Shown here in pieces: positions 1 to 64,000 of a stretch of DNA of 64,000 bases. This DNA comes from Mytilus trossulus (taxonomy: Eukaryota). The DNA lies in the NCBI RefSeq assembly GCF_036588685.1, contig NC_086386.1, forward strand, positions 55,118,001 through 55,182,000, in the 5' to 3' direction. The position numbers and the translations under genes are program-made. The notes under the pieces were generated by a model. That model was not told the DNA's origin and did not search any database. It saw nothing but the letters and a program-made list of their open reading frames with translations. How positions within the stretch are numbered: position 1 is the stretch's first letter; each line of letters starts with the position of its first letter.

Positions 1-3000
1 AGTTAATTTATTTGATATTCAATAGAAAAATCAACACGTATACTTTGTATTGTACCCCCATTTGTGAGTGAAAGGTAAGTGAAAAAAATATTATTTTAAT
101 TACAAATCCGTTAAATGTTTTCATTGTACTTGACAAACAGTTATACATGTTATATACGTGTTTTTTTATGGTATTCAATTTATTTTAATTGTTTCAATTA
201 CCAACTTGTTCAATATATCCATTTTGCTTGATCGGCAGTTATACTTGATACTTTACATTTAAATGAATTAAAAGTACTTTGAAACCCGTTTATTGTGTTT
301 GATCACGAAAATCTTCTAAACATTCTTGAGCTTCTCATGGGGCATTTCAATAAGGTATCACTTGGTCGTTTTTACAGCACCTCCCCAATAAAGATCGAAT
401 GACCCTAAAATGTAAAGTATAAATCTCAGCATTAACACATTCACTATTCTATAGTCATTTAAAATACCCAACTCCTCTCTGATCGTCAAGGGATAATGCA
501 ATTGTCCTGTTAAATCTTTAAACTTGGAAATATTAACTATCAGATTAATCTTTTATATCTATGAATTTGTATATATGGATTACCAATTCTTGTTTAATAT
601 CGGAAGTATTAGAATCTGAAGCATAACACGATTTGTTCAATTAAATGTATTTAATATACATCTTCGTACAGAACAGTCATCCATAGTTGTAGAAAAAGAA
701 CGTTGCATAACCAAATATGGACTTTTCAATAACATTTCTCATAACGTAGATAAGCAATTATGATATCAAGGATAGAAGTCTAATTTGTTTACTGTTCTAA
801 AATTTTATATGTTTCCTGCATTCAAATCTTTTTGTCTAGGTTATATTTAAGTTTAATAATAGGATATAAAGATAATGCGTGGATTTGTAGATATCTATTA
901 TTGTTTGGTGCAATGTAGCATACGCAGTTATATGCAGTGATTGAAAATGTTGCACTCGTGTTATTGTATAAATATTATTTTCACACTGAATTTTTATTAT
1001 CACAAAATTGTATCCATCCTACGCTGTCCATGCGTAATCGTATAATTTTAAGCATCTTTGATCTACGGAAGAACAACGCATACATATTTCCGTCTTGCAG
1101 CTGGCAATCAGATTACAAGATCAAATTCATTCAATCATATTAATTTCTGATATACAATAAATACATATGTATTACAAATACGTGTTAAATAGCAAAAGAG
1201 TTATACAATAATAATTGTACACGATCAGTTGAAATAAAGGAATTCACTTCAAATTCACCTACTGTACAGTCACATAGGTTAAGGAATATAATGTCATATA
1301 AACTAAATGAGGATGTTATAAGAACATTTCTCATAACGTTGTTTTATTAGCAGTCGTGATGTTCATCTATATTTGTTACTTCGTTATTTAGAGACGACCG
1401 TTTAATATTTGAAGGGATTGTTTGGTGTTGGGTTTTTTTTGCTGCTTGACTATTCATTATCATATGTTACTTTTTGCAGTTGTGTTGCGAAGTATGAATA
1501 TTAGTCTTGTTTCGTGCAAGTTGTTTTCCAGCTCAAATACACTTGGCAAGATTTGTGTATGCCCCCTCTCCATTTCAATAAACGAATATAAACAAAAGTC
1601 CACTTCGCATCTCCAAACTTTTCATTTGCTCCTAAAACTTTTAGTATGGAGGGTACACTGAACCTGAACGATATTATTAATTTGCCTCATCATTATCTTA
1701 AGGGTTATGGGTAATCTCAATGTCCGTACACCATAATGAAAATAACGGTGTGTCATTGTTCAATTTCCATGGTTTTTGAACGTTTGAAAACAATCTCAGC
1801 GTTTTGGTATACACTTTTTAAAATATTACCCAGCATTCATTAATCCTCAAGCAGGTAGTGTTATTGACAGGTTCTAAGAATCTAAGGTTTTAAGTTACAT
1901 TCTATCACGCATCAAAGTACTATGTGGAGGTCTTCAAATCTATTTTTTAATAAATTGATGTAATGTTGTGCAATAATTGAAAATGGGGTTATATTTAGTG
2001 GTATTTCATTCAAATCGTTTTCATACTAAATCTTGATCTTCTTTACATGTTATACGTTATATTACTCCCCCGATACATTAAATCGAAAGCATGTTTGATC
2101 AACGGGAGAAAAATTGCCGTTTTTATCTATACACCTTGCAATTAAATTTCAATTAGAAATATTATCACACGAATAGTCCGTTCCGATTCTTTATTCATAT
2201 ATACAGCGTATCCATCTTAATAAGTAATACCAATACAATACCTTTAGTTTAATATTTTCTTAATATTTTCTTCGCCAAATTTTATTTATAAATGTCAAGC
2301 AATGTCCTTGTAAAATATATTCACACCACGCGTTCACATAGGTTAAGCTTAACATGTAAGACAACCAAATTTAGAGATTAAGAATTAGGATTTTGTGAAG
2401 GATCGTTTTTTAAGAATTTCATTCATGATAATCTGAATTAAAAGATGAGGTTTACAACTACGTGTTGTGATCTTGATTGGTTAGGTGGCCAATGTTACAA
2501 TTATTGTATATTGAAACGTTTTCGTGGATATATATACGTATATGCATATCGTCATCAAATTACATTTATTTCCTGCCTTTTCAGAAGAGAAACTTCATTT
2601 CATCCTAGGCATTTAAGAAACATTTCTACAAAAAGATAAGTAATTAAAAATGTAAAGTGTTAATTACAGAATGTGGCACAGATGGGAATGCAAATATATT
2701 TACTTTTTGTTCATACCAGGCTTTTCATTTTCAAAATACCCAACCCTTGTATTTGGTTTATATAATTGGTGCTATAATACACGTGTTTTATTCACGTTTT
2801 GATAACGGAAATAAATCGATTTTTTAAATCAACCATTCTTACTGTTATTTGGTGTATCTATTTGACTTTTTCCCTTTATTTGTAAGCTCAAGGCTCTAAA
2901 CACTTCAGCACTGGCATAACTTACATGAATGAACACTATGCAAATCTTTGTTATTATAGATTAAATATTATTTTATACTCTTGCAAGTGGACCATGTAAC

Positions 3001-6000
3001 CATTATTTACATACTTTTATTGATTTATATAATCAAGTAGGTATTATTCAATATAGGAAAAGGATTATTAATTTTAATCTAGAATTAGGTCAGCTGGTAA
3101 TCACATTGATGTCAATATTATTGCGTACCCTTCCGGTGCACTAGATTTAAATTCTGGCTTTTGGAGGGGTTCGTGTTGCTAAGACTTTATTTTTCTGTGT
3201 TAACTTTTTTTCTCTGAAGGTGTTGTTTGTCCTTTAGCCGGTTTGTCGTATGATCATGGTATCTATTTTTAATCACTTATGATTTTTCAAATCTCTTGAC
3301 ATCTTTTCCCTATCTTGGTTTATTGTTCTAGTTGGCTGACTATTATATCTTATATCTTAATATTCAAACGTTAAGTTATCTATCATGCTTTAAGTAGTAT
3401 GCATTCAAATTTGCTTGAACTTGAAAGTAAATATATCGTCAAAAACTCTGCTTCCAAATGATAAAAAAAACTTTTTATTTTATATTAGAGTACATTTATT
3501 CGAATTGATACTAAAGATACCAAGACAATTAATAAGCTTTGTGGAAGAATTATCTAAAACACGGAAACCTTTCAACCTTTAGTCTGAATTCTGAGGTTGG
3601 TTCTAAACACTAAATTCTTATGCAGTCGAAAACACTTTAAATTCCTAAAAAGAAGTTTCAGAGCATTGTTATTCAAAACGGCAATTTGCTCAGAACTTTA
3701 AAAGTACAATAAACCCAACAAGCATTATAATTAGTACATTGTATCAACCCAAATGGATTAGATATGGTGAACATGTATAAATGAATGAAACAGTTTAAGA
3801 TTAAGATCTTGCCATATTTAATGGACATTTGCCTTGTTAATTGCATTCAATAGGAATGATTTGTTTTTCTTGCCAAGTTTAATTAATAACAATTACTGGT
3901 CTACTTTTTGGACTTTACAAAAAGATCATACCATTGAACTATAAAATATAGATGATATAAAGATATACATTTGTACATAGACCGACAGATTTAAGACCTC
4001 TGATAAGTGTACTGTTGAAATGTTTGGAATTATTCATCAAAAACAATAATATTTGCGTCGTCTAAAGTTTAAATCTTTATTTTATTGAATAATCATTTCT
4101 GTCAATGACCGTTAGGAAATGCAATGAAATAACAGATACGTGAATAAACAAAAAAAAAGAAAAAAAAAGAAACGTCAATACAACAAAAAAACTCTTATGA
4201 AGACTGGAATTAAGGAGCACAGGCCTCAACTCGGCCGATTCAGGGAAACAAATTCACCAAAAGATTGCTAATTGTTTGAGGTTATTTAGATTATTACATA
4301 TTGCTCCTTCTTATAACTTTATCTTCTTTGCATTCTTTTATAGACGAATTTTGTGTCATTTGACAATTAAATTTTAGCAAAGCTTCGTTTTGGGATGAAA
4401 AACAGTATGATAAACACCAACACATTAATCCGTAATTAAAAAGTGGAAAACAAGCTTTTTCTGAATTTCATACGTCCCAATCACTTTTCTTGATTTATCA
4501 TCATCAGAAACACTAAAAGCTAAATCTTATGATTGAATAAGAACCGACACAAATAATCATTTTAAACACACATAGCAGACAAAAGTGACACAAATATGAG
4601 AGCATTTGTTTAGTCGTATTTTATAAACTGCCATGTGCCACATCAAATTTATGTCCGTTTTGTTATTTCAAAATTTTGGAATCTGGTACATACATGTTTT
4701 ATGTAAATAAAAGTGAGGATAACTATATAGCTATCATGCAGCTTTTCTTAACTTAAATTTGACATCATTTCTTTTTAAAGTACTTGATATAGAAAAAGTT
4801 ATTTCAATCGTTTAATTTGAGAATCTATCATATTTCAGAGCAAATTTATGTTTTATCAGTAACATTTTTTTTAATATAAAAACTGACTTAAAAAGGTTAT
4901 CTATAAATAAAAGTAAGAATAGATATATTTCTATCATGCCGATTTACTATTCAAAAACACAAATTTCTTTTTAACAATATGGCTCTTTATTAAATATACA
5001 ATCGTATGTATGTATGAGGATACGTTTACATATACTATTGAACAAAATCATTACGGCTTATTGAAGTAAGGCATTATAATAACATAATACCCCCTTTACA
5101 AGTTTCATTACATACAACAATATAGGTCACGGTCGCCTTGATCTACTTATCGTAATGTTAAATATATTACATCTCTTTGTTAAATTGTGTTAGCAATCCT
5201 AAAGGATTTAGATACGTATATTTCTATATAAAGAGAAGATGTGGTATGATTTTGCAGGTTTGAATTATTATACCATGTATGTTGAAATCCTATCAACTTT
5301 TATAGTGTATGTAAAGAGAAGTTTTCAGTACAAAACATTGTATTTAAAGAAAAGCATATTGTACAACATATTTTTATTCTCATAGAAATGTCACTAAGAA
5401 TAGTATGAATAAAGTATTTTAGCAGTTTGCTATAGAAATCGATATTGTTTTATCGGTTAATACAGACTGGGGTCCAGGCTTCCCACTTTGCCAAAGCTGC
5501 CTACTGACGAAATATATTTTACAGATAAAACTAGGATAAAGCAAGGATTTCCTCTTATCGTCTGTATAGAATGTAGCATCTCAGAAACACCTCAAAGAGA
5601 AACCAGTCATATTTCATATTAAAATTAGAAGATTGGAAACGATTTTATATGAGAAACTATCCCCATGATTTAAAATGAAGTAGAATAGTACATGTTAATT
5701 GTTGGCACATATGTACTAAGTTGTTAACTTCACACGTGTATGAACTATGAATTGCACTGTTAACATAATATATATTACTTTTTTCATAAAATCTGCACGA
5801 AATTTGGTAAAATTGTTTCAGTCTGTGTTTGATTTACGATTGAACATTGTGAGAACAATGAACGGATATGGTATAACCATAAGCCCGGATATCGAAATAT
5901 TTCTTGTTAATATACTTATTCTTCTACATTGTGTCTGAGCCTCCTACAAATACAACTGATATTCAAAGACACTAAACAGTTATTGTCTAAATATCTTTGC

Positions 6001-7986
6001 TATCAATTTGGTGATTGTTTAATTTTTAATATTTAAACAAGATAACAATTGATACAAAATCGTTTCAAGTTAAACTAACAGAGTGTACATGAGGAATTTC
6101 ATTAATCAAATGTGTTTAGAATTTTGACTTGTACGCTCAAGTTTAGCTGAATTTCGATTCTTATTGCTTCATGGTTACTTTTCTTTCAGTTGATGTGAAA
6201 ATTGACATTTCGAAATCTTATCGCTTTATGGTGTAGTGTTAAAATTGTTGTCTAGTTAGTATATTCTACACATTTCCATTTATTTGTATGCATAACGCAG
6301 TTGCTGAATCATCGGTTTTATGAGTTATGTGGTGTTATTTGTCTATTATTAAAGCTATGTTCTTGCTTTTTTTCTTCGATATTTGGATTTTTCTGGACAT
6401 TTGCTTATTGATTGTTTAGTCTTCCATTATATGTAAATTGTATGGGTAAAGAATGTCTTGTACAGGACGTTTACTATGTAAAGGTTCACCGATAGATAAT
6501 TTTTTAGGTTGTTGGCCACTTAGTGTGTGTTGGGGTTTTGCTTGTCATGTTGACATTTTCCTCCAGATATTTTTAATATGAAGTTCTAACATACACATGT
6601 CCTGCAGATATAACGGTCTGCACGACTTCCTGTCTTCTCGTTCACATTCAACCGTTCCGACTGCAACCACACAAAAAAATTGATACAAAATTAAACATTT
6701 CATGAAACTTCTACTACGTGGGAGACTTTAAGTTTAAATTACTTCATGAATTAGCATATACATATGGACAATATATATTTCTCGTAGAAAAATTAGACCA
6801 ATTCTCAATCACATTATCTTATATTGTTGATATTGTGTTGACATATGATCTTCAAAAACAATTGTCTTTGGCATTGTCCAAATATTAGATATTGACGGAT
6901 CTATCTAGGGGAATTTTATACAATGACAATTGAATATTACGTTTACTTCCGTTCTAAATGGTAAGGTCACACGAGAAAATAAAAATAAGGAAACTAGTTT
7001 GTTTGAACGTTTAATCGTTTTTGTAAATTTATTATAAAAATCGTATTTAATTTAATGAAATATTTGTTTATCATTGATGTGAAAAAGTTTATCGATGATA
7101 TGTAATTATCTATTGAATGCCAAAATTTTAAATTTACTCTTTTTGTGGTTATTGCTAAATAAACATGTTAGATATATAAAATAAGATACTTTATGTGTAA
7201 AGAATCAATTCGTTTTCAATACTGATTACCAATACTTCTTATCTACTTAAGATTAAATATAATTGTTCTCTTAACAAGGAGGAATATTGTCAATTTCACA
7301 CGTTTGTTAATGTGGGAAGTTCAAATGTTTTAAAGACATTTTCAGAAATAAATTCAATAATTTTTTTTCGTAAAGCAATAAAGATATCCTGAATGAGGAG
7401 CAATGCAGCGATAAACTTCCACAACTGGCGGCATCCTTCAGCTGACCAATAAATAAAATGAATACTAGTTCAGTGATAATTGACGTCACACTAAACTCCG
7501 AATTATACACAAGAAACTACAAATAAAAATGATACAAGACTAACAAAGGTTAGAGGCTTCTGACTAAGGACAGGCGCAAAATTGCAGCGGGGTTAAACAT
7601 TTTTTTTTAGTTCCCATTCCTCCTCCTATATATAAATATATTTGCTTGTCAAATGGACAACATTTAACGTTTTGTGGTACAAATTTCATTAATATGAATA
7701 TTGGGTAAATTAAAATGAATTTCAATGAAATAAAAATATTTCTATTTAATGTTTGTGAACAATTAGAGTATTGAAAAATATGTTCACCTCAATGAGTTTT
7801 ACTCAAAATGACGTCTTAAATGCTTCATTTATTTTGAATTGATGAGAAGGAAGGGAGCAAGGGGGAGGGGGGTAGAGGACGACACAGATATTGATAATGA
7901 TGATCCTTAAGGAGTCAGTACATTAAGGGGATATGATAAATGATTATGAGCCCTGCTTTGTAAAAATATTTATGAGTTAAGACGAA

Positions 7987-9028
7987 TAAAATTGAGAATG
8001 GAAATGGGGAATGTGTCAAAGAGACAACAACCCGACCAAAATAAAAAAACACAACAGCAGAAGGTCACCAACAGGTCTTCAATGTAGCGAGAAATTCCCG
8101 CACCCGGAGGCGTCCTTCAGCTGGCCCCTAAACAAATATATACTAGTTCAGTGATAATGAACGCCATACTAATTTCCAAATTGTACACAAGAAACTAAAA
8201 TTTAAATAATACAAGACTAACAAAGGCCAGAGGCTCCTGACTTGGGACAGGCGCAAAAATGCGGCGGGGTTAAACATGTTTGTGAGATCTCAACCCTCCC
8301 CCTATACCTCTAACCAGTGTAGAAAAGTAAAAGCATAACAATACGCACATTAAAATTCAGTTCAAGAGAAGTCCGAGTCTGATGTCAGAAGATGTAACCA
8401 AAGAAAATAAACAAAATGACAATAATACATAAATAACAACAGACTACTAGCAGTTAACTGACATGCCAGCTCCAGACTTCAATTAAACTGACTGAAAGAT
8501 TATGATTTCATCATATGAACATCAGGCACAATCCTTCCCGTAAGGGGTTTAGTATCATACCATCATAACATATATGAGAAGAACATAACCCGTGTCATGC
8601 CAACAACTGTTTTTAGAATAAATGTGTTTAGTTCCGACGCAAAGACCTTATCAGTGACTCAATATTAACGCCAAAATATGCAATCTTTAATGACTTGACA
8701 ACAGTATCGTAATTATATCCCTTCTTAATAAGTCTATTCAAAGGGTTTGTAAGTTTATGAGGTGAATACTGACACCTTTGTGCTTTATAAAGAATATTTC
8801 CATAAAAAATTGGATGTGAAATACCTGAACGTATAAAAAGTCTGCATGTTGAGCTATATTTACGAATGATGTCTGTATACCGATGATAAAATTTAGTAAA
8901 TGTTTTGACTAGTTTGTGATATCGAAAACCCTGGTGTAATAATTTTTCAGTAATACATAAATTTCTCTCGTTAAAATCTAAAACATTGTTACATACACGA
9001 GCGAATCGTACAAGTTGAGATATATAAA
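7987..9028 (+). mobile_element. ~1.04-kb insertion of an abundant interspersed repeat (starts AAAATTGAGAATGGAAATGGGGAATGTGTCAAAGAGAC)
   Basis: Absent from the paralogous site at ~49398; shorter copies at ~7460-7630, ~9403-9535, ~18421-18590 (-), ~38180-38357 (-), ~56247-56610. Confidence 0.8.
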
Positions 9029-11032
9029 GTCTATATCCGGACCCATAAGCATGACGAATAGTATTTCGTCTAACTCTAACATCCTGCTCGCTGGACCTAA
9101 GGATAAGGGAATAACTTTCAAATTCTTAAAGCCACATTAAAACAAACCAACCCCTAGCGTCTATAAACGATGACATCATTGACGTTTAAAGTTTTTTAAA
9201 TGTTGATGTTTTTCGAATGTAGTTTTATTAATTGTTTAGTACACTAATTCAATGAATATTCCAATTACATGCGACGGGTGTAATTGAAGAAGAAAGACAT
9301 GTAAACATTGTTCATACTAATGCCAGTGCATTTGTTAAGCAATGGAGTAGCATGTTTATCGTCGTTTTATACACTGGAGGGTAAACTAAAAGTAGACTAT
9401 ACAATTGAGAATAGAAATGGAGAATGTGTTAAAGAGACAACAATTCCACCATAGAACAAACCAAAGCAGAAGGTCACCAATAGATCTTTAATGCAGCGAA
9501 AACAAATATACTAGTTCAGTGCTAATGAACGCAATACAGTATTCATATGATAATAAACATTTTAAGTCAGGATATATATTTTATAATAGTTGCAAGAAAC
9601 TGAACATACTTTTCAATTTACAAAAAAATTAAATGACTATTACAAGACGTTTAAAATATCCTGGGAAAAAATGTTTGATATTGTGTTAAAAATTTAAGTC
9701 AGTTAACGATTATCCAAGTGCACATTTCTCAGGTTTTTAATTATAAATATTCACGACAAAATGTATGCGTAAGATGCTTGATGCTGCATGGTACGGCCAT
9801 GCCGTAATGTTTCTCTCCTATGTTAGTTATGAGACATTTTAGTTGTCTTGATTTAAGATAAAAGTAATCACAGTTATGTTGTATATATTATAATTATGCG
9901 CATAGCAAATGTTATATGTTAGGCTCTCTCCGTTCAAAAATCAATGTTGGAATAAATCATGAGTGACATCTTTGAATAGTTATCTGCTAGTTTAATACTA
10001 TGAATCAAAGAATCGGCAATAAAATAATAGATCCCTTAGTTCCGGTGATAACTTTGATTGGCTTATTATCTTACTAGAGCAACGACCACTGTAATGTTTT
10101 GGAAATAAAGTCACACAGATGATTTATATGGGAAATTGTTGTGTTTACAATTGATGACTGAGAATATTCTTCCAATAACATCCTGCGGATGTGACCTGTA
10201 TCTTAACAGTCTGTAAATCAGATACAATCAAAAGATTTTGTCCACCGATTTTAATCTAATAGTCTACCAATCACACTTTGAAGCCTATGCCAAACGTTCA
10301 ACACACTGTCATATCTAATATAGGTTGCAAACAATAGTCGTGACTCATTATTCAATTGAACCTGACACTATGATTATAAATCGTTGAAAGCAGGTGGCAT
10401 CAGTAAAATTGATAATGATATTAGAAGGAGATGTGGTAGTCTTGTCAATGAAACATCTTTGAAGTTGGTTATACAAACAATAATACACTAGGTTCGAGTA
10501 CAGCATGAAATAATGAGCGATAACCATACCGCATATTATAGCTGTAATAAGTCCGGTCATAACATGACAAGTGTTAAAAATAGAATTCCTTGACGACAAC
10601 GGACAAAGCTATGACAAAACTATAAACAAAAGACAAATCACACCATAGAAACTAAAGACTGGTCAACACAAATTATATTATGCAAAATTCTAGGACGACC
10701 TCATGAGCTCCAGAAGGACTTTCTCAAATAACTCGTAAATTTAACGATGTGTTATCAAAGTATGGGTGTTCAGTTGGATAGATCTTTTAAAATGAAGTTT
10801 CTAATTTCAAATTTCTTTTCCCATTAGTTTCTTTGGTAACAAAATCATAAAATTTAATTTTGCATATTTATTGTAAACCATTATTGTTTTGTTTCTCATT
10901 CATTTCCTTGTCTTATCTAGATCTGTATATTAAAGCCATTGCCCTGTGTTACGTTAAATTCGTCATGATATCAACCCTTCAATGCGATACCAAAACTATG
11001 GCTTAAAGTTCATCTTTATCTGCCGCTTATGA

Positions 11033-11250
11033 ATTTGATGAGACTGTTATAAAGGTGAGAGGGTTAGCGCTATAGAACCAGGTTTAATCCACCATTTTCT
11101 ACATTTGAAAATGCCTGTACCAAGTCAGGAATATGACAGTTCTTGTCCATTCGTTTTTGATGCGTTTTGTTTTTTGATTTTGCCATGTGATTATGGACTT
11201 TTCAAATTGATTTTCCTCTGAGTTCAGTATTTTTGTGATTTTCTTTTTAT
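11033..11250 (+). mobile_element. Interspersed repeat insertion
   Basis: Near-identical to 58381-58600; the paralogous site at ~61023 is empty; related reverse copy ~13057-13330. Confidence 0.75.
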
Positions 11251-14200
11251 GTAAAATAATTTTATATATTATATACGTCCGGCTGGAAATACTCATGAAT
11301 ATCACAGAACTGAGTGAAATCTTACCAAAACCATGAATAAACATGAAAAGTAAAATGATCACTTGAAACTTATGCGAAAGTAATGTTCATTACAAAAGAT
11401 AAGGAGACCATTGTGCAGACATGAGCAAGTACTGCACATCTGAAAACATAATTCAGATTGGAAAGGTATAAATGGTTAATCCATAAAATAATAAACCTAT
11501 CTGTACTGTAGTTCTTTGACAATGCATTCTATACAGTGCATATTTTAGAAATTTATAAACTATCGTTAACAAAAAAGACCTGGCATCCATTTGCAATTAA
11601 GTGCGCAAAAGAGGTTTATACAAACTATTTATGTTAAGACAATCCGTGGTTCTCTAAGGAGTCCAAGTGCGAATACATTTATTTTACAGAATTGAAAACA
11701 AACGATGAATTAATTGATATTTGTGTCGTTGGTTTCTTAAATCATTCCCTCTTTAACGTATAAACCACAGCAAAAAAGAAAATGTGAATGCTTTCAAAAG
11801 TCATGCAATAAATTGCCTATGAATGAAATATTAAAGAGAATTCGATAAAGATATGGTTTTGTAGTTCATGACACGATTCAAAGGAGATTTCGTGGATTGT
11901 CTGCATCAATAAAAGAATTAGCATCCCAGCGACTTAAAAATTAAACGCATAAAAGTGATAAAGCTTACAATAAAAGGTCATGGAATGGCAGGATATATTT
12001 CAAGTTTTCTAACATTATGTGGTCTAGTGCTCCCAACATTACAGTGACGTTTTGGTAAGACGGTTTGTATTATTCATATATATATTATCAGTATAATTTC
12101 TAGGGACTCAAATTTACCATTTTTTTTTACAAAAGATGTATTATGCTCTCAAAGTGTCCTTCGAAAAATGTGTGTCCTTGAGTCTCTGTATCATTGACGT
12201 ACATACCCCTCAACAGCTCCCTATAGTTCATATTTGTAAAAGGCGATTGTAAATATTCAATACAGATTGTTTTTGTTTTCAATTATTTTAGGTTTATTTG
12301 ACAAATAAAGCACATTCAATAGTCAAAGCACTTATGCATGCGTATTAATAATTTTTTGTAATTAACATAAACAGTTAAAGTACTTTTCATCCCTATTAGC
12401 AAACATGTCTTCATCAAAAGTCTATGTGCATTAATTAAAAATTTCAAATGTACAGAGATGTTTCTTAATAATCAAACACATTAAAAAGTAATCCAACTAT
12501 TTGACTGCACTGTTAATTAAGCAGATATATATATTTTTTTTAAATTTAATCAATTCGTTAATATGATATATGTTTTTTGGCGTAGAATTTCCAAATGATC
12601 AGTAAGTTTTCATCACTTTCATTTCTTTCTTAACAAAATTAAACCTCAACTTACAAGTATCTTCTTCATCAATAGAAGTCACCCGGGTATTGCAATGCAT
12701 ATAACACACATAATCTAGTACTGCCACTACATGGATAGTACGAGAGTATACTTGATTACTTAGTATATAATTGAACTCATATATTTGACAATGTTTTGTT
12801 CCGTCTGTAGCTTACGGGTTACTATCCGTCGACGGTGAAACAAAAAAATGTAGTTTATGCCAAACTTGTTGTAAACAAACATATGTAAGTCATTCAAACT
12901 CAAATCAATGGTCCATAAAGGAGGTTAAACATTTTAGGATGTGCAAGCTTATGGTACATATAACTGTATTAATATCCTTAAGCTTGTAAAACTAAAGTTA
13001 AAGCTAATATGGGTTAAGCAAACATTTTCACTTACTTTGTTTTATAAAAAAAAGGCAACACTAGTATACCGCTGTTTAAAATTCATAAATCGACTGAGAA
13101 AAAAAAAACATATGCGAGTTACAAACTAAAAGTGGGCGAAAACACGAAATATAAAAGGAAAACTACGACACAACAGAAATACAACACTAAAATGTAACAC
13201 ACACAGAAACGAACAATTATAATTAAACAAAGGAATTTTTTCTGACTTGGTACGGGACATTTTAAGAAAACAAATTGTTGGTTAAACCTGGTTTTGTGCA
13301 TGGCTTGCCAAACCTCCTGCTTTATTATAAAATCATCAATCTCTACAATAACCGTAAGTTGTGCAAACTTACGTATTGCCAAAGTTTTTTTTGGGCAGAT
13401 TTTCGTTTGCTTTACACCCAGTGACAAATATGCCATGCATGTTCAGGACCGTGTTCACACTATACTAAATGAAACTGTAACAATAATGTTGATTAAGATG
13501 CGTTTCCATCTCTTTTTCGGTTCAGAGGGACTTTTCATACACTTTTTTGGATCGCAGACCTCTTGAAAGTATGTCATACAGTACGTGACCATTGCTTCAT
13601 AAACGTCTGATTTTGAGTTTACTGGATGTTAAATGTACTTTAATTTCTTTTTAAGAGATTTTCAAATATCTTTAAATAAATATGTTGGAAATGTTGATGT
13701 ATACTTTAGCTAAGTACTTGTACGTTCGATTATGTATTTAATCGTATATGAATTGACAGATTGATTGACAGCAATATACAATCATAATTTAAAGTGGTTA
13801 TCATAAGTATCTATCAGATCCTAAACATTAAATTTTATAATGTCAATAATTTAATGTCATTCATAAATGTCAGTAGAGAATTAAGTACCTTGCGAACTTT
13901 AATTGTATGTAAAAGTACAATACATATATTACACTGTAGCTTTCTGTTCCTCATATAATTGTGATTAAATCCAAGATTATCAATCATTGACGAACACAAG
14001 AATTATTTGCCAAGGTGTTTCTCTGTGCTGGCTCTAGTACCGATTTTGTCACTATTTTTCGGAATTTTCGGGTCAAATAATCTTCAAGTTTGAAACAAAT
14101 TTGGTTCTTCAACTGTTGTGTTTGAGGCCACTGATGATTACTTTGTCGAATAAAACAAATTTTATAGCCTGGTACATTTTGAAAGTTATTCTTGTGTGTC

Positions 14201-14821
14201 AAATGTTTAAATTTCAAGCAAGCCATATTACCATACGGTAAACAATGTGTAATGCAAACATAATTATATAATTTTCTGTTTAAATCGTAACTGCAGCTAT
14301 TTGGGTTTTATAAAATACTTCGTTGTAAATGAAATACTATGGGGTGGTTTCTAAGTACGTTTTAGCATTTATTGAGTCTTGTTATTGACAAACAAAATCT
14401 GCATTCAATTTGATAAATGATAAAAAGATTGAAAGAGAGATGGACTGGTTGCAGTAATATGTTACATGTTTAACTTAATGGCCTGAAGACATGAAGAGCT
14501 GTATGGAAAAGGACACATATTGTAAACAAGTCAAATTGCAAAGGTCACCTGTGCGCCTGTGTAACCATGAACAATTTCTGAAATAATCAACAGAGTATTT
14601 AAGAAAAGTTTGTTGAAAAAAAAATAGGTACAGCAGCTCTGCTTGTTGGATAGATAAAAATACTATTTGCCAATAAAAAAAAGTAGCATAAAAAAGTTAC
14701 AAATAAATACATTGTACATCGGTTTTTATAATCAAACTTTAATGAAGTGAATTTTGAGGTACATGAAATCATTAATTTTAATGAAAATGTATAATACATT
14801 GGATTCGAGGTTCAACATAAT

Positions 14822-14990
14822 ATATAAAAAAGAAGAAGTGGTATGATTACCAATGAGACAACTATCCAAACAAGACACAGACATTTACAACTATAGGTCA
14901 CCGTACGGCCTTCAATAATGAGCAAAGCCCATACAGCATAGTCAGCTATACAAGGCCCCAATAAGACAATGTAAAACAATTCAAACGAGT
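14822..14990 (+). repeat. Abundant short interspersed repeat (AGATGTGGTATGATTGCCAATGAGACAACT family)
   Basis: Related copies at ~34645-34780, ~41430-41500 (-), ~41515-41680, ~18960-19130 (-), ~46100-46225 (-). Confidence 0.7.
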
Positions 14991-16599
14991 AAACATAAGT
15001 TTATATTACAAATAGATACTATATGTTCTTTGTCTTATCATACATTAATGAAGTGAAAAGAGCATTCATTTCAATGAAAATATCATTTTCTATTGAAAAC
15101 GAGATTGACGAGCAGTTCATTGACATTTGGAAAACTGCCGAGTCAAAATACTGGTAAATAATGAAATGCCTTTTATGATAGGTTCAGTGAGATAACATCG
15201 CAATGTAATTCAATATTTATTCTAATTATATCGCTTTATTTTTAAAATATTGGGAAAGGGACAGAATTTAAAAGATAAAATACGATTGAAAGCTGAAATA
15301 TATATTGCACGGCATTGTATGTATTTCAAAAACAAACACAAACACAAAATTAAACTCAAAGTAAATATGATATACCAGCAAAATCAAATAGAACAGTAGT
15401 CACGAATGCTGTCTTTTAGAATTACTGTACCACTAGCTTATCAGCAATGAGGTTGAGAGTTCTATTCTCGCACGTGGTAGGTGCACTAGACAACAATCTT
15501 AATTATTTCTGCTTTACATTTGTCACAAATCTATTTCACAAATTACAATTTGTAAATGGCAAATTACGACAATTACATATACAAAGTGTGATTGCGCAAA
15601 CGTGTGGACAAAATATTTCCATTCATCGACGGAATGTTAACAAAACGAAAATTTAAAATATATTGACCTAGACCTCGTTGATAACGCCAATTTGTGACAG
15701 CACATTTCCCACTCTTCGGGGGAGTGATCAAAATGAAAATGTAAAGTCATGCTAGTAATTATAAATGAACCGAGATAACACCGAGTACTTTATTTTTGTT
15801 AAGTTAATAATTGCGACCGTTTAAACACTTAAATGCTTGTTGTTTATTTCATTTTGATTTTGGTAGATATATTAGAGCGATATCATCTTTGCATTCGTAT
15901 AAAAAAAGAATTCGAAATATCGCTAAATTAAGTAATTAAACTCTTGATACGCTTTACATGCTTGTTCTTTGAATATTCGTTTTTTCTTATTGCAGCCGAT
16001 CAAGAATACTAAGTGAAAAAAATTAAGGCAAACGGTATTTGCTTGACAACATCATAGTGACTAAGCTTATCTGATTTTAGCCATAACCGTTCTAATTTTT
16101 GCGTTTGATGACTTAAATATGTTCTCATGAATCTCTAACAGTCCATTTGAAACTAAATGTGTATATGCAGACGCGCGTGTTTTTAGTGACGCTTTACTAA
16201 AAAGAAAGTTAGAAAGGGCCAAAATTAAACGAAGTTTAAAGTTGATACTCGCCAGATATGTTGAAATAAAAACAAATAGACTTTTGAATAATATTTTCTA
16301 TAGATATTAAGATAATTAACATCGATTTGATTTCTATATTTATTTTACGTATTGATGAATTATAACTAAAGCTATATGGTCTTTTAACACATATCAATAT
16401 GTTACTTGAATTGAAAGAATAATGCAAATTGTAAACAATGTCAATGTCAAAACAATTCACAAATTAGGACCAGATATTCACCCAAGAAAACTAACGGTTT
16501 GCAAGATGACTTTTACTTTTCAGCTTTCAAAATACTTTGAACTACATTTCCAAAAATCAATAAGTTCTAATGTACGGAAAAATAAAAGTAGCTGAAATT

Positions 16600-16908
16600 G
16601 TGTAAATAGTTATCAAAAGTACCAGGATTATAATTTTATACGCCAGACGCGCGTTTCGTCTTCATAAGACTCATCAGTGACGCTCAGATCAAAATAGTTA
16701 AAAAGCCAAATAAATACAAAGTTGAAGAGCATTGAGGATCCAAAATTCCAAAAAGTTGTACCAAATACGGCTAAGGTAATCTACTCCTGGGGTAAGAAAA
16801 TCCTTAGTATTTCGAAAAATTCAAAGTTTTGTAAACCGAAAATTTATAAAAATGACCATATAATTGATATTCATGTCAACACCGAAATGCTGACTACTGG
16901 GCTGGTGA
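16600..16908 (-). mobile_element. Partial monomer of the hammerhead-containing (retrozyme/Penelope-associated) repeat
   Basis: Reverse complement of the repeat unit in 19975-20500. Confidence 0.8.
16639..16685 (-). ncRNA. Minimal type-I hammerhead ribozyme, intact core
   Basis: Minus strand GAGCGTCA-CTGATGA-GTC(TTATGAA)GAC-GAAA-CGCGCG-TC/TGGCGT: CUGAUGA and GAAA core, GUC cleavage triplet, palindromic stem III. Confidence 0.88.
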
Positions 16909-18707
16909 AGCCTTTCTATTTGACAACTAATTCCATATTTATGATATAATAGCGTTTCCAGTGTCAATTTCCGTCAACAAATAAATGATTTTGAAGGCAT
17001 GACAAAAAAAAACCTGATATTGACTATGGAATGAAGTTTACAATGAGAACCGATCGCTAAATTTTCGGTTATTAAAAAAATATCTTCTATGTCGTTATTT
17101 TGCCTTTTAATTCCTTGAAATGATTCACTTGTACAAACATAACTTGAAAACTGCATTTTTACGACAAATAGGGCCAAACAACGCAATCTAACAGACCACA
17201 ACAAAACGCACACACATCCATTATGACACAAAAAAGCGATCGATATGAAGAGGCAATGTTTGAAACGAATTTTATATGGATCATGATAATTAATTATCAG
17301 CTGTTAAACCGACCAGTTACGTTAAACGACTTCCAGCGATGCTCATCTGTTGACATGCACATGTATCTGATTGCATAAGAGATGTTTTTTCTAGCCACGG
17401 GAAACGGATGTCGATGGATCATCAGCTGATAAACCGAGAACAGTAGAAACGAATTTACAATTGTTTTGTTCTAAAGAATGATACTAGACTAACCAAAAAT
17501 TTGATAACGAATTTTCAATTGTATTTTAAACGCCTTGTAAATGACTCACGAATAACACTATCATGTAGGATAATGTCCGATAAGGGGAACAAAGTAGGAT
17601 TATTTATATATCAACAATAGAGATCAACAAATGTCAAAGCTAATATTACATGTATTAGAAAACTTTAAAATAACAATATTTGTCAGACGAATATTTCTTC
17701 AACAATAAGATTTAGACTGTTTAACAATTTTTGCTCTTGTCTTTAAAATATTACTTTTAAAATTAAACATGATTTAAATTTAAAGAAAATAAACATTCTG
17801 GTTAACGTACATGTATTTTCTTCAAATTAAGGAAAAGGGATTTTGTATGATTTGAAATAACAAACATAGTTTTACCTTATTTCAAATGTAAATTTAGAAC
17901 AATTTCAAACACTAAATGTCCAGTTCAGAATAAACATGACTTTGAATTTAATACAAGAAATCAACACAAAAGACAAGTAAAATACGCAGGTGTTAGGAAA
18001 CATAAGATTATATTAAGATGTCTATGGAAACAGTTGACACAATTTTGGACATTTAATTATTGGCTATTTAAGTGATGAATAAAAATGTCGTGCCTTCCCC
18101 TTTCTCCAACTATCTTACAAACTATTTAATTGCAAAAGTTTGCCATAGATACATGTAATTGCAAAATGTAGAATATAACTAGAGAATAATGAGATACTAC
18201 GATGCTAAGGATTAATGATAATTGCAAAACAATGAATAAAGGAAATAAAAATAAGCTATTAAAGAGTAAAAAATAAACACCAACCCATCCAAATCAAACT
18301 ATACCCTATATATAATGCTAATACAATGGTTAAATTAATTTTGTTCATAATTATTTGATGAATACGTGACATTTATATAAAGCTTCTCAGTCAAACTCCT
18401 GAATCGAACTTCTATGCATTCATTATCACTGAACTAGTATATATTTGTTTAGGAGCCAGCTGAAAGACGACTCTGGGTGCGGGATTTTCTCATTACAGTG
18501 AAGACCTGTTGGTGACCTTCTGCTGTTGTTTTTTCTATGGTCGGGTTGTTGTCTCTTTGACACATTCCCCATTTCCATTCTCATTTTTATTTTGGAATAA
18601 AACAAGAAGCTGTGGTAAGAAGAAGAAAAATGTCAATGATCGTAGATCAATACCTTGATGACTTATGAATAAACTCATCATAGATACCAGGACTAAATCT
18701 AGTATAT

Positions 18708-18753
18708 ACACCAGACGCGCGTTTCGTCTACAAAAGATTCATCAGTGACTCTC
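18708..18753 (-). ncRNA. Hammerhead ribozyme with degenerate stems, inside a repeat copy at ~18665-18840
   Basis: CTGATGA-ATC(TTTTGTA)GAC-GAAACGCGCGTC on minus; A-C mismatch in stem II. Confidence 0.7.
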
Positions 18754-20061
18754 GAATCTAAAAAAGTTAAAAAGGCCAAAATCAGTACGAAGTTAAAGAG
18801 CATTGAGGACCAAAAGTCCTAAAAGTTTTGCCAAATACGTTAACAAATACATGTCATTCACTGTAAGGTTTATAATCTATAAAAGTTCATTAGCCTTTGA
18901 AACAAATAATACGAGTAACAATTGTTGATTTATACACAAAAAGACTATGTATGAGTCGTTATTTGTTTCGTTTGAATTGTTTATACATTTGTCATTTCAA
19001 TTTCCTTGTTGTTGACTATGCAGATTTAGCTTTGCTCTTACAATGTAGTTGAAGGCCGAACGATGACGTTATTTGTTAATCCGGTGGATCTTTGTATCAT
19101 TGTCAAGCATAACACATTTTTTTATTATTACACGAGGACCTATAAACATTTATGAAACTACTTGTTTTGTATACAAACTATAAAAACGTGAAATTATAAT
19201 AGTTTTTATCGTACCAGATTCTATATTTAAACGTTTAACGTATCATTGCATCTGTCTAATTTATGATTTCCGGCTTCATCCAATGAATTTTGAGAAGATG
19301 CGCGCTGCTCGTAGTATCTTTCATATTTTGGACGTCTTCACAAGCGGTAAAATTTGAGATGTTGATCGCTACTAGTCTTTTCATTCAATTTCAAATTATT
19401 TAAAAAAGCGATTGAAAATGAAAAAAATATTGATTTTTCAAAAACAATCAATTCTTTGAATCAATAAATGAATTAACATCATTAACATTATTAACACACA
19501 CCGAAGACAGCTACTAACTAATTTCCCTGCTTCGTAGTGCATTACATTGGCGTTATTATCAAACACGATATATACAAATATAGTATCAAAAGCCGGAAGA
19601 GTTACATCAATCGATAAGTCAAGAGTTCTTACTAGGAAATCATACCTATAGTTTAACAGAAGTAATTGGTCGGATTTTGTTTTAGTTTATGTTTTATTTG
19701 AACATGTGTGACTTTTATATTGGCTTGTCTGGTCGGCAGAATGTTACGTTTGTCTTATATTTCAACAAAGACGTGGATCAAAAACCTACACAGAATTAAG
19801 TACTCGCAGTTATTAAATTTAAAAGTCCAATCCAGACTTATCAAAAAGTCTTATTTTTACAGCTAATACTTCCTGTATTCTGATGTATGCAATAACTGAA
19901 TGTGATTTGACACCTATCTGTTTTTAGTCTTTAAATTAGTGTCTCATTGGTAATCATATAATATCTTCTTATTTCACTGTATTTGACACAACTTTTTGGA
20001 ATTTTGGATTCTCAATGCTCTTCAACTTTGTACAAATTTGGCTTTATAAATATTTTGATTT

Positions 20062-20108
20062 GAGCGTCACTGATGAGTGTTATGTAGACGAAACGCGCGT
20101 CTGGAGTA
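20062..20108 (+). ncRNA. Hammerhead ribozyme (core intact, stem II mismatch)
   Basis: GAGCGTCA-CTGATGA-GTG(TTATGTA)GAC-GAAA-CGCGCG-TC. Confidence 0.8.
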
Positions 20109-20417
20109 CTAAATTATAATCCTGGTACCTTTGTTAACTATTTACACCACTGGATCGATGCCACTGCTGGTGGACGTTTCGTCCCCGATGGTATCACCAG
20201 CCCAGTAGTCAACGCTTCGGTGTTGACATGAATACCAATAATGTGGTAATTTTTTATAAATTTCCTGTATACAAAACTTTGGATTTTTCGAAAAACTAAG
20301 AATTTTCTTATCCCAGGCATGCATTACCTTTCTCGTATTTGGCACAACATTTTGGAATTTTGGATCATCACTGCTCTTCAACTTTGCACATGTTTGGCTT
20401 TATAATCATTTCGATTT

Positions 20418-20465
20418 GAGCGTCACTAATGAGTCTTATGTAGACGAAACGCCCGTCTGGCGTAC
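20418..20465 (+). ncRNA. Hammerhead ribozyme, probably inactive
   Basis: Core reads CTAATGA (G5A) and the stem III palindrome is broken (GCCC). Confidence 0.75.
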
Positions 20466-23168
20466 TAAATTATAATCCTGGTACCTTTGATAACTATTTA
20501 TATGCATTACAGTACCTTATTTGTTTTGAAAATAAAAGTAACAGATATTGAAAACCTTAAATCAAGCATCAAGTGAAATTTATTGAAATTTTATTGTTAT
20601 ATATTACCGTATTACACAACTGTACATAATCTGAACGAGGTATTTGGCTTGAAAAAGGACCATGGTTAAAAATGAATGTACTAAGAATGCAAAACAACGC
20701 ACGGGAAAGAAGGAGACAAAAAAATATTCATTATCATTATCGAATTTATTTAATCTGTAGTGCTTGAAAATCAAAGGATACTTAATCCTCAATATCGACG
20801 AGTACCAAAATTCGACTTTGTGAAAGTCAAGGTAAAGAATAAAGGCACTTAAATAACACAACAACAATAACGAAAAAAAGGAAAGAGGAATATAATTTAA
20901 GGCTTATTTGATTCTTTATTAAAGATTATTTAGAAGTAGCTAGCAACCCTTCCAGGAAAGGTCAACCTTTGACGGGTGAAAGTTTGATATACTTTCCTTT
21001 GGCGATCATTTGACTCAAAACATTAAAAAATAATTGTCAGAACAATTTCAAAAAGCCGGTTTTCCCACAAAACACCAGAAACATTGATGTCCGATTCAAA
21101 ACATATATTATGTGTGCAAAGATCTTCTCTGTGGCTTTAATAAACTTGTTTGAGTAAAGTTTTATCAGCAGCTTGGTTGGGTTGGCACATTTAACATAAA
21201 GTCGATCTACATTTTCGAATCCAGAGTTAATGCTAATTGGTTAAGAACTAAGTATTTTCATTTACACGCTAACAATTGCGATTTTATAACGATAGAACTA
21301 TACTTATTTCAAAATGCGTACAGTGTGGGAACATTTTAGAATAGTTTAGAAACAGAGAGAACAAAAATACTCGCTGAATTCGTCTCCTTTATTGGTCAAA
21401 ATTTTCTCGATTGATTTGAATTATGTACACAAACTATTATACAGATTTTTCATTCATGTAATTGTTGAGTTTATTTAATTTGTATTGGTTATTTATTACG
21501 CAGTTCTTCATCGTTAATCTCGACGAGTTCTTATATTTGCCTTGCAAAAAAGTTAAGGACTCAGAGCTAACAATAAAGTCACGTAGAAAACAGCTGGAAA
21601 TTCAAAACAGAGTGGAATTAACTTTATCTTTATTGGTAAACAAATCAAGTGGTACTTAATCCTTAATATCCAAGTCCAAATATATCACTCCTAAAAGGTC
21701 AGGGCGAACAATAATGACACGTAAAAAACACAACAACGGGTGAAAAAGATTTAAACTGGTAGCTTAATCCTAATCCCTACATGAGAGATTAAAACATTAG
21801 AGAGTCCAGGGACGTAACTACACCAACATTTTTGAATAAAACTGAACTATTTATATAGGGACTCAAATAAGCAGGGGAAGTTCCCTTGTATTGAATATTT
21901 TATTATAATATTGGAATTCGTTAGTCTAACCGGCTGAATCAGCTGTTGAATCAATTTATTAACGTCTCCCGATCGTACGAGAACATTATGGCCAATGCCT
22001 TAGTAGTTAACACTCCCATTCGTTGTAGCAGGGAATTTCTACTATAGTACGTATATAAGTATACGAAGTTCCTGATTGTAGATATATACATGACTGTTCA
22101 GTTTTCAACAATATTGAAATCCAAGGTCCTCGATAAAAAAAAACGTTCTATAAACTTGCTTTTTATGGGTTTTTTTAACTTACAATTTGATTTCTTACAG
22201 AAATATCTTTATAAACAGATAATAATTGTCTGCATAAAATTGATTCCAGGATCCAGCAATACTAATGTTTCTTAAAGAAAGGAAATCGAAGGAAAACGGG
22301 TCATTTTTAGCCACTGCTTTTATTGAGAAAAAAATCCGCGGTCACAATGTATTTAATGTATATCATTATAGGTCAAAGTACGGCCTTAAAGACGGAGCTC
22401 ACCCCGAACAACAATCTCGGCTTGTTTTTGCATAATAATTGCTTCCAGGTTCAAGCAATACTGGTGTTTCTTACAGTAAGGAAATCGACGGAAAACGAGT
22501 ATTTTTAGCCGTTTTATTGAGAGGGGGCATGAATTTTTCCCAGAGTTTTAAATAGTCAATGGTTGTATATTTGTCATTTTGATACTTTTATTGATGTATA
22601 TGCAGTATGGGTTTGCGCACTTTTGATAGCAGTACTATAAGCTATAAATTATCGACTAATACATCCGCAATTACAACGACTCGTGTACTAATATGTTACT
22701 TCACAAAGTCAAGGCTAACAATTAAGGCAAGTAACAAATAAATCAGAAGAGGAAAAATGAAATAGACAAACATAGATTCAATATCATCTTTGAATTTTCA
22801 TTTATTTAATCTTCAGTTTATTAGTTATAAAATACAAAGTACTAAGTTCTCTATCAATTTCGACGAGTACCAATATCTGACTTCTTAATGGTCATTGCTC
22901 ACAATAAAAACATGGAGAAAATAACATAACAGCAGTGGAAAATGTATTACAAAAACAAGTAAAACATTTCGAAATATTGCAATACTTTGGTAACATTGCT
23001 TAAATGTAGTATAGAACTAAAAACATTTTGGTTTACTAGAAAAATAGTAAACAGATAAGTGTCTATAGGCCAGACATTGCAGTAGAATTTGACCACTATA
23101 TTTTTTTGTCCAAGCAAGCATTCGACAATTGAGTGACATTGGCACTTCCTCATTTAGAAGAAACATTG

Positions 23169-23192
23169 TATGTGTGTGTGTGTGTGTGTGTG
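23169..23192 (+). repeat. (TG)n microsatellite
   Basis: About 11 TG units. Confidence 0.9.
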
Positions 23193-23448
23193 TATTGTGG
23201 CTATAATTATTTTTTTCCAATACAAGGCTAGGTATTTCAAGGTGTATGTACAGTCTCGATAGTTTGTATCTTAGTTTATACCTACGTGTAGTAAATATGT
23301 AAACTATTTCTCCTCAAAAGCATTTAATGTGTGTTTGGTATAGAAAATATTTCGTATGTTTTTACAGGTATTATAGAGTCAACAAGCTCTAAATCTCGGA
23401 TTAAATGCTTCAAATTTTTAACAGTTATTTGTTTTAAATGTAGATGAT

Positions 23449-23500
23449 CATATGTGGAACTCAAGGAGGTCATATGTGGCACTCAAGGAGGTCATATGCG
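23449..23500 (+). repeat. 22-bp tandem repeat, ~2.3 copies
   Basis: CATATGTGG(A/C)ACTCAAGGAGGT twice plus a partial copy. Confidence 0.85.
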
Positions 23501-24509
23501 GATTTAAAACAATAAAGTCCACTCCTTGCATTTATTCCAAATAAAGTACAATTAAAGGAAATTAAATTATTTATTATAAATGGTATGTTAAAACACATTA
23601 AATTTGAACCACAATATAGATAGATAGCTGACGTCAAAAAAGGTAACGTCCTTCAAATTAATCATTTAATTATTCATTTTCAAACAAATTAGTTTAATCA
23701 CTTTTAATTGAATTTTGAAAGGCCATTCAGTTAAAACCTTATCTTTATATTAATCAAAACCTAGCCACCGTCAACATCATTGCTAAATATTAGTGAATGA
23801 AATTATTTAGTCGATATTGATAAAGGTAGACAATTTCCGCTCTTTTGTAAATGGTCATTCATAAATTTGTTGGCTTTTTTAATATGACATCATTGTATCC
23901 ATAGAAGCAAATACTTACAAAAACACAATTATTATTAAATTGCTATAGTAAAGTGTTTATATTGTTCTTTAGTAAGTGCATTTCGGTAAGTTGAAGGGTA
24001 TTGATGTGTTTGTCGTTTGTGGAGTTCACCGAACGTTGGAATGTATTTACTACTTTCCAGATTCGTGGAGATTTAGTTCTATATATTTGTTTTGCATTTG
24101 TCGATTGTTGCAGACCTATTCATTGCTATTCTGATCCTAATATGTCTTTAAATATGTGATCGATTTTTAATTGCTTGATTGCTGTCCTGTGAGGGCATTA
24201 TCGACATATCACTTCAACATGAGAAATAAAGAAAACAAGTCACCCAAGTTATTAAACCACACAGTTTGTACGATATATGTTTCATGCATAACGCTAGACA
24301 CTGAATTACTTGTCCCAAGTGTTTAAATGACATATATGCTGAAGATAAATGAACATGAGACTATTATATCTATAAAACTCCGAAACAGTGGCAGACTAGT
24401 GTCAAGTTTCGACACTGTTGTTGCTTGTCAATCAAAATCAAATGTTGTGATATATACAAGGCTTTATCTATGTCGCCCGTTGTAAGAGACTGCCCTACTG
24501 AATCTAATA

Positions 24510-25040
24510 AAACTATGTTGGTGTTCTAATTCCTTTTAACTGAATATAATGATAGATATTAAAACAATTAGAAGAAAAAGAACAACTAAACATATTTCCA
24601 TAAAATAAAGTTTAATCTGATGTTTAATTGATAAAATATGATGAACGATCCTATTGTTTAATTAAAAGTAGCAGACGATGCACTTGCGTTGCCTGTCGTC
24701 AAATTCCGAGGTTCAGGATATAAAAATTCGGTCATTTCTTTATCGGTTAATGTTCTAATTCAATTTTCCGACTGGGATGGTCAAAATAGAAACAAAACAT
24801 TTAGAAGAAATGAACAAACGACATTGACAAAATTCCATTTAATAAAGTGTTAATCCGATCTTTAATTGATACATATACCCGTGATGAATGATACCATTGT
24901 TTCACCTGTACATGTGTTGTCTGTTGTTAAGGTCAGAGTGTCAAAGTCGAACAAAAATCGTTCATCACTTTAGCAGTTGTTGTTCTAATTCCATTCACAG
25001 CTAGGAGATTAGAATGAAGCAAAACAATCCGAAATATGTA
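24510..25040 (+). repeat. Degenerate ~230-bp tandem repeat, ~2.3 copies
   Basis: TGTTCTAATTC recurs at ~24522, ~24751 and ~24981 with similar downstream sequence. Confidence 0.65.
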
Positions 25041-27679
25041 CATGTATGTTTCAATTAAATGGTAATACAGTGTTGGTTTGCATTTAATTGTGACAATGTA
25101 TTGATTTGAATATAACGAATTGCATTGTTTGTGGAGGAGGCTTAATATTTATTGTTTAATGTTTAACATTTATATGATGACCTCATGTACATAAACAATT
25201 CGGTCACCTCTTTGTGTTTGTTTTAGTTCGTATACATTATTTATCAGGTATAAGGATTAAATTGCAGACTGAATAAAAATCAAAAACTGCGAAAACATCA
25301 TCCGTTAAAAACTTGGGATAAAGAAAAATTGCCTCAAAGATACATAGAATTTTGAAGTGAAAGGCGCCACCAACTTACAGATTTACCTTTTCAAACGAAC
25401 ATGCGAAACTTAAAAACAAAATAGGAAAACAACAAATTTTGGAGCAGAAAAGGCCATTTTTTGTTGCAAGTTTTGCCTTATTTTGAAATTTTGAACAGTT
25501 TTAACTTAATGTTTTTTGTAATAATCGATATTTTCAGAACTAGTCTGTTTTATCTTAACGGCTCATCGACAACAAATGCCATGCAAACAGGTTTTTCTTT
25601 TAATGTATAATGATTTAGATTTTAAGAAATGCTCTACACTTCAACGTAAGACCAAGCATAACAGTTCCTATTTGAAATGCCATGGAATAGCCTAGGAGGT
25701 TTTACTTAGGATGGATGGATATGGTAAATACTTAGAATTATATCATAAGAACCGGGCATTACTAAACCTTGTCATAGCAAACTAACAAAATCCTTCCACT
25801 TCGATGCATTTTGTTCACTGTTTAACTTATTGTGTAAACCATCAATATTTTCAAGGTCAAACAGATATGTGATGTATATAAGCAAATCAGAAAAAAATGT
25901 AACAACCGAATGACACATAGAGGACAACAGACAGCTCGATAAATCCCGAAGGTGACATTTCGTCGAGTACCGATCAATCTAAAGAGCACCCTATTTTTTC
26001 AAATAATTAAGAAGCCAACGTAAGTTTCTGACAAGTTAGAGGGCACTATATAGCATGTTACAACAAAGAGAGCAACATACAGTCTCTATCAATCGAGAGG
26101 GCAACACACAATATAAAACAACTGGAATAGCAATATACCTTCTCTTTTAATGGGGCAACATATCATCTCGAGCAATGCACAATAAAAACCTTATATCGTA
26201 TAACGAATCTATGAAAATAGTGAATTACTAAAAAAATGTAAAATGTTTTCGTTGCAATCAAATAACTGAGGATGGCTGAAAATCTGGACAAATATAGATT
26301 ATCCTTGGTATTAAACAGTTTTTGTTACAAATTGTTAGCCGTAGAAGATTATTTCTAACTTGATTGACAATTTTATCTTTTTATCTCCTGTTTTCATTCC
26401 ATATTTTATCTCATTAAATTGTACTGTAGTGTTTCGGTCCATATAAGTTAAGGTAACTTTTAGGTTTTTATTAATTGAGCGATCGTGTTAGTCCTTGCTG
26501 ATAAAGACACACGGATAGCTGCATCATTACACTGTTTTTTTAGAAACATTGATTTGATGAATACAAAGATGCATTACCTTACCTTTAGGTTGTAATAAAC
26601 CATAAGTTATTATGGGCGCAGTCATTTTATGCACATGGTATTGAGGATTTAGAGTATCGTGGCTTAGTTGTGTACAGTCGACAATTCTTATACTATTTAC
26701 ATTTTTAGCAATCATGCCTAAAACGGAAAAAAAAGAGGAAAACTATTACGTATGCTTTGTCCGTAAAAGACGCGAAAAGTCTTTTCTATTCTGTGATGAG
26801 TCAAGTATTTCTATTTGTAGAATGGAAAGGTAAGGGAAATAGTTTCATATTGCGTTAATAAAAATAAAAGAAACCTTTATATTGATGACTAAACAACAAA
26901 AGTTTCCAATAATTGTTGTGTGATCATAGCCAGTTTCGTTCGAAATATCAACTTTCTAAAGTCTATCACGAGATCATCTACTATAGTAGCCTATTTGAAA
27001 ATCATTTGTAGCTATAAATTGCCAGTTAAACTGCGTTATGAAATTTTATCTTATTATGATCAAACCAGGTTTCCCTATATTGTTTGTAAACAAGTCAATT
27101 TTCACTATATTGCTTATAAACACTTCCTTTTTATCAATGAATGTTTATCATCTCGACTATCGACCAATGAAATTACCAGTTGATATGGCTCTATTGTATT
27201 GTTATCGAGTTTTCATTTCCGGAATGTTATTACTTGATCTATCTACATTAGGAAAATATATGTAACCTATCATCTTCGACATCGCAATAAACAAATTATT
27301 TAAACTTTGTGTACTTAGAGATCTAGTGTTTATCCAATGCACTCTATAACACATGTATGTTGTGTTGATTTGGTATATGATTGATATACCTATTGTTTAA
27401 TTAATTAAAAGAAAATGATTCAACTGTGTAATCACAAGCAACTGCATTGTACTTAATGGTTTGTTTAATTGTAAAAGTTATGATACAAATGTTAAATGTT
27501 TATAAAGCAGTCTATTAGGTAAAAAATATTAAAACTGTTTTCTTTGGTACAGCCGGATCTGTTTGAATAAAATCCATGACAAACAAGTTCGTGGAATTAA
27601 AGAGGGTTACGAAGAAGTAGAATTATTCCTTGAAACTTTTTAAATATGAGAGGTGCATTAATTAGTTACCAAAAAGAAG

Positions 27680-27990
27680 TACAAAACGAAAGTTCATTGA
27701 AGTATTCGGGGATTTTCAAGCAATTGTTTCATTTTGTAAAAGTGCACATTCTCTTCAGCTGCTCTGTGAGTATTACACATACTGTTTACAATACTATTTA
27801 GTTAACCGTTGTCAACTTTCGGTTAGACTCAATTGTTGTGGAGAATGAACATGATTTAAAGGTCATGACGTCGCAGAATATACTACGGACATCCGGATTT
27901 TGGAGAACGACAGAAATCGATTGATTAATCACTCTACACTGAAAGGACGCTATATAAGTAAACAGTCTACCTGTATTAAATCATTTAAAT
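27680..27990 (+). promoter_or_regulatory. Putative Pol II promoter of the 121-aa gene
   Basis: TATATAAG 27951-27958; Inr-like TCATTT 27981-27986; GGGGATTTTC 27708-27717 (kB-like); AAAACGAAAGT 27683-27693 and AACCGAAAGT on minus 27815-27824 (IRF-like); AAAGGTCA 27858-27865; TGACGTCG 27866-27873 (CRE-like); ACATCCGG 27889-27896 (ETS-like). Confidence 0.65.
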
Positions 27991-28076
27991 ATAAAACTCA
28001 GGTGAAGCAACGACTATCATTACAATTTTATTAACATATAGAGGTACCTACTTTGATATCAAAATTGTAAAATAGC

Positions 28077-28442
28077 ATGTCTTCTCTACGAATGGATAAC
28101 CGCCACAACATGGCTGCAAACGACCATGCCAGAAATCACATTAAGAGACAACAACAATGGATACGAAGTGACCAAGTGAAAAATTGGAGCAGATCTCCGT
28201 TAAATCGAGTGAAGAAACAAACGTATCCAAACAGTACGTCATCCGGACAAAAGTCGGATGTGATCAGTGGAAATTCAGACGAGTCTTTACATACAGCATC
28301 GTCCATTTTGGAACCACAAAATATAATGGACAATGAATATGATGATGAAAGAAAAGAAGCTATTGAAAAATGTATGAAATGGATGAATGACTTGCCTACA
28401 AAATTTTCCGGACTTCATATATTAGATCCAGCAAAATCTTGA
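28077..28442 (+). CDS. Uncharacterised intronless 121-aa protein; largely disordered, with a C-terminal acidic stretch and helix (EYDDERKEAIEKCMKWMNDLP)
   Basis: True ATG start, protein-like hydrophilic composition unlike the spurious ORFs, upstream TATA and Inr at correct spacing, structured downstream region and AATAAA. Confidence 0.75.
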   Translation: MSSLRMDNRHNMAANDHARNHIKRQQQWIRSDQVKNWSRSPLNRVKKQTYPNSTSSGQKSDVISGNSDESLHTASSILEPQNIMDNEYDDERKEAIEKCMKWMNDLPTKFSGLHILDPAKS

Positions 28443-29755
28443 GCTCGGAACATTTTTGCAAAAGAAATTATAAATGAGCGGCATTTTTAACCAAAAAAAT
28501 GCGTTTGTTTTTTGAAGTGCATTTTTGAAAAATGCTCGAGATATCGGAATATTTTTTCAGTGGAACTAGACGGGTTCTAGTTCCATGAACCGTGTTCATG
28601 GAACAGTTGGTGCTTTACAAAAAGACTTGGCTAAGCAATGTTGAGAGCTACGCAATTTTTAAAACAGCATATTTTGCCGACGCAACAAACAGTTCCTCGT
28701 AGCGAACTGTGAAAACACCTTAGTGTTAGAACTTACACGACACTCATATAGACATTCATTAATATAGAAGGAAGAATACGGGACAATTCTCCATTGGAGA
28801 ATATTAGTGCCAATATTTCAATGTGCCAAATGTTTTTCGTTGTATCGACTTTTTCTAGCTATGTTGTGTTTGTGTGGACTTGCTAAACAGAATCATAGAA
28901 ACTTAACTTTAGAATCACAAAAAAACAAAACGAATTTAATGTTTCCTGATTTTCAATATTGTTGACTTTTAAAAAATTATTTCGTAGTGATAATACGGAT
29001 ATATGTATGTTTGTTCGAACATTCATTCAAGCATTGTAAATTTGTTATTTAATGGATTTCTTTTTCATTTTGGTACATGTATGTTATCTCTTTTGTTCAT
29101 CGACAATTTTAGTTTTTGGAAAACAAATTAAAAAATGTTCCCACTTTTTTCATAAAGCTGGTTTTATTGTCAAATTAGAAAAAAAGAGAAACTAATCCAT
29201 ACCTTCTCTGGATATGATTTTTTTTTACCAAAAAATGCCCAACAAGTTTATGTTTTCTATTTGTTTACTTCATAACATTATGTTTTCTAAATTTTTTCAT
29301 TTTTTTTTTGTTAACATATCATATTTAATGTGTATTATTATCATGATTATGATTATATCTATTTATATATGAGATATTTTTATTATTTGGTTATCGTATT
29401 TTTTGTGATGAATAACTGTGATATGTTTGTTTACATTTTCATACAATTTTGATTTATCTAAATCAACCAAATTTACATTGCATTTTCATTTTCCGTTTAT
29501 TTGATAAGATCTTATGATGTACAAGTATATCAATGATAAAAAAAGAATTTTTAATTCTTGTAATTGAATAGTGTATGTGTCATTGCAATTTGGCAATGCT
29601 CTATTTGATTATGTTAAATATTGTATGCATAATTTAACTGTATAATTCTGGAAGAGAGGCATTAATATTATTTATTTATTGTTACAAATGTACGAATGAA
29701 GTTGAATATTAGATTATTACAGGAATGAAATAAATTAATTTGTTACTACATTGTT
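28443..29755 (+). promoter_or_regulatory. Putative ~1.3-kb 3' UTR with hairpins, miRNA seed matches, ARE and poly(A) signal
   Basis: Hairpin cluster 28453-28802; GTGCCAA at 28807 and 28823; CTGTGATA 29416-29423; TTATTTATTTATT 29668-29680; AATAAA 29729-29734. Confidence 0.5.
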
Positions 29756-31059
29756 CTTGAAAATTCTCATAATTTCTTACGATTTTCAATACCATAAAAT
29801 ACACGACGTATATTATACATGTAGCCATTGTATGGGTCACCGAACAATCTATGTCAATGAACAAATCACATATTACATAACTAGCTATGAAAAGACAATC
29901 CGACTTGACAAAACGTTACAAAATATAAAAAAAAAATCATATTTATTTCCCAAAGTCAAAAATTTGTCTTATAACAATTACCGATCGAGTGTGAAGAAAA
30001 TCATAATTAAACCTCACAAAACGAAGACTGCATTATATCTTATAACAATAAACTTGAGACAGTGCGGTTTTTTTTTACTGTCTTCCTGTTTCAGTCTTGT
30101 GTTTTGTTGACTGTTCTTCGTCTTTTGGTTGTTTTGTTTTTGCCATCGTCACTTTTTTTTTTTCTACTTACATGTATCCCTTTAAATATCCCTTTGTTAT
30201 AGTCTGTTTCTCTTTTGATCTACAATATATCAGAGAAAAATGAGATGTATAATAAATGCCAAGAAGACAGCAACCCAACAAAAAAGACATCTGGATTGAA
30301 ACCCTGTCTTTCCAATACAACACTCCTTCCTACATGTACCAATAGTTGTTTGACAAGAGTCCGTGCCTACATGTAGTTAGGATACGGATTATAATCTTTG
30401 TTCTCCAAATGACGACACCCGTTATCTGTGAGGGGTTATTTAGAATTACCTTTTATATTCTCTTGTTCATGAAAGTGTTGCTCAAGGTTTACATAAACTT
30501 CTTCAACATGGTTAATATGCATGACGTGTAACTCAACAAAATTGTTAAAAACACCAACAACAAAAAAACACTACAAGTGAAGTAGCCTAAACGTCGATAT
30601 ACGCCACTGAAAAACTAGATTGTATTTTAAAAGATACATTTGAAGTTTTTTTTTATCAGTGTGACTAAAGTGAAAAATGCAGCTTTAAATAATGCCATGA
30701 AATTTCGATTTATCCAATAAAACATCGTACAAGAGTATTAACAAACATCAATTTCCATAAAAAAAAATGAAATTCCACTTAACTACAATTTCTACTCTAG
30801 TGTCTACATTATAAAATATTCAAAGACTTATATTGATTGTTCATATCGCCTGTAACTAGATAAATTCACTCTATAGTAAAACTGATATATTATAATAATA
30901 AATTTAATCTTTCGTATTGGTGATAGAAGTGTTAAAAACCTTTCCTAAAACAATCCACGTTAGTTATTTTAAGTTTTTTTAAATGGACCAATAACGAAAA
31001 ATTTAAAAAGATTCCAAAGTGTTTAAAACAATGAATACAAGTGTATCAATTCAGATGGG

Positions 31060-32767
31060 CCAGAAATGTTTAATTAACAATCTTGACGTTCATATTCCTT
31101 ATTACATCATTTGCCATATTTTCAATTAGAGCCTGTAATCTATATCAGTAGACCAAAAACCAGCATTTTGAGGGCTTAATTAACATGCTATACTGTTGTC
31201 AGAAGTTGAAATTAAAATTTGCTGACACCTACTACATAAAGGGCCTGGATGAGGTAAACAAAGCTTGAAGGTCATGACAGTATGAGGTTTCAGATTTTCT
31301 GAATTTGAATTCATTTTATTCTATTTTTTTTCTATTTCTATTAGTAATAACTAATTAAAACAACCGTATTGCATTGAAAACATTATGAATAATTAACGGT
31401 CTTTTGGTCAAATAGGAAAAGGTTTGAAACAAAACCGGGTAAGCTAAAAAATCTTTATAAAAGGAGCGAAAGATTCAGAGCGACAGTCGAACACATTGAT
31501 CAAAAATAGCCAATACTAAACGAGAATTAGACAGACAAATATACGAACACAGGACACAACATTGATAACTAATACCAAGCAACACGAGCCCCATCAAAAG
31601 CTGGGGTGGTCTCATGTGCCCTAGAAGGGTAAGCAGATCCTGCTCTACATGTGGCACCCGTCGTGTGGCTCATGTTATAAAAAAACCAGTAAATAATCTA
31701 ATTCGGTATGTAACAATCATGAAAAGAAAACGGGATTGTCGATACGACATAAGTAACATATCCGATATCATCTGTGAAACGGATATTCCATAATGGTCAA
31801 CCAACTCGTGATGCCGTCTGTAAAATTTACGAAGGGATGATTTCAAATTCACCATGTGACACTCGTGGTGTAATAGTTAACGTGTGTAATATTTTTATCG
31901 AAACTGTATTTTACAATTTGAAAAAACAATCCTTCACATTGGATGTACTTAACAATCAGCACATATTCTGTTGATGTTTATTGTGAGAAGCAAAAGGGGG
32001 CACATGTGGTCCAGGACCCTCTTAAAGCAGCTACATATATAATTAATGCATAGTCATTTTGCATGTTCTACTCCTTCCGTAATTTTGTACGGCGGCCTCT
32101 TTATTTAACTTCTAGATCTGCATCAGATTTTATTTCTACGCCTAGTTTTATTGTTTTGTTGTCCTTTAAAGACGTCAAATAGTTAACATTGTGCCTCTAC
32201 ACAACTTTTTTAAGGATACATATTTCAACAAATATGACGGCATTCTCTGTTTCCAATTCAAGTCTTGATATTAGCAATTGATTTGATCGAGAGAAAGAAC
32301 AACAAGTGAATGCAATAACTAAATTAGAATTAAAACTAGGACATCTGAGACGTCATGCTGTCTTAATTTAGTTTAATATTCTTTGGACTTGTTTTAAAGC
32401 ACTTCAGCAACATTAACGTATAAAATTACTGGATATAAATACCCATTGTGGACATACATGTACCATTTGTTTATGTTGGATAATAGATAAAACAATATTG
32501 AAATCTGAACATGTGTCTTATATGTTTTAACAGTTGCTAGGAATATTTTGTTATTAAATTGTTATACCAGAAATGTTTAATTAACAATCTTGACGTTCAT
32601 ATTCCTTATTACATCATTTGCCATATTTTCAATTAGAGCCTGTAATCTATATCAGTAGACCAAAAACCAGCATTTTGAGGGCTTAATTAACATGCTATAC
32701 TGTTGTCAGAAGTTGAAATTAAAATTTGCTGACACCTACTACATAAAGGGCCTGGATGAGGTAAACA
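31060..32767 (+). repeat. Two identical 201-bp direct repeats (31060-31260, 32567-32767) flanking a 1.3-kb segment also present, diverged, at ~35360-36655
   Basis: Direct sequence comparison. Confidence 0.88.
31460..31853 (-). mobile_element. Penelope-like fragment
   Basis: MVNLKSSLRKFYRRHHELVDHYGISVSQM, homologous to 34090-34548. Confidence 0.65.
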
Positions 32768-33934
32768 GGAAAAAGAATAATGAGCAACAAATATAAAGAA
32801 TAGTGAAAAATGGACCAAAAAATAAAGCATTGGAAAAAAATGAGGTGTTATGATATAAAGAATAAAATATGATGAACGAAAAAGATACGTAATAAAATAA
32901 AATAGCATACAAATTAAAGAATACATAAATGATGGACCCTCCGTGCAGATCCTCACGGACGAAAGCATTACTAAATCAATAATAAAACAAAGTACACAAA
33001 ATGATGAGTACTCATAAAATGATTAGAAACCATCAAAATCGAGGTTGATCGAAATATATAACCTTCTTTTCTAAGTTAATACGCAGTTACTAAAAGATAG
33101 TTCAAAACCAATTTTAACTAAATGACTATAAAAAGATGACGTAAAGATGTCGTGAAGATGTTTCTCGCGCTCTTTGTATATTGTACCTCTTAATAGTTCC
33201 TGTTTATTGCAATGGGCTAACGTTAGAGGAGACACTTGCGTAATTAAAACACAATGTAAACAAACAACATTATATAGATGTTTCAAATATATAACGTGAA
33301 GTATGAGGATATCAGTCCAGTGTCTTTTAATTTCATAGTTCGACTAAAAAGCACCATAACACATTGGTTTTGTTGTAAAGGATGCACTGCATCAAACAGT
33401 TCATGATATCAGAAATAAGAAATTTTATATTAAAGAAAGAACGTTCGCTTAATCCGTCTGTACGATACTTCTCTCAAATTCTCAAATTTTATCAAGCCTA
33501 TACCCAAGTCAGAACAATACCAGAAACCCATATCACCTATAATGTCTAGTAAAGCCCAAATAAAGCTGTAAACGGCCCCGACATGCCAATATAAGACAAT
33601 TCAAAAGGCAAAGCTTACGTCCTGATTTATGTACGAAGCAATCAAGAATAGTTTATTTAAACCAACATCATTAATACACTATACAAAATACAACAGATTA
33701 AAAGCACTTTTGTCAAATTTGCAATAAACAATACAAATCGAACTCTTTACAAATCCATTAGCAAGGTCTTAACAACGACCGTGACTCGAAAGCTAATTGC
33801 TTCTTTGAATGGTTGATACGCGATTATGTTTGAATAACAAAAAAGATATGGATTGATCTGCTCAAACAACATAAACTTTATTGTATCAATGTTTCAGTTC
33901 TAAGGCAACTACAGTGAAGGTCTTAAATCTGTTT

Positions 33935-33980
33935 TGTAGACAAAACGCGCGTCTGGCGTACTAAATTATAATCCTGGTAC
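33935..33980 (+). repeat. Truncated 3' half of the hammerhead repeat
   Basis: GTAGACAAAACGCGCGTCTGGCGTACTAAATTATAATCCTGGTAC; the CUGAUGA half is missing. Confidence 0.7.
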
Positions 33981-34089
33981 TATACTACATGCGTTTTTGC
34001 TATTCGTACATGTTCGTTTTCAAAGCGTTTCATCTATATATATGTTGTTCATACAAATGTATAGATTGATATATGATATAATGTTTAGC

Positions 34090-34548
34090 AAGGTTGCTGC
34101 TCACAAGGAAGCTTTTAAACCAAGAGTTCCAAATGGTGAAGTTGAAATCATCCCTTCGTAAATTTTACGGACGCCATCACGAGTTGATTGACCGTTATGG
34201 AATTACCGTTTCTCAAATGACATCGGATATGTTCCTTACGTCGTAACTACAATTCCCTTCCCTTTCATGAATGTGACCTACCGAATTAGACTATTTACCG
34301 GATTTGTAATCGCATAAGCAACACGACGGGTGCCACATGTGGAGCAGGATATGCTTACCCTTCCGGAGCACCTGATATCACCCCAATTTATGGAGGGATT
34401 CGTGTTGTTTATTCTTTAGTTTTCTATGTTGTGTCATGTGTACTATTGTTTTCTGTTTTTCTTTTTTCATTTTTAGCCATGGCGTTGTCAGTTTGGTTTA
34501 GATATATATGAGTTTGACTGTCCCTTTGGTATCTTTCGTCCCTCTTTT
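34090..34548 (+). mobile_element. 5'-truncated Penelope-like retroelement fragment (RT C-terminus plus 3' region)
   Basis: Translates LLLTRKLLNQEFQMVKLKSSLRKFYGRHHELIDRYGITVSQMT; related copies at ~31460-31853 (-), ~35560-35943 (-), ~57490-57720 (+) and ~3125-3310 (degenerate); family assignment from recall. Confidence 0.65.
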
Positions 34549-35559
34549 AAGCTTGGAATCTTTGAAGACGTTTGGTTTTGATATATTTACTCAAATAAAA
34601 AATATTAGATGAGATTGACTTTCTTTATTTAATGATAAAAATTAAGAGATGTGGTATGATTGCCAATGATACATCTATCAACCAGAATTCAAATAAAGAG
34701 GGTGCTAGCTATTTTATGCAACCGGGCGGCCTTCTACAATGAGGAAAAAAAATTATATAGTTGGCAACAAAAGGCCCGACAAGTTTGACTCGTTGATGTT
34801 AGATTTCGAATATCGAATATGTTTTAGCAATAGAATTCCAATATCTTATATTGTTTGGTAGACAAACTATGAACTCAATGTCCTATATCACACCTTCAGT
34901 GGGCCAAATTGTATTAAGGACAACTAAGTGGGGATTAACATTTTAAATATAGGTACTGGTTGAAAAGAGTTTCAATATTTAGAACAAAGTATAAAGTCAA
35001 ATATTGAAATACTGTTGAGTAGGTCATTCCATTTAAAATGAATAACAACCAAACGGTTATTGCTTAGTATCAAACACGTGTATTTGATCTCTTATGGATT
35101 CTATATGGTTTTTTTTTAATATATATTCTATATTTTTTAAGGCCTAGTTCTCTATTTTTTCATATTTTTGACTATTATTCTCTATTTTTTATTTTTAAAT
35201 CAAATTTTTTCTTAATTCTTTATTTCTTTGCCTTTTTCTTTATTTTCGACAGTATTGGTCTCTTTTCTCTTGACCCTATCGATACCCCCATACTCTTTTT
35301 GTGACATCCTAAACATGGTTCTGAGGTTTGCATTATGACGTATCTCAGACAAAATAACCTTGAAGGTCTTGATAGTATGGGGTTTCAGATTTTCTGAATT
35401 TGAATTCATTTTATTCTAATTTTTTTTCTATTTCTATTAATGCTAACTTTTTGAAACAACCGTATTGTATTAAAAACATTATGAAAAACTAATGGTATTT
35501 TGATCAAATAGGAAAAGGTTTGAAACAAAAACGGATAAGCTAAAAAATCTGTATAAATG

Positions 35560-35943
35560 GGGTGAAAGATTCAGAGTGACAGTCGTACAGATTGATCGAA
35601 AATAGGCAATACTAAACGAGAAAAAGACAGACAGACACAGAACACAACATTGATAACTAAATACCAACAACACGAGCCCCATCAAAAGCTCAAAAAATCT
35701 CATGTGCCCCGGAAGAGTAAGCATATCCTGCTCTACATGTGGCACCCGTCGTGTTGCTCATGTTATCACAAAACCAGTAAATAATCTAATTCGGTAGGTC
35801 ACATTCGTAAAAAGGAAACGGGATTGTCGTCACAACATAAGGAACATGTCCGATATCACGTGTGAAACGAATATTCCATAATGGTCAACCAACTCGTGAT
35901 GCCGTCTGTAAAATTTACGAACGGATGATTTCAAGTTCACCAT
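35560..35943 (-). mobile_element. Penelope-like fragment, duplicate of the 31460-31853 insertion
   Basis: Same truncation point and homologous flanks as the 31.5-kb copy. Confidence 0.65.
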
Positions 35944-38900
35944 TTGAAACTGGTGGTGTGATAGCTAACGTGTGTAATATTTTCATAGAAACTGTATTTT
36001 ACGATTTGAAAAAAAAACCTTCACGTTGGATGTACTTAACAATCAGCAAATATTCTGTTGATGTTTATTTTGAGAAGCAAAAGGGGGGAACATATGTGGT
36101 TCAGGCCCCTCTTAAAGCAGCTACATATATAATTAATGCGATAGTAATTTTGCATGTTCTAATCCTTCCGTAATCTTGTACGGCGGCCTCTTTTTTTAAC
36201 TTCTAGATTTGTATCGGATTGTATTCCTACGCCTTGTTTTGTTGTTTGGTTGTCCATTTACGATGTCAAATAGTTAACATTTTGCCTCTACACAACTTTT
36301 AAAAGGATACATATTTTAACAAATATGACTACATTCTCTGTTTCCAATTCAAGTCTTAATGTTAGCAATTGACTTGATCAACAAACAGCACAACAAGTGA
36401 ATGCAATACCCAAATTAGAATTAAAACTAGAACAACTGTGACGTCATGCTGTCTTAATTTATTTAAACATATTCTTTGGACTCTTTTAAAGTATTTCAGT
36501 AACATTAAAGTATACAATTACTGAATATAAATCCATTATGTGGACATAACGTTTGTTTATGTTGGATAATAGATAAAACAAGATTGAAATCTGAATATGT
36601 GTCTTATATTTTTATGCAGTTGTTAGGAATATTTTGTTATTAAATTGTAATACCAAGAATCTAAAAGATTTTTTTTAAATTAAATATGATAATATTATAC
36701 ATCAAATGCTTATAATCAATGGTAATGTGTCCTTTTTTTATTTACATTTATATATGATATACGAAAATGATGTAATAAAACAGTTTTGACAAATAATGTA
36801 TTTTGGTATATTTGTCATTTGTGGTATCCAGCATTTCACGAGTAACTTCTATTCTCAGCATGGACACGGATATTTTGTATACATGTATGTTCATTGAAAA
36901 CTTTAAAATTCTCGGGAAATTGAGATATGAATTATTGTCGCTTTATTGAAAATTGTCAAAGTAAGTAGACCCTAGTTATTCAAGTCATACTATTAGAATA
37001 GTCTTAAATTTAAATCATATGCTGCAAGTAACATTCTCGCATTGGAAAATTAAAAAAATTGAAAGAGCAGTGTTTTTAACAAATGATCAAACAAGAAACT
37101 AGTATTTTTTTTTCCAATTTCCAACTTTGTTTCCCTTTTTTTTTTTATCTTATTTATGTACGATTTTCTAATTTCCTGAGCGTTGCGAGTTTCCTATTGT
37201 GACGTCATAAAAAGGCGACCATGTATGGTGACGTCAAATCACAACGTTTTACATCCTTTGAAAAGGATGGATACTAATCATTAGAGAAAAAAATATTTCA
37301 TTAATGTAACAAAAGTATTACGATATTTCTCCACATTTAAAATATAAATATTAAAAACAACACCTCGCGCTTTAAATAATATAGTTTAACTGTCTCTAGT
37401 GTAAAATTATCGTAACAAACTTGTTAGTTATGAAATCTATATTTTAAAAAATCAATCTGTTTAACATCTTTATCCCACGTCCCCACATCCTCACATTATT
37501 ACCCCCAATCACCACATCCGAAAGCGTGACATTTCTGTATCCTTTAGTTATTGCGTGAAAGCTCTCCTGCTTTCATTGTTTTTGGTGTTGAGGGTTCTAA
37601 AAGATGCGTACAATTATAAATTGAAGAGTTCTTAAGTTGATAAGTATAAAAAATATAGGGGGATGATGTTTAGTTTGATAATACTTTTCTTTGTGCTAGA
37701 CCATCATGAGTAGTAAATGACGTTTGCAACCCCCTCCGTTCAGATTATTCATTCATATATACAGCGTGTTTATATTAATATCAAATACCAATACAATACC
37801 GAAAGTTTAACATTTCTCATGCCAACTTTTATTTATAAATGTCAATCAATGCCCTTAAAATATATTCACACGACGTGTTCACATAGGTTAAATTCAAAAT
37901 ATAAACTAGCCAAATATGGAGATCATTAGCTACATAGACCGTATTGGTGAAGGATCGGTTTTTAAGAATTTCATTCAGGATAATCTAAATTAAAAGTGAA
38001 AGTTAAGTACTACGAGTTGTGATCCAGATTAAGTATATGGACAATGTAACATGTAGTACATATTGTATACTAAATAGCTCATTGGCGTAGTTGTAAATTT
38101 AAAAAAGTAAAATATGTGCCGGTAATGAAATGAAAGCAATAGGACTTGAAATCATTTAAGATTCATTGGAAATTAGAATGGCGTTCATTATCACTGAACT
38201 AGTATATATTTGTTGAGGGGCCAGCTGAAGGACGCCTCCGGGTGCGGGAATTTCTCGCTACATTGAAGACCTATAGGTGACTTTCTGCTGTTGTTTTTTT
38301 TATTTGGTCGGGTTGTTGTCTCTTTGACACATTCCCCATTTCCATTCTCAATTTTATTAAAGAAAGTTTCTAATGTATAAAATCCCAAAACATGATATTA
38401 AAATATAGGATGGTATTTTTGCTCTGTTAATCAGATTAGAAGTACTACTAAACTTTCAAGAACCAATGCGCCATAATATGAAGTTACAGGTTTAATCATG
38501 CTGATTTTTTTAGCAGCAATGAGGATAAGTTTTAAATGGCAATTAATTGGATTGAAGACAATAGACATGTAACTATGATTGATTGACATTGAAGAATTAA
38601 TATACAAAACAATGCGTCTATGATTGGTGAAATTATTCCTGGTACATCATATAGTGCAAATAAAAAAAAAGTGAAATTAGGACTTTGATAAACTGCGGTT
38701 CGACGGAAAAGTTCATTTGTAACGAAGGTATAAGACCTTGTATGTTTTCATTCTTTTAGAAAGTAAAAATGTTTTCCATTTGCTTTGCTGTTATAATTAA
38801 ACCAGATTAAAGCTGTCACAAACAAATATTCAACCTGCAAAAGCGGCCGTAAAGTAAGTAAAAATATTTTCAATACCTACTTCAATTTGTGAAGTAATTG

Positions 38901-39319
38901 TATAAACCTCATTCAAGAATGTCGCTTACACAACTGTCAAAAGCCAGAGATTTAAAATATACTTATTTAAAAGTACAAATATAAAAACGATTTCAAGTAT
39001 CCTGTAGTTAGATTGAATATACATATAATTATAACGAATAATGTTGATTACTAGTGTAACGGCTTTAAAGTGTCGACCTTAAAATCACCTGATATTTTCC
39101 CAGTTCTCGATTACATGTACTAGTTTTAAGTACGTTATATGTAAATATGTTAAAAAAAAATATTTCCTGGCGACTTATTGGAAGTCCTTTTATTAGTATA
39201 ACTCCTCATGTTTCTACAAATTTATAGATCCCCAATTTTCAAAAGTATGGGTTTGAGAAATCATGGTGCAGGCCTAGTGAATAAAAAAAAAGTGCTTCAT
39301 TCACGAGAGATATATATAA

Positions 39320-39557
39320 TTTGATTTCATGTGTTTTAATGCTACCTTTAAGCACCTTTTTTGGGGTTTTTCAGTTTTTTATTGGTGATGGATCGAATCT
39401 GAATGCAAATAAAACAAAACAGTCGTCGATAGGAAAACTGACAATCCTAGTCAATTAAGATTGGAGTCAAGTGCACCTGCACGAGCGGATTTCGAACTCA
39501 CCACATCAGTGTTGACTGGCTAGTAACTTCTTAGACTTTTCAGACATCCAGGCCCCT
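39320..39557 (-). mobile_element. Degenerate tRNA-derived SINE-like element
   Basis: B-box-like GAGTTCGAAATC on minus at ~39488-39499; similar decayed pieces at ~39700-39830 and ~63590-63620. Confidence 0.45.
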
Positions 39558-42500
39558 GCGAAAGGTATACAGAATGCAAATTGCAACTATATGAACTTCA
39601 CTGATTGTTCAAACTTCTTCCAAAGGTGTCATAAGACATCTATGAAGGATAGTTTTTACCGCACCAATCAACAACATTGGCTTCATTGTGGTAGTGTTAT
39701 TGGTGAGTGAAGCTGAAATGTGCGGAGAGAACCACTGAACACTAGCTAATCTTATAGTCAAAAAAAATCGGACTCGAACTTCGCAATCTCATTTTTGGTT
39801 TTATAGTAACTGCTGTCACAATCATTTACATGTCCCTGAAAACTCCTAATATATTACTTTTAGGCAAGTTCATACATGCATATACTTTTATTCAAAACTT
39901 AAAATAAAGTAATTGTGCATGATTATGAACTTCTTGAATGATAAGGTCCTTTGAGGATTTAGTCCTCTAAACATTTTATGTGGGTTTTTTTCAATCGTGC
40001 CCTCTCTCGAATTTTATTCAATAAGTAGTAGCACTTCAAAAACAATTTACAACACAAGAATTGAAATTCGTTGTATGATACTCAGCATATAGATAATTCA
40101 AAAGTCATGAAAGTAGTTACATACATAATGTTTATCAGCTTAAGCTCTTATCACCATTTCAAGTAGAGTTGGTACATGTAGTTCTTATCTATACTTGTTC
40201 AATTAAACTGAAAATCTAATTGGCCAATTGAATTAACACTTAATTGTCTTAAAACGCAATGTTATGTAATCTAAAACAGAGACCAAACTTTTACAACTGT
40301 AATGTAAGACCAATTGATGTTCTAGAAGGTAGTGTGATTGTGATGCGGAGTGCATTTTGCATCTGTTGCTACGGATGCTTATGCATGTTATTATTTTTGC
40401 GGTTTTTGTACACATTTGTTTCCTGCTTATTGTGCTGAAGAATATTCATTTACATCTTCTGCAAGGTTATTTATTGTAAGCACCAATCCCACACATCCTC
40501 TGCACCAAAAAGCAAATAGTCGTCTTCTGTATTGAGTACAAATAACCAAGAGAAACAATCCACATTAATATATTTGTTCTTATACATTTTTGTATAGTTT
40601 ACATAATGGGTCCTATAATGCGCGTATATTTTGTTCAAGAAACTAAATCGATTGTTTTTAAGTAAACCATTCTTATTAATATTAGGTGAAGCTATTTGAC
40701 TTTAACCTTTATTTTTATGCTCACGTTTATAATGAAATAAAACCATGAACACTGACATAACTTACATGAATGAAAACTATGCAATTTTTTTTTATTATAG
40801 ATTAAATATTATATTATAATCTTGCAAGGGACCAAATAAGCGTTTCCCACATAGTTTTTGTAGGGTTTAGTTTATAAGTAGACATAAGTCAATATAGGAT
40901 AAGTTTCATTGCTCTTCGGATATAATAAGGTCAGCTGGTTGTCAAATCAATGCCAATAGTATCGCTCACTCTTCCAGAACACGTGATATCACATCTGAAT
41001 TTTGGTAGGCTTTTTGTTGCTCATTCCATTCAAGTATATCATGCCAAGTCTTTGGTTTTCAAAGTAAAGTGAATTACCGTTGTTTGTCCTTTGTTCTTGT
41101 GTTAGGGGCCTCGGTGTATTCCCAGTGTGAGTGGCTTTCCTCTTAGTCCTTTAAAAAGACGTTGACTTATTTATTTCACTTAGTTCTATTTGTTCCAGTT
41201 TCACTAAAAGAAAGTTATCCATATAAATTAAGGCAACAGTAGTATATCGCTGTTTAAAATTCTTCAATGGCATTTTAAAAATTAAAAAAAACTTCATATT
41301 TTCATGTTCAAAATGACATATGGAATATTTATATAAGAGTATTTTTTTTTAATACACAATTGATATTAAAGATATCAATACAATTAAAAATGGCTTGACA
41401 GACAGTTATTGAAAATTCGTGGAAAAGCTGTACGGTGACCTATAGTGTGTAAGGTCTGTGTAATTTGTCTCATTGGCAATCATACCACATCTTCTTTTTT
41501 CAATTCTTACAAAACAAAGAAGATATGTATAATTGCCAATGAGGCAACTCTCCACAAGAGACCAACAGATACAGAAGTTCACAACTGTAGGTCACAATAG
41601 GGCCTTTAATAATGAGAAAAGCTCATACTCAACTATAATAGGCCCCGACATGCCTTATGTAAAACAATTCAAACGAGGTATGTGGACTTAAAAACACTTA
41701 ACATTCTCAAAAAGATAAATCACTACAATTGCAAATGATTTGCATACAAAACGAACATGCATTTTTTCTCGGAACTTTAAACATGTAAAGTACAGACAAT
41801 TTACTAAACTAGCATTATATTTACTTTAGTATTGAATCGACCCTACTGTAGTAGATGTACATGTATATATGAATGAAACAATTCTAGATTAAGAACTTGC
41901 CATATTAAATATACCTTGTTAATTGCAATTCAATATAAATGACTTTGTTTTCCTTGCCAAATTTAATTAATAATAATTACAGGTATAACATTAGTCTTTC
42001 AAGAGATCATACCCTTGAACTTAAGTATATACTAGATGATATAAAGATATACATATAAACAGACAGACAGATTTAAAACCTCAGATAAGTCTGTTGTTGA
42101 TATATATTTTGATGTTTAAAACAGTAATATTTGCGTCGTCTTAAGATGTTTCATGAAAAATGACGAATTTTTACTTTGTTGTCTAATCATTTACTGTTAA
42201 AGAATGATATGAAGAAAAAAAATATGTGATTAAAAAGAAACAAAAGCCTGGTCCAATCGGAAAAATATAAAATAAAAACATAATGGTAAAAGGGGCACTC
42301 GTTTGAACTCGGCTGATTCATGGAAGAAGAAATCTCTTAAGATAGCAAATTGCTGGAGTTGGTCGAGATTTTGAAATTATATAACCATAATATACCATAA
42401 TGAAAAACCGTGTCGTTTCAGAAAAAAAAACCGGGTCACTCATGTAATATTTGTTGCTGGACGATAAACACTAACTCATCAATCCGTTAATAAAAATAGA

Positions 42501-43689
42501 GTTTCAGTAGTTTTTATGCATTTTATACGTCCAAATAGCTTTTCTGGATTATCAGTGAAATACTAGTATGATGATTGAATAAGTACCGAAACACATAAAC
42601 TAACATAACCTTTGTGAATTATTTTGTTAGGCACACACATTGGACACAACTGACACAAATAGTTATTTCAGTCTTATAAACTGCCATATGTCATATCAAA
42701 TTTATGTACATGTAGTTATTTAAAAATTTTACAAACTGGTACCATCATGTCATTTGTTAATAAAAGTTAAAAGAAAAATTGTTATCATGCAGCGTTTCTT
42801 TATACAAATTTGACATAATTTTATTTTGTACAGTGCTATACTAGTATATAAAAATACTCATTTTGTATTGTAACTTTTGATGACCTGTCATATGTCACAT
42901 CAAATATATGTTAATTAAAAATGTCAGTTATTTTTGAATTCTAGAAACTGATTTAAGTGTTATATACAAATAAAATTAAAAATAAATATTTTTCTATCAT
43001 GCATATTTTCTTTTTACAAACTTGACATAATTTCTTTCTAACAGTAATAGCTCTATCGGATATACAATGGTATGTATAAAGACACTTTTACATTTAATAT
43101 TGAATCAAACCATTAAGGCTTATTGTAGTAATGGCATTATAATAACATAATACTCCCTTTATAGTTATGCCTTACATACAACAATGTAATTCACAGTCAC
43201 CTTGATCTACGTATTGAAATGTTAAATACATTACATATCTGTGTTGAATATTGTGATAATATGTGGTACGAATGCATATGAAACACCTATCCAATTGAGT
43301 AAAGAAAAAGGAAGTGATATATTACACAAGTGTATGAACTATGCGTTACATGGTAGACACAATAAAGATTACATTTTACAAAAGATCTGCATCAAATTTG
43401 GTAAAATTGTTTCAGTCTGTGTTTGAGTTCCAATAGAACATTGTTGGATCGTTTAAAGGATACGGTATTACCATTATCCCAGAGATCAAATGGTATCATT
43501 TTAACGTATTTAATGTTATCCATCATTTCCCTTGTGTCTTGTACTTAAATTGTTAATGACATGAACTTTCCAAATTACAGTTCCTTTCGTAATTAGAAAT
43601 TATTGTTAGAGTGCGTAAATGTTGACATGATTTTCTATACTTTTATCTATTTAGATATATACTGTCAATTTGGTGATTGTATATGTATT

Positions 43690-44053
43690 ATAACTTATTC
43701 AAAATCGTATATGACGGTATATGACTTATATAAATCATGAAACCAAATTTCAGAAATCCTTGTATTGTAGTTTCTGCGAAAAATGTGACGAAAATTTTCA
43801 ACTTGGCTATCATGTGTAAAATAGTACAAGTGTTCGGTAAACAGGAAGTTGTCAAGTGATCAATCTGAAAACGCATCACACTGTATAGCTGACTTAGATA
43901 AACCCTGAAATCAAATTTAAGAAATCCTTGTATTGTAGTTCTTGAGAAAAATGCGAAGAAAAACATTCATGGGACGGACGGACTGACTGACGGACTGACG
44001 GAAGGAAAGACAGAGCTAAAACAGCATACCCCCTTTGTGAAAGCGGGGATATT
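43690..44053. mobile_element. Non-autonomous Helentron/DINE-1 (pearl-like) element fragment
   Basis: Internal core repeat (AAATCCTTGTATTGTAGTT near 43754 and 43922), (GACG/GACT)n microsatellite 43972-44002, terminal hairpin ATACCCC..GGGGATAT; not seen in the paralogous region. Confidence 0.65.
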
Positions 44054-45048
44054 ACTACAAAGGTCCTAGATACATTACGGTCTGCACGAAGACCTGTTCT
44101 CTCGTTAACCTTCAACAGTTCCGATTGCAACAAAAAAAAATAGAAACAAAGCATTTGGTGAAACTTCGACTACGTGGGAGACTTCCGATCGCAATTGATT
44201 AATGAATTAGGCAATACATGTGTATTGCCTTATTCAATACATATGTATTGCCAATATATATTTTTAGAACAACAATCGGACCGATTATCAAACAAATTAT
44301 CAAATATTATTTTATATTGCTGACATTGTGTTGACATGTGATGTTCAAAACAATTGTCTTGGGTATATTAGAAATTAATGGATCTATATAGGGACATTTT
44401 ACCCAATGCCAATTGCAAATTGGATTCACTTCCGCCTTGAATAGTTAAGGTCACACGAGAAAATTAAAATCAGGATATAAATTTGTTTGAACGTTTAATC
44501 GTTTAGGTATAGTTATTATAAAAATCGCATTTGTTTGCCTTTGATGTGAGAAAAAGTTTATCTGGTGATGTATGATTATTTATTGAATACCAGAATCAAA
44601 TATTCCATGTTTCGTGTAGTTATTGCTAAATAAACATTTTAACTATATAAAATGAGATACTTCATGTGTAAATAATCATATTCGTGTTCAATACTAATAA
44701 CCCATATTTCTATTTACTTAAGTTTAAATATAATTGTTCGCTTTACAAGGCTGAATATTACCAATTTCACAAATTGTCTGTTAATGTGGGAAGTTCAAGT
44801 GTATGTATACAAGACATTTTCTGAAATAGATGCAATGAACACCTTTTCGTAAACCAGTAAAGCTATCCCGAATGAAGAGCAAGGGGACAGATGGAGACCG
44901 ACCCATGTGCTTAATGAGAGACAGATTATAATAGATGTTTCTTCAAAAATAAATAAGTTTAGGCCAAATTTTCAATGTCATCTATTTCAAGTTTAACCTT
45001 AAAACGAATCGATAATATATTAATACAATTTGAACATTTACTTTATTA

Positions 45049-47875
45049 TTTATACTACTTTGATGTAGCACAGACCTGCCAACTTTCCCCCTTTGTGTAG
45101 GATATCTCCATTAGAGATGTTAACCTAACCCTAATGATTACCAATAAATTAGACAAAATACTTTTAAAAATGCATTCCGAGGAATACAAAATATTTAAAG
45201 GTATACTCATTAAAAAGTAAAGTACACTAATAACATGCATATGTATGTATTAGGTCCTCTCGGCTAAAAATCCTCCATAGAAATTTTTGAAAAGTTCTCA
45301 CCTAAAAACACCTGAAAATCCGCATATTGGACTTTCATCCTTTTTTAGAGTCAAATTAACTTTTGATCACACATGTCATAAGATATGTAGATCGAGATAT
45401 TGATCAAAAAGCATTTTTATTTTTTGTTTTTATAGTAAATTTTATTCTTTCGGCACTTTTTGAAATTGGCCCATCTGTGAAAAAAATCATCGATAAATTG
45501 GCCCTACCTCTTTTATTTTAAACCGGTACATATGATAACGTACATGTATACATATATTCGCTTGTCAAATGGCCTACAAATGACGTTTATACTACTTTGA
45601 TGTAGCACAGACCTGCCAACTTTCCCCCTTTATGTAGGATATCTCCATTAGAGATGTTAACCTAACCCTAATGATAACCAATAAATTAGACAAAATACTT
45701 TTAAAAATGCATTCCGAGGAATACAAAATATTTAAAGGTATACTCATTAAAAAGTAAAGTACACTTATAACATGCATATGTATGTTTTAGGTCCTCTCGG
45801 CTAAAAATCCTCCATAGAAATTTTTGAAAAGTTGGCAGTTAAATGGTAGGTTTTTTTCATTTAGCTCACTATATATGTACATATGTAGTGTCGGTGATTT
45901 AGAGACAGTTAAACTTACGCTTCAAACGTTAACACTACTTTAAACGCCGTTTCCATTTACATTGTTAACGTCATCATATCTTCTGTCAACGTTGTGCTAT
46001 TGTTATGTATCATGTTACTATATTGAGGTCAGATTATACGATCAAACGAACAGACGTTGTTTTACTGCCTGTCTAGACTTTTAGTTAACCCATCCGTCAC
46101 ATGTAGTACGGGATTGCCCATTGTTGAAGGCCATACTTTAACTATAATAGTTACTTTCATGACGTCAGTTTTTATTTAGTGGATAGTTGTCGCATTGGCA
46201 ATCCAACTACATATTTCTTCCAACTTTATAAAGAGCCATGGCCAATTTGCCGGCGATTTGTTTCATTCGATTAGATAGGTAAATCATGCTTTAAATAGCC
46301 CGATAGATGTTAATTATAGTACATGATAATACGTCACGTCATCTATTTTCATACCTTGAACAGGTACTCCTACATAAACAAGGCCAAGACTATTGATTTT
46401 TTAATATTGATTTTATTGTATTATTAACATCCTTTATGCAAGGTGCCATACCACGTAACATGCCAAGGGAGCCAAATAACACGGAACAAATTCAAATCTT
46501 GATTGTCTCATTCTAAATATATGTATATCTGTACTTTTCCTGGTCTTTTAAGGTTTTATCGTCTATAAGATAAGATACTACATGTTTATATTTTAACCCG
46601 AGACCATCTTTAATACCGTCAGTAAGTCATAGATCACCCTGTGTTACTGACACATGTTATATTGCCTTTTCTGTCATTTTAACAAATCGGACCTTCGTTG
46701 TGATACAGATGCAACAGCTTCTTGATGTTTTACCTACAATCACGATTTGTAGTGTGATTGATTGTTCTGTTGTGTTGTTTTATTTTCTGATGACTGAAGT
46801 ACCGGTGTAGGGACGGTGGTAAACATTTCAGAACTAGTATCTAAACAGTTTGTGAATTGGCGACAAAGTTGTTGTTGACTGCATTTGTTACATATGATAC
46901 CATGTTCCAAAAAGGTTTCGAAAAATAGTTTGTGTTGTTTTGAAACTTGTATACAATGGCCTTATTTTAAGTTATGTGTATATAACCCCCGCAATATATA
47001 GGTTTCATTGCTATATGATTAATTCTCGTGTTATTGGTTATCAGTTTGACGGCAGTTGGTCCTTGGATATATGTAATAAATGTAACCACATTAATAGAAA
47101 GTAAGTCAAGAGTATGGATAGTCTAGGAATGCACACAATGAGCAATACATTTTTTTTTCTTTGATACATGTAAAAAGATAAACTAGTAAACTATATAGTC
47201 AAAATGAACCAGAATGACTCTATGAATTAAGCAAACATCCGAAAAAATATGATAGAAACATTAAAATTTAATATAACAATACAAAAAATGCAAATATTCT
47301 GAGCGAGATTCGAACCCTTTCTTTAAAACCATCATTAATTAGTAGTTGTGTGCTCTACTAATGGAGCTACGGCGATGCTTATACATATCTCTCTTATTAA
47401 GAATCTATATCGGTACAATTTATCGATGTTACAATTTTTTCTTTAAAAAGTTGTTTTTTATGTAATAAGGACACTCTAAACCAATTTCATTTTTGAGTGA
47501 ACAAGTTGTATGAATAACAACAGTCATAAAAAGTATAACTTTTTTTTGGTTTGAAATGTCCTTCTTAGGGGATTCCATGTTTTTCTCACCTAAAAACACC
47601 TGAAAATCCGCATATTGGACTTTCATCCTTTTTTAGGGTCAAATTAACTTTTGATCACACATGTCATAATATATGTAAATCGAGATATTGATCAAAAAGC
47701 ATTTTTATTTTTTGTTTTTATAGTAAATTTTATTCTTTCGGCACTTTTTGAAATTGGCCCATCTGTGAAAAAAATCATCGATAAATTGGCCCTACCTCTT
47801 TTATTTTAAACCGGTACATATGATAACGTACATGTATACATATATTCGCTTGTCAAATGGCCTACAAATGACGTC
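45049..47875 (+). repeat. Local P-Q-P-spacer-Q duplication
   Basis: P ~45049-45295 = ~45586-45832; Q ~45295-45585 = ~47585-47875; near-identical. Confidence 0.88.
47299..47373 (-). repeat. tRNA-derived sequence (pseudo-tRNA or SINE head)
   Basis: Minus strand A box TAGCTCCATTAGTAGAGC and B box GGTTCGAATC; no proper acceptor or anticodon stems. Confidence 0.55.
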
Positions 47876-50127
47876 TTGTGGTAAAATTTAATTAAATGAA
47901 TGTTAAGTAAATTAAAATTGATTTCAATAAAATGAAAAATAGCATACATTTATGTTCGTGAACTATTAGCGTATTGAGAAATCTGTTCACCTCAATTAGT
48001 TTAACTTCAAAATGACGTATGTAATGCTTTCAACCATTTTGTATGGAAATGAACGTATCGGTATCAAACCCATTTCTTCTAAATACGCCATTTAAATGAT
48101 TTAAGATAATGATCATATTTAAAGAAGTTATTACATTTGTACTTATAAGTAGACCAAATCGTCAGAATTTAAATTATGAAACATTAATTGAAATTTAAAT
48201 GTCAATTATAAATGGTTTCATTATTTAGAACGCTATACTAATTTGAAAAATGTAAACGTTGTTCAAAAAGTGCAATATATATGTTTTTGCACTTTACCAA
48301 AATAAATGAAATATTTAAAATGCATGCATGCTTAAAGATGTTGGTAAACGTTAATATATTAGAGCAATTAAATTGGTATACTTACTAAACTTTTTATCCA
48401 ATGTCGTAATTAGAGCATATTCAAACCAATTACAACTTTAGAATTATAGACTTTCTGCAAACACAAACGACAATTAACAACATGTCAAAGTGCAATTCTT
48501 TAGATATAGAAGCTATTTGTTAGTTTCATCCATACACTATCGTTTTGTTTTATCATTTCAGTTGTCGTTTGCTAGATCGCCAAACGGGTACCCGAGAGAG
48601 AAGTAACAGTCTAATTCATGTACAAACAAATAACGAAAAATAAATATGTAACAGATCAATAAACGACAACCACTAAGTTACAGGCTCTTGACTTAGGACA
48701 GTTATAAACATACAGAATGTGGCGGGGTTTAACATGTTAGTAGGATCCAAACCTCCCCCCATACCTGGGAAAGTGGTGTAACAGTACAATATACGAACGA
48801 ATTATAAAGTTTAAAAACCTTAACCGGGTACGAGTACTCCCAACAACATAAAGACACTAAGACCGAAAGTACTCGCAGTAACTATGAGCTAGTTCAAATA
48901 TCATTTAATAGGGGTTCTAACCCCTTGAACCATCCCTATTCATGAAACAACAATTGCTATTTTATTACTAACACATTTGAGTTATGATTAAAGATTTACG
49001 TATTTCATATTTGTGACAGAAATACAAAAAGCAGGACAAACATAAATTCGTTGTAGCTTCTTGTTCATTGTTGAAAGACTTTGTTTAACTTTTTGGGTTA
49101 ATACATGCGTGCCCTGCCATCGGTCTTGTAGATAGTTTTAAATTGACAATCACAACAGATCGCTCTATTTCATATTATAACGTGTATAAAAATGTACAAT
49201 GTGTAAGTTAACATTAGCCTGAGGCTGATGGTGAGGAGTAGGAGGAGGAGGAGGAAGACGACTGCGATGGCGACAACGAAGACGACGGCAACAATAAAGA
49301 TAATAATAATGATGATCCTTAGTGGGTCAGTGCATTAAATATATATGATAAATGAGTATGAGCCCTGCTTTGTAAAATATTTATAAGTTTAGCCGAAATC
49401 TACATCAGGACCCATAAGCATGACGAATAGTCTTTCGTCTTACTTTAAAATCATGCTCGCTGGAACTAGAGATAAGAGAATAACTATCAAAATTCGACTC
49501 GTTGGATTTTATCACAAATGAGGGTAGATATATATGGATTAAGACTATGGCGGCATTTGGCACCAGCTAATTATAACACAGAATGAACAAAATCATTTGT
49601 CTTTCTATTAAAGAACACTGACAGAAACTATAGCAAGACAACGACAAAAGATATAAACCAACGCAAATACCAAGCAAATATGAGTTCCGATGGCGTTAAA
49701 AAAATAAGAAATCATTTGAATGCGCCAACTAATTGAAAATTATACATATCCAGATATGTAGTGAAAATATTTATACGTAAATAATTAATTTTGCTTTCAT
49801 TTATTCGAATGGAAAATGATTAATTTATTAAAGGAGAATTATATTTAAAGTCATTTAATTAAGAAATAAATTCTGAAGTTGTTTTGCCTTTTATATTAAA
49901 AGACAGTATTAAATCAACCAAATATCATTACATCATTCGTATAAGAATTACTAATAGGTCATTGCTTTTCATGAGTTTTAACTGAATTCATATTTGTATT
50001 AGTGCGTTTTCGTAAAGTGCAATTTTAAAATTTATATGAAGTTTTTCTGCTTCATACTCATAATGAGCATAAACTCAACCTTCTAAATTAAATACCTAGT
50101 AATTAAATAGAACGTTAAGTTGAAGTT

Positions 50128-50212
50128 GTCTTCTTTCCACTTAATACATCTTAACTATATAAAGAAAAACACAACACAAACTTATGTTGTTGACTAGCTC
50201 GAGTACTGCATA
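50128..50212 (-). repeat. Split direct repeat B2 (85 bp), 3' end of the element
   Basis: Identical by eye to 50823-50907. Confidence 0.93.
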
Positions 50213-50650
50213 TTGTGAGCTGCCGATTTAATAAGACAAATGATCAATATAAACATATTATACACTATACAATGTGAAAACAATAACATCATTGTTCAAC
50301 AAAAATATATACTCATCAATGTTGACCTTTTGTATTAGAATAACTGAATAAATGAATGTTTCGTGGCCGCCCAGGAAAAACCCTTTTAGGAAACCTGTGT
50401 CCTTTTGTCCATGCCAACGAAACTCTAAGTGTTGGACCTCACTTATCAAATGAGAAAAAGAAAAACATAATTTTGTTTGTAAATATCGAAATAGAAAAGA
50501 AAGCGAGTCATTAGGACTCAAGGGCTATGAAAAGTTTTGGTACAAAAGTCTTAATACGATTACGTTTGTATAGCCAATCAACCTACATAAATATCAATAT
50601 ATTTATCAAATACAAAATTATGCAAATCTTTTTTCCTTAAAAAACCCTTA

Positions 50651-50907
50651 AAAATACGATGTTCACAGTACGAAGTACAGGCTAGAATTAACTATATATA
50701 ACAGTCACTTTACAACCTAATTTTTTGGCGCCAAAAATTCCTACGCCTACACGTACATGTATTACACATGCGCAAGAAGACAATCAATTCCCGTTATACT
50801 TATGTGCCTCGGGAATTTTTTAGTCTTCTTTCCACTTAATACATCTTAACTATATAAAGAAAAACACAACACAAACTTATGTTGTTGACTAGCTCGAGTA
50901 CTGCATA
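50651..50907 (-). repeat. Internal B1-A2 junction (B1 50823-50907, A2 50651-50822)
   Basis: Directly abutting copies of both element termini, reproducing the expected circle junction. Confidence 0.93.
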
Positions 50908-50943
50908 GAGCAACAAAGATAGAAAAATAAGAAAATAAATATA

Positions 50944-51957
50944 CTACAAGCCTTAAGTTTTAGATACGGCTAACCTACTTTCTACAGAGTCGGCTACGTA
51001 GCCGTCTTTGCTTGAATCACTTTTCCACCTACCATGGCGCTTCCAGCACCTTTCATTGACACCTGAATTTGCCGCCATAGTGGCACCACCAGACCTAAGA
51101 GAATGCAACCCAAGATTCAATTCAGGTGCAACTAATCTTAATCTCTTAATAACACACTCCCTAGCAGTAGTGTAACTAATAGGTTTGTTAATACTAATTA
51201 ATGCACATTTTTTCTTACTTCTGTACAAAGGTCGAAATAAAAACATATCACTATCCAAAACTAATTCAGCTAAACTTACATATCTAAAAAACATAGCATA
51301 AGGACAAGCCAAAGTATGACCTTTACAAATTAAAATTTCATCACCTGATCTGTACTGATCAGTCTTACTTCGCCTAATCTTAATAACTAAATGCTCTTCT
51401 TTTACGAAAAAATCGTTACATCTAAGCTGACTTAACTCATTAAAACGTAAAAAACCACTGAAACCTAGCAAAGTCATCAAAAGATCCCTAACTACCAGTA
51501 AATCTGTAGAAAAATGAAACATAGAACATAACCGAATTAAAATATCAGTAGTGACTGGGTCTTTCTTATTAACAACAGGTTTAGCAGTTCTTTTAGCTGA
51601 TTCAACTAAACTTTCAACAAAAGAGTTATTTGTAGGGTCAATTTGACCACACATTTCATGTGCCCATTTAATTGAATAAACAGCAGATGATACCGTACTG
51701 TACGTTGATCCGGAATCTAACAAATTAGACAAATATAAAGCAATATGTATAGGCGAGGCAGGCATAGAAATTAAACAATGTTTACTAACAAATTTTTCCC
51801 ACTTTAAAAAAACCATAGTAATATTTTTTCACAGTACTGTCACTTCTGGATCCCAATAAACGTGTTGATAAGCTGGCAACCGAACTGTACAAAGGGTGAG
51901 TTTCATCAATTCCACTATGTTCCACGGCGTCACGCACAAACTGTTCTTGCTTTATTC
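50944..51957 (-). pseudogene. Tyrosine recombinase (YR) of the DIRS/PAT element
   Basis: Track ORF 50953-51816 holds the catalytic residues FLRFNE (R), RSKTDQ (K), HSLRSGG (HxxR), HGRW, GY (Y). The N-terminal part (IKQEQF..SRSDSTVKKYYYG) lies in another frame across a 7-T run at 51806-51812; TAA at 50953 probably truncates a terminal LGL. Confidence 0.92.
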
Positions 51958-51979
51958 CTGTGCAAAAGAAATACTACAA

Positions 51980-54799
51980 TCAAAATCTGATTTTAAAAGC
52001 AATCATTGCAAAATTCAAAGGATTTACTCCAAAAATACCATTATTACCTCTACCTCTTACAATTAAGTTTTTATTTGTAAGCCGCATTTTACTCTCAACA
52101 AAAGTGCAATTCGAATTGTGTAATAATGCCCAGAATGGAGCTGATTTCCAAAATGGAACAACAAGAGTACTGTCCGCGCTATCGTTGCATACTTTTCTAA
52201 TGACCTTGGCTATCAAATTTGGCGGTGGCGCCAACCAGTTATTTTCTCCTTGCCAATTTTGCGTGAAAGCGTCAATAGCTTCAGTACCTTTGCACCAACA
52301 TTTTGAATTAAACCTAAAACATTTACTGTTATAATCAGTAGCAAATCTATCTATAGAATGTTTTCCCCAAAGCTCATCAAGCATGTCAAACACATCAAAA
52401 TGAATTCCCCAATCATCACAATCTGAATATCTACTTAAAGTATCAGCTATTGTGTTTTGTTCCCGAGAACCCATTGTGTCTTAATACTTATATTGTTTTC
52501 TGTGCACAATTCATTTAAATCGCAAGCAATCTCTTGAAGATCTAACTTTCTACTACCGTTCTTAATTATGCTTGTAACGTTTTTATTATCAGTATTCAGT
52601 TGAACTGTATGATTTTTCAGCATTGTAACAGAACTTTTAACTACTCTACCTACTGCTTCAAGCTCTCTCCATGTAGAGCTTTTAACACTTTCAGATACCG
52701 ACCAGTTACTAGTCACAGTTATCAAACTGTTATAAGGAACTTCTAGACCACAATCAGTCATTTTCATAATACAATCAGAGTCACAGACAGACTCTGTATC
52801 AGCTGGGACTACATATCCCCCAAAGCCGACATCTGATGCGTCAGTATACGCCACAAAATCACAAAAATCTGACTCATGCAGATTAAAACCCTTTCTATTG
52901 AACTTTCTTACGTTCTCAAACCAAAAATATAGCTCTTCAATAGCTACAGAATTCAATACTACAAGCGAGTTCCAACTTGCTCTCATTATAAGACAATTGT
53001 ACAATTCTCGAGTTCTAAGTCTACAAACGTTTCCCATTACAGACATCATTGATATTATCTGTCCAACAATACCAGCCACAAATCTAGCATTATACAAAAG
53101 CTTGCCTTTACCTACACTTATCAATGTTTTGTCAATAACAGAAAGAAGTCTTTCGACTCTCTCCTCGGTAATACTCAATTTTCCAAATTGCATTTCCCAA
53201 AATAACCCTATCCAAGTAATATTCTGTACAGGCAACCATATACATTTCTCTTCTGCTATTAAAAAACCAAACTCTGTCAAACTTTCTCTTACAAAAGTGC
53301 TAACACGGTGTGCTCAATCGAAGTTACTGTCTCCGCCCAAACCATCATCTAAGTACATTAGGATTCTAAAACCTTGACTCCTCCAGTACTTAACAACTTC
53401 TTTTGTAAGTTTGGTAAATATATGACCAGCGCTAGCAATTCCAAAAGGAAGAACATTAAATACATAATATCTGGTTGTCCCTTCAAATTGCCAACTAAAA
53501 CCTGTGATCTGGCAATATCTCTATGTGATGATAAGCACTTTTTAAATCAAAGCGAAACAGATAATTTCCTTTATTAAATAGTTGCTTGGCAACTGACCCA
53601 TCTTCAAACTTAAATTTAAACTGATGTATTCACTCGTTGATATGTCTGCAATCTAGAACCAATCTAGGTTTTGCTGATCTGTTATATGCTACCGTTAGCG
53701 GATTTACTACATACGGTATTTCGTGTACTTCTGAAATACACTTCTTATCTAATAATTTAGAAATTTCACCATTTACAAAAACAGAATTATCTAAAGATGA
53801 TTTATTATTTCTGAGAACACAACTGTCTGGAAGAGTTTTAAATGGTATACCATAGCCTTGCTCTATTACTTTTAAAATGTACTCTCTTGTACCAGTCTCC
53901 TTCCATTTGTGTATTGCCTTATTTAATTTACCTACTGGTGTCAAAACATTCACCTGTAAATTTAAATGACCAGACGTCTGGTCATTACTCTCGTCATACC
54001 TGACTGAACCGTTAACACAATTGACCATTGTTTCGTTTACCTCTTTGTGAGCAGAATTCAATAAACGACTCCCCCCTTTTAACTCAAAATTTGATTTGTA
54101 ACTCAAATCCCAAGCTAAATTACAACATTTATCAAATATTTTACTTAACTTTGGTCGTTTCTTTTCAGGACACTCATTCTGCCAATGACCAGGCTTGTAA
54201 CAATTATAACAAACACCAGGCTTCCTTGATACTGTCTGTCTATCTCTGCTTCCACTGGAACTCGCTGGTTTTACATAAGGCTCAGCGCGGGATCTCCTCT
54301 TTACTCTGTCTGCTTTGATCTTCCTTTCCGCTCTGTTTTGTGCTTGAAATATCTTTCTGTCATCTTCTGAATCGTCCGCCAAAGGATTTGCGGTATACTC
54401 CTGAACTAATTTCCACCCACATTCTGAAGAGTCTGCCATCTTTACTAATTTTTGCCGATAATTTAAAAGTTCAATACCTTCAGATATCTTCTGTTTAGCC
54501 CTCGCGGCAGATGGGTCTTTTGGCTCGATAACAGCTTCTGCTTCTTTCAACGCGACAGACACTTTCTGGTTGAACTTAAATTGATCTTCACAACTTTTCC
54601 TCTGAAATTTGTAACTGTCTGTTGATAAAAGGTCATTGTGAATACGGTTGAACTGTGCGTCCGAACGTTCCTTCTGTTGCTGGTCATAAACTTGAAATTT
54701 AGTAGTAAATAAACTGTCCAACTTAGATAAAAATTCATTCTGTGATCTATTTACTTCTTCACTAACGATACGCTTCACATTATTTTCTAAGTCATCCAT
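51980..54799 (-). pseudogene. Disrupted gag-pol polyprotein (gag zinc knuckle, reverse transcriptase, RNase H, DNA methyltransferase-like domain)
   Basis: ATG at 54799 (MDDLENN); CYNCYKPGHWQNEC; NPLTV..KPRLVLDCR; FDLKSAYHHI; VLPFG; YLDD at 53344-53355; YTDAS, SSTWRELEA, TDN (RNase H); DRFAT..FNS..DAFTQNW..NWLAPPP (MT-like). Lesions: TGA 53630-53632, frameshift ~53500, TGA 53314-53316, frameshift ~52467. Confidence 0.92.
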
Positions 54800-54823
54800 A
54801 GCGCGACGGTGAACGGCACTCAC

Positions 54824-54995
54824 AAAATACGATGTTCACAGTACGAAGTACAGGCTAGAATTAACTATATATAACAGTCACTTTACAACCTAATTTTTTG
54901 GCGCCAAAAATTCCTACGCCTACACGTACATGTATTACACATGCGCAAGAAGACAATCAATTCCCGTTATACTTATGTGCCTCGGGAATTTTTTA
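54824..54995 (-). repeat. Split direct repeat A1 (172 bp), probably carrying the element promoter
   Basis: Identical by eye to 50651-50822; TATATATAG on the minus strand near 54870; palindrome TTTTTGGCGCCAAAAA at 54895-54910. Confidence 0.93.
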
Positions 54996-57900
54996 TTCGC
55001 CGCGTGTCATTAAGAAGAATCGAATAAACTTTTCGAGCCAATTTACTAAAATGGCTGAAGAGTCTGTTTATGTTTGCTTAAAAGAAAAAGACATGTTCTC
55101 CTACATGTCCCATGTTTATTCAAACATTTACCGTTATTTTTAAGACAAATAATATTTTATTTCATTTGTACATAATTAGCAAAGAAAAATAAACATTATG
55201 CTGTAGACATTTTACGAGCCATTTTCAGTCAATCAATAAAGTAGCATTTATTTGACGATGTGTGTTCACTTTCATTTCATTATTTTTCCATACACAAAAG
55301 TAGCTTTAAAACCACTAAAAGCATATTGTCAGACAACAAATATGATTGCTTTTAGTTAAACAAGATAGTCTATATTGCGATGGGCGTGGGTGTGGGATGC
55401 GATACGGCATTTATTTCTGTATTCTTTATTTTTTTAAATCATTTTTATCTATATTGCGCTTAATTCTCTATATATTCTCTATTTTAGAGCAATAGTTTCA
55501 TCCTTGACGATAATTCTGGTGTTTTGTTGGGCTTTTTTTTTTGGAGGGGGGGGTATTTTTCGTTTGGTCCCTTTATTTTTCTTTCTCCATCATCAAACCC
55601 CATCCAGACCCTTAAACCTGTAAAGCAAACATAATTTGTGGCTATTTTATTCCATCCATTGTAACATGCCATAGTGTCGTGTTAAAGAAACCCCGTAGAG
55701 ACAATACCAAACGAAAACTTAGAGTTATCTTATGTGCAATGCGTCACCAATTGACACACTTAGAGGTCGGATTCTTTATGTTGACTCATTCTAAAAGAGC
55801 TAGCATGTTAAAATAAAGTTTGTCGGCGGAATGCATAGCGACGATCTAAGTAATATCGTATGGATATCATATGTTCCCATCGAGATACACATTTAATATA
55901 TGTCAGTGGGCGTTGCACATCAGTTCGGTCAATCATTTAAATGTTTGTGAAAATTTATCCATCCCTCTTTCCTAATGAATGCAACCATCCAGTAAGAAAG
56001 TCTTTAATATAGCTGTACCAGTGTTGATTCTAACGTCGCAGAGTACTTAACCATCCCTGTTAAGCTTTTGAATGTTTAGGTGTAAACTTTTCTGATGATT
56101 ATGAATCCTGAAAGTGACTAGGATGATGTACAATTTAAAAGGGTGTTTATTTCATTTACGTGCAAAAAATAGAGCAAAAGTGTCTAAAGATTAAAAAATA
56201 AATAAATGAGGCACCCCATCCTCCTAAATCCAGACTTCATAAATATAAAATTGAGAATGGAAATGGGGAATATATTAAAGAGACAATAACCCGACCAGCA
56301 TTCGATGGTCGTCGATGCGTCTACATGGCATCAATAAAATCCCGCATCCGGAGGTGGGCCTCGGCTGCCCTCAGCTGGCATCCAAATAAAAAATTGTAAA
56401 GTTCAGTGAAAGCGACAGTCACACTTATCTCATAGACAAATGTTTTTAAAAAACATACAAAGGCCAGACGTTCCATATATGGAAAAGGCGTTAAAATGCG
56501 GCGGGGTAAATTATTTTTTATGAGATTTATCCTCTCCGTTTTGCTATACCGCAAGCCAACGCAGAATAAAGAAACTTAAAGTAAAACTGAGTTAAAAAGA
56601 AGTCCAATTCCGTTGTACATTTGTAAGATCAGTTCTTAAACATGTTCATGATGTTTAAAGATCATCATTTCTAAATATTCAATACGAAACGAAAAATCAC
56701 TTTTCCTCCTGAAAACGCGGGGATCAAGCTTATTTATGAATTGTTCAGAGATATAGATCATAATGCACTGCTTGTACTGGTAAATAAAGCAACAACACTG
56801 ATGGAAATAAATTGTTTTTAATTTAAGTTGTCTACCATGGAAAGAGTATTTAAAGTCTCATCAAAAAGTGTTTGCATTGTTGTCAACTTATTATATAACG
56901 TTGATAATTGATTTTGATATAATATAAGGATATTTGAACAAGGATAAACAAAAACACAATACCGCATAATTTGTTTTGGATATTTAGCGACGAATTACTG
57001 AAGTTCGTTTGTAGATAGATATTTTAAATGCTATTATCAAACGTATGTCGTAGTGGGTGACATTGATTTTAATGTTTTTTTATTTATTTGTAGCGAGGAA
57101 CGCAAGAAAATTAAGCTTATTTCCGTATAATGAACGAAATTTTGTTTCATGTTTTTTGATTATCTTCTCTGAATGGAAAAACTTCCGCATGTTGTGCCTT
57201 GACCTCGTAACATGTAACAATTGATATTTTTTCTTTGAAATTCACCTTCGTTTATATCGTGTTTTACGTTTCTAAGCGTTTATACATAATGAATAGGTTT
57301 CAAATGTATGTTTTACCGCTCCCGATGAAAATTATCCAGAAATGCTGTTCGCACGCACGGTATAAATTAAACGTTTTTTTTATTATTCACAGGAAGCCTA
57401 ACCACAATGAAACGTTAAATAAACGTTAGAATATAATACATACATTGCATTTGACATTAACCTAGCAGGGCACTTTGCAATACTTTTCCCTTTTCACAAA
57501 TGTGACCTACCGATCGCGACTATTTACTGGATTTGTAATAACACAAGCAACATGACGGATGCATCATGTGAAGCAGGACTTTCTTACCCTTCTGGAGCAC
57601 CAGAGATCACCCCAATAGTTGGTGTGATTCGGATATCTTAGTCTTACGTTTTCTATGTTGTGTCTTGTTTACTATTATTTTTCTGTTTGACTGTCCCTCT
57701 GGTATATTTCGCCCTTCTTTTGAAAGGCGCCTGAAATATTCTATTTTACACGAGAAACCTCTTCTTGGCTTTTCTTTTTTGGTATCGTGTTTTCTACTTA
57801 TGTAACCATACATTTGATCATAAGATGATGAAAGAAGTTTTAGTGACCTTGACTGACTATACAGGTCTAAGTACAAATGGCCATGGATGTCTCGAAATTC

Positions 57901-59453
57901 GTTTATGAATTTTTAAGATAACCAATATTCGTACTCATGGTACTGTGATATTGACACAACAAAAAATATTTTTAGCAAATATTTGAAAAGTTGTATGATA
58001 CCGGAATTGACACTATTTGATATCAACAAACTCAGTAACAGTTTATATATATATTGAAGATTGTCACTTGAGAGTATTCATATAAGTACGGTTTTGTGAG
58101 ATCAGTATAATTGTGAAAATTGTCGCTATGAATTACATCGCCCGTAAATACTTCTTAGAAAAGGCAGTGAAATGTTGCCATAGATGACAGTTTTATTGTG
58201 TTTGTTAATTACGATACAAGCCATGTAACGGTATCTGCGCATATTTTGAGTTTCACGATTCATCGCTTTCCTTTTGCGTTTGGAAACCTACACTTATAGG
58301 GATTGATGTTAATAGGGACAACACGTATGACTATTTTATTAATTGTGACTGTTTATTTAACGCATCATGTAAATGTGGAGGAATTTGATGAGACTGTTAT
58401 TAAAGTGAAAGGGTTAGCGCTATAGAACCAGGATTAATCCACCATTTTCTACATTTGAAAATGCCTGTACCAAGTCAGGAATATGACAGTTCTTGTCCAT
58501 TTGTTTTTGATGCGTTTTGTTTTTTGATTTTGCCATGTGATTATGGACTTTCCAAATTGATTTTCCTCTGAGTTCAGTATTTTTGTGATTTTACTTTTTA
58601 GCAAACATTTGAAGTGTTTCTTTTTGAATCTAGAACACATGTACTCTATGCCCAAGAAACTATGTATCTTACTTTATCAAAGCATTAAAGCATGAAGTTT
58701 GGTTAAATTTCAAAGAAAATTGATTTATTTTTTATTCAAAATTCCGGTTGACAATATTTCAGCTTATTGATGAAACAAAATAAACCGTAAATACATAAAA
58801 AAAATCTTCTGAAAAACTGAATGGGCGAGTAATTGCTGATAATTAGGACCATTTTATATTCTAACTACATGACCTTTTGTTGATCATCTCAGTCATGGTG
58901 TATATGTTTTAATTGTGCGTACATGCATAGAAGTGACACATTTCCGTAGAAAAATCAATGTCGGAATAAATCATGACATCTAGGAATATTCCTGTACCAT
59001 GAAATAAAAAGCAGCAATGAAATTACAGATACCTTATTTCCGGTGATTATTTTGATTGACTTATTTTATTATCTTACTAGAGCAACGACCAGTGTAATGT
59101 TTTGAAAATAAAGTCACACAGATGAATTATATGGAAATTGTTTTGTTTACAATAGAATGATTGATAATTTTCTTCCAGCAACATTCTGCGGACGTGACCA
59201 ATCACATTTTACAGTGTATTTAGTCAACATTTCTATTTTTAAAACATACTATGTATACGTTGTTGTTTATGTCAAACTTGCGACAAAGTGTCAAACATAA
59301 TATCGGTCACAAACAAGAGTTGTGATTATTCATCGAGGTGATCCAGATATTTTTCGTATAACGCTTTGAAAGTAAAACTGTTATACGAAACATTCATAAA
59401 AACAACTATAGGTCACAAAACAAACTTTAATAATAATCATACACCAATACGCA

Positions 59454-59921
59454 TACAAATCGTCGCTGGGCTTCTTAAATGTCGTATATGACTTTTTTGG
59501 CTAAAAGTATTTTTTGACACAAATGGTCTGGGCGGGAGAAAATCTTTGGTATTACAAAATAGCATACAGTTAGACCAATCAAAATGTGTGAAATAAGACA
59601 TAATACAAAATTGCCAATGTCAGTTGTTTGTAAAGTTTGCTTCCAAAATGTTGTATGAAAACTTGAAAATCGTTGTAGAATGGCTTTGGGAAAAAAATAA
59701 TTGTACATTTCTTTATTCCTGTGAAAATAGTTTAAGTTCTTGGATAATCCAAAAATGTCAAAGTTTTTATTTCACTGCTATTTACAAAAATGTTCAAATT
59801 CACATACAACATTTTGAAAGCATGCATTTGCCAAAATTTTCAAAGGCTGTTTATGAGATATTTTTTCCTTGAAAAATTTGTAATTTACAACATTTTAGAA
59901 GCCAAGCGACGAAATGCTGTA
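59454..59921. mobile_element. MITE with ~33-bp imperfect TIRs and TA flanks (Tc1/mariner-like)
   Basis: TCGTCGCTGGGCTTCT at ~59460 versus AGAAGCCAAGCGACGA at ~59897. Confidence 0.65.
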
Positions 59922-60176
59922 AAAACTCCCAAGTTGACAAAATGTAAAAAAATCAAAATGCCTTGTCGACAAAACTAACAATGCTGGGACAAAACAAATG
60001 GCAAAAGATAGGGATACTAAACACCTAGCAATACAAATCCAATTATGTAAAAATCAATGACTATCTCATATGCTCAAGAAGGGCTATCTTTTAAAACTCG
60101 TTAACTTACGAGAGTGTTGGTCTTTCTGTTGAATGATAGATAACCGTTGTTAAAAGTACAAATGTATTATGTTTAA

Positions 60177-60746
60177 AGTCATAAGAAACCTCAAGTAAAA
60201 AAAAATTATTGCATATGTTTTTTATAACTCAATGGATAGTTTTCATTATAAAACTTATGTACATATACTTTTTCTGAAGAATTGTTTTTAATTTATTCAT
60301 ATTTAGAAGAAGTTTACTTTATTTGAATTGCTTCCTTCCAGCAAGCTATTCCTCCGACATATTTTCCGTATGCAAGGTGACCTCAGTGTGACCCATCTCG
60401 TAAATATCCGGTGACCACAATACGCATGGATGTCCTTAAAATAAACTATTATCTGTATTTACATGTTAATCATGTGCTCAATTTCCATGCTTTTTTGTTT
60501 ATTTTTCGTCAATTGTTGACAAACAGGTGACAATCGTTAAACCTTGTCTTCAAAACACGAACTTTAATTACCTGCCATATTTTCACAACAACACTGACCG
60601 ATTGAAAAAAAAATGACGATTATACGAAATTTACACGAAAAAAATGATAAATTCGAGTACAGAAGCCTAAGTTTATGATGTTTGTATGCGTTGGTTCAAG
60701 AATTGGAAGAACATTATTTTTCACCGGTCACTCGTTTCTTATGACT
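60177..60746. mobile_element. Non-autonomous TIR DNA transposon, Kolobok-like
   Basis: 13-bp perfect TIR AGTCATAAGAAAC / GTTTCTTATGACT flanked by TTAA at 60173-60176 and 60747-60750; AG..CT termini. Confidence 0.78.
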
Positions 60747-62698
60747 TTAAGAAAACATTCGATGCAATCCATTCAATTGATGATCTTTTAATCGTTGTTT
60801 AAAACCGTCTCTAAAAAAATCTCAAAAGCCGTTTTAAAGACTAAACTGTAACTATATGGTACATTGTATCATTGTTTTCTTGTTGTTTCTATCAATTTCC
60901 TGTATTACCTGAATAGTAGAGCCATTACCCTGTGTTATCCTAATTCCATCATGAAATCAACCCATCAATGCGATGAAAAATATGACAGCTATCAAAAGTT
61001 CATCTCTTATCTGCCGCTTATGAAAAAAATCTTATTATTTCATAGATCATACATATTTCCGGTAGGAAATAGTCATGACTATCATAGGACTTGTATATTA
61101 CTAGAAAAGCATCGATAAATAAAACACGATCAGCTGAACTATATGTGTATTAACTTTGATGTCAAAAGATAAGGAGACGAATCTTGAACTTTTTACTGTC
61201 GTGACCAAGGTCTTTCAATCTCACACATGAATAAGATTGAAAATGTGATATGAATAGTTAAACCATGAAACAAGAACATTTCATGTACTGTGAAGCTTTG
61301 ACAATGCATTTTATGTTCGCGTATTGATTTGAATGCATCTTTTAAGAAATTATTATAATTGTCTTTATTACCAACTAAGAAGCAACAAGGGTAACAAAAA
61401 GAAAACACGACATAAAACCTATACACTTATATTCTAAGAGTCATAACGAAGGCATACACTGGTGGATTATTCTCAATTTATATTGTGTGTATGTTCCAGT
61501 AGTTGTATTGATTAAAGTGTCCTGCCTTTCACTTGGATTTTCTGACAAATTTATGCTATTTGCATTATCAGTAGAATATAAGGAGTCAAGTTAACCACCT
61601 GTTGTCATTTGGGTTATTTTGTCCTTGGATATCAGTTTTATTGACGTGTGTACCACACATCTTCTGTAATTCATATTTGTAAAAAGGTGATCAGGATAAA
61701 TATTGTATGTAACATTATTATAAGTTTATTTTAAGACAGAAGCACTGCCTTCAAATAACACTGAGATCACTTATGCATGCATATTACGACATCTTGGTTA
61801 TAAGCATAAAATCAAAGTACTTTTCATCCCTCTAAGCAAACATGTCATCATTAAAAGTACAAAAATGTTAATATGTATTGATTATAATTTCAAAATATAT
61901 TAATTTTCTTGATAATCAAATAAATTCAAAATTAGTCCAAACACTTGCAATGCACACTTAATTTAAAAATAAGCCTTTTTGGATATTTCATGATCAGTAC
62001 ATCAGTTCTTTTCAATAAAATTTCCAAATGATGATTATATATTCAATGCTTTCTCAACAAATACAACATTCTAGTAAGAATGATTTGTCTTGTCAGTCTG
62101 GCCAAATCCAGTAAGCAAAAGCAGGGACAGTCTATACTATATAGTAAAGAAAATCCCTATCTAAATTAGACTTTCACATTTCCCTTCCATCTGATAGAAG
62201 TCTACGCAGGTAATTCAATTCATGTAACAAAAACAATGTTAGAACTAGGAAAGTATGTGAACATACAAGATTAATAGTAGGTAATTTAAATCTTATATTT
62301 ATCAATTATTGGTCTTCTATTAAGTTGGCTCGTTTAATCTTCAAAACATTTAGACAAAACATTTACTTTGTCAAAAAGACAAAAAAAAAATAACCTTAAA
62401 AGACTTAAACAAACACTTTATTGGAAATATCTCAGTAGATGTAAAAGTAGTTTAAGAAACACTTATTCGAATCATTTGATGCAAAATATTTTCATACACA
62501 AAAAAGACGTGATAAAAAAGTTCAGCTGATTTTTACACACATATATCTCTACATTTTATATGAAGTGCTATATACCACCTTTAATTTTCAAAAAGTATAT
62601 CATGGAATAACTAATATAACGTTAGCGTCTTATAAACTAAACTTTCTACGTACTAACTTTTTTTAAAAGTTATCAAAGGTACCAGGATTATAATTCAG

Positions 62699-62745
62699 TA
62701 CGCCAGACGCGCGTTTCGTCTACGTAAGACTCGTCAGTGACCTTC
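62699..62745 (-). ncRNA. Hammerhead ribozyme (CUGACGA variant, intact core) within a repeat fragment at ~62668-62800
   Basis: Minus strand GTCA-CTGACGA-GTC(TTACGTA)GAC-GAAA-CGCGCG-TC/TGGCGT. Confidence 0.82.
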
Positions 62746-64000
62746 ATATCAAAATATTTATAAAGCCAAACAAGTAAAAAGTTGAAAAGCATTGAGGATT
62801 ATAAATGACAACGATTTTTGTTTAGTTCTGCAAAGGAAGTTCAAATTATAACATCTGTAAATATTTAAATGTAACGACTACATATTAGTCTCTGCGTTTG
62901 TTGCTCGAAGGCACATGTAGGTCTCTTGCTGCGTTTTGTCTTTTTCTAAGTTTAGAATGGACTTTTCGCTGAAGTTTTAGTTTTTGAACCGCACACTCTT
63001 GAACGAAATGCATACAGTTCGTGACCATTGCTTTATAAGTGTTAGATTTGGAGTGGTCTGGATATTAAATGTACTTTAAATGTTATCGGAGATTCCTTAA
63101 TATCTTTAGATAAATATATGTAGAACATGTTGATGTAGACTTTCACTTTGTACTTGTACGTTCGATTAGGTACTTAATATTATATGAATTGGCAGATTGA
63201 TTGACAGCAATAAACAATCAAAATTTAAAGTGGTTATCACAAGTATCTATAAGATCCCCCAACATTTCATTTTGTAAAGGCAATAACTTAAGGTAATTCA
63301 TAAATGTCAGTTTAGAATTCAGTACCATGCGAACTTACATTTTATTTAAAAGTACATTAATTTAGACCTATAAACTTATCAGCTTTCTGTTAATGAAATC
63401 AAATAATTGTGACAAAAATTTGAACTGAAATTGAAAGTCTTTCAAACAAACACAAATTAATTGGTTTATTCCAGCGCATTTGTTGACCTAGTGGTATAGA
63501 TCACAATTCAACGAATTATTATTGTTATTCAAATGTTCCGTATACACATGACATATCTGGCAATGGTGCAATAGTCATTCGGATCTCTCAAGTGATGAAC
63601 TCACATCCTCAGTGTTGACAGTAAACATTCATTAAAGATATGAAATACTTAAAATAAAAATTGGAAACCAAGGTTTTAAATTGAACCCAAATATTAAATA
63701 TTTTCATTGTTCGGTTTCTGTCGCAATTAGGATTTCCCATACTATCGTGTAATTCATTCACGTTTGATTATTTAGGCTTTACTTTTGTCATAATTATATT
63801 TTTTAACTATGATTCGTAAATTGTTAATTACGACAATAACACATACAAAGACCTAGAGGATTACGCTAAACTGTAGACTAAATAATTCCACTCATCGGGG
63901 GAGTGATAACAACATGAAAATGTAAAACCATGCTAGTAGTTAGCAATCATACTTTCATATTTCATTTAGGTTTTGGATATATGAAATACAGAGATATGAT

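Follow-up and report, generated by a model that had tools for sequence, protein, structure and literature searches.

Candidate repressive elements in a hairpin-rich mussel 3′ UTR: a CNGG-loop hairpin and paired miR-96/263 seed sites

Directly downstream of a short ORF of the mussel Mytilus trossulus, ~350 nt of DNA are crowded with perfect inverted repeats, and the locus raises the question of whether these hairpins regulate an mRNA and, if so, which of them matter. A preliminary description had read them as a multi-stem decay module of the Roquin/Regnase type, possibly switch-like, in which two overlapping stems would hide or expose a constitutive decay element (CDE). Here we analyse the window, i.e. 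the whole 64 000 nt stretch of contig NC_086386.1 that contains the array, together with a homologous locus and contigs of sequencing runs; the features discussed are collected in Table 1.

Table 1. Positions and properties of the features in the window
Feature	Position	Strand	Description
CRE-like motif (presumed)	27866..27873	+	~210 nt upstream of the start codon; also in L001, as a full palindrome
121-codon ORF	28077..28442	+	Uninterrupted; uncharacterised mollusc family with C-terminal KC..W...LP.KFSG motif
hp1	28453..28463	+	4-bp A-U stem, UGC loop; predicted probability 0.00; altered in a relative's loose end (X3, 28472)
hp2	28481..28502	+	8-bp stem, hexaloop; predicted probability 0.8–0.94; loop not of ADE type; L001 lacks it in this form
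hp3	28519..28535	+	7-bp stem, UGA triloop; predicted probability 0.07–0.71 by context; not conserved
hp4	28557..28588	+	10-bp stem (13 bp with bulged G); CNGG(N) loop at 28571–28575, Smaug recognition element-like
hp5	28580..28604	+	11-bp stem, CGU triloop; in competition with hp4; missing in L001
CDE of the preliminary description	28581..28589	+	4-bp stem, CAU loop; predicted not to form; not conserved
miR-317 7mer-A1 seed match	28592..28598	+	Conserved; predicted buried in both loci (accessibility 4th–20th percentile)
hp6	28689..28710	+	7-bp stem; predicted probability 0.77–0.98; 3′ arm sequence conserved, 5′ partner varies among relatives
5-bp stem	28714..28727	+	CUUA loop; not conserved
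hp7	28786..28802	+	7-bp stem, AUU loop; stem kept in relatives, loop varies (AGU, GAGUAA)
miR-96/miR-263 seed sites (two)	28807..28830	+	7mer-m8 and 8mer, 16 nt apart; just outside the hairpin stretch
K-box/miR-2 8mer site	29416..29423	+	Distal UTR; recurs at 2586 of L001 and in a loose end of X6
AU-rich element nonamer (presumed)	29668..29680	+	Near the 3′ end; recurs in homologous context at 2823 of L001
Polyadenylation signal (likely)	29729..29734	+	Sole AATAAA in 28443–29760; contig ends nearby are a weak hint

The gene and the extent of its 3′ UTR

The array follows a 121-codon ORF whose stop codon lies at 28440–28442. The best named relative of the 121-residue product is M. trossulus LOC134695960 (83 % identity), and a profile search with the protein returned 24 representatives at E ≤ 0.001; ten of these were looked up, the named ones coming from scallops, a unionid and Littorina and all being uncharacterised. 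Scallop LOC110455954 and LOC132551151 are among the named homologs. The C-terminal motif given in Table 1 is common to the family. A Pfam search gave nothing above the cut-off and a PDB search no solved relative, whilst an AlphaFold model (mean pLDDT 62, pTM 0.23) consists of two helices in an otherwise disordered chain; plant 'Josephin-like' clusters retrieved from the ESM Atlas at 0.75–0.81 are a lead only. No paper naming the three LOC identifiers or the accession searched was found in a literature search, and both gene and locus appear to be undescribed in the literature searched.

From 529 candidate stretches we recovered one homologous locus, L001, which is an ortholog, a paralog or a divergent allele, and the conservation reported below is drawn chiefly from these two full sequences, with fragments besides. 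Between the two loci the protein is 82 % identical, whilst only 14 of 29 fourfold sites (~48 %) are the same, so that purifying selection acts on the ORF, which is thus a gene. That it represents a last exon was ruled out, the 330-aa homolog forming one continuous frame in L001. A search for further homologous DNA in prokaryote genomes yielded none from 20 candidate stretches; from 17 viral-contig candidates one (L002) was obtained and rejected as a chance match, as it lies inside a 585-aa phage ORF that, from its translation, looks SbcC/Rad50-like.

Upstream of the conserved Met, the frame stays open for 142–224 codons in L001 (915–1523) and in five database homologs; the window matches this upstream frame from 27861 only (27861–28076), with two stops within. 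Other copies of the gene may thus specify a long isoform that has the CRE-like motif inside its coding sequence, and for the copy in the window the short form alone could be made. The sole DV dipeptide upstream of the conserved Met is found 69–80 codons before it in all five long-ORF homologs, which, compared as protein only, would fit the presence of the same DNA motif. Conserved blocks also occur at approximately 27888–27898, 27966–27974 and 27999–28006, which we take to be an ETS-like GACATCCGGA and two E-box-like motifs of the CACCTG/CAGGTG type around an AT-rich, TATA-like stretch. A presumed CRE-like motif, coding sequence confined to one exon and a presumed AU-rich element together point to a gene that is probably inducible.

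Contigs from four of 20 listed runs were aligned to the window: X2, which is DNA, and X3, X6 and X14. The RNA label of X6 and X14 is a guess and that of X3 was not established; contigs of all three behave like RNA, covering roughly 28062–29720 (X3 from 27854) and leaving 27300–27804 and 29724–30228 without cover, where the DNA run X2 has it. A 90 %-identical relative (X6 record 25), and not the allele of the window itself, bridges the stop codon, extending from 28062 to 28557, and the hairpins are covered by near-identical pieces such as X3 record 18 (28473–28851, four differences). Contigs end at 29719 in X6 and at 29694 in X3, with X2 continuing past these points, and some runs have no contig cover at 29118–29399 inside the UTR. 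The hairpins therefore likely sit within the first 390 nt of a ~1.3-kb 3′ UTR, so that the placement of the region in the mRNA, assumed in the preliminary description, is supported by contigs whose RNA label is partly guessed. For 28062–29000, run X6 contains a near-identical copy alongside copies that are ~87–90 % identical, one of them like the M. trossulus protein; these mixed copies may be paralogs, very divergent alleles or the product of mixed animals.

Density and conservation of the hairpin array

The window is ~31 % GC and rich in repeats. At 50651–54998 on the minus strand it contains ORFs that resemble gag, reverse transcriptase/RNase H, methyltransferase and tyrosine recombinase genes; direct repeats of 175 nt, 99 % identical, lie on either side, and from the translations this region reads like a DIRS/Ngaro-type retroelement in pieces. 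A duplicated segment is found at 31323–32574 and 35419–36660 (spacing ~4.09 kb, 88–90 % identical), with inverted copies near 34102–34410.

All eight stems of the preliminary description, as well as the 9-mer at 28581–28589 that it had taken for a CDE, were found where it had placed them. Counting perfect Watson–Crick stems of at least 7 bp with loops of 3–8 nt, six occur in 28453–28802, a density clearly above background, as none of 2000 dinucleotide shuffles reached five (maximum four) and none matched the two stems of at least 10 bp. Across the whole window there are 51 perfect stems of at least 7 bp, and this is the densest stretch (Poisson P ~1 × 10−4, corrected for 183 windows). Folding against shuffled controls gave a weaker signal: the energy is modestly better (z = −1.95), with four of 100 shuffles as good. 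Moreover, the stems cannot be counted as separate events: a single GC-T-run/A-run-GC motif is present twice, as hp2 and as hp3, whilst hp4 and hp5 draw on one A-A′-A triplet (28556–28566, 28580–28589 and 28595–28604).

The array as such is not conserved. The proximal UTR of L001 aligns with that of the window at ~70 % of ungapped columns and shares 24 of 387 7-mers with it, yet the homologous region is not hairpin-rich: it has three perfect stems of 5–6 bp and none of at least 7 bp, with a z-score of −0.20. The hairpin that corresponds to hp3 there has a GGG loop and another register, and hp6 has a fold z of −0.42 in L001, with an X14 loose end at 28720; the loop variants of hp7 in relatives were read from X3 and X14 loose ends at 28800. 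Exactly conserved UTR blocks of 8–11 nt lie at 28604–28612, 28679–28686, 28704–28714 and 28726–28733, for which no matching seed was found in the part of the miRNA list that was compared; seeds for these four blocks may occur elsewhere in that list. A long-range helix from the stop codon to 28604–28625 was considered and dropped, different bases being used in the window and in L001.

Such a pattern invites a neutral explanation, according to which template switching, short duplication and A/T-run slippage in an AT-rich UTR produced the stems and none was selected, hp4 included. The lack of conservation and the reduction of the stems to two repeated motifs speak for it, and among the differences listed for the aligned runs (40 of 453 considered, absence from these not being taken as evidence) the indels of relatives sit in the A/T runs of hp2–hp3. 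Furthermore, the linker at 28583–28591, between two invariant blocks, agrees with L001 at a minority of positions and reads exactly as the reverse complement of the sequence next to it; a change cluster of this type is the pattern described for template switching in the available text of PMC8794818, the direction of change here being a matter of two loci compared without an outgroup. As an account of the whole stretch, however, neutrality is unlikely: a six-pair core and the CNGG of hp4 are kept although only about half of the fourfold sites are, the changes in the loop all respect a published consensus, and the conserved miR-96 pair is left unexplained.

The CNGG-loop hairpin and the microRNA seed sites

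Compared with one full homolog plus fragments, hp4 is the conserved structural element of the hairpin stretch. Its stem is the longest CNGG-capped stem on either strand of the window, where the loop CGGGU sits on 11 bp including one G-U pair (10–11 bp by either count), a length reached by three of 3000 UTR shuffles; in L001 the loop CUGGUU closes a stem of 7 bp plus an extension, and 88 of 3000 shuffles of L001 reach those 7 bp. Beyond the invariant six-pair core the two loci extend the stem past the bulged G with different sequences. According to the portion of PMC4053848 consulted, the Smaug recognition element (SRE) of flies is CNGGN0–3 on a non-specific stem, and is best as CUGG in a 5-nt loop preceded by G. 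Both loops agree with this consensus, searched here as CNGGN0–4, as do the differences between relatives: the N position of CNGG is changed in all four aligned runs (28572 G>T, among the differences listed), so that relatives carry CUGG and changes in the loop are confined to its free positions. A second SRE-like stem, with a 4-nt loop, is found at 29158 and has no match in L001. In the part of PMC4082630 available, pearl oyster gonad is reported to have yielded a contig annotated as smaug homolog 1, and our literature search found no paper on Smaug function in bivalves.

Several observations count against a Smaug-based reading. The known fly targets of Smaug, nanos and Hsp83, are described with several SREs, whereas one strong SRE is present here. 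In the allele of the window, the predictions have hp5 masking the CNGG loop for the most part, with a probability for the loop of 0.00–0.47 depending on temperature and context, compared with 0.96–1.0 in L001. The burial of the miR-317 site in both loci and the UTR blocks that are conserved to an equal degree also weigh against the wider reading.

The same loop might be read by a different protein with the opposite outcome, in that ZCCHC14 would bind the CNGG pentaloop and recruit TENT4, whose mixed tailing would stabilize the mRNA rather than repress it. As far as the accessible text of PMC11055085 goes, ZCCHC14 is linked to TENT4 and binds CNGGN pentaloops, and the stem-loop of hepatitis B virus (HBV) carries CAGGU as its loop and one bulged G; in the window and in L001 alike, the stem contains a bulged G and the fifth loop position is U. 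This analogy is nevertheless quite improbable as an explanation, as the pentaloop of the window is a loop of six nucleotides in L001, the neighbouring conserved elements are repressive, and the known examples in that source are viral.

Foremost among these neighbouring elements is a pair of GTGCCAA heptamers at 28807 and 28823, the only two plus-strand copies in the window, which recur in L001 with the same 16-nt spacing around a diverged spacer. The seven copies on both strands of the window are not above chance; what stands out is the conservation of the pair. In the part of the supplement of PMC7773633 that was compared by eye (part 13 of 15 of its Mytilus miRNA list), GTGCCAA is the seed match of miR-96a and miR-263 from M. 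galloprovincialis hemocytes, with miR-96b also listed. The predicted accessibility of the sites falls between the 63rd and 82nd percentiles, and they thus have the properties of a canonical target, i.e. conserved and accessible matches to the seed of a miRNA of the genus, through which repression is predicted. In total, three of the 24 conserved 7-mers match seeds of two Mytilus miRNA families, and under a crude model two or more families would be expected with a probability of P = 0.01–0.03. The distal K-box site was assigned via the miR-2c sequence in the same partial supplement; this site, the AU-rich nonamer and the polyadenylation signal recur in both distal UTRs.

Roquin-type decay, a two-state switch and the preferred reading

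The multi-stem Roquin/Regnase-1 module proposed in the preliminary description is already weakened because conservation is lacking, and we regard it as highly doubtful. Within the text available, a relaxed CDE rule demands a stem of 6–8 bp with a YRN loop, 5 bp being weaker and 9 bp inactive in TNF (PMC6294493), whilst another calls for YRU loops on 6–8 bp, discriminates against tetra- and pentaloops, and gives a C-G closing pair as the favoured polarity for a middle G (PMC11609897); the exact UUCYRYGAA string is not among the rules taken from these two partial sources. A review, likewise available in part, has YRY triloops shared by Regnase-1 and Roquin. 'Several' YRY triloops had been claimed: UGC and CGU, two of the four triloops, are of this kind, and UGA and AUU are not. 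With a CGU loop and a C-G closing pair hp5 has a suitable apex on an over-long stem of 11 bp, hp1 and the named CDE have 4 bp each, and hp7 has an AUU loop. Only hp3 satisfies the relaxed rule, as one of 12 such Watson–Crick stems on the plus strand of the window, and its predicted probability of up to 0.71 exceeds the 5 % required of a CDE even at its lowest, whilst hp1 and the named CDE stay at 0.00 in every context tried; hp1 probably does not form. In L001, the sole homolog compared, no CDE stem with its triloop is kept, the named CDE is replaced and hp5 is missing; the UTR of L001 contains no Watson–Crick YRN stem of at least 6 bp, and neither UTR has an alternative decay element (ADE) hexaloop of the GUUYUA type, for which a stem of at least 6 bp is required, even on a stem of 4 bp or more. 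UAU-triloop stems occur in the distal UTR, at 29602–29620 in the window (8 bp with G-U pairs) and at 2783–2795 in L001 (5–6 bp); these are not clearly homologous and, by loop, would be better CDE candidates than the stems at 28453–28802.

The mutual exclusivity of 28561–28585 and 28580–28604 was correctly recognized, the two competing at similar predicted energy at 37 °C. The idea that their overlap hides or exposes the CDE fails, because the CDE is hidden in both competing folds; it is the CNGG loop that toggles instead. With the CNGG loop or hp5 forced, respectively, ensemble energies are −25.3 vs −25.7 kcal/mol at 37 °C, −31.8 vs −33.6 at 25 °C and −37.6 vs −40.6 at 15 °C, gaps of 0.4, 1.8 and 3.0 kcal/mol that are near the error of the model. 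When hp5 forms, the 5′ arm of hp4 is predicted to slide its register onto the loop and so destroy it; in sampled windows the loop has a probability of 0.03–0.15 at 37 °C and of at most 0.002 at 15 °C, reaching 0.47 at best in a longer context, and placing T at 28572 does not restore it in the folding model. In this allele, hp4 could gain the advantage through a bound protein or through folding while the RNA is being transcribed.

From these predictions one could construct a selected A-A′-A switch between a Smaug/ZCCHC14-type CNGG loop, exposed when warm or protein-bound, and an 11-bp YRY-capped stem that buries the miR-317 site together with the loop when cold, the balance shifting over 10–35 °C. 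The shared triplet, the graded energy gaps and the sliding register would suit it, and if true it would mean that temperature tunes the fate of an inducible gene's mRNA, in some alleles or lineages only, and would be the sole part of this locus to surprise a specialist. Such a switch is very improbable, however, as L001 has no hp5, its linker pairs upstream only, and without a competing fold its CNGG loop is predicted to be constitutive, and as the energy gaps are so small. Finally, it is scarcely credible that the stretch belongs to an element at the DNA level, the remnant of a MITE or Helitron, or to a structured RNA gene: perfect stems are strand-symmetric and the window is repeat-rich, but none of the repeat families listed covers the hairpin stretch, DNA depth over it is not raised, it is collinear with the gene in L001, and an Rfam search of 26000–31000 gave three hits, the best of 20.4 bits against a cut-off of 50 and none near its gathering threshold.

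The reading we prefer, to which we give an even chance, is a repressive 3′ UTR assembled from known parts. A SAM-domain protein of the Smaug/SAMD4 type would read the CNGG-loop hairpin, repress translation and promote deadenylation, whilst the tandem miR-96/263 sites, with the weaker miR-317, K-box and AU-rich sites, would recruit Argonaute and ARE proteins; together these would make the mRNA short-lived. Most of the other perfect stems, hp5 included, would have arisen within particular lineages as side products of local duplication, slippage in A/T runs or template switching. The sequence, its UTR position, its conservation against one full homolog and its match to a published consensus are in hand; binding of protein and miRNA, direction of effect, inducibility and the mutational origin of the other stems are what we infer. 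None of the proposed parts is of a new kind, and the whole looks like ordinary mRNA control. If true, this would be a first candidate target of a Smaug-family protein and miR-96/263 in a mussel, on a conserved mollusc gene without known function, and a compact reporter for both kinds of regulation. The locus also carries a caution, in that the striking density of perfect hairpins is mostly not conserved, whilst the conserved parts are a loop motif and seed sites that the preliminary description did not name.

Set beside known systems, the array shares with Roquin CDE/ADE and Regnase-1 stem-loops (TNF, UCP3) the occurrence of short 3′ UTR hairpins, here two with YRY triloops and one with YRN on a 7-bp stem; it differs in that the YRY hairpins, at 4 and 11 bp, lie outside the range of 6–8 bp, in that none is conserved and in having no ADE. 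With the ZCCHC14-TENT4 elements (HBV PRE SL-alpha, HCMV RNA2.7) hp4 has in common a CNGGU loop, a long stem and a single bulged G, and is set apart by its place in a cellular mRNA, the six-nucleotide loop in L001 and the opposite expected effect. In comparison with the element read by Drosophila Smaug, yeast Vts1 and mammalian SAMD4, it is a single strong copy, predicted to be mostly occluded in the allele of the window, in a mollusc and with putative binding; it resembles that element in that CNGG stands at the 5′ end of a loop of 5–6 nt on a stem of free sequence, in that relatives have CUGG and L001 a G just ahead of the loop, and in its 3′ UTR position, as in nanos. Relative to paired canonical miRNA seed sites (miR-96/263; K-box), the target here is a predicted one, and the likeness lies in two conserved, accessible matches at a spacing of 16 nt, between which the sequence has diverged and whose miRNAs are expressed in Mytilus hemocytes.

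Follow-up and report, generated by a model that had tools for sequence, protein, structure and literature searches.

How does a retrotransposon make its tyrosine recombinase (YR) when the recombinase frame lies behind pol and seems to have no start codon of its own? The question is raised by an element on the minus strand of the 64,000-nt stretch of Mytilus trossulus DNA analyzed here (the window, whose numbering is used throughout), for which the initial annotation had proposed two RNAs from one promoter, an unspliced Gag-Pol message and a spliced Gag-YR message with all of pol as the intron. The answer reached here, to which a probability of roughly 0.7 can be given, is that pol is cut out at a single acceptor and that the choice of donor likely sets the product, donor 2 giving free Gag and phase-1 donors giving Gag-recombinase fusions.

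The repeat search of the window delimits a 4.87-kb element with the split direct repeats A1, B1, A2, and B2 (all features are on the minus strand). A1 forms the 5' end (54824..54998; repeat family D3, 175 nt, 99% identical to A2) and A2, of the same repeat family, is found at 50651..50825, while B1 (50823..50907; repeat family D4) is paired with B2 at the 3' end (50128..50212), some 440 nt beyond A2. This stretch of about 440 nt (50213-50650) is common to full copies, the repeats being adjacent in the scheme of the published papers, and 31 nt of it, present in copy L016, are missing from the window copy. The N-terminal coding exon of gag runs from the ATG at 54799 to 54478 (54478..54799), i.e., 322 coding nt or 107 codons plus one nucleotide, and the CCHC zinc knuckle of Gag (aa 196-212; Pfam PF00098) is encoded at 54164..54214. 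Then come a spacer and pol (RT, RNase H, and Dam-like methyltransferase; 51980..54148), which lie inside the alternative intron and share the gag frame in intact copies, and the YR exon (50944..51957; 337 aa in L016). The window copy itself is broken, with a stop at 53632 and indels near 53503, 52467, and 51812, the last being a frameshift in YR, where an early stop also occurs at 50955-50953. A DNA search gave 13 genomic matches to the element, and the 12 others than the window copy were retrieved; a single gag-pol frame of about 943 aa is found in L016, L017, and L020, and L016 and L020 also have an intact YR frame. In L016, the Pfam domains zf-CCHC, RVT_1, and RVT_3 score above the cut-off, and the Dam-like domain (aa 796-880, E 5e-5) and RT_RNaseH (E 0.004) score below it. 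The YR match to PF00589 (E 4e-5) is likewise below the cut-off; homologs carry PF00589, and the R, K, HxxR, H, and Y motifs, which we take to be the catalytic residues, are conserved in the YR alignment. Gag-N is 99% identical to a protein from a Mytilus species.

Regarding classification, the PAT-like type is defined by split direct repeats, a gag zinc knuckle, RT, RNase H, a methyltransferase, and YR in the passages available from PMC3266345, PMC4157794, and PMC6681497. The present element displays split repeats in the arrangement A1...B1-A2-B2, gag, RT, RNase H, and methyltransferase-like domains, and a YR in place of a DDE integrase. Since the split repeats and the methyltransferase domain fit the definitions in those parts of PMC3266345 and PMC4157794, it can be classified as a PAT-like YR retrotransposon, a class set here from published definitions. 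A Ngaro-like assignment is opposed by the Dam-like methyltransferase domain and a DIRS1-like one by the lack of an inverted pair at the element ends. At the left junctions of L014, L016-L021, and L024, NAWT precedes the A-run of A1 and resembles the GACT found where B1 meets A2, a pattern to be expected if the recombinase integrates at a short core; by eye, no target duplication was seen. Elsewhere in the window, direct repeats of 258-292 nt with 97-99% identity form two pairs (45049-45843 and 47583-47874) that are unrelated to the element.

The candidate acceptor in front of YR is a pyrimidine tract followed by CAG (51958..51979; TTCTTTTGCACAG|GAATAAAG, with AG at 51959-51958). Its cut, 51958/51957, had been correctly placed by the initial annotation at about 20 nt past the pol stop (22 nt as measured here). 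Entry into the YR frame from this point demands a phase-1 donor and, as had also been predicted correctly, the gag donor at 54478/54477 supplies phase 1. A YAG|G acceptor in the YR phase can be found in 15/15 families and in the 7/7 metagenome relatives tabulated. Right after the acceptor, GAA TAA (51952..51957) overlaps the first YR codons and would act as the stop of a phase-0, free Gag product; the phase-0 frame stops within four codons in all 22 families and relatives, against a background of 0.28, although these families are homologous, so that neither the match in acceptor phase nor the position of the stop represents independent trials. Protein similarity sets in at the acceptor, identity being 11% ahead of it and 30% over the next 20 codons. 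The further claim that the YR N-terminus has no ATG holds for L016 from family 1, where the first Met after the acceptor is YR residue 65, but not for the 11 of 15 families with a Met at residue 29-30. By their conservation, the acceptor and the phase-1 gag donor are both more than chance.

The acceptor is real: two pol-less genomic copies, from two families, and data from RNA runs end exactly there. The proposal of an intron that spans pol and has its end at 51958/51957 is thus borne out by the joints in L024, L074, X8, and X22. The genomic evidence comes from 167 loci, namely 127 in 24 clusters (115 of the best 150 gag matches plus the first 12) and 40 of 56 further YR matches, the best 150 of 474 and the best 150 of 639 candidates having been scored in the genome searches. 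Exact loss of pol occurs in 2/167 loci, both times through a donor that had not been foreseen. This donor 2 (54143..54151, cut 54149/54148, phase 0), just past the zinc knuckle, has the non-canonical form AAG|TTAAGT, or AAG|ATAAGT in families 4-15. In L024 from family 1, which retains all four repeats and has its own flanks, the AAG at window position 54149 is joined to the first base past the acceptor, and the segment removed starts with TTAAGT. In L074 from family 4, with 44% gag identity to the window copy, the joint is homologous and the removed segment starts with ATAAGT. Both joints read Lys-Glu-stop, which implies free Gag. A third instance is provided by run X8, mapped on L024, in which a 58-nt contig over the donor-2 joint (depth 9.15) is found beside a 2265-nt contig holding the intron (depth 15.4); both contigs carry the sample's own variants at 3727 and 3736 and not those of L024. 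The joint contig, with 30+28 letters, falls short of the 31 letters that bridging requires, and that X8 is an RNA run is itself a guess. In L024 and L074, then, removal is exact between a U1-matching donor and the YAG acceptor, and the same removal is found in the short contig of X8, guessed as that run is to be RNA. Reading L024 as a canonical GT-AG splice with a one-base error was rejected, since this G is found again in L074 and in the X8 contig.

It could be argued that these copies lost pol by deletion, at the DNA level or through template switching, where a 2-nt AG microhomology occurs, the motifs being kept for protein or RNA structure. AG is indeed found on either side of both joints, the intron ends TT..AG and AT..AG are non-canonical, and other internal deletions occur (L151, L195, and an 850-nt skip in run X1). 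However, the breakpoints fall at the same pair of homologous positions in two unrelated families, for which the naive chance is below 1e-6 per deletion, the 5' point coincides with a U1-matching motif fixed at synonymous sites within a poorly conserved spacer, and in RNA reads the same acceptor base is joined to a third donor, which is canonical. A deletion origin is accordingly considered very improbable, and splicing remains the preferred reading. As to the X1 contig, it skips 850 nt of YR (50909-51760) with the non-splice ends GC..GC and is probably a deletion copy in the sample.

The two conserved donors were compared among families and copies. AAG|WTAAGT follows the knuckle in 15/15 families, as TT in families 1-3 and as AT in families 4-15, and is present in 93/110 copies. 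Donor 1, the phase-1 site GAAG|GTATTG in gag (54472..54481, cut 54478/54477), which would give Gag-N-YR, is found in 106/110 copies of clusters 1-16, and GAA GGT stands at this point in all families of clusters 1-15. Among the misses for the two donors are the two spliced copies as well as truncated or decayed ones. In the codon alignment of 13 families, the Glu of donor 1 is always GAA (13/13) and its Gly always GGT (13/13), with 0/23 other Gly columns fixed; the Lys (12/12), Ile (11/11), and Ser (12/12) of donor 2 are likewise each encoded by a single codon. Among 189 near-invariant gag-pol columns in these families, only 6 are single-codon, five of which are the donor residues just listed. 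Single-codon columns also occur in YR (4/104), which counts against a donor-specific reading. Taken together, these codon patterns indicate that donor 1 is under nucleotide-level selection, and it is in phase with YR. With donor 1 fixed in 13/13 aligned families, the acceptor present in 15/15, and the phases matching, the conservation of both sites called for by the initial annotation was found.

Joints were sought in 8 of 24 listed runs. Mapped on the window, X21, X24, X14, and X1 gave no joint at any donor; on L024, X22 provided six reads carrying window 53916-53887 directly before the acceptor. These reads point to a third, family-specific phase-1 donor (53881..53889, cut 53887/53886), which reads CAA|GTGAGT in seven sister copies and the degenerate GAGAGT in the window copy, and whose joint fuses 304 aa of Gag and spacer to YR with the frame kept. 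As a general route to YR, donor 3 was rejected, not being conserved outside family 1. Pol excision at one acceptor, with donors 2 and 3 joined to it, and the return of spliced RNA to the genome are thus observed. In X23, on L024, the joint bin has a depth of 3.0, consistent with three reads passing across it, and the contigs from X1, X13, and X14 follow the unspliced path only. The 75 reads of X21 are nearly all from the sense strand of the element and deepest over gag, with zero RNA depth across the 3' two-thirds of YR. Early in YR, an ATTAAA is found at 51672-51667 (minus strand), and the depth of X21, X22, and X23 ends about 30 nt downstream; this may be where the Gag message is polyadenylated early in the family of the window copy. 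As a general feature this signal was rejected, as it occurs in 2/11 families only.

Regarding donor 1, its joint to 51957 was found neither in the eight runs (X21, X24, X14, and X1 on the window; X22, X23, X13, and X8 on L024, where it would appear as a 329-nt skip) nor among the 167 loci, and a DNA search for family 1 gave no genomic copy with it. Listing a joint takes three reads and the raw-read sets are small (75, 16, 32, and 14 reads), so that at such depth the absence of the donor-1 joint weighs little; yet donor 3 passed the same threshold. The exact donor-1 joint can be found in five database proteins, P0136 (ENA, family-15-like), P0185 and P0293 (Pinctada), and P0271 and P0278 (Ptychodera, RefSeq), which are gene models or of unknown making. 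When fusions derived from raw contig calls were sought among the database proteins, only P0136 from ENA fitted. The predicted structure of the fusion P0278 was uninformative (mean pLDDT 48). The split-read expectation of the initial annotation is thus answered in part, since no 54478-to-51957 joint is seen in the shallow runs while other donors are joined to 51957; the same applies to the spliced Gag-YR message as such, for which pol removal at the acceptor and a selected, in-phase donor 1 stand beside 0/8 runs and 0/167 loci with the joint.

Could unspliced Gag-Pol and a donor-1 Gag-N-YR nonetheless be the only products? Donor 1 does show fixation at synonymous sites and the right phase, and database models use it, but every joint seen is that of donor 2 or donor 3 (L024, L074, X8, and X22), donor 2 is fixed as strongly as donor 1, and such a scheme leaves no source of free Gag. 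An exclusive two-product scheme therefore has hardly any credit left, and at least three or four products are to be expected. The main rival, still unlikely, is that donor 2 gives free Gag, that YR translation restarts on the donor-2 message at the Met near residue 30 or YR is reached through family-specific donors early in pol, and that donor 1 is a regulatory U1 site or splices elsewhere. The Met shared by the 11 families, the use of donor 3 in X22, and the missing donor-1 joint would agree with it, as would four RefSeq models of family 4 (P0013, P0286, P0287, and P0289) that join a phase-1 CAG|GTAAC donor in the RT (at NPLTVA) to the same acceptor; for a regulatory role, U1 has been tied to the control of premature termination in EVD, according to the portion of PMC5580714 consulted. 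Reinitiation is opposed by the late first Met of family 1 and by the conservation, as protein, of residues 2-21 past the acceptor, while other donors as the source of YR are opposed by family 5, which by a crude score has no strong phase-1 donor in pol, and by the presence of donor 1 in all 15 families. Weighing these points, donor 1, the sole phase-1 donor kept across the clade, probably gives Gag-N-YR, in which about 107 aa of Gag would be fused to YR, as its conservation and phase suggest.

Clusters 1-15 have gag and pol in one frame, and among metagenome relatives with a knuckle and no gag stop, donor 2 is present in 5/5 and donor 1 in 3/5, being lost in L215 and ambiguous in L214. L215 (311-4264), which keeps donor 2 and has lost donor 1, shows a different YR N-terminus without the usual YR start, and may serve as a natural test of the role of donor 1. 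Neither donor 1 nor donor 2 can be found in clusters 19-24, where gag has its own stop. In the YR tree, built from the analyzed sequences only and with broken copies of families 2, 14, and 19 left out, a branch with 100/99 support separates the fused, two-donor elements from the rest. Within clusters 19-24 (L157, L159, L161, L164, L166, and L167), pol is in an overlapping frame, and the YR frame again lacks an ATG and follows a pyrimidine tract with YAG, here in phase 0; a shared gag donor was not found. In families 11-13 (L113, L122, L127, and L109), the Gag knuckle ends with His in place of the last Cys (CxxCxxxGHWRxDH).

From these elements, the following mechanism can be proposed. Genome and Gag-Pol message would both be the unspliced RNA, since in intact copies gag and pol form one frame with no stop or frameshift between them. 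Joining donor 2 to the acceptor, as observed, brings in a stop within 1-3 codons and would thereby give an excess of free Gag, as in the copia splice. Donor 1 would instead yield the fusion of about 107 aa of Gag to YR and, in the family of the window copy, donor 3 at 53887 would yield the one with 304 aa of Gag and spacer. For an intact family-1 copy, the introns starting at donors 1, 2, and 3 are predicted to measure 2532, 2203, and 1941 nt. Lacking the +1 G, donor 2 is probably weak by design, which would let some RNA escape splicing and leave donor 1 able to compete. The spliced RNA retains both terminal repeats and from time to time returns to the genome as a copy. Delivery of YR into particles by way of its Gag portion is conjecture, and rather doubtful. 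Odds of about one in two may be given to the wider view that a marine-invertebrate PAT-like clade runs on a reading-phase switch, in which a G-less AT/TT donor sets the ratio of Gag to Gag-Pol and a canonical gag donor makes a particle-bound Gag-N-recombinase. If so, it would explain how DIRS-order elements without protease or frameshift make three proteins, and AT-AG and TT-AG introns kept by selection would be available as a natural series.

Compared with the PAT-like group and the DIRS order, the mussel element is alike in repeats and domains, but has gag and pol in one frame, a YR without overlap with pol, and expression via splicing. In the passages searched, the expression and ratio of gag, pol, and recombinase in the DIRS order are not addressed. 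No splicing of a PAT-like element's own RNA is mentioned in those of PMC3266345, PMC4157794, and PMC6681497, and a YR retrotransposon that splices its own genes was found neither in these, nor in the parts consulted of PMC7192593, PMC3783388, PMC9210276, PMC9940879, and PMC8226300, nor among literature listings on spliced YR or non-canonically spliced retrotransposons, Poulter and Butler (2015) and Goodwin and Poulter (2004) lying outside this scope. A likeness exists with the Ty1/Copia elements copia, BARE1 from barley, and EVD from Arabidopsis, which also have a single gag-pol frame and in which, as described in the portion of PMC5580714 consulted, splicing brings in a stop that gives free Gag, the copia intron spanning all of pol. 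It is likely that splicing in the mussel element works as the Gag splice of copia does, extended to the recombinase. While Ty1/Copia elements are LTR elements with a DDE integrase within pol, the integrating enzyme of the mussel element lies behind the acceptor and would be reached by a donor in another phase, and its Gag donor, unlike that of the copia-type splice, has no +1 G. Donors of this kind are used by spliceosomes: in the passages seen, human aAG|TTAAGT donors (FBXO9, ETV1) are spliced at +1 with usage in the order GC > TT > AT (PMC6280755), and U2-type AT-AC introns exist (PMC1557818). Whereas the known TT-AG, type II AT-AC, and hybrid AT-AG introns are rare single host introns, TT or AT is here kept clade-wide, always with an AG end. 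Donor 2 represents a rarely seen example of a non-GT 5' splice site kept by selection, in its TT and AT forms and across many diverged families, and a natural tool for the study of the spliceosome. For annotation, it means that aligners and gene callers demanding GT miss the Gag message; database models of these loci pair the acceptor with assorted donors. In retroviral env and foamy-virus pol expression, one promoter gives an unspliced genome RNA, and the downstream gene is obtained by splicing. The mussel element differs from these systems in that several donors are joined to one acceptor, the reading phase would decide the product, and the downstream gene is a recombinase.
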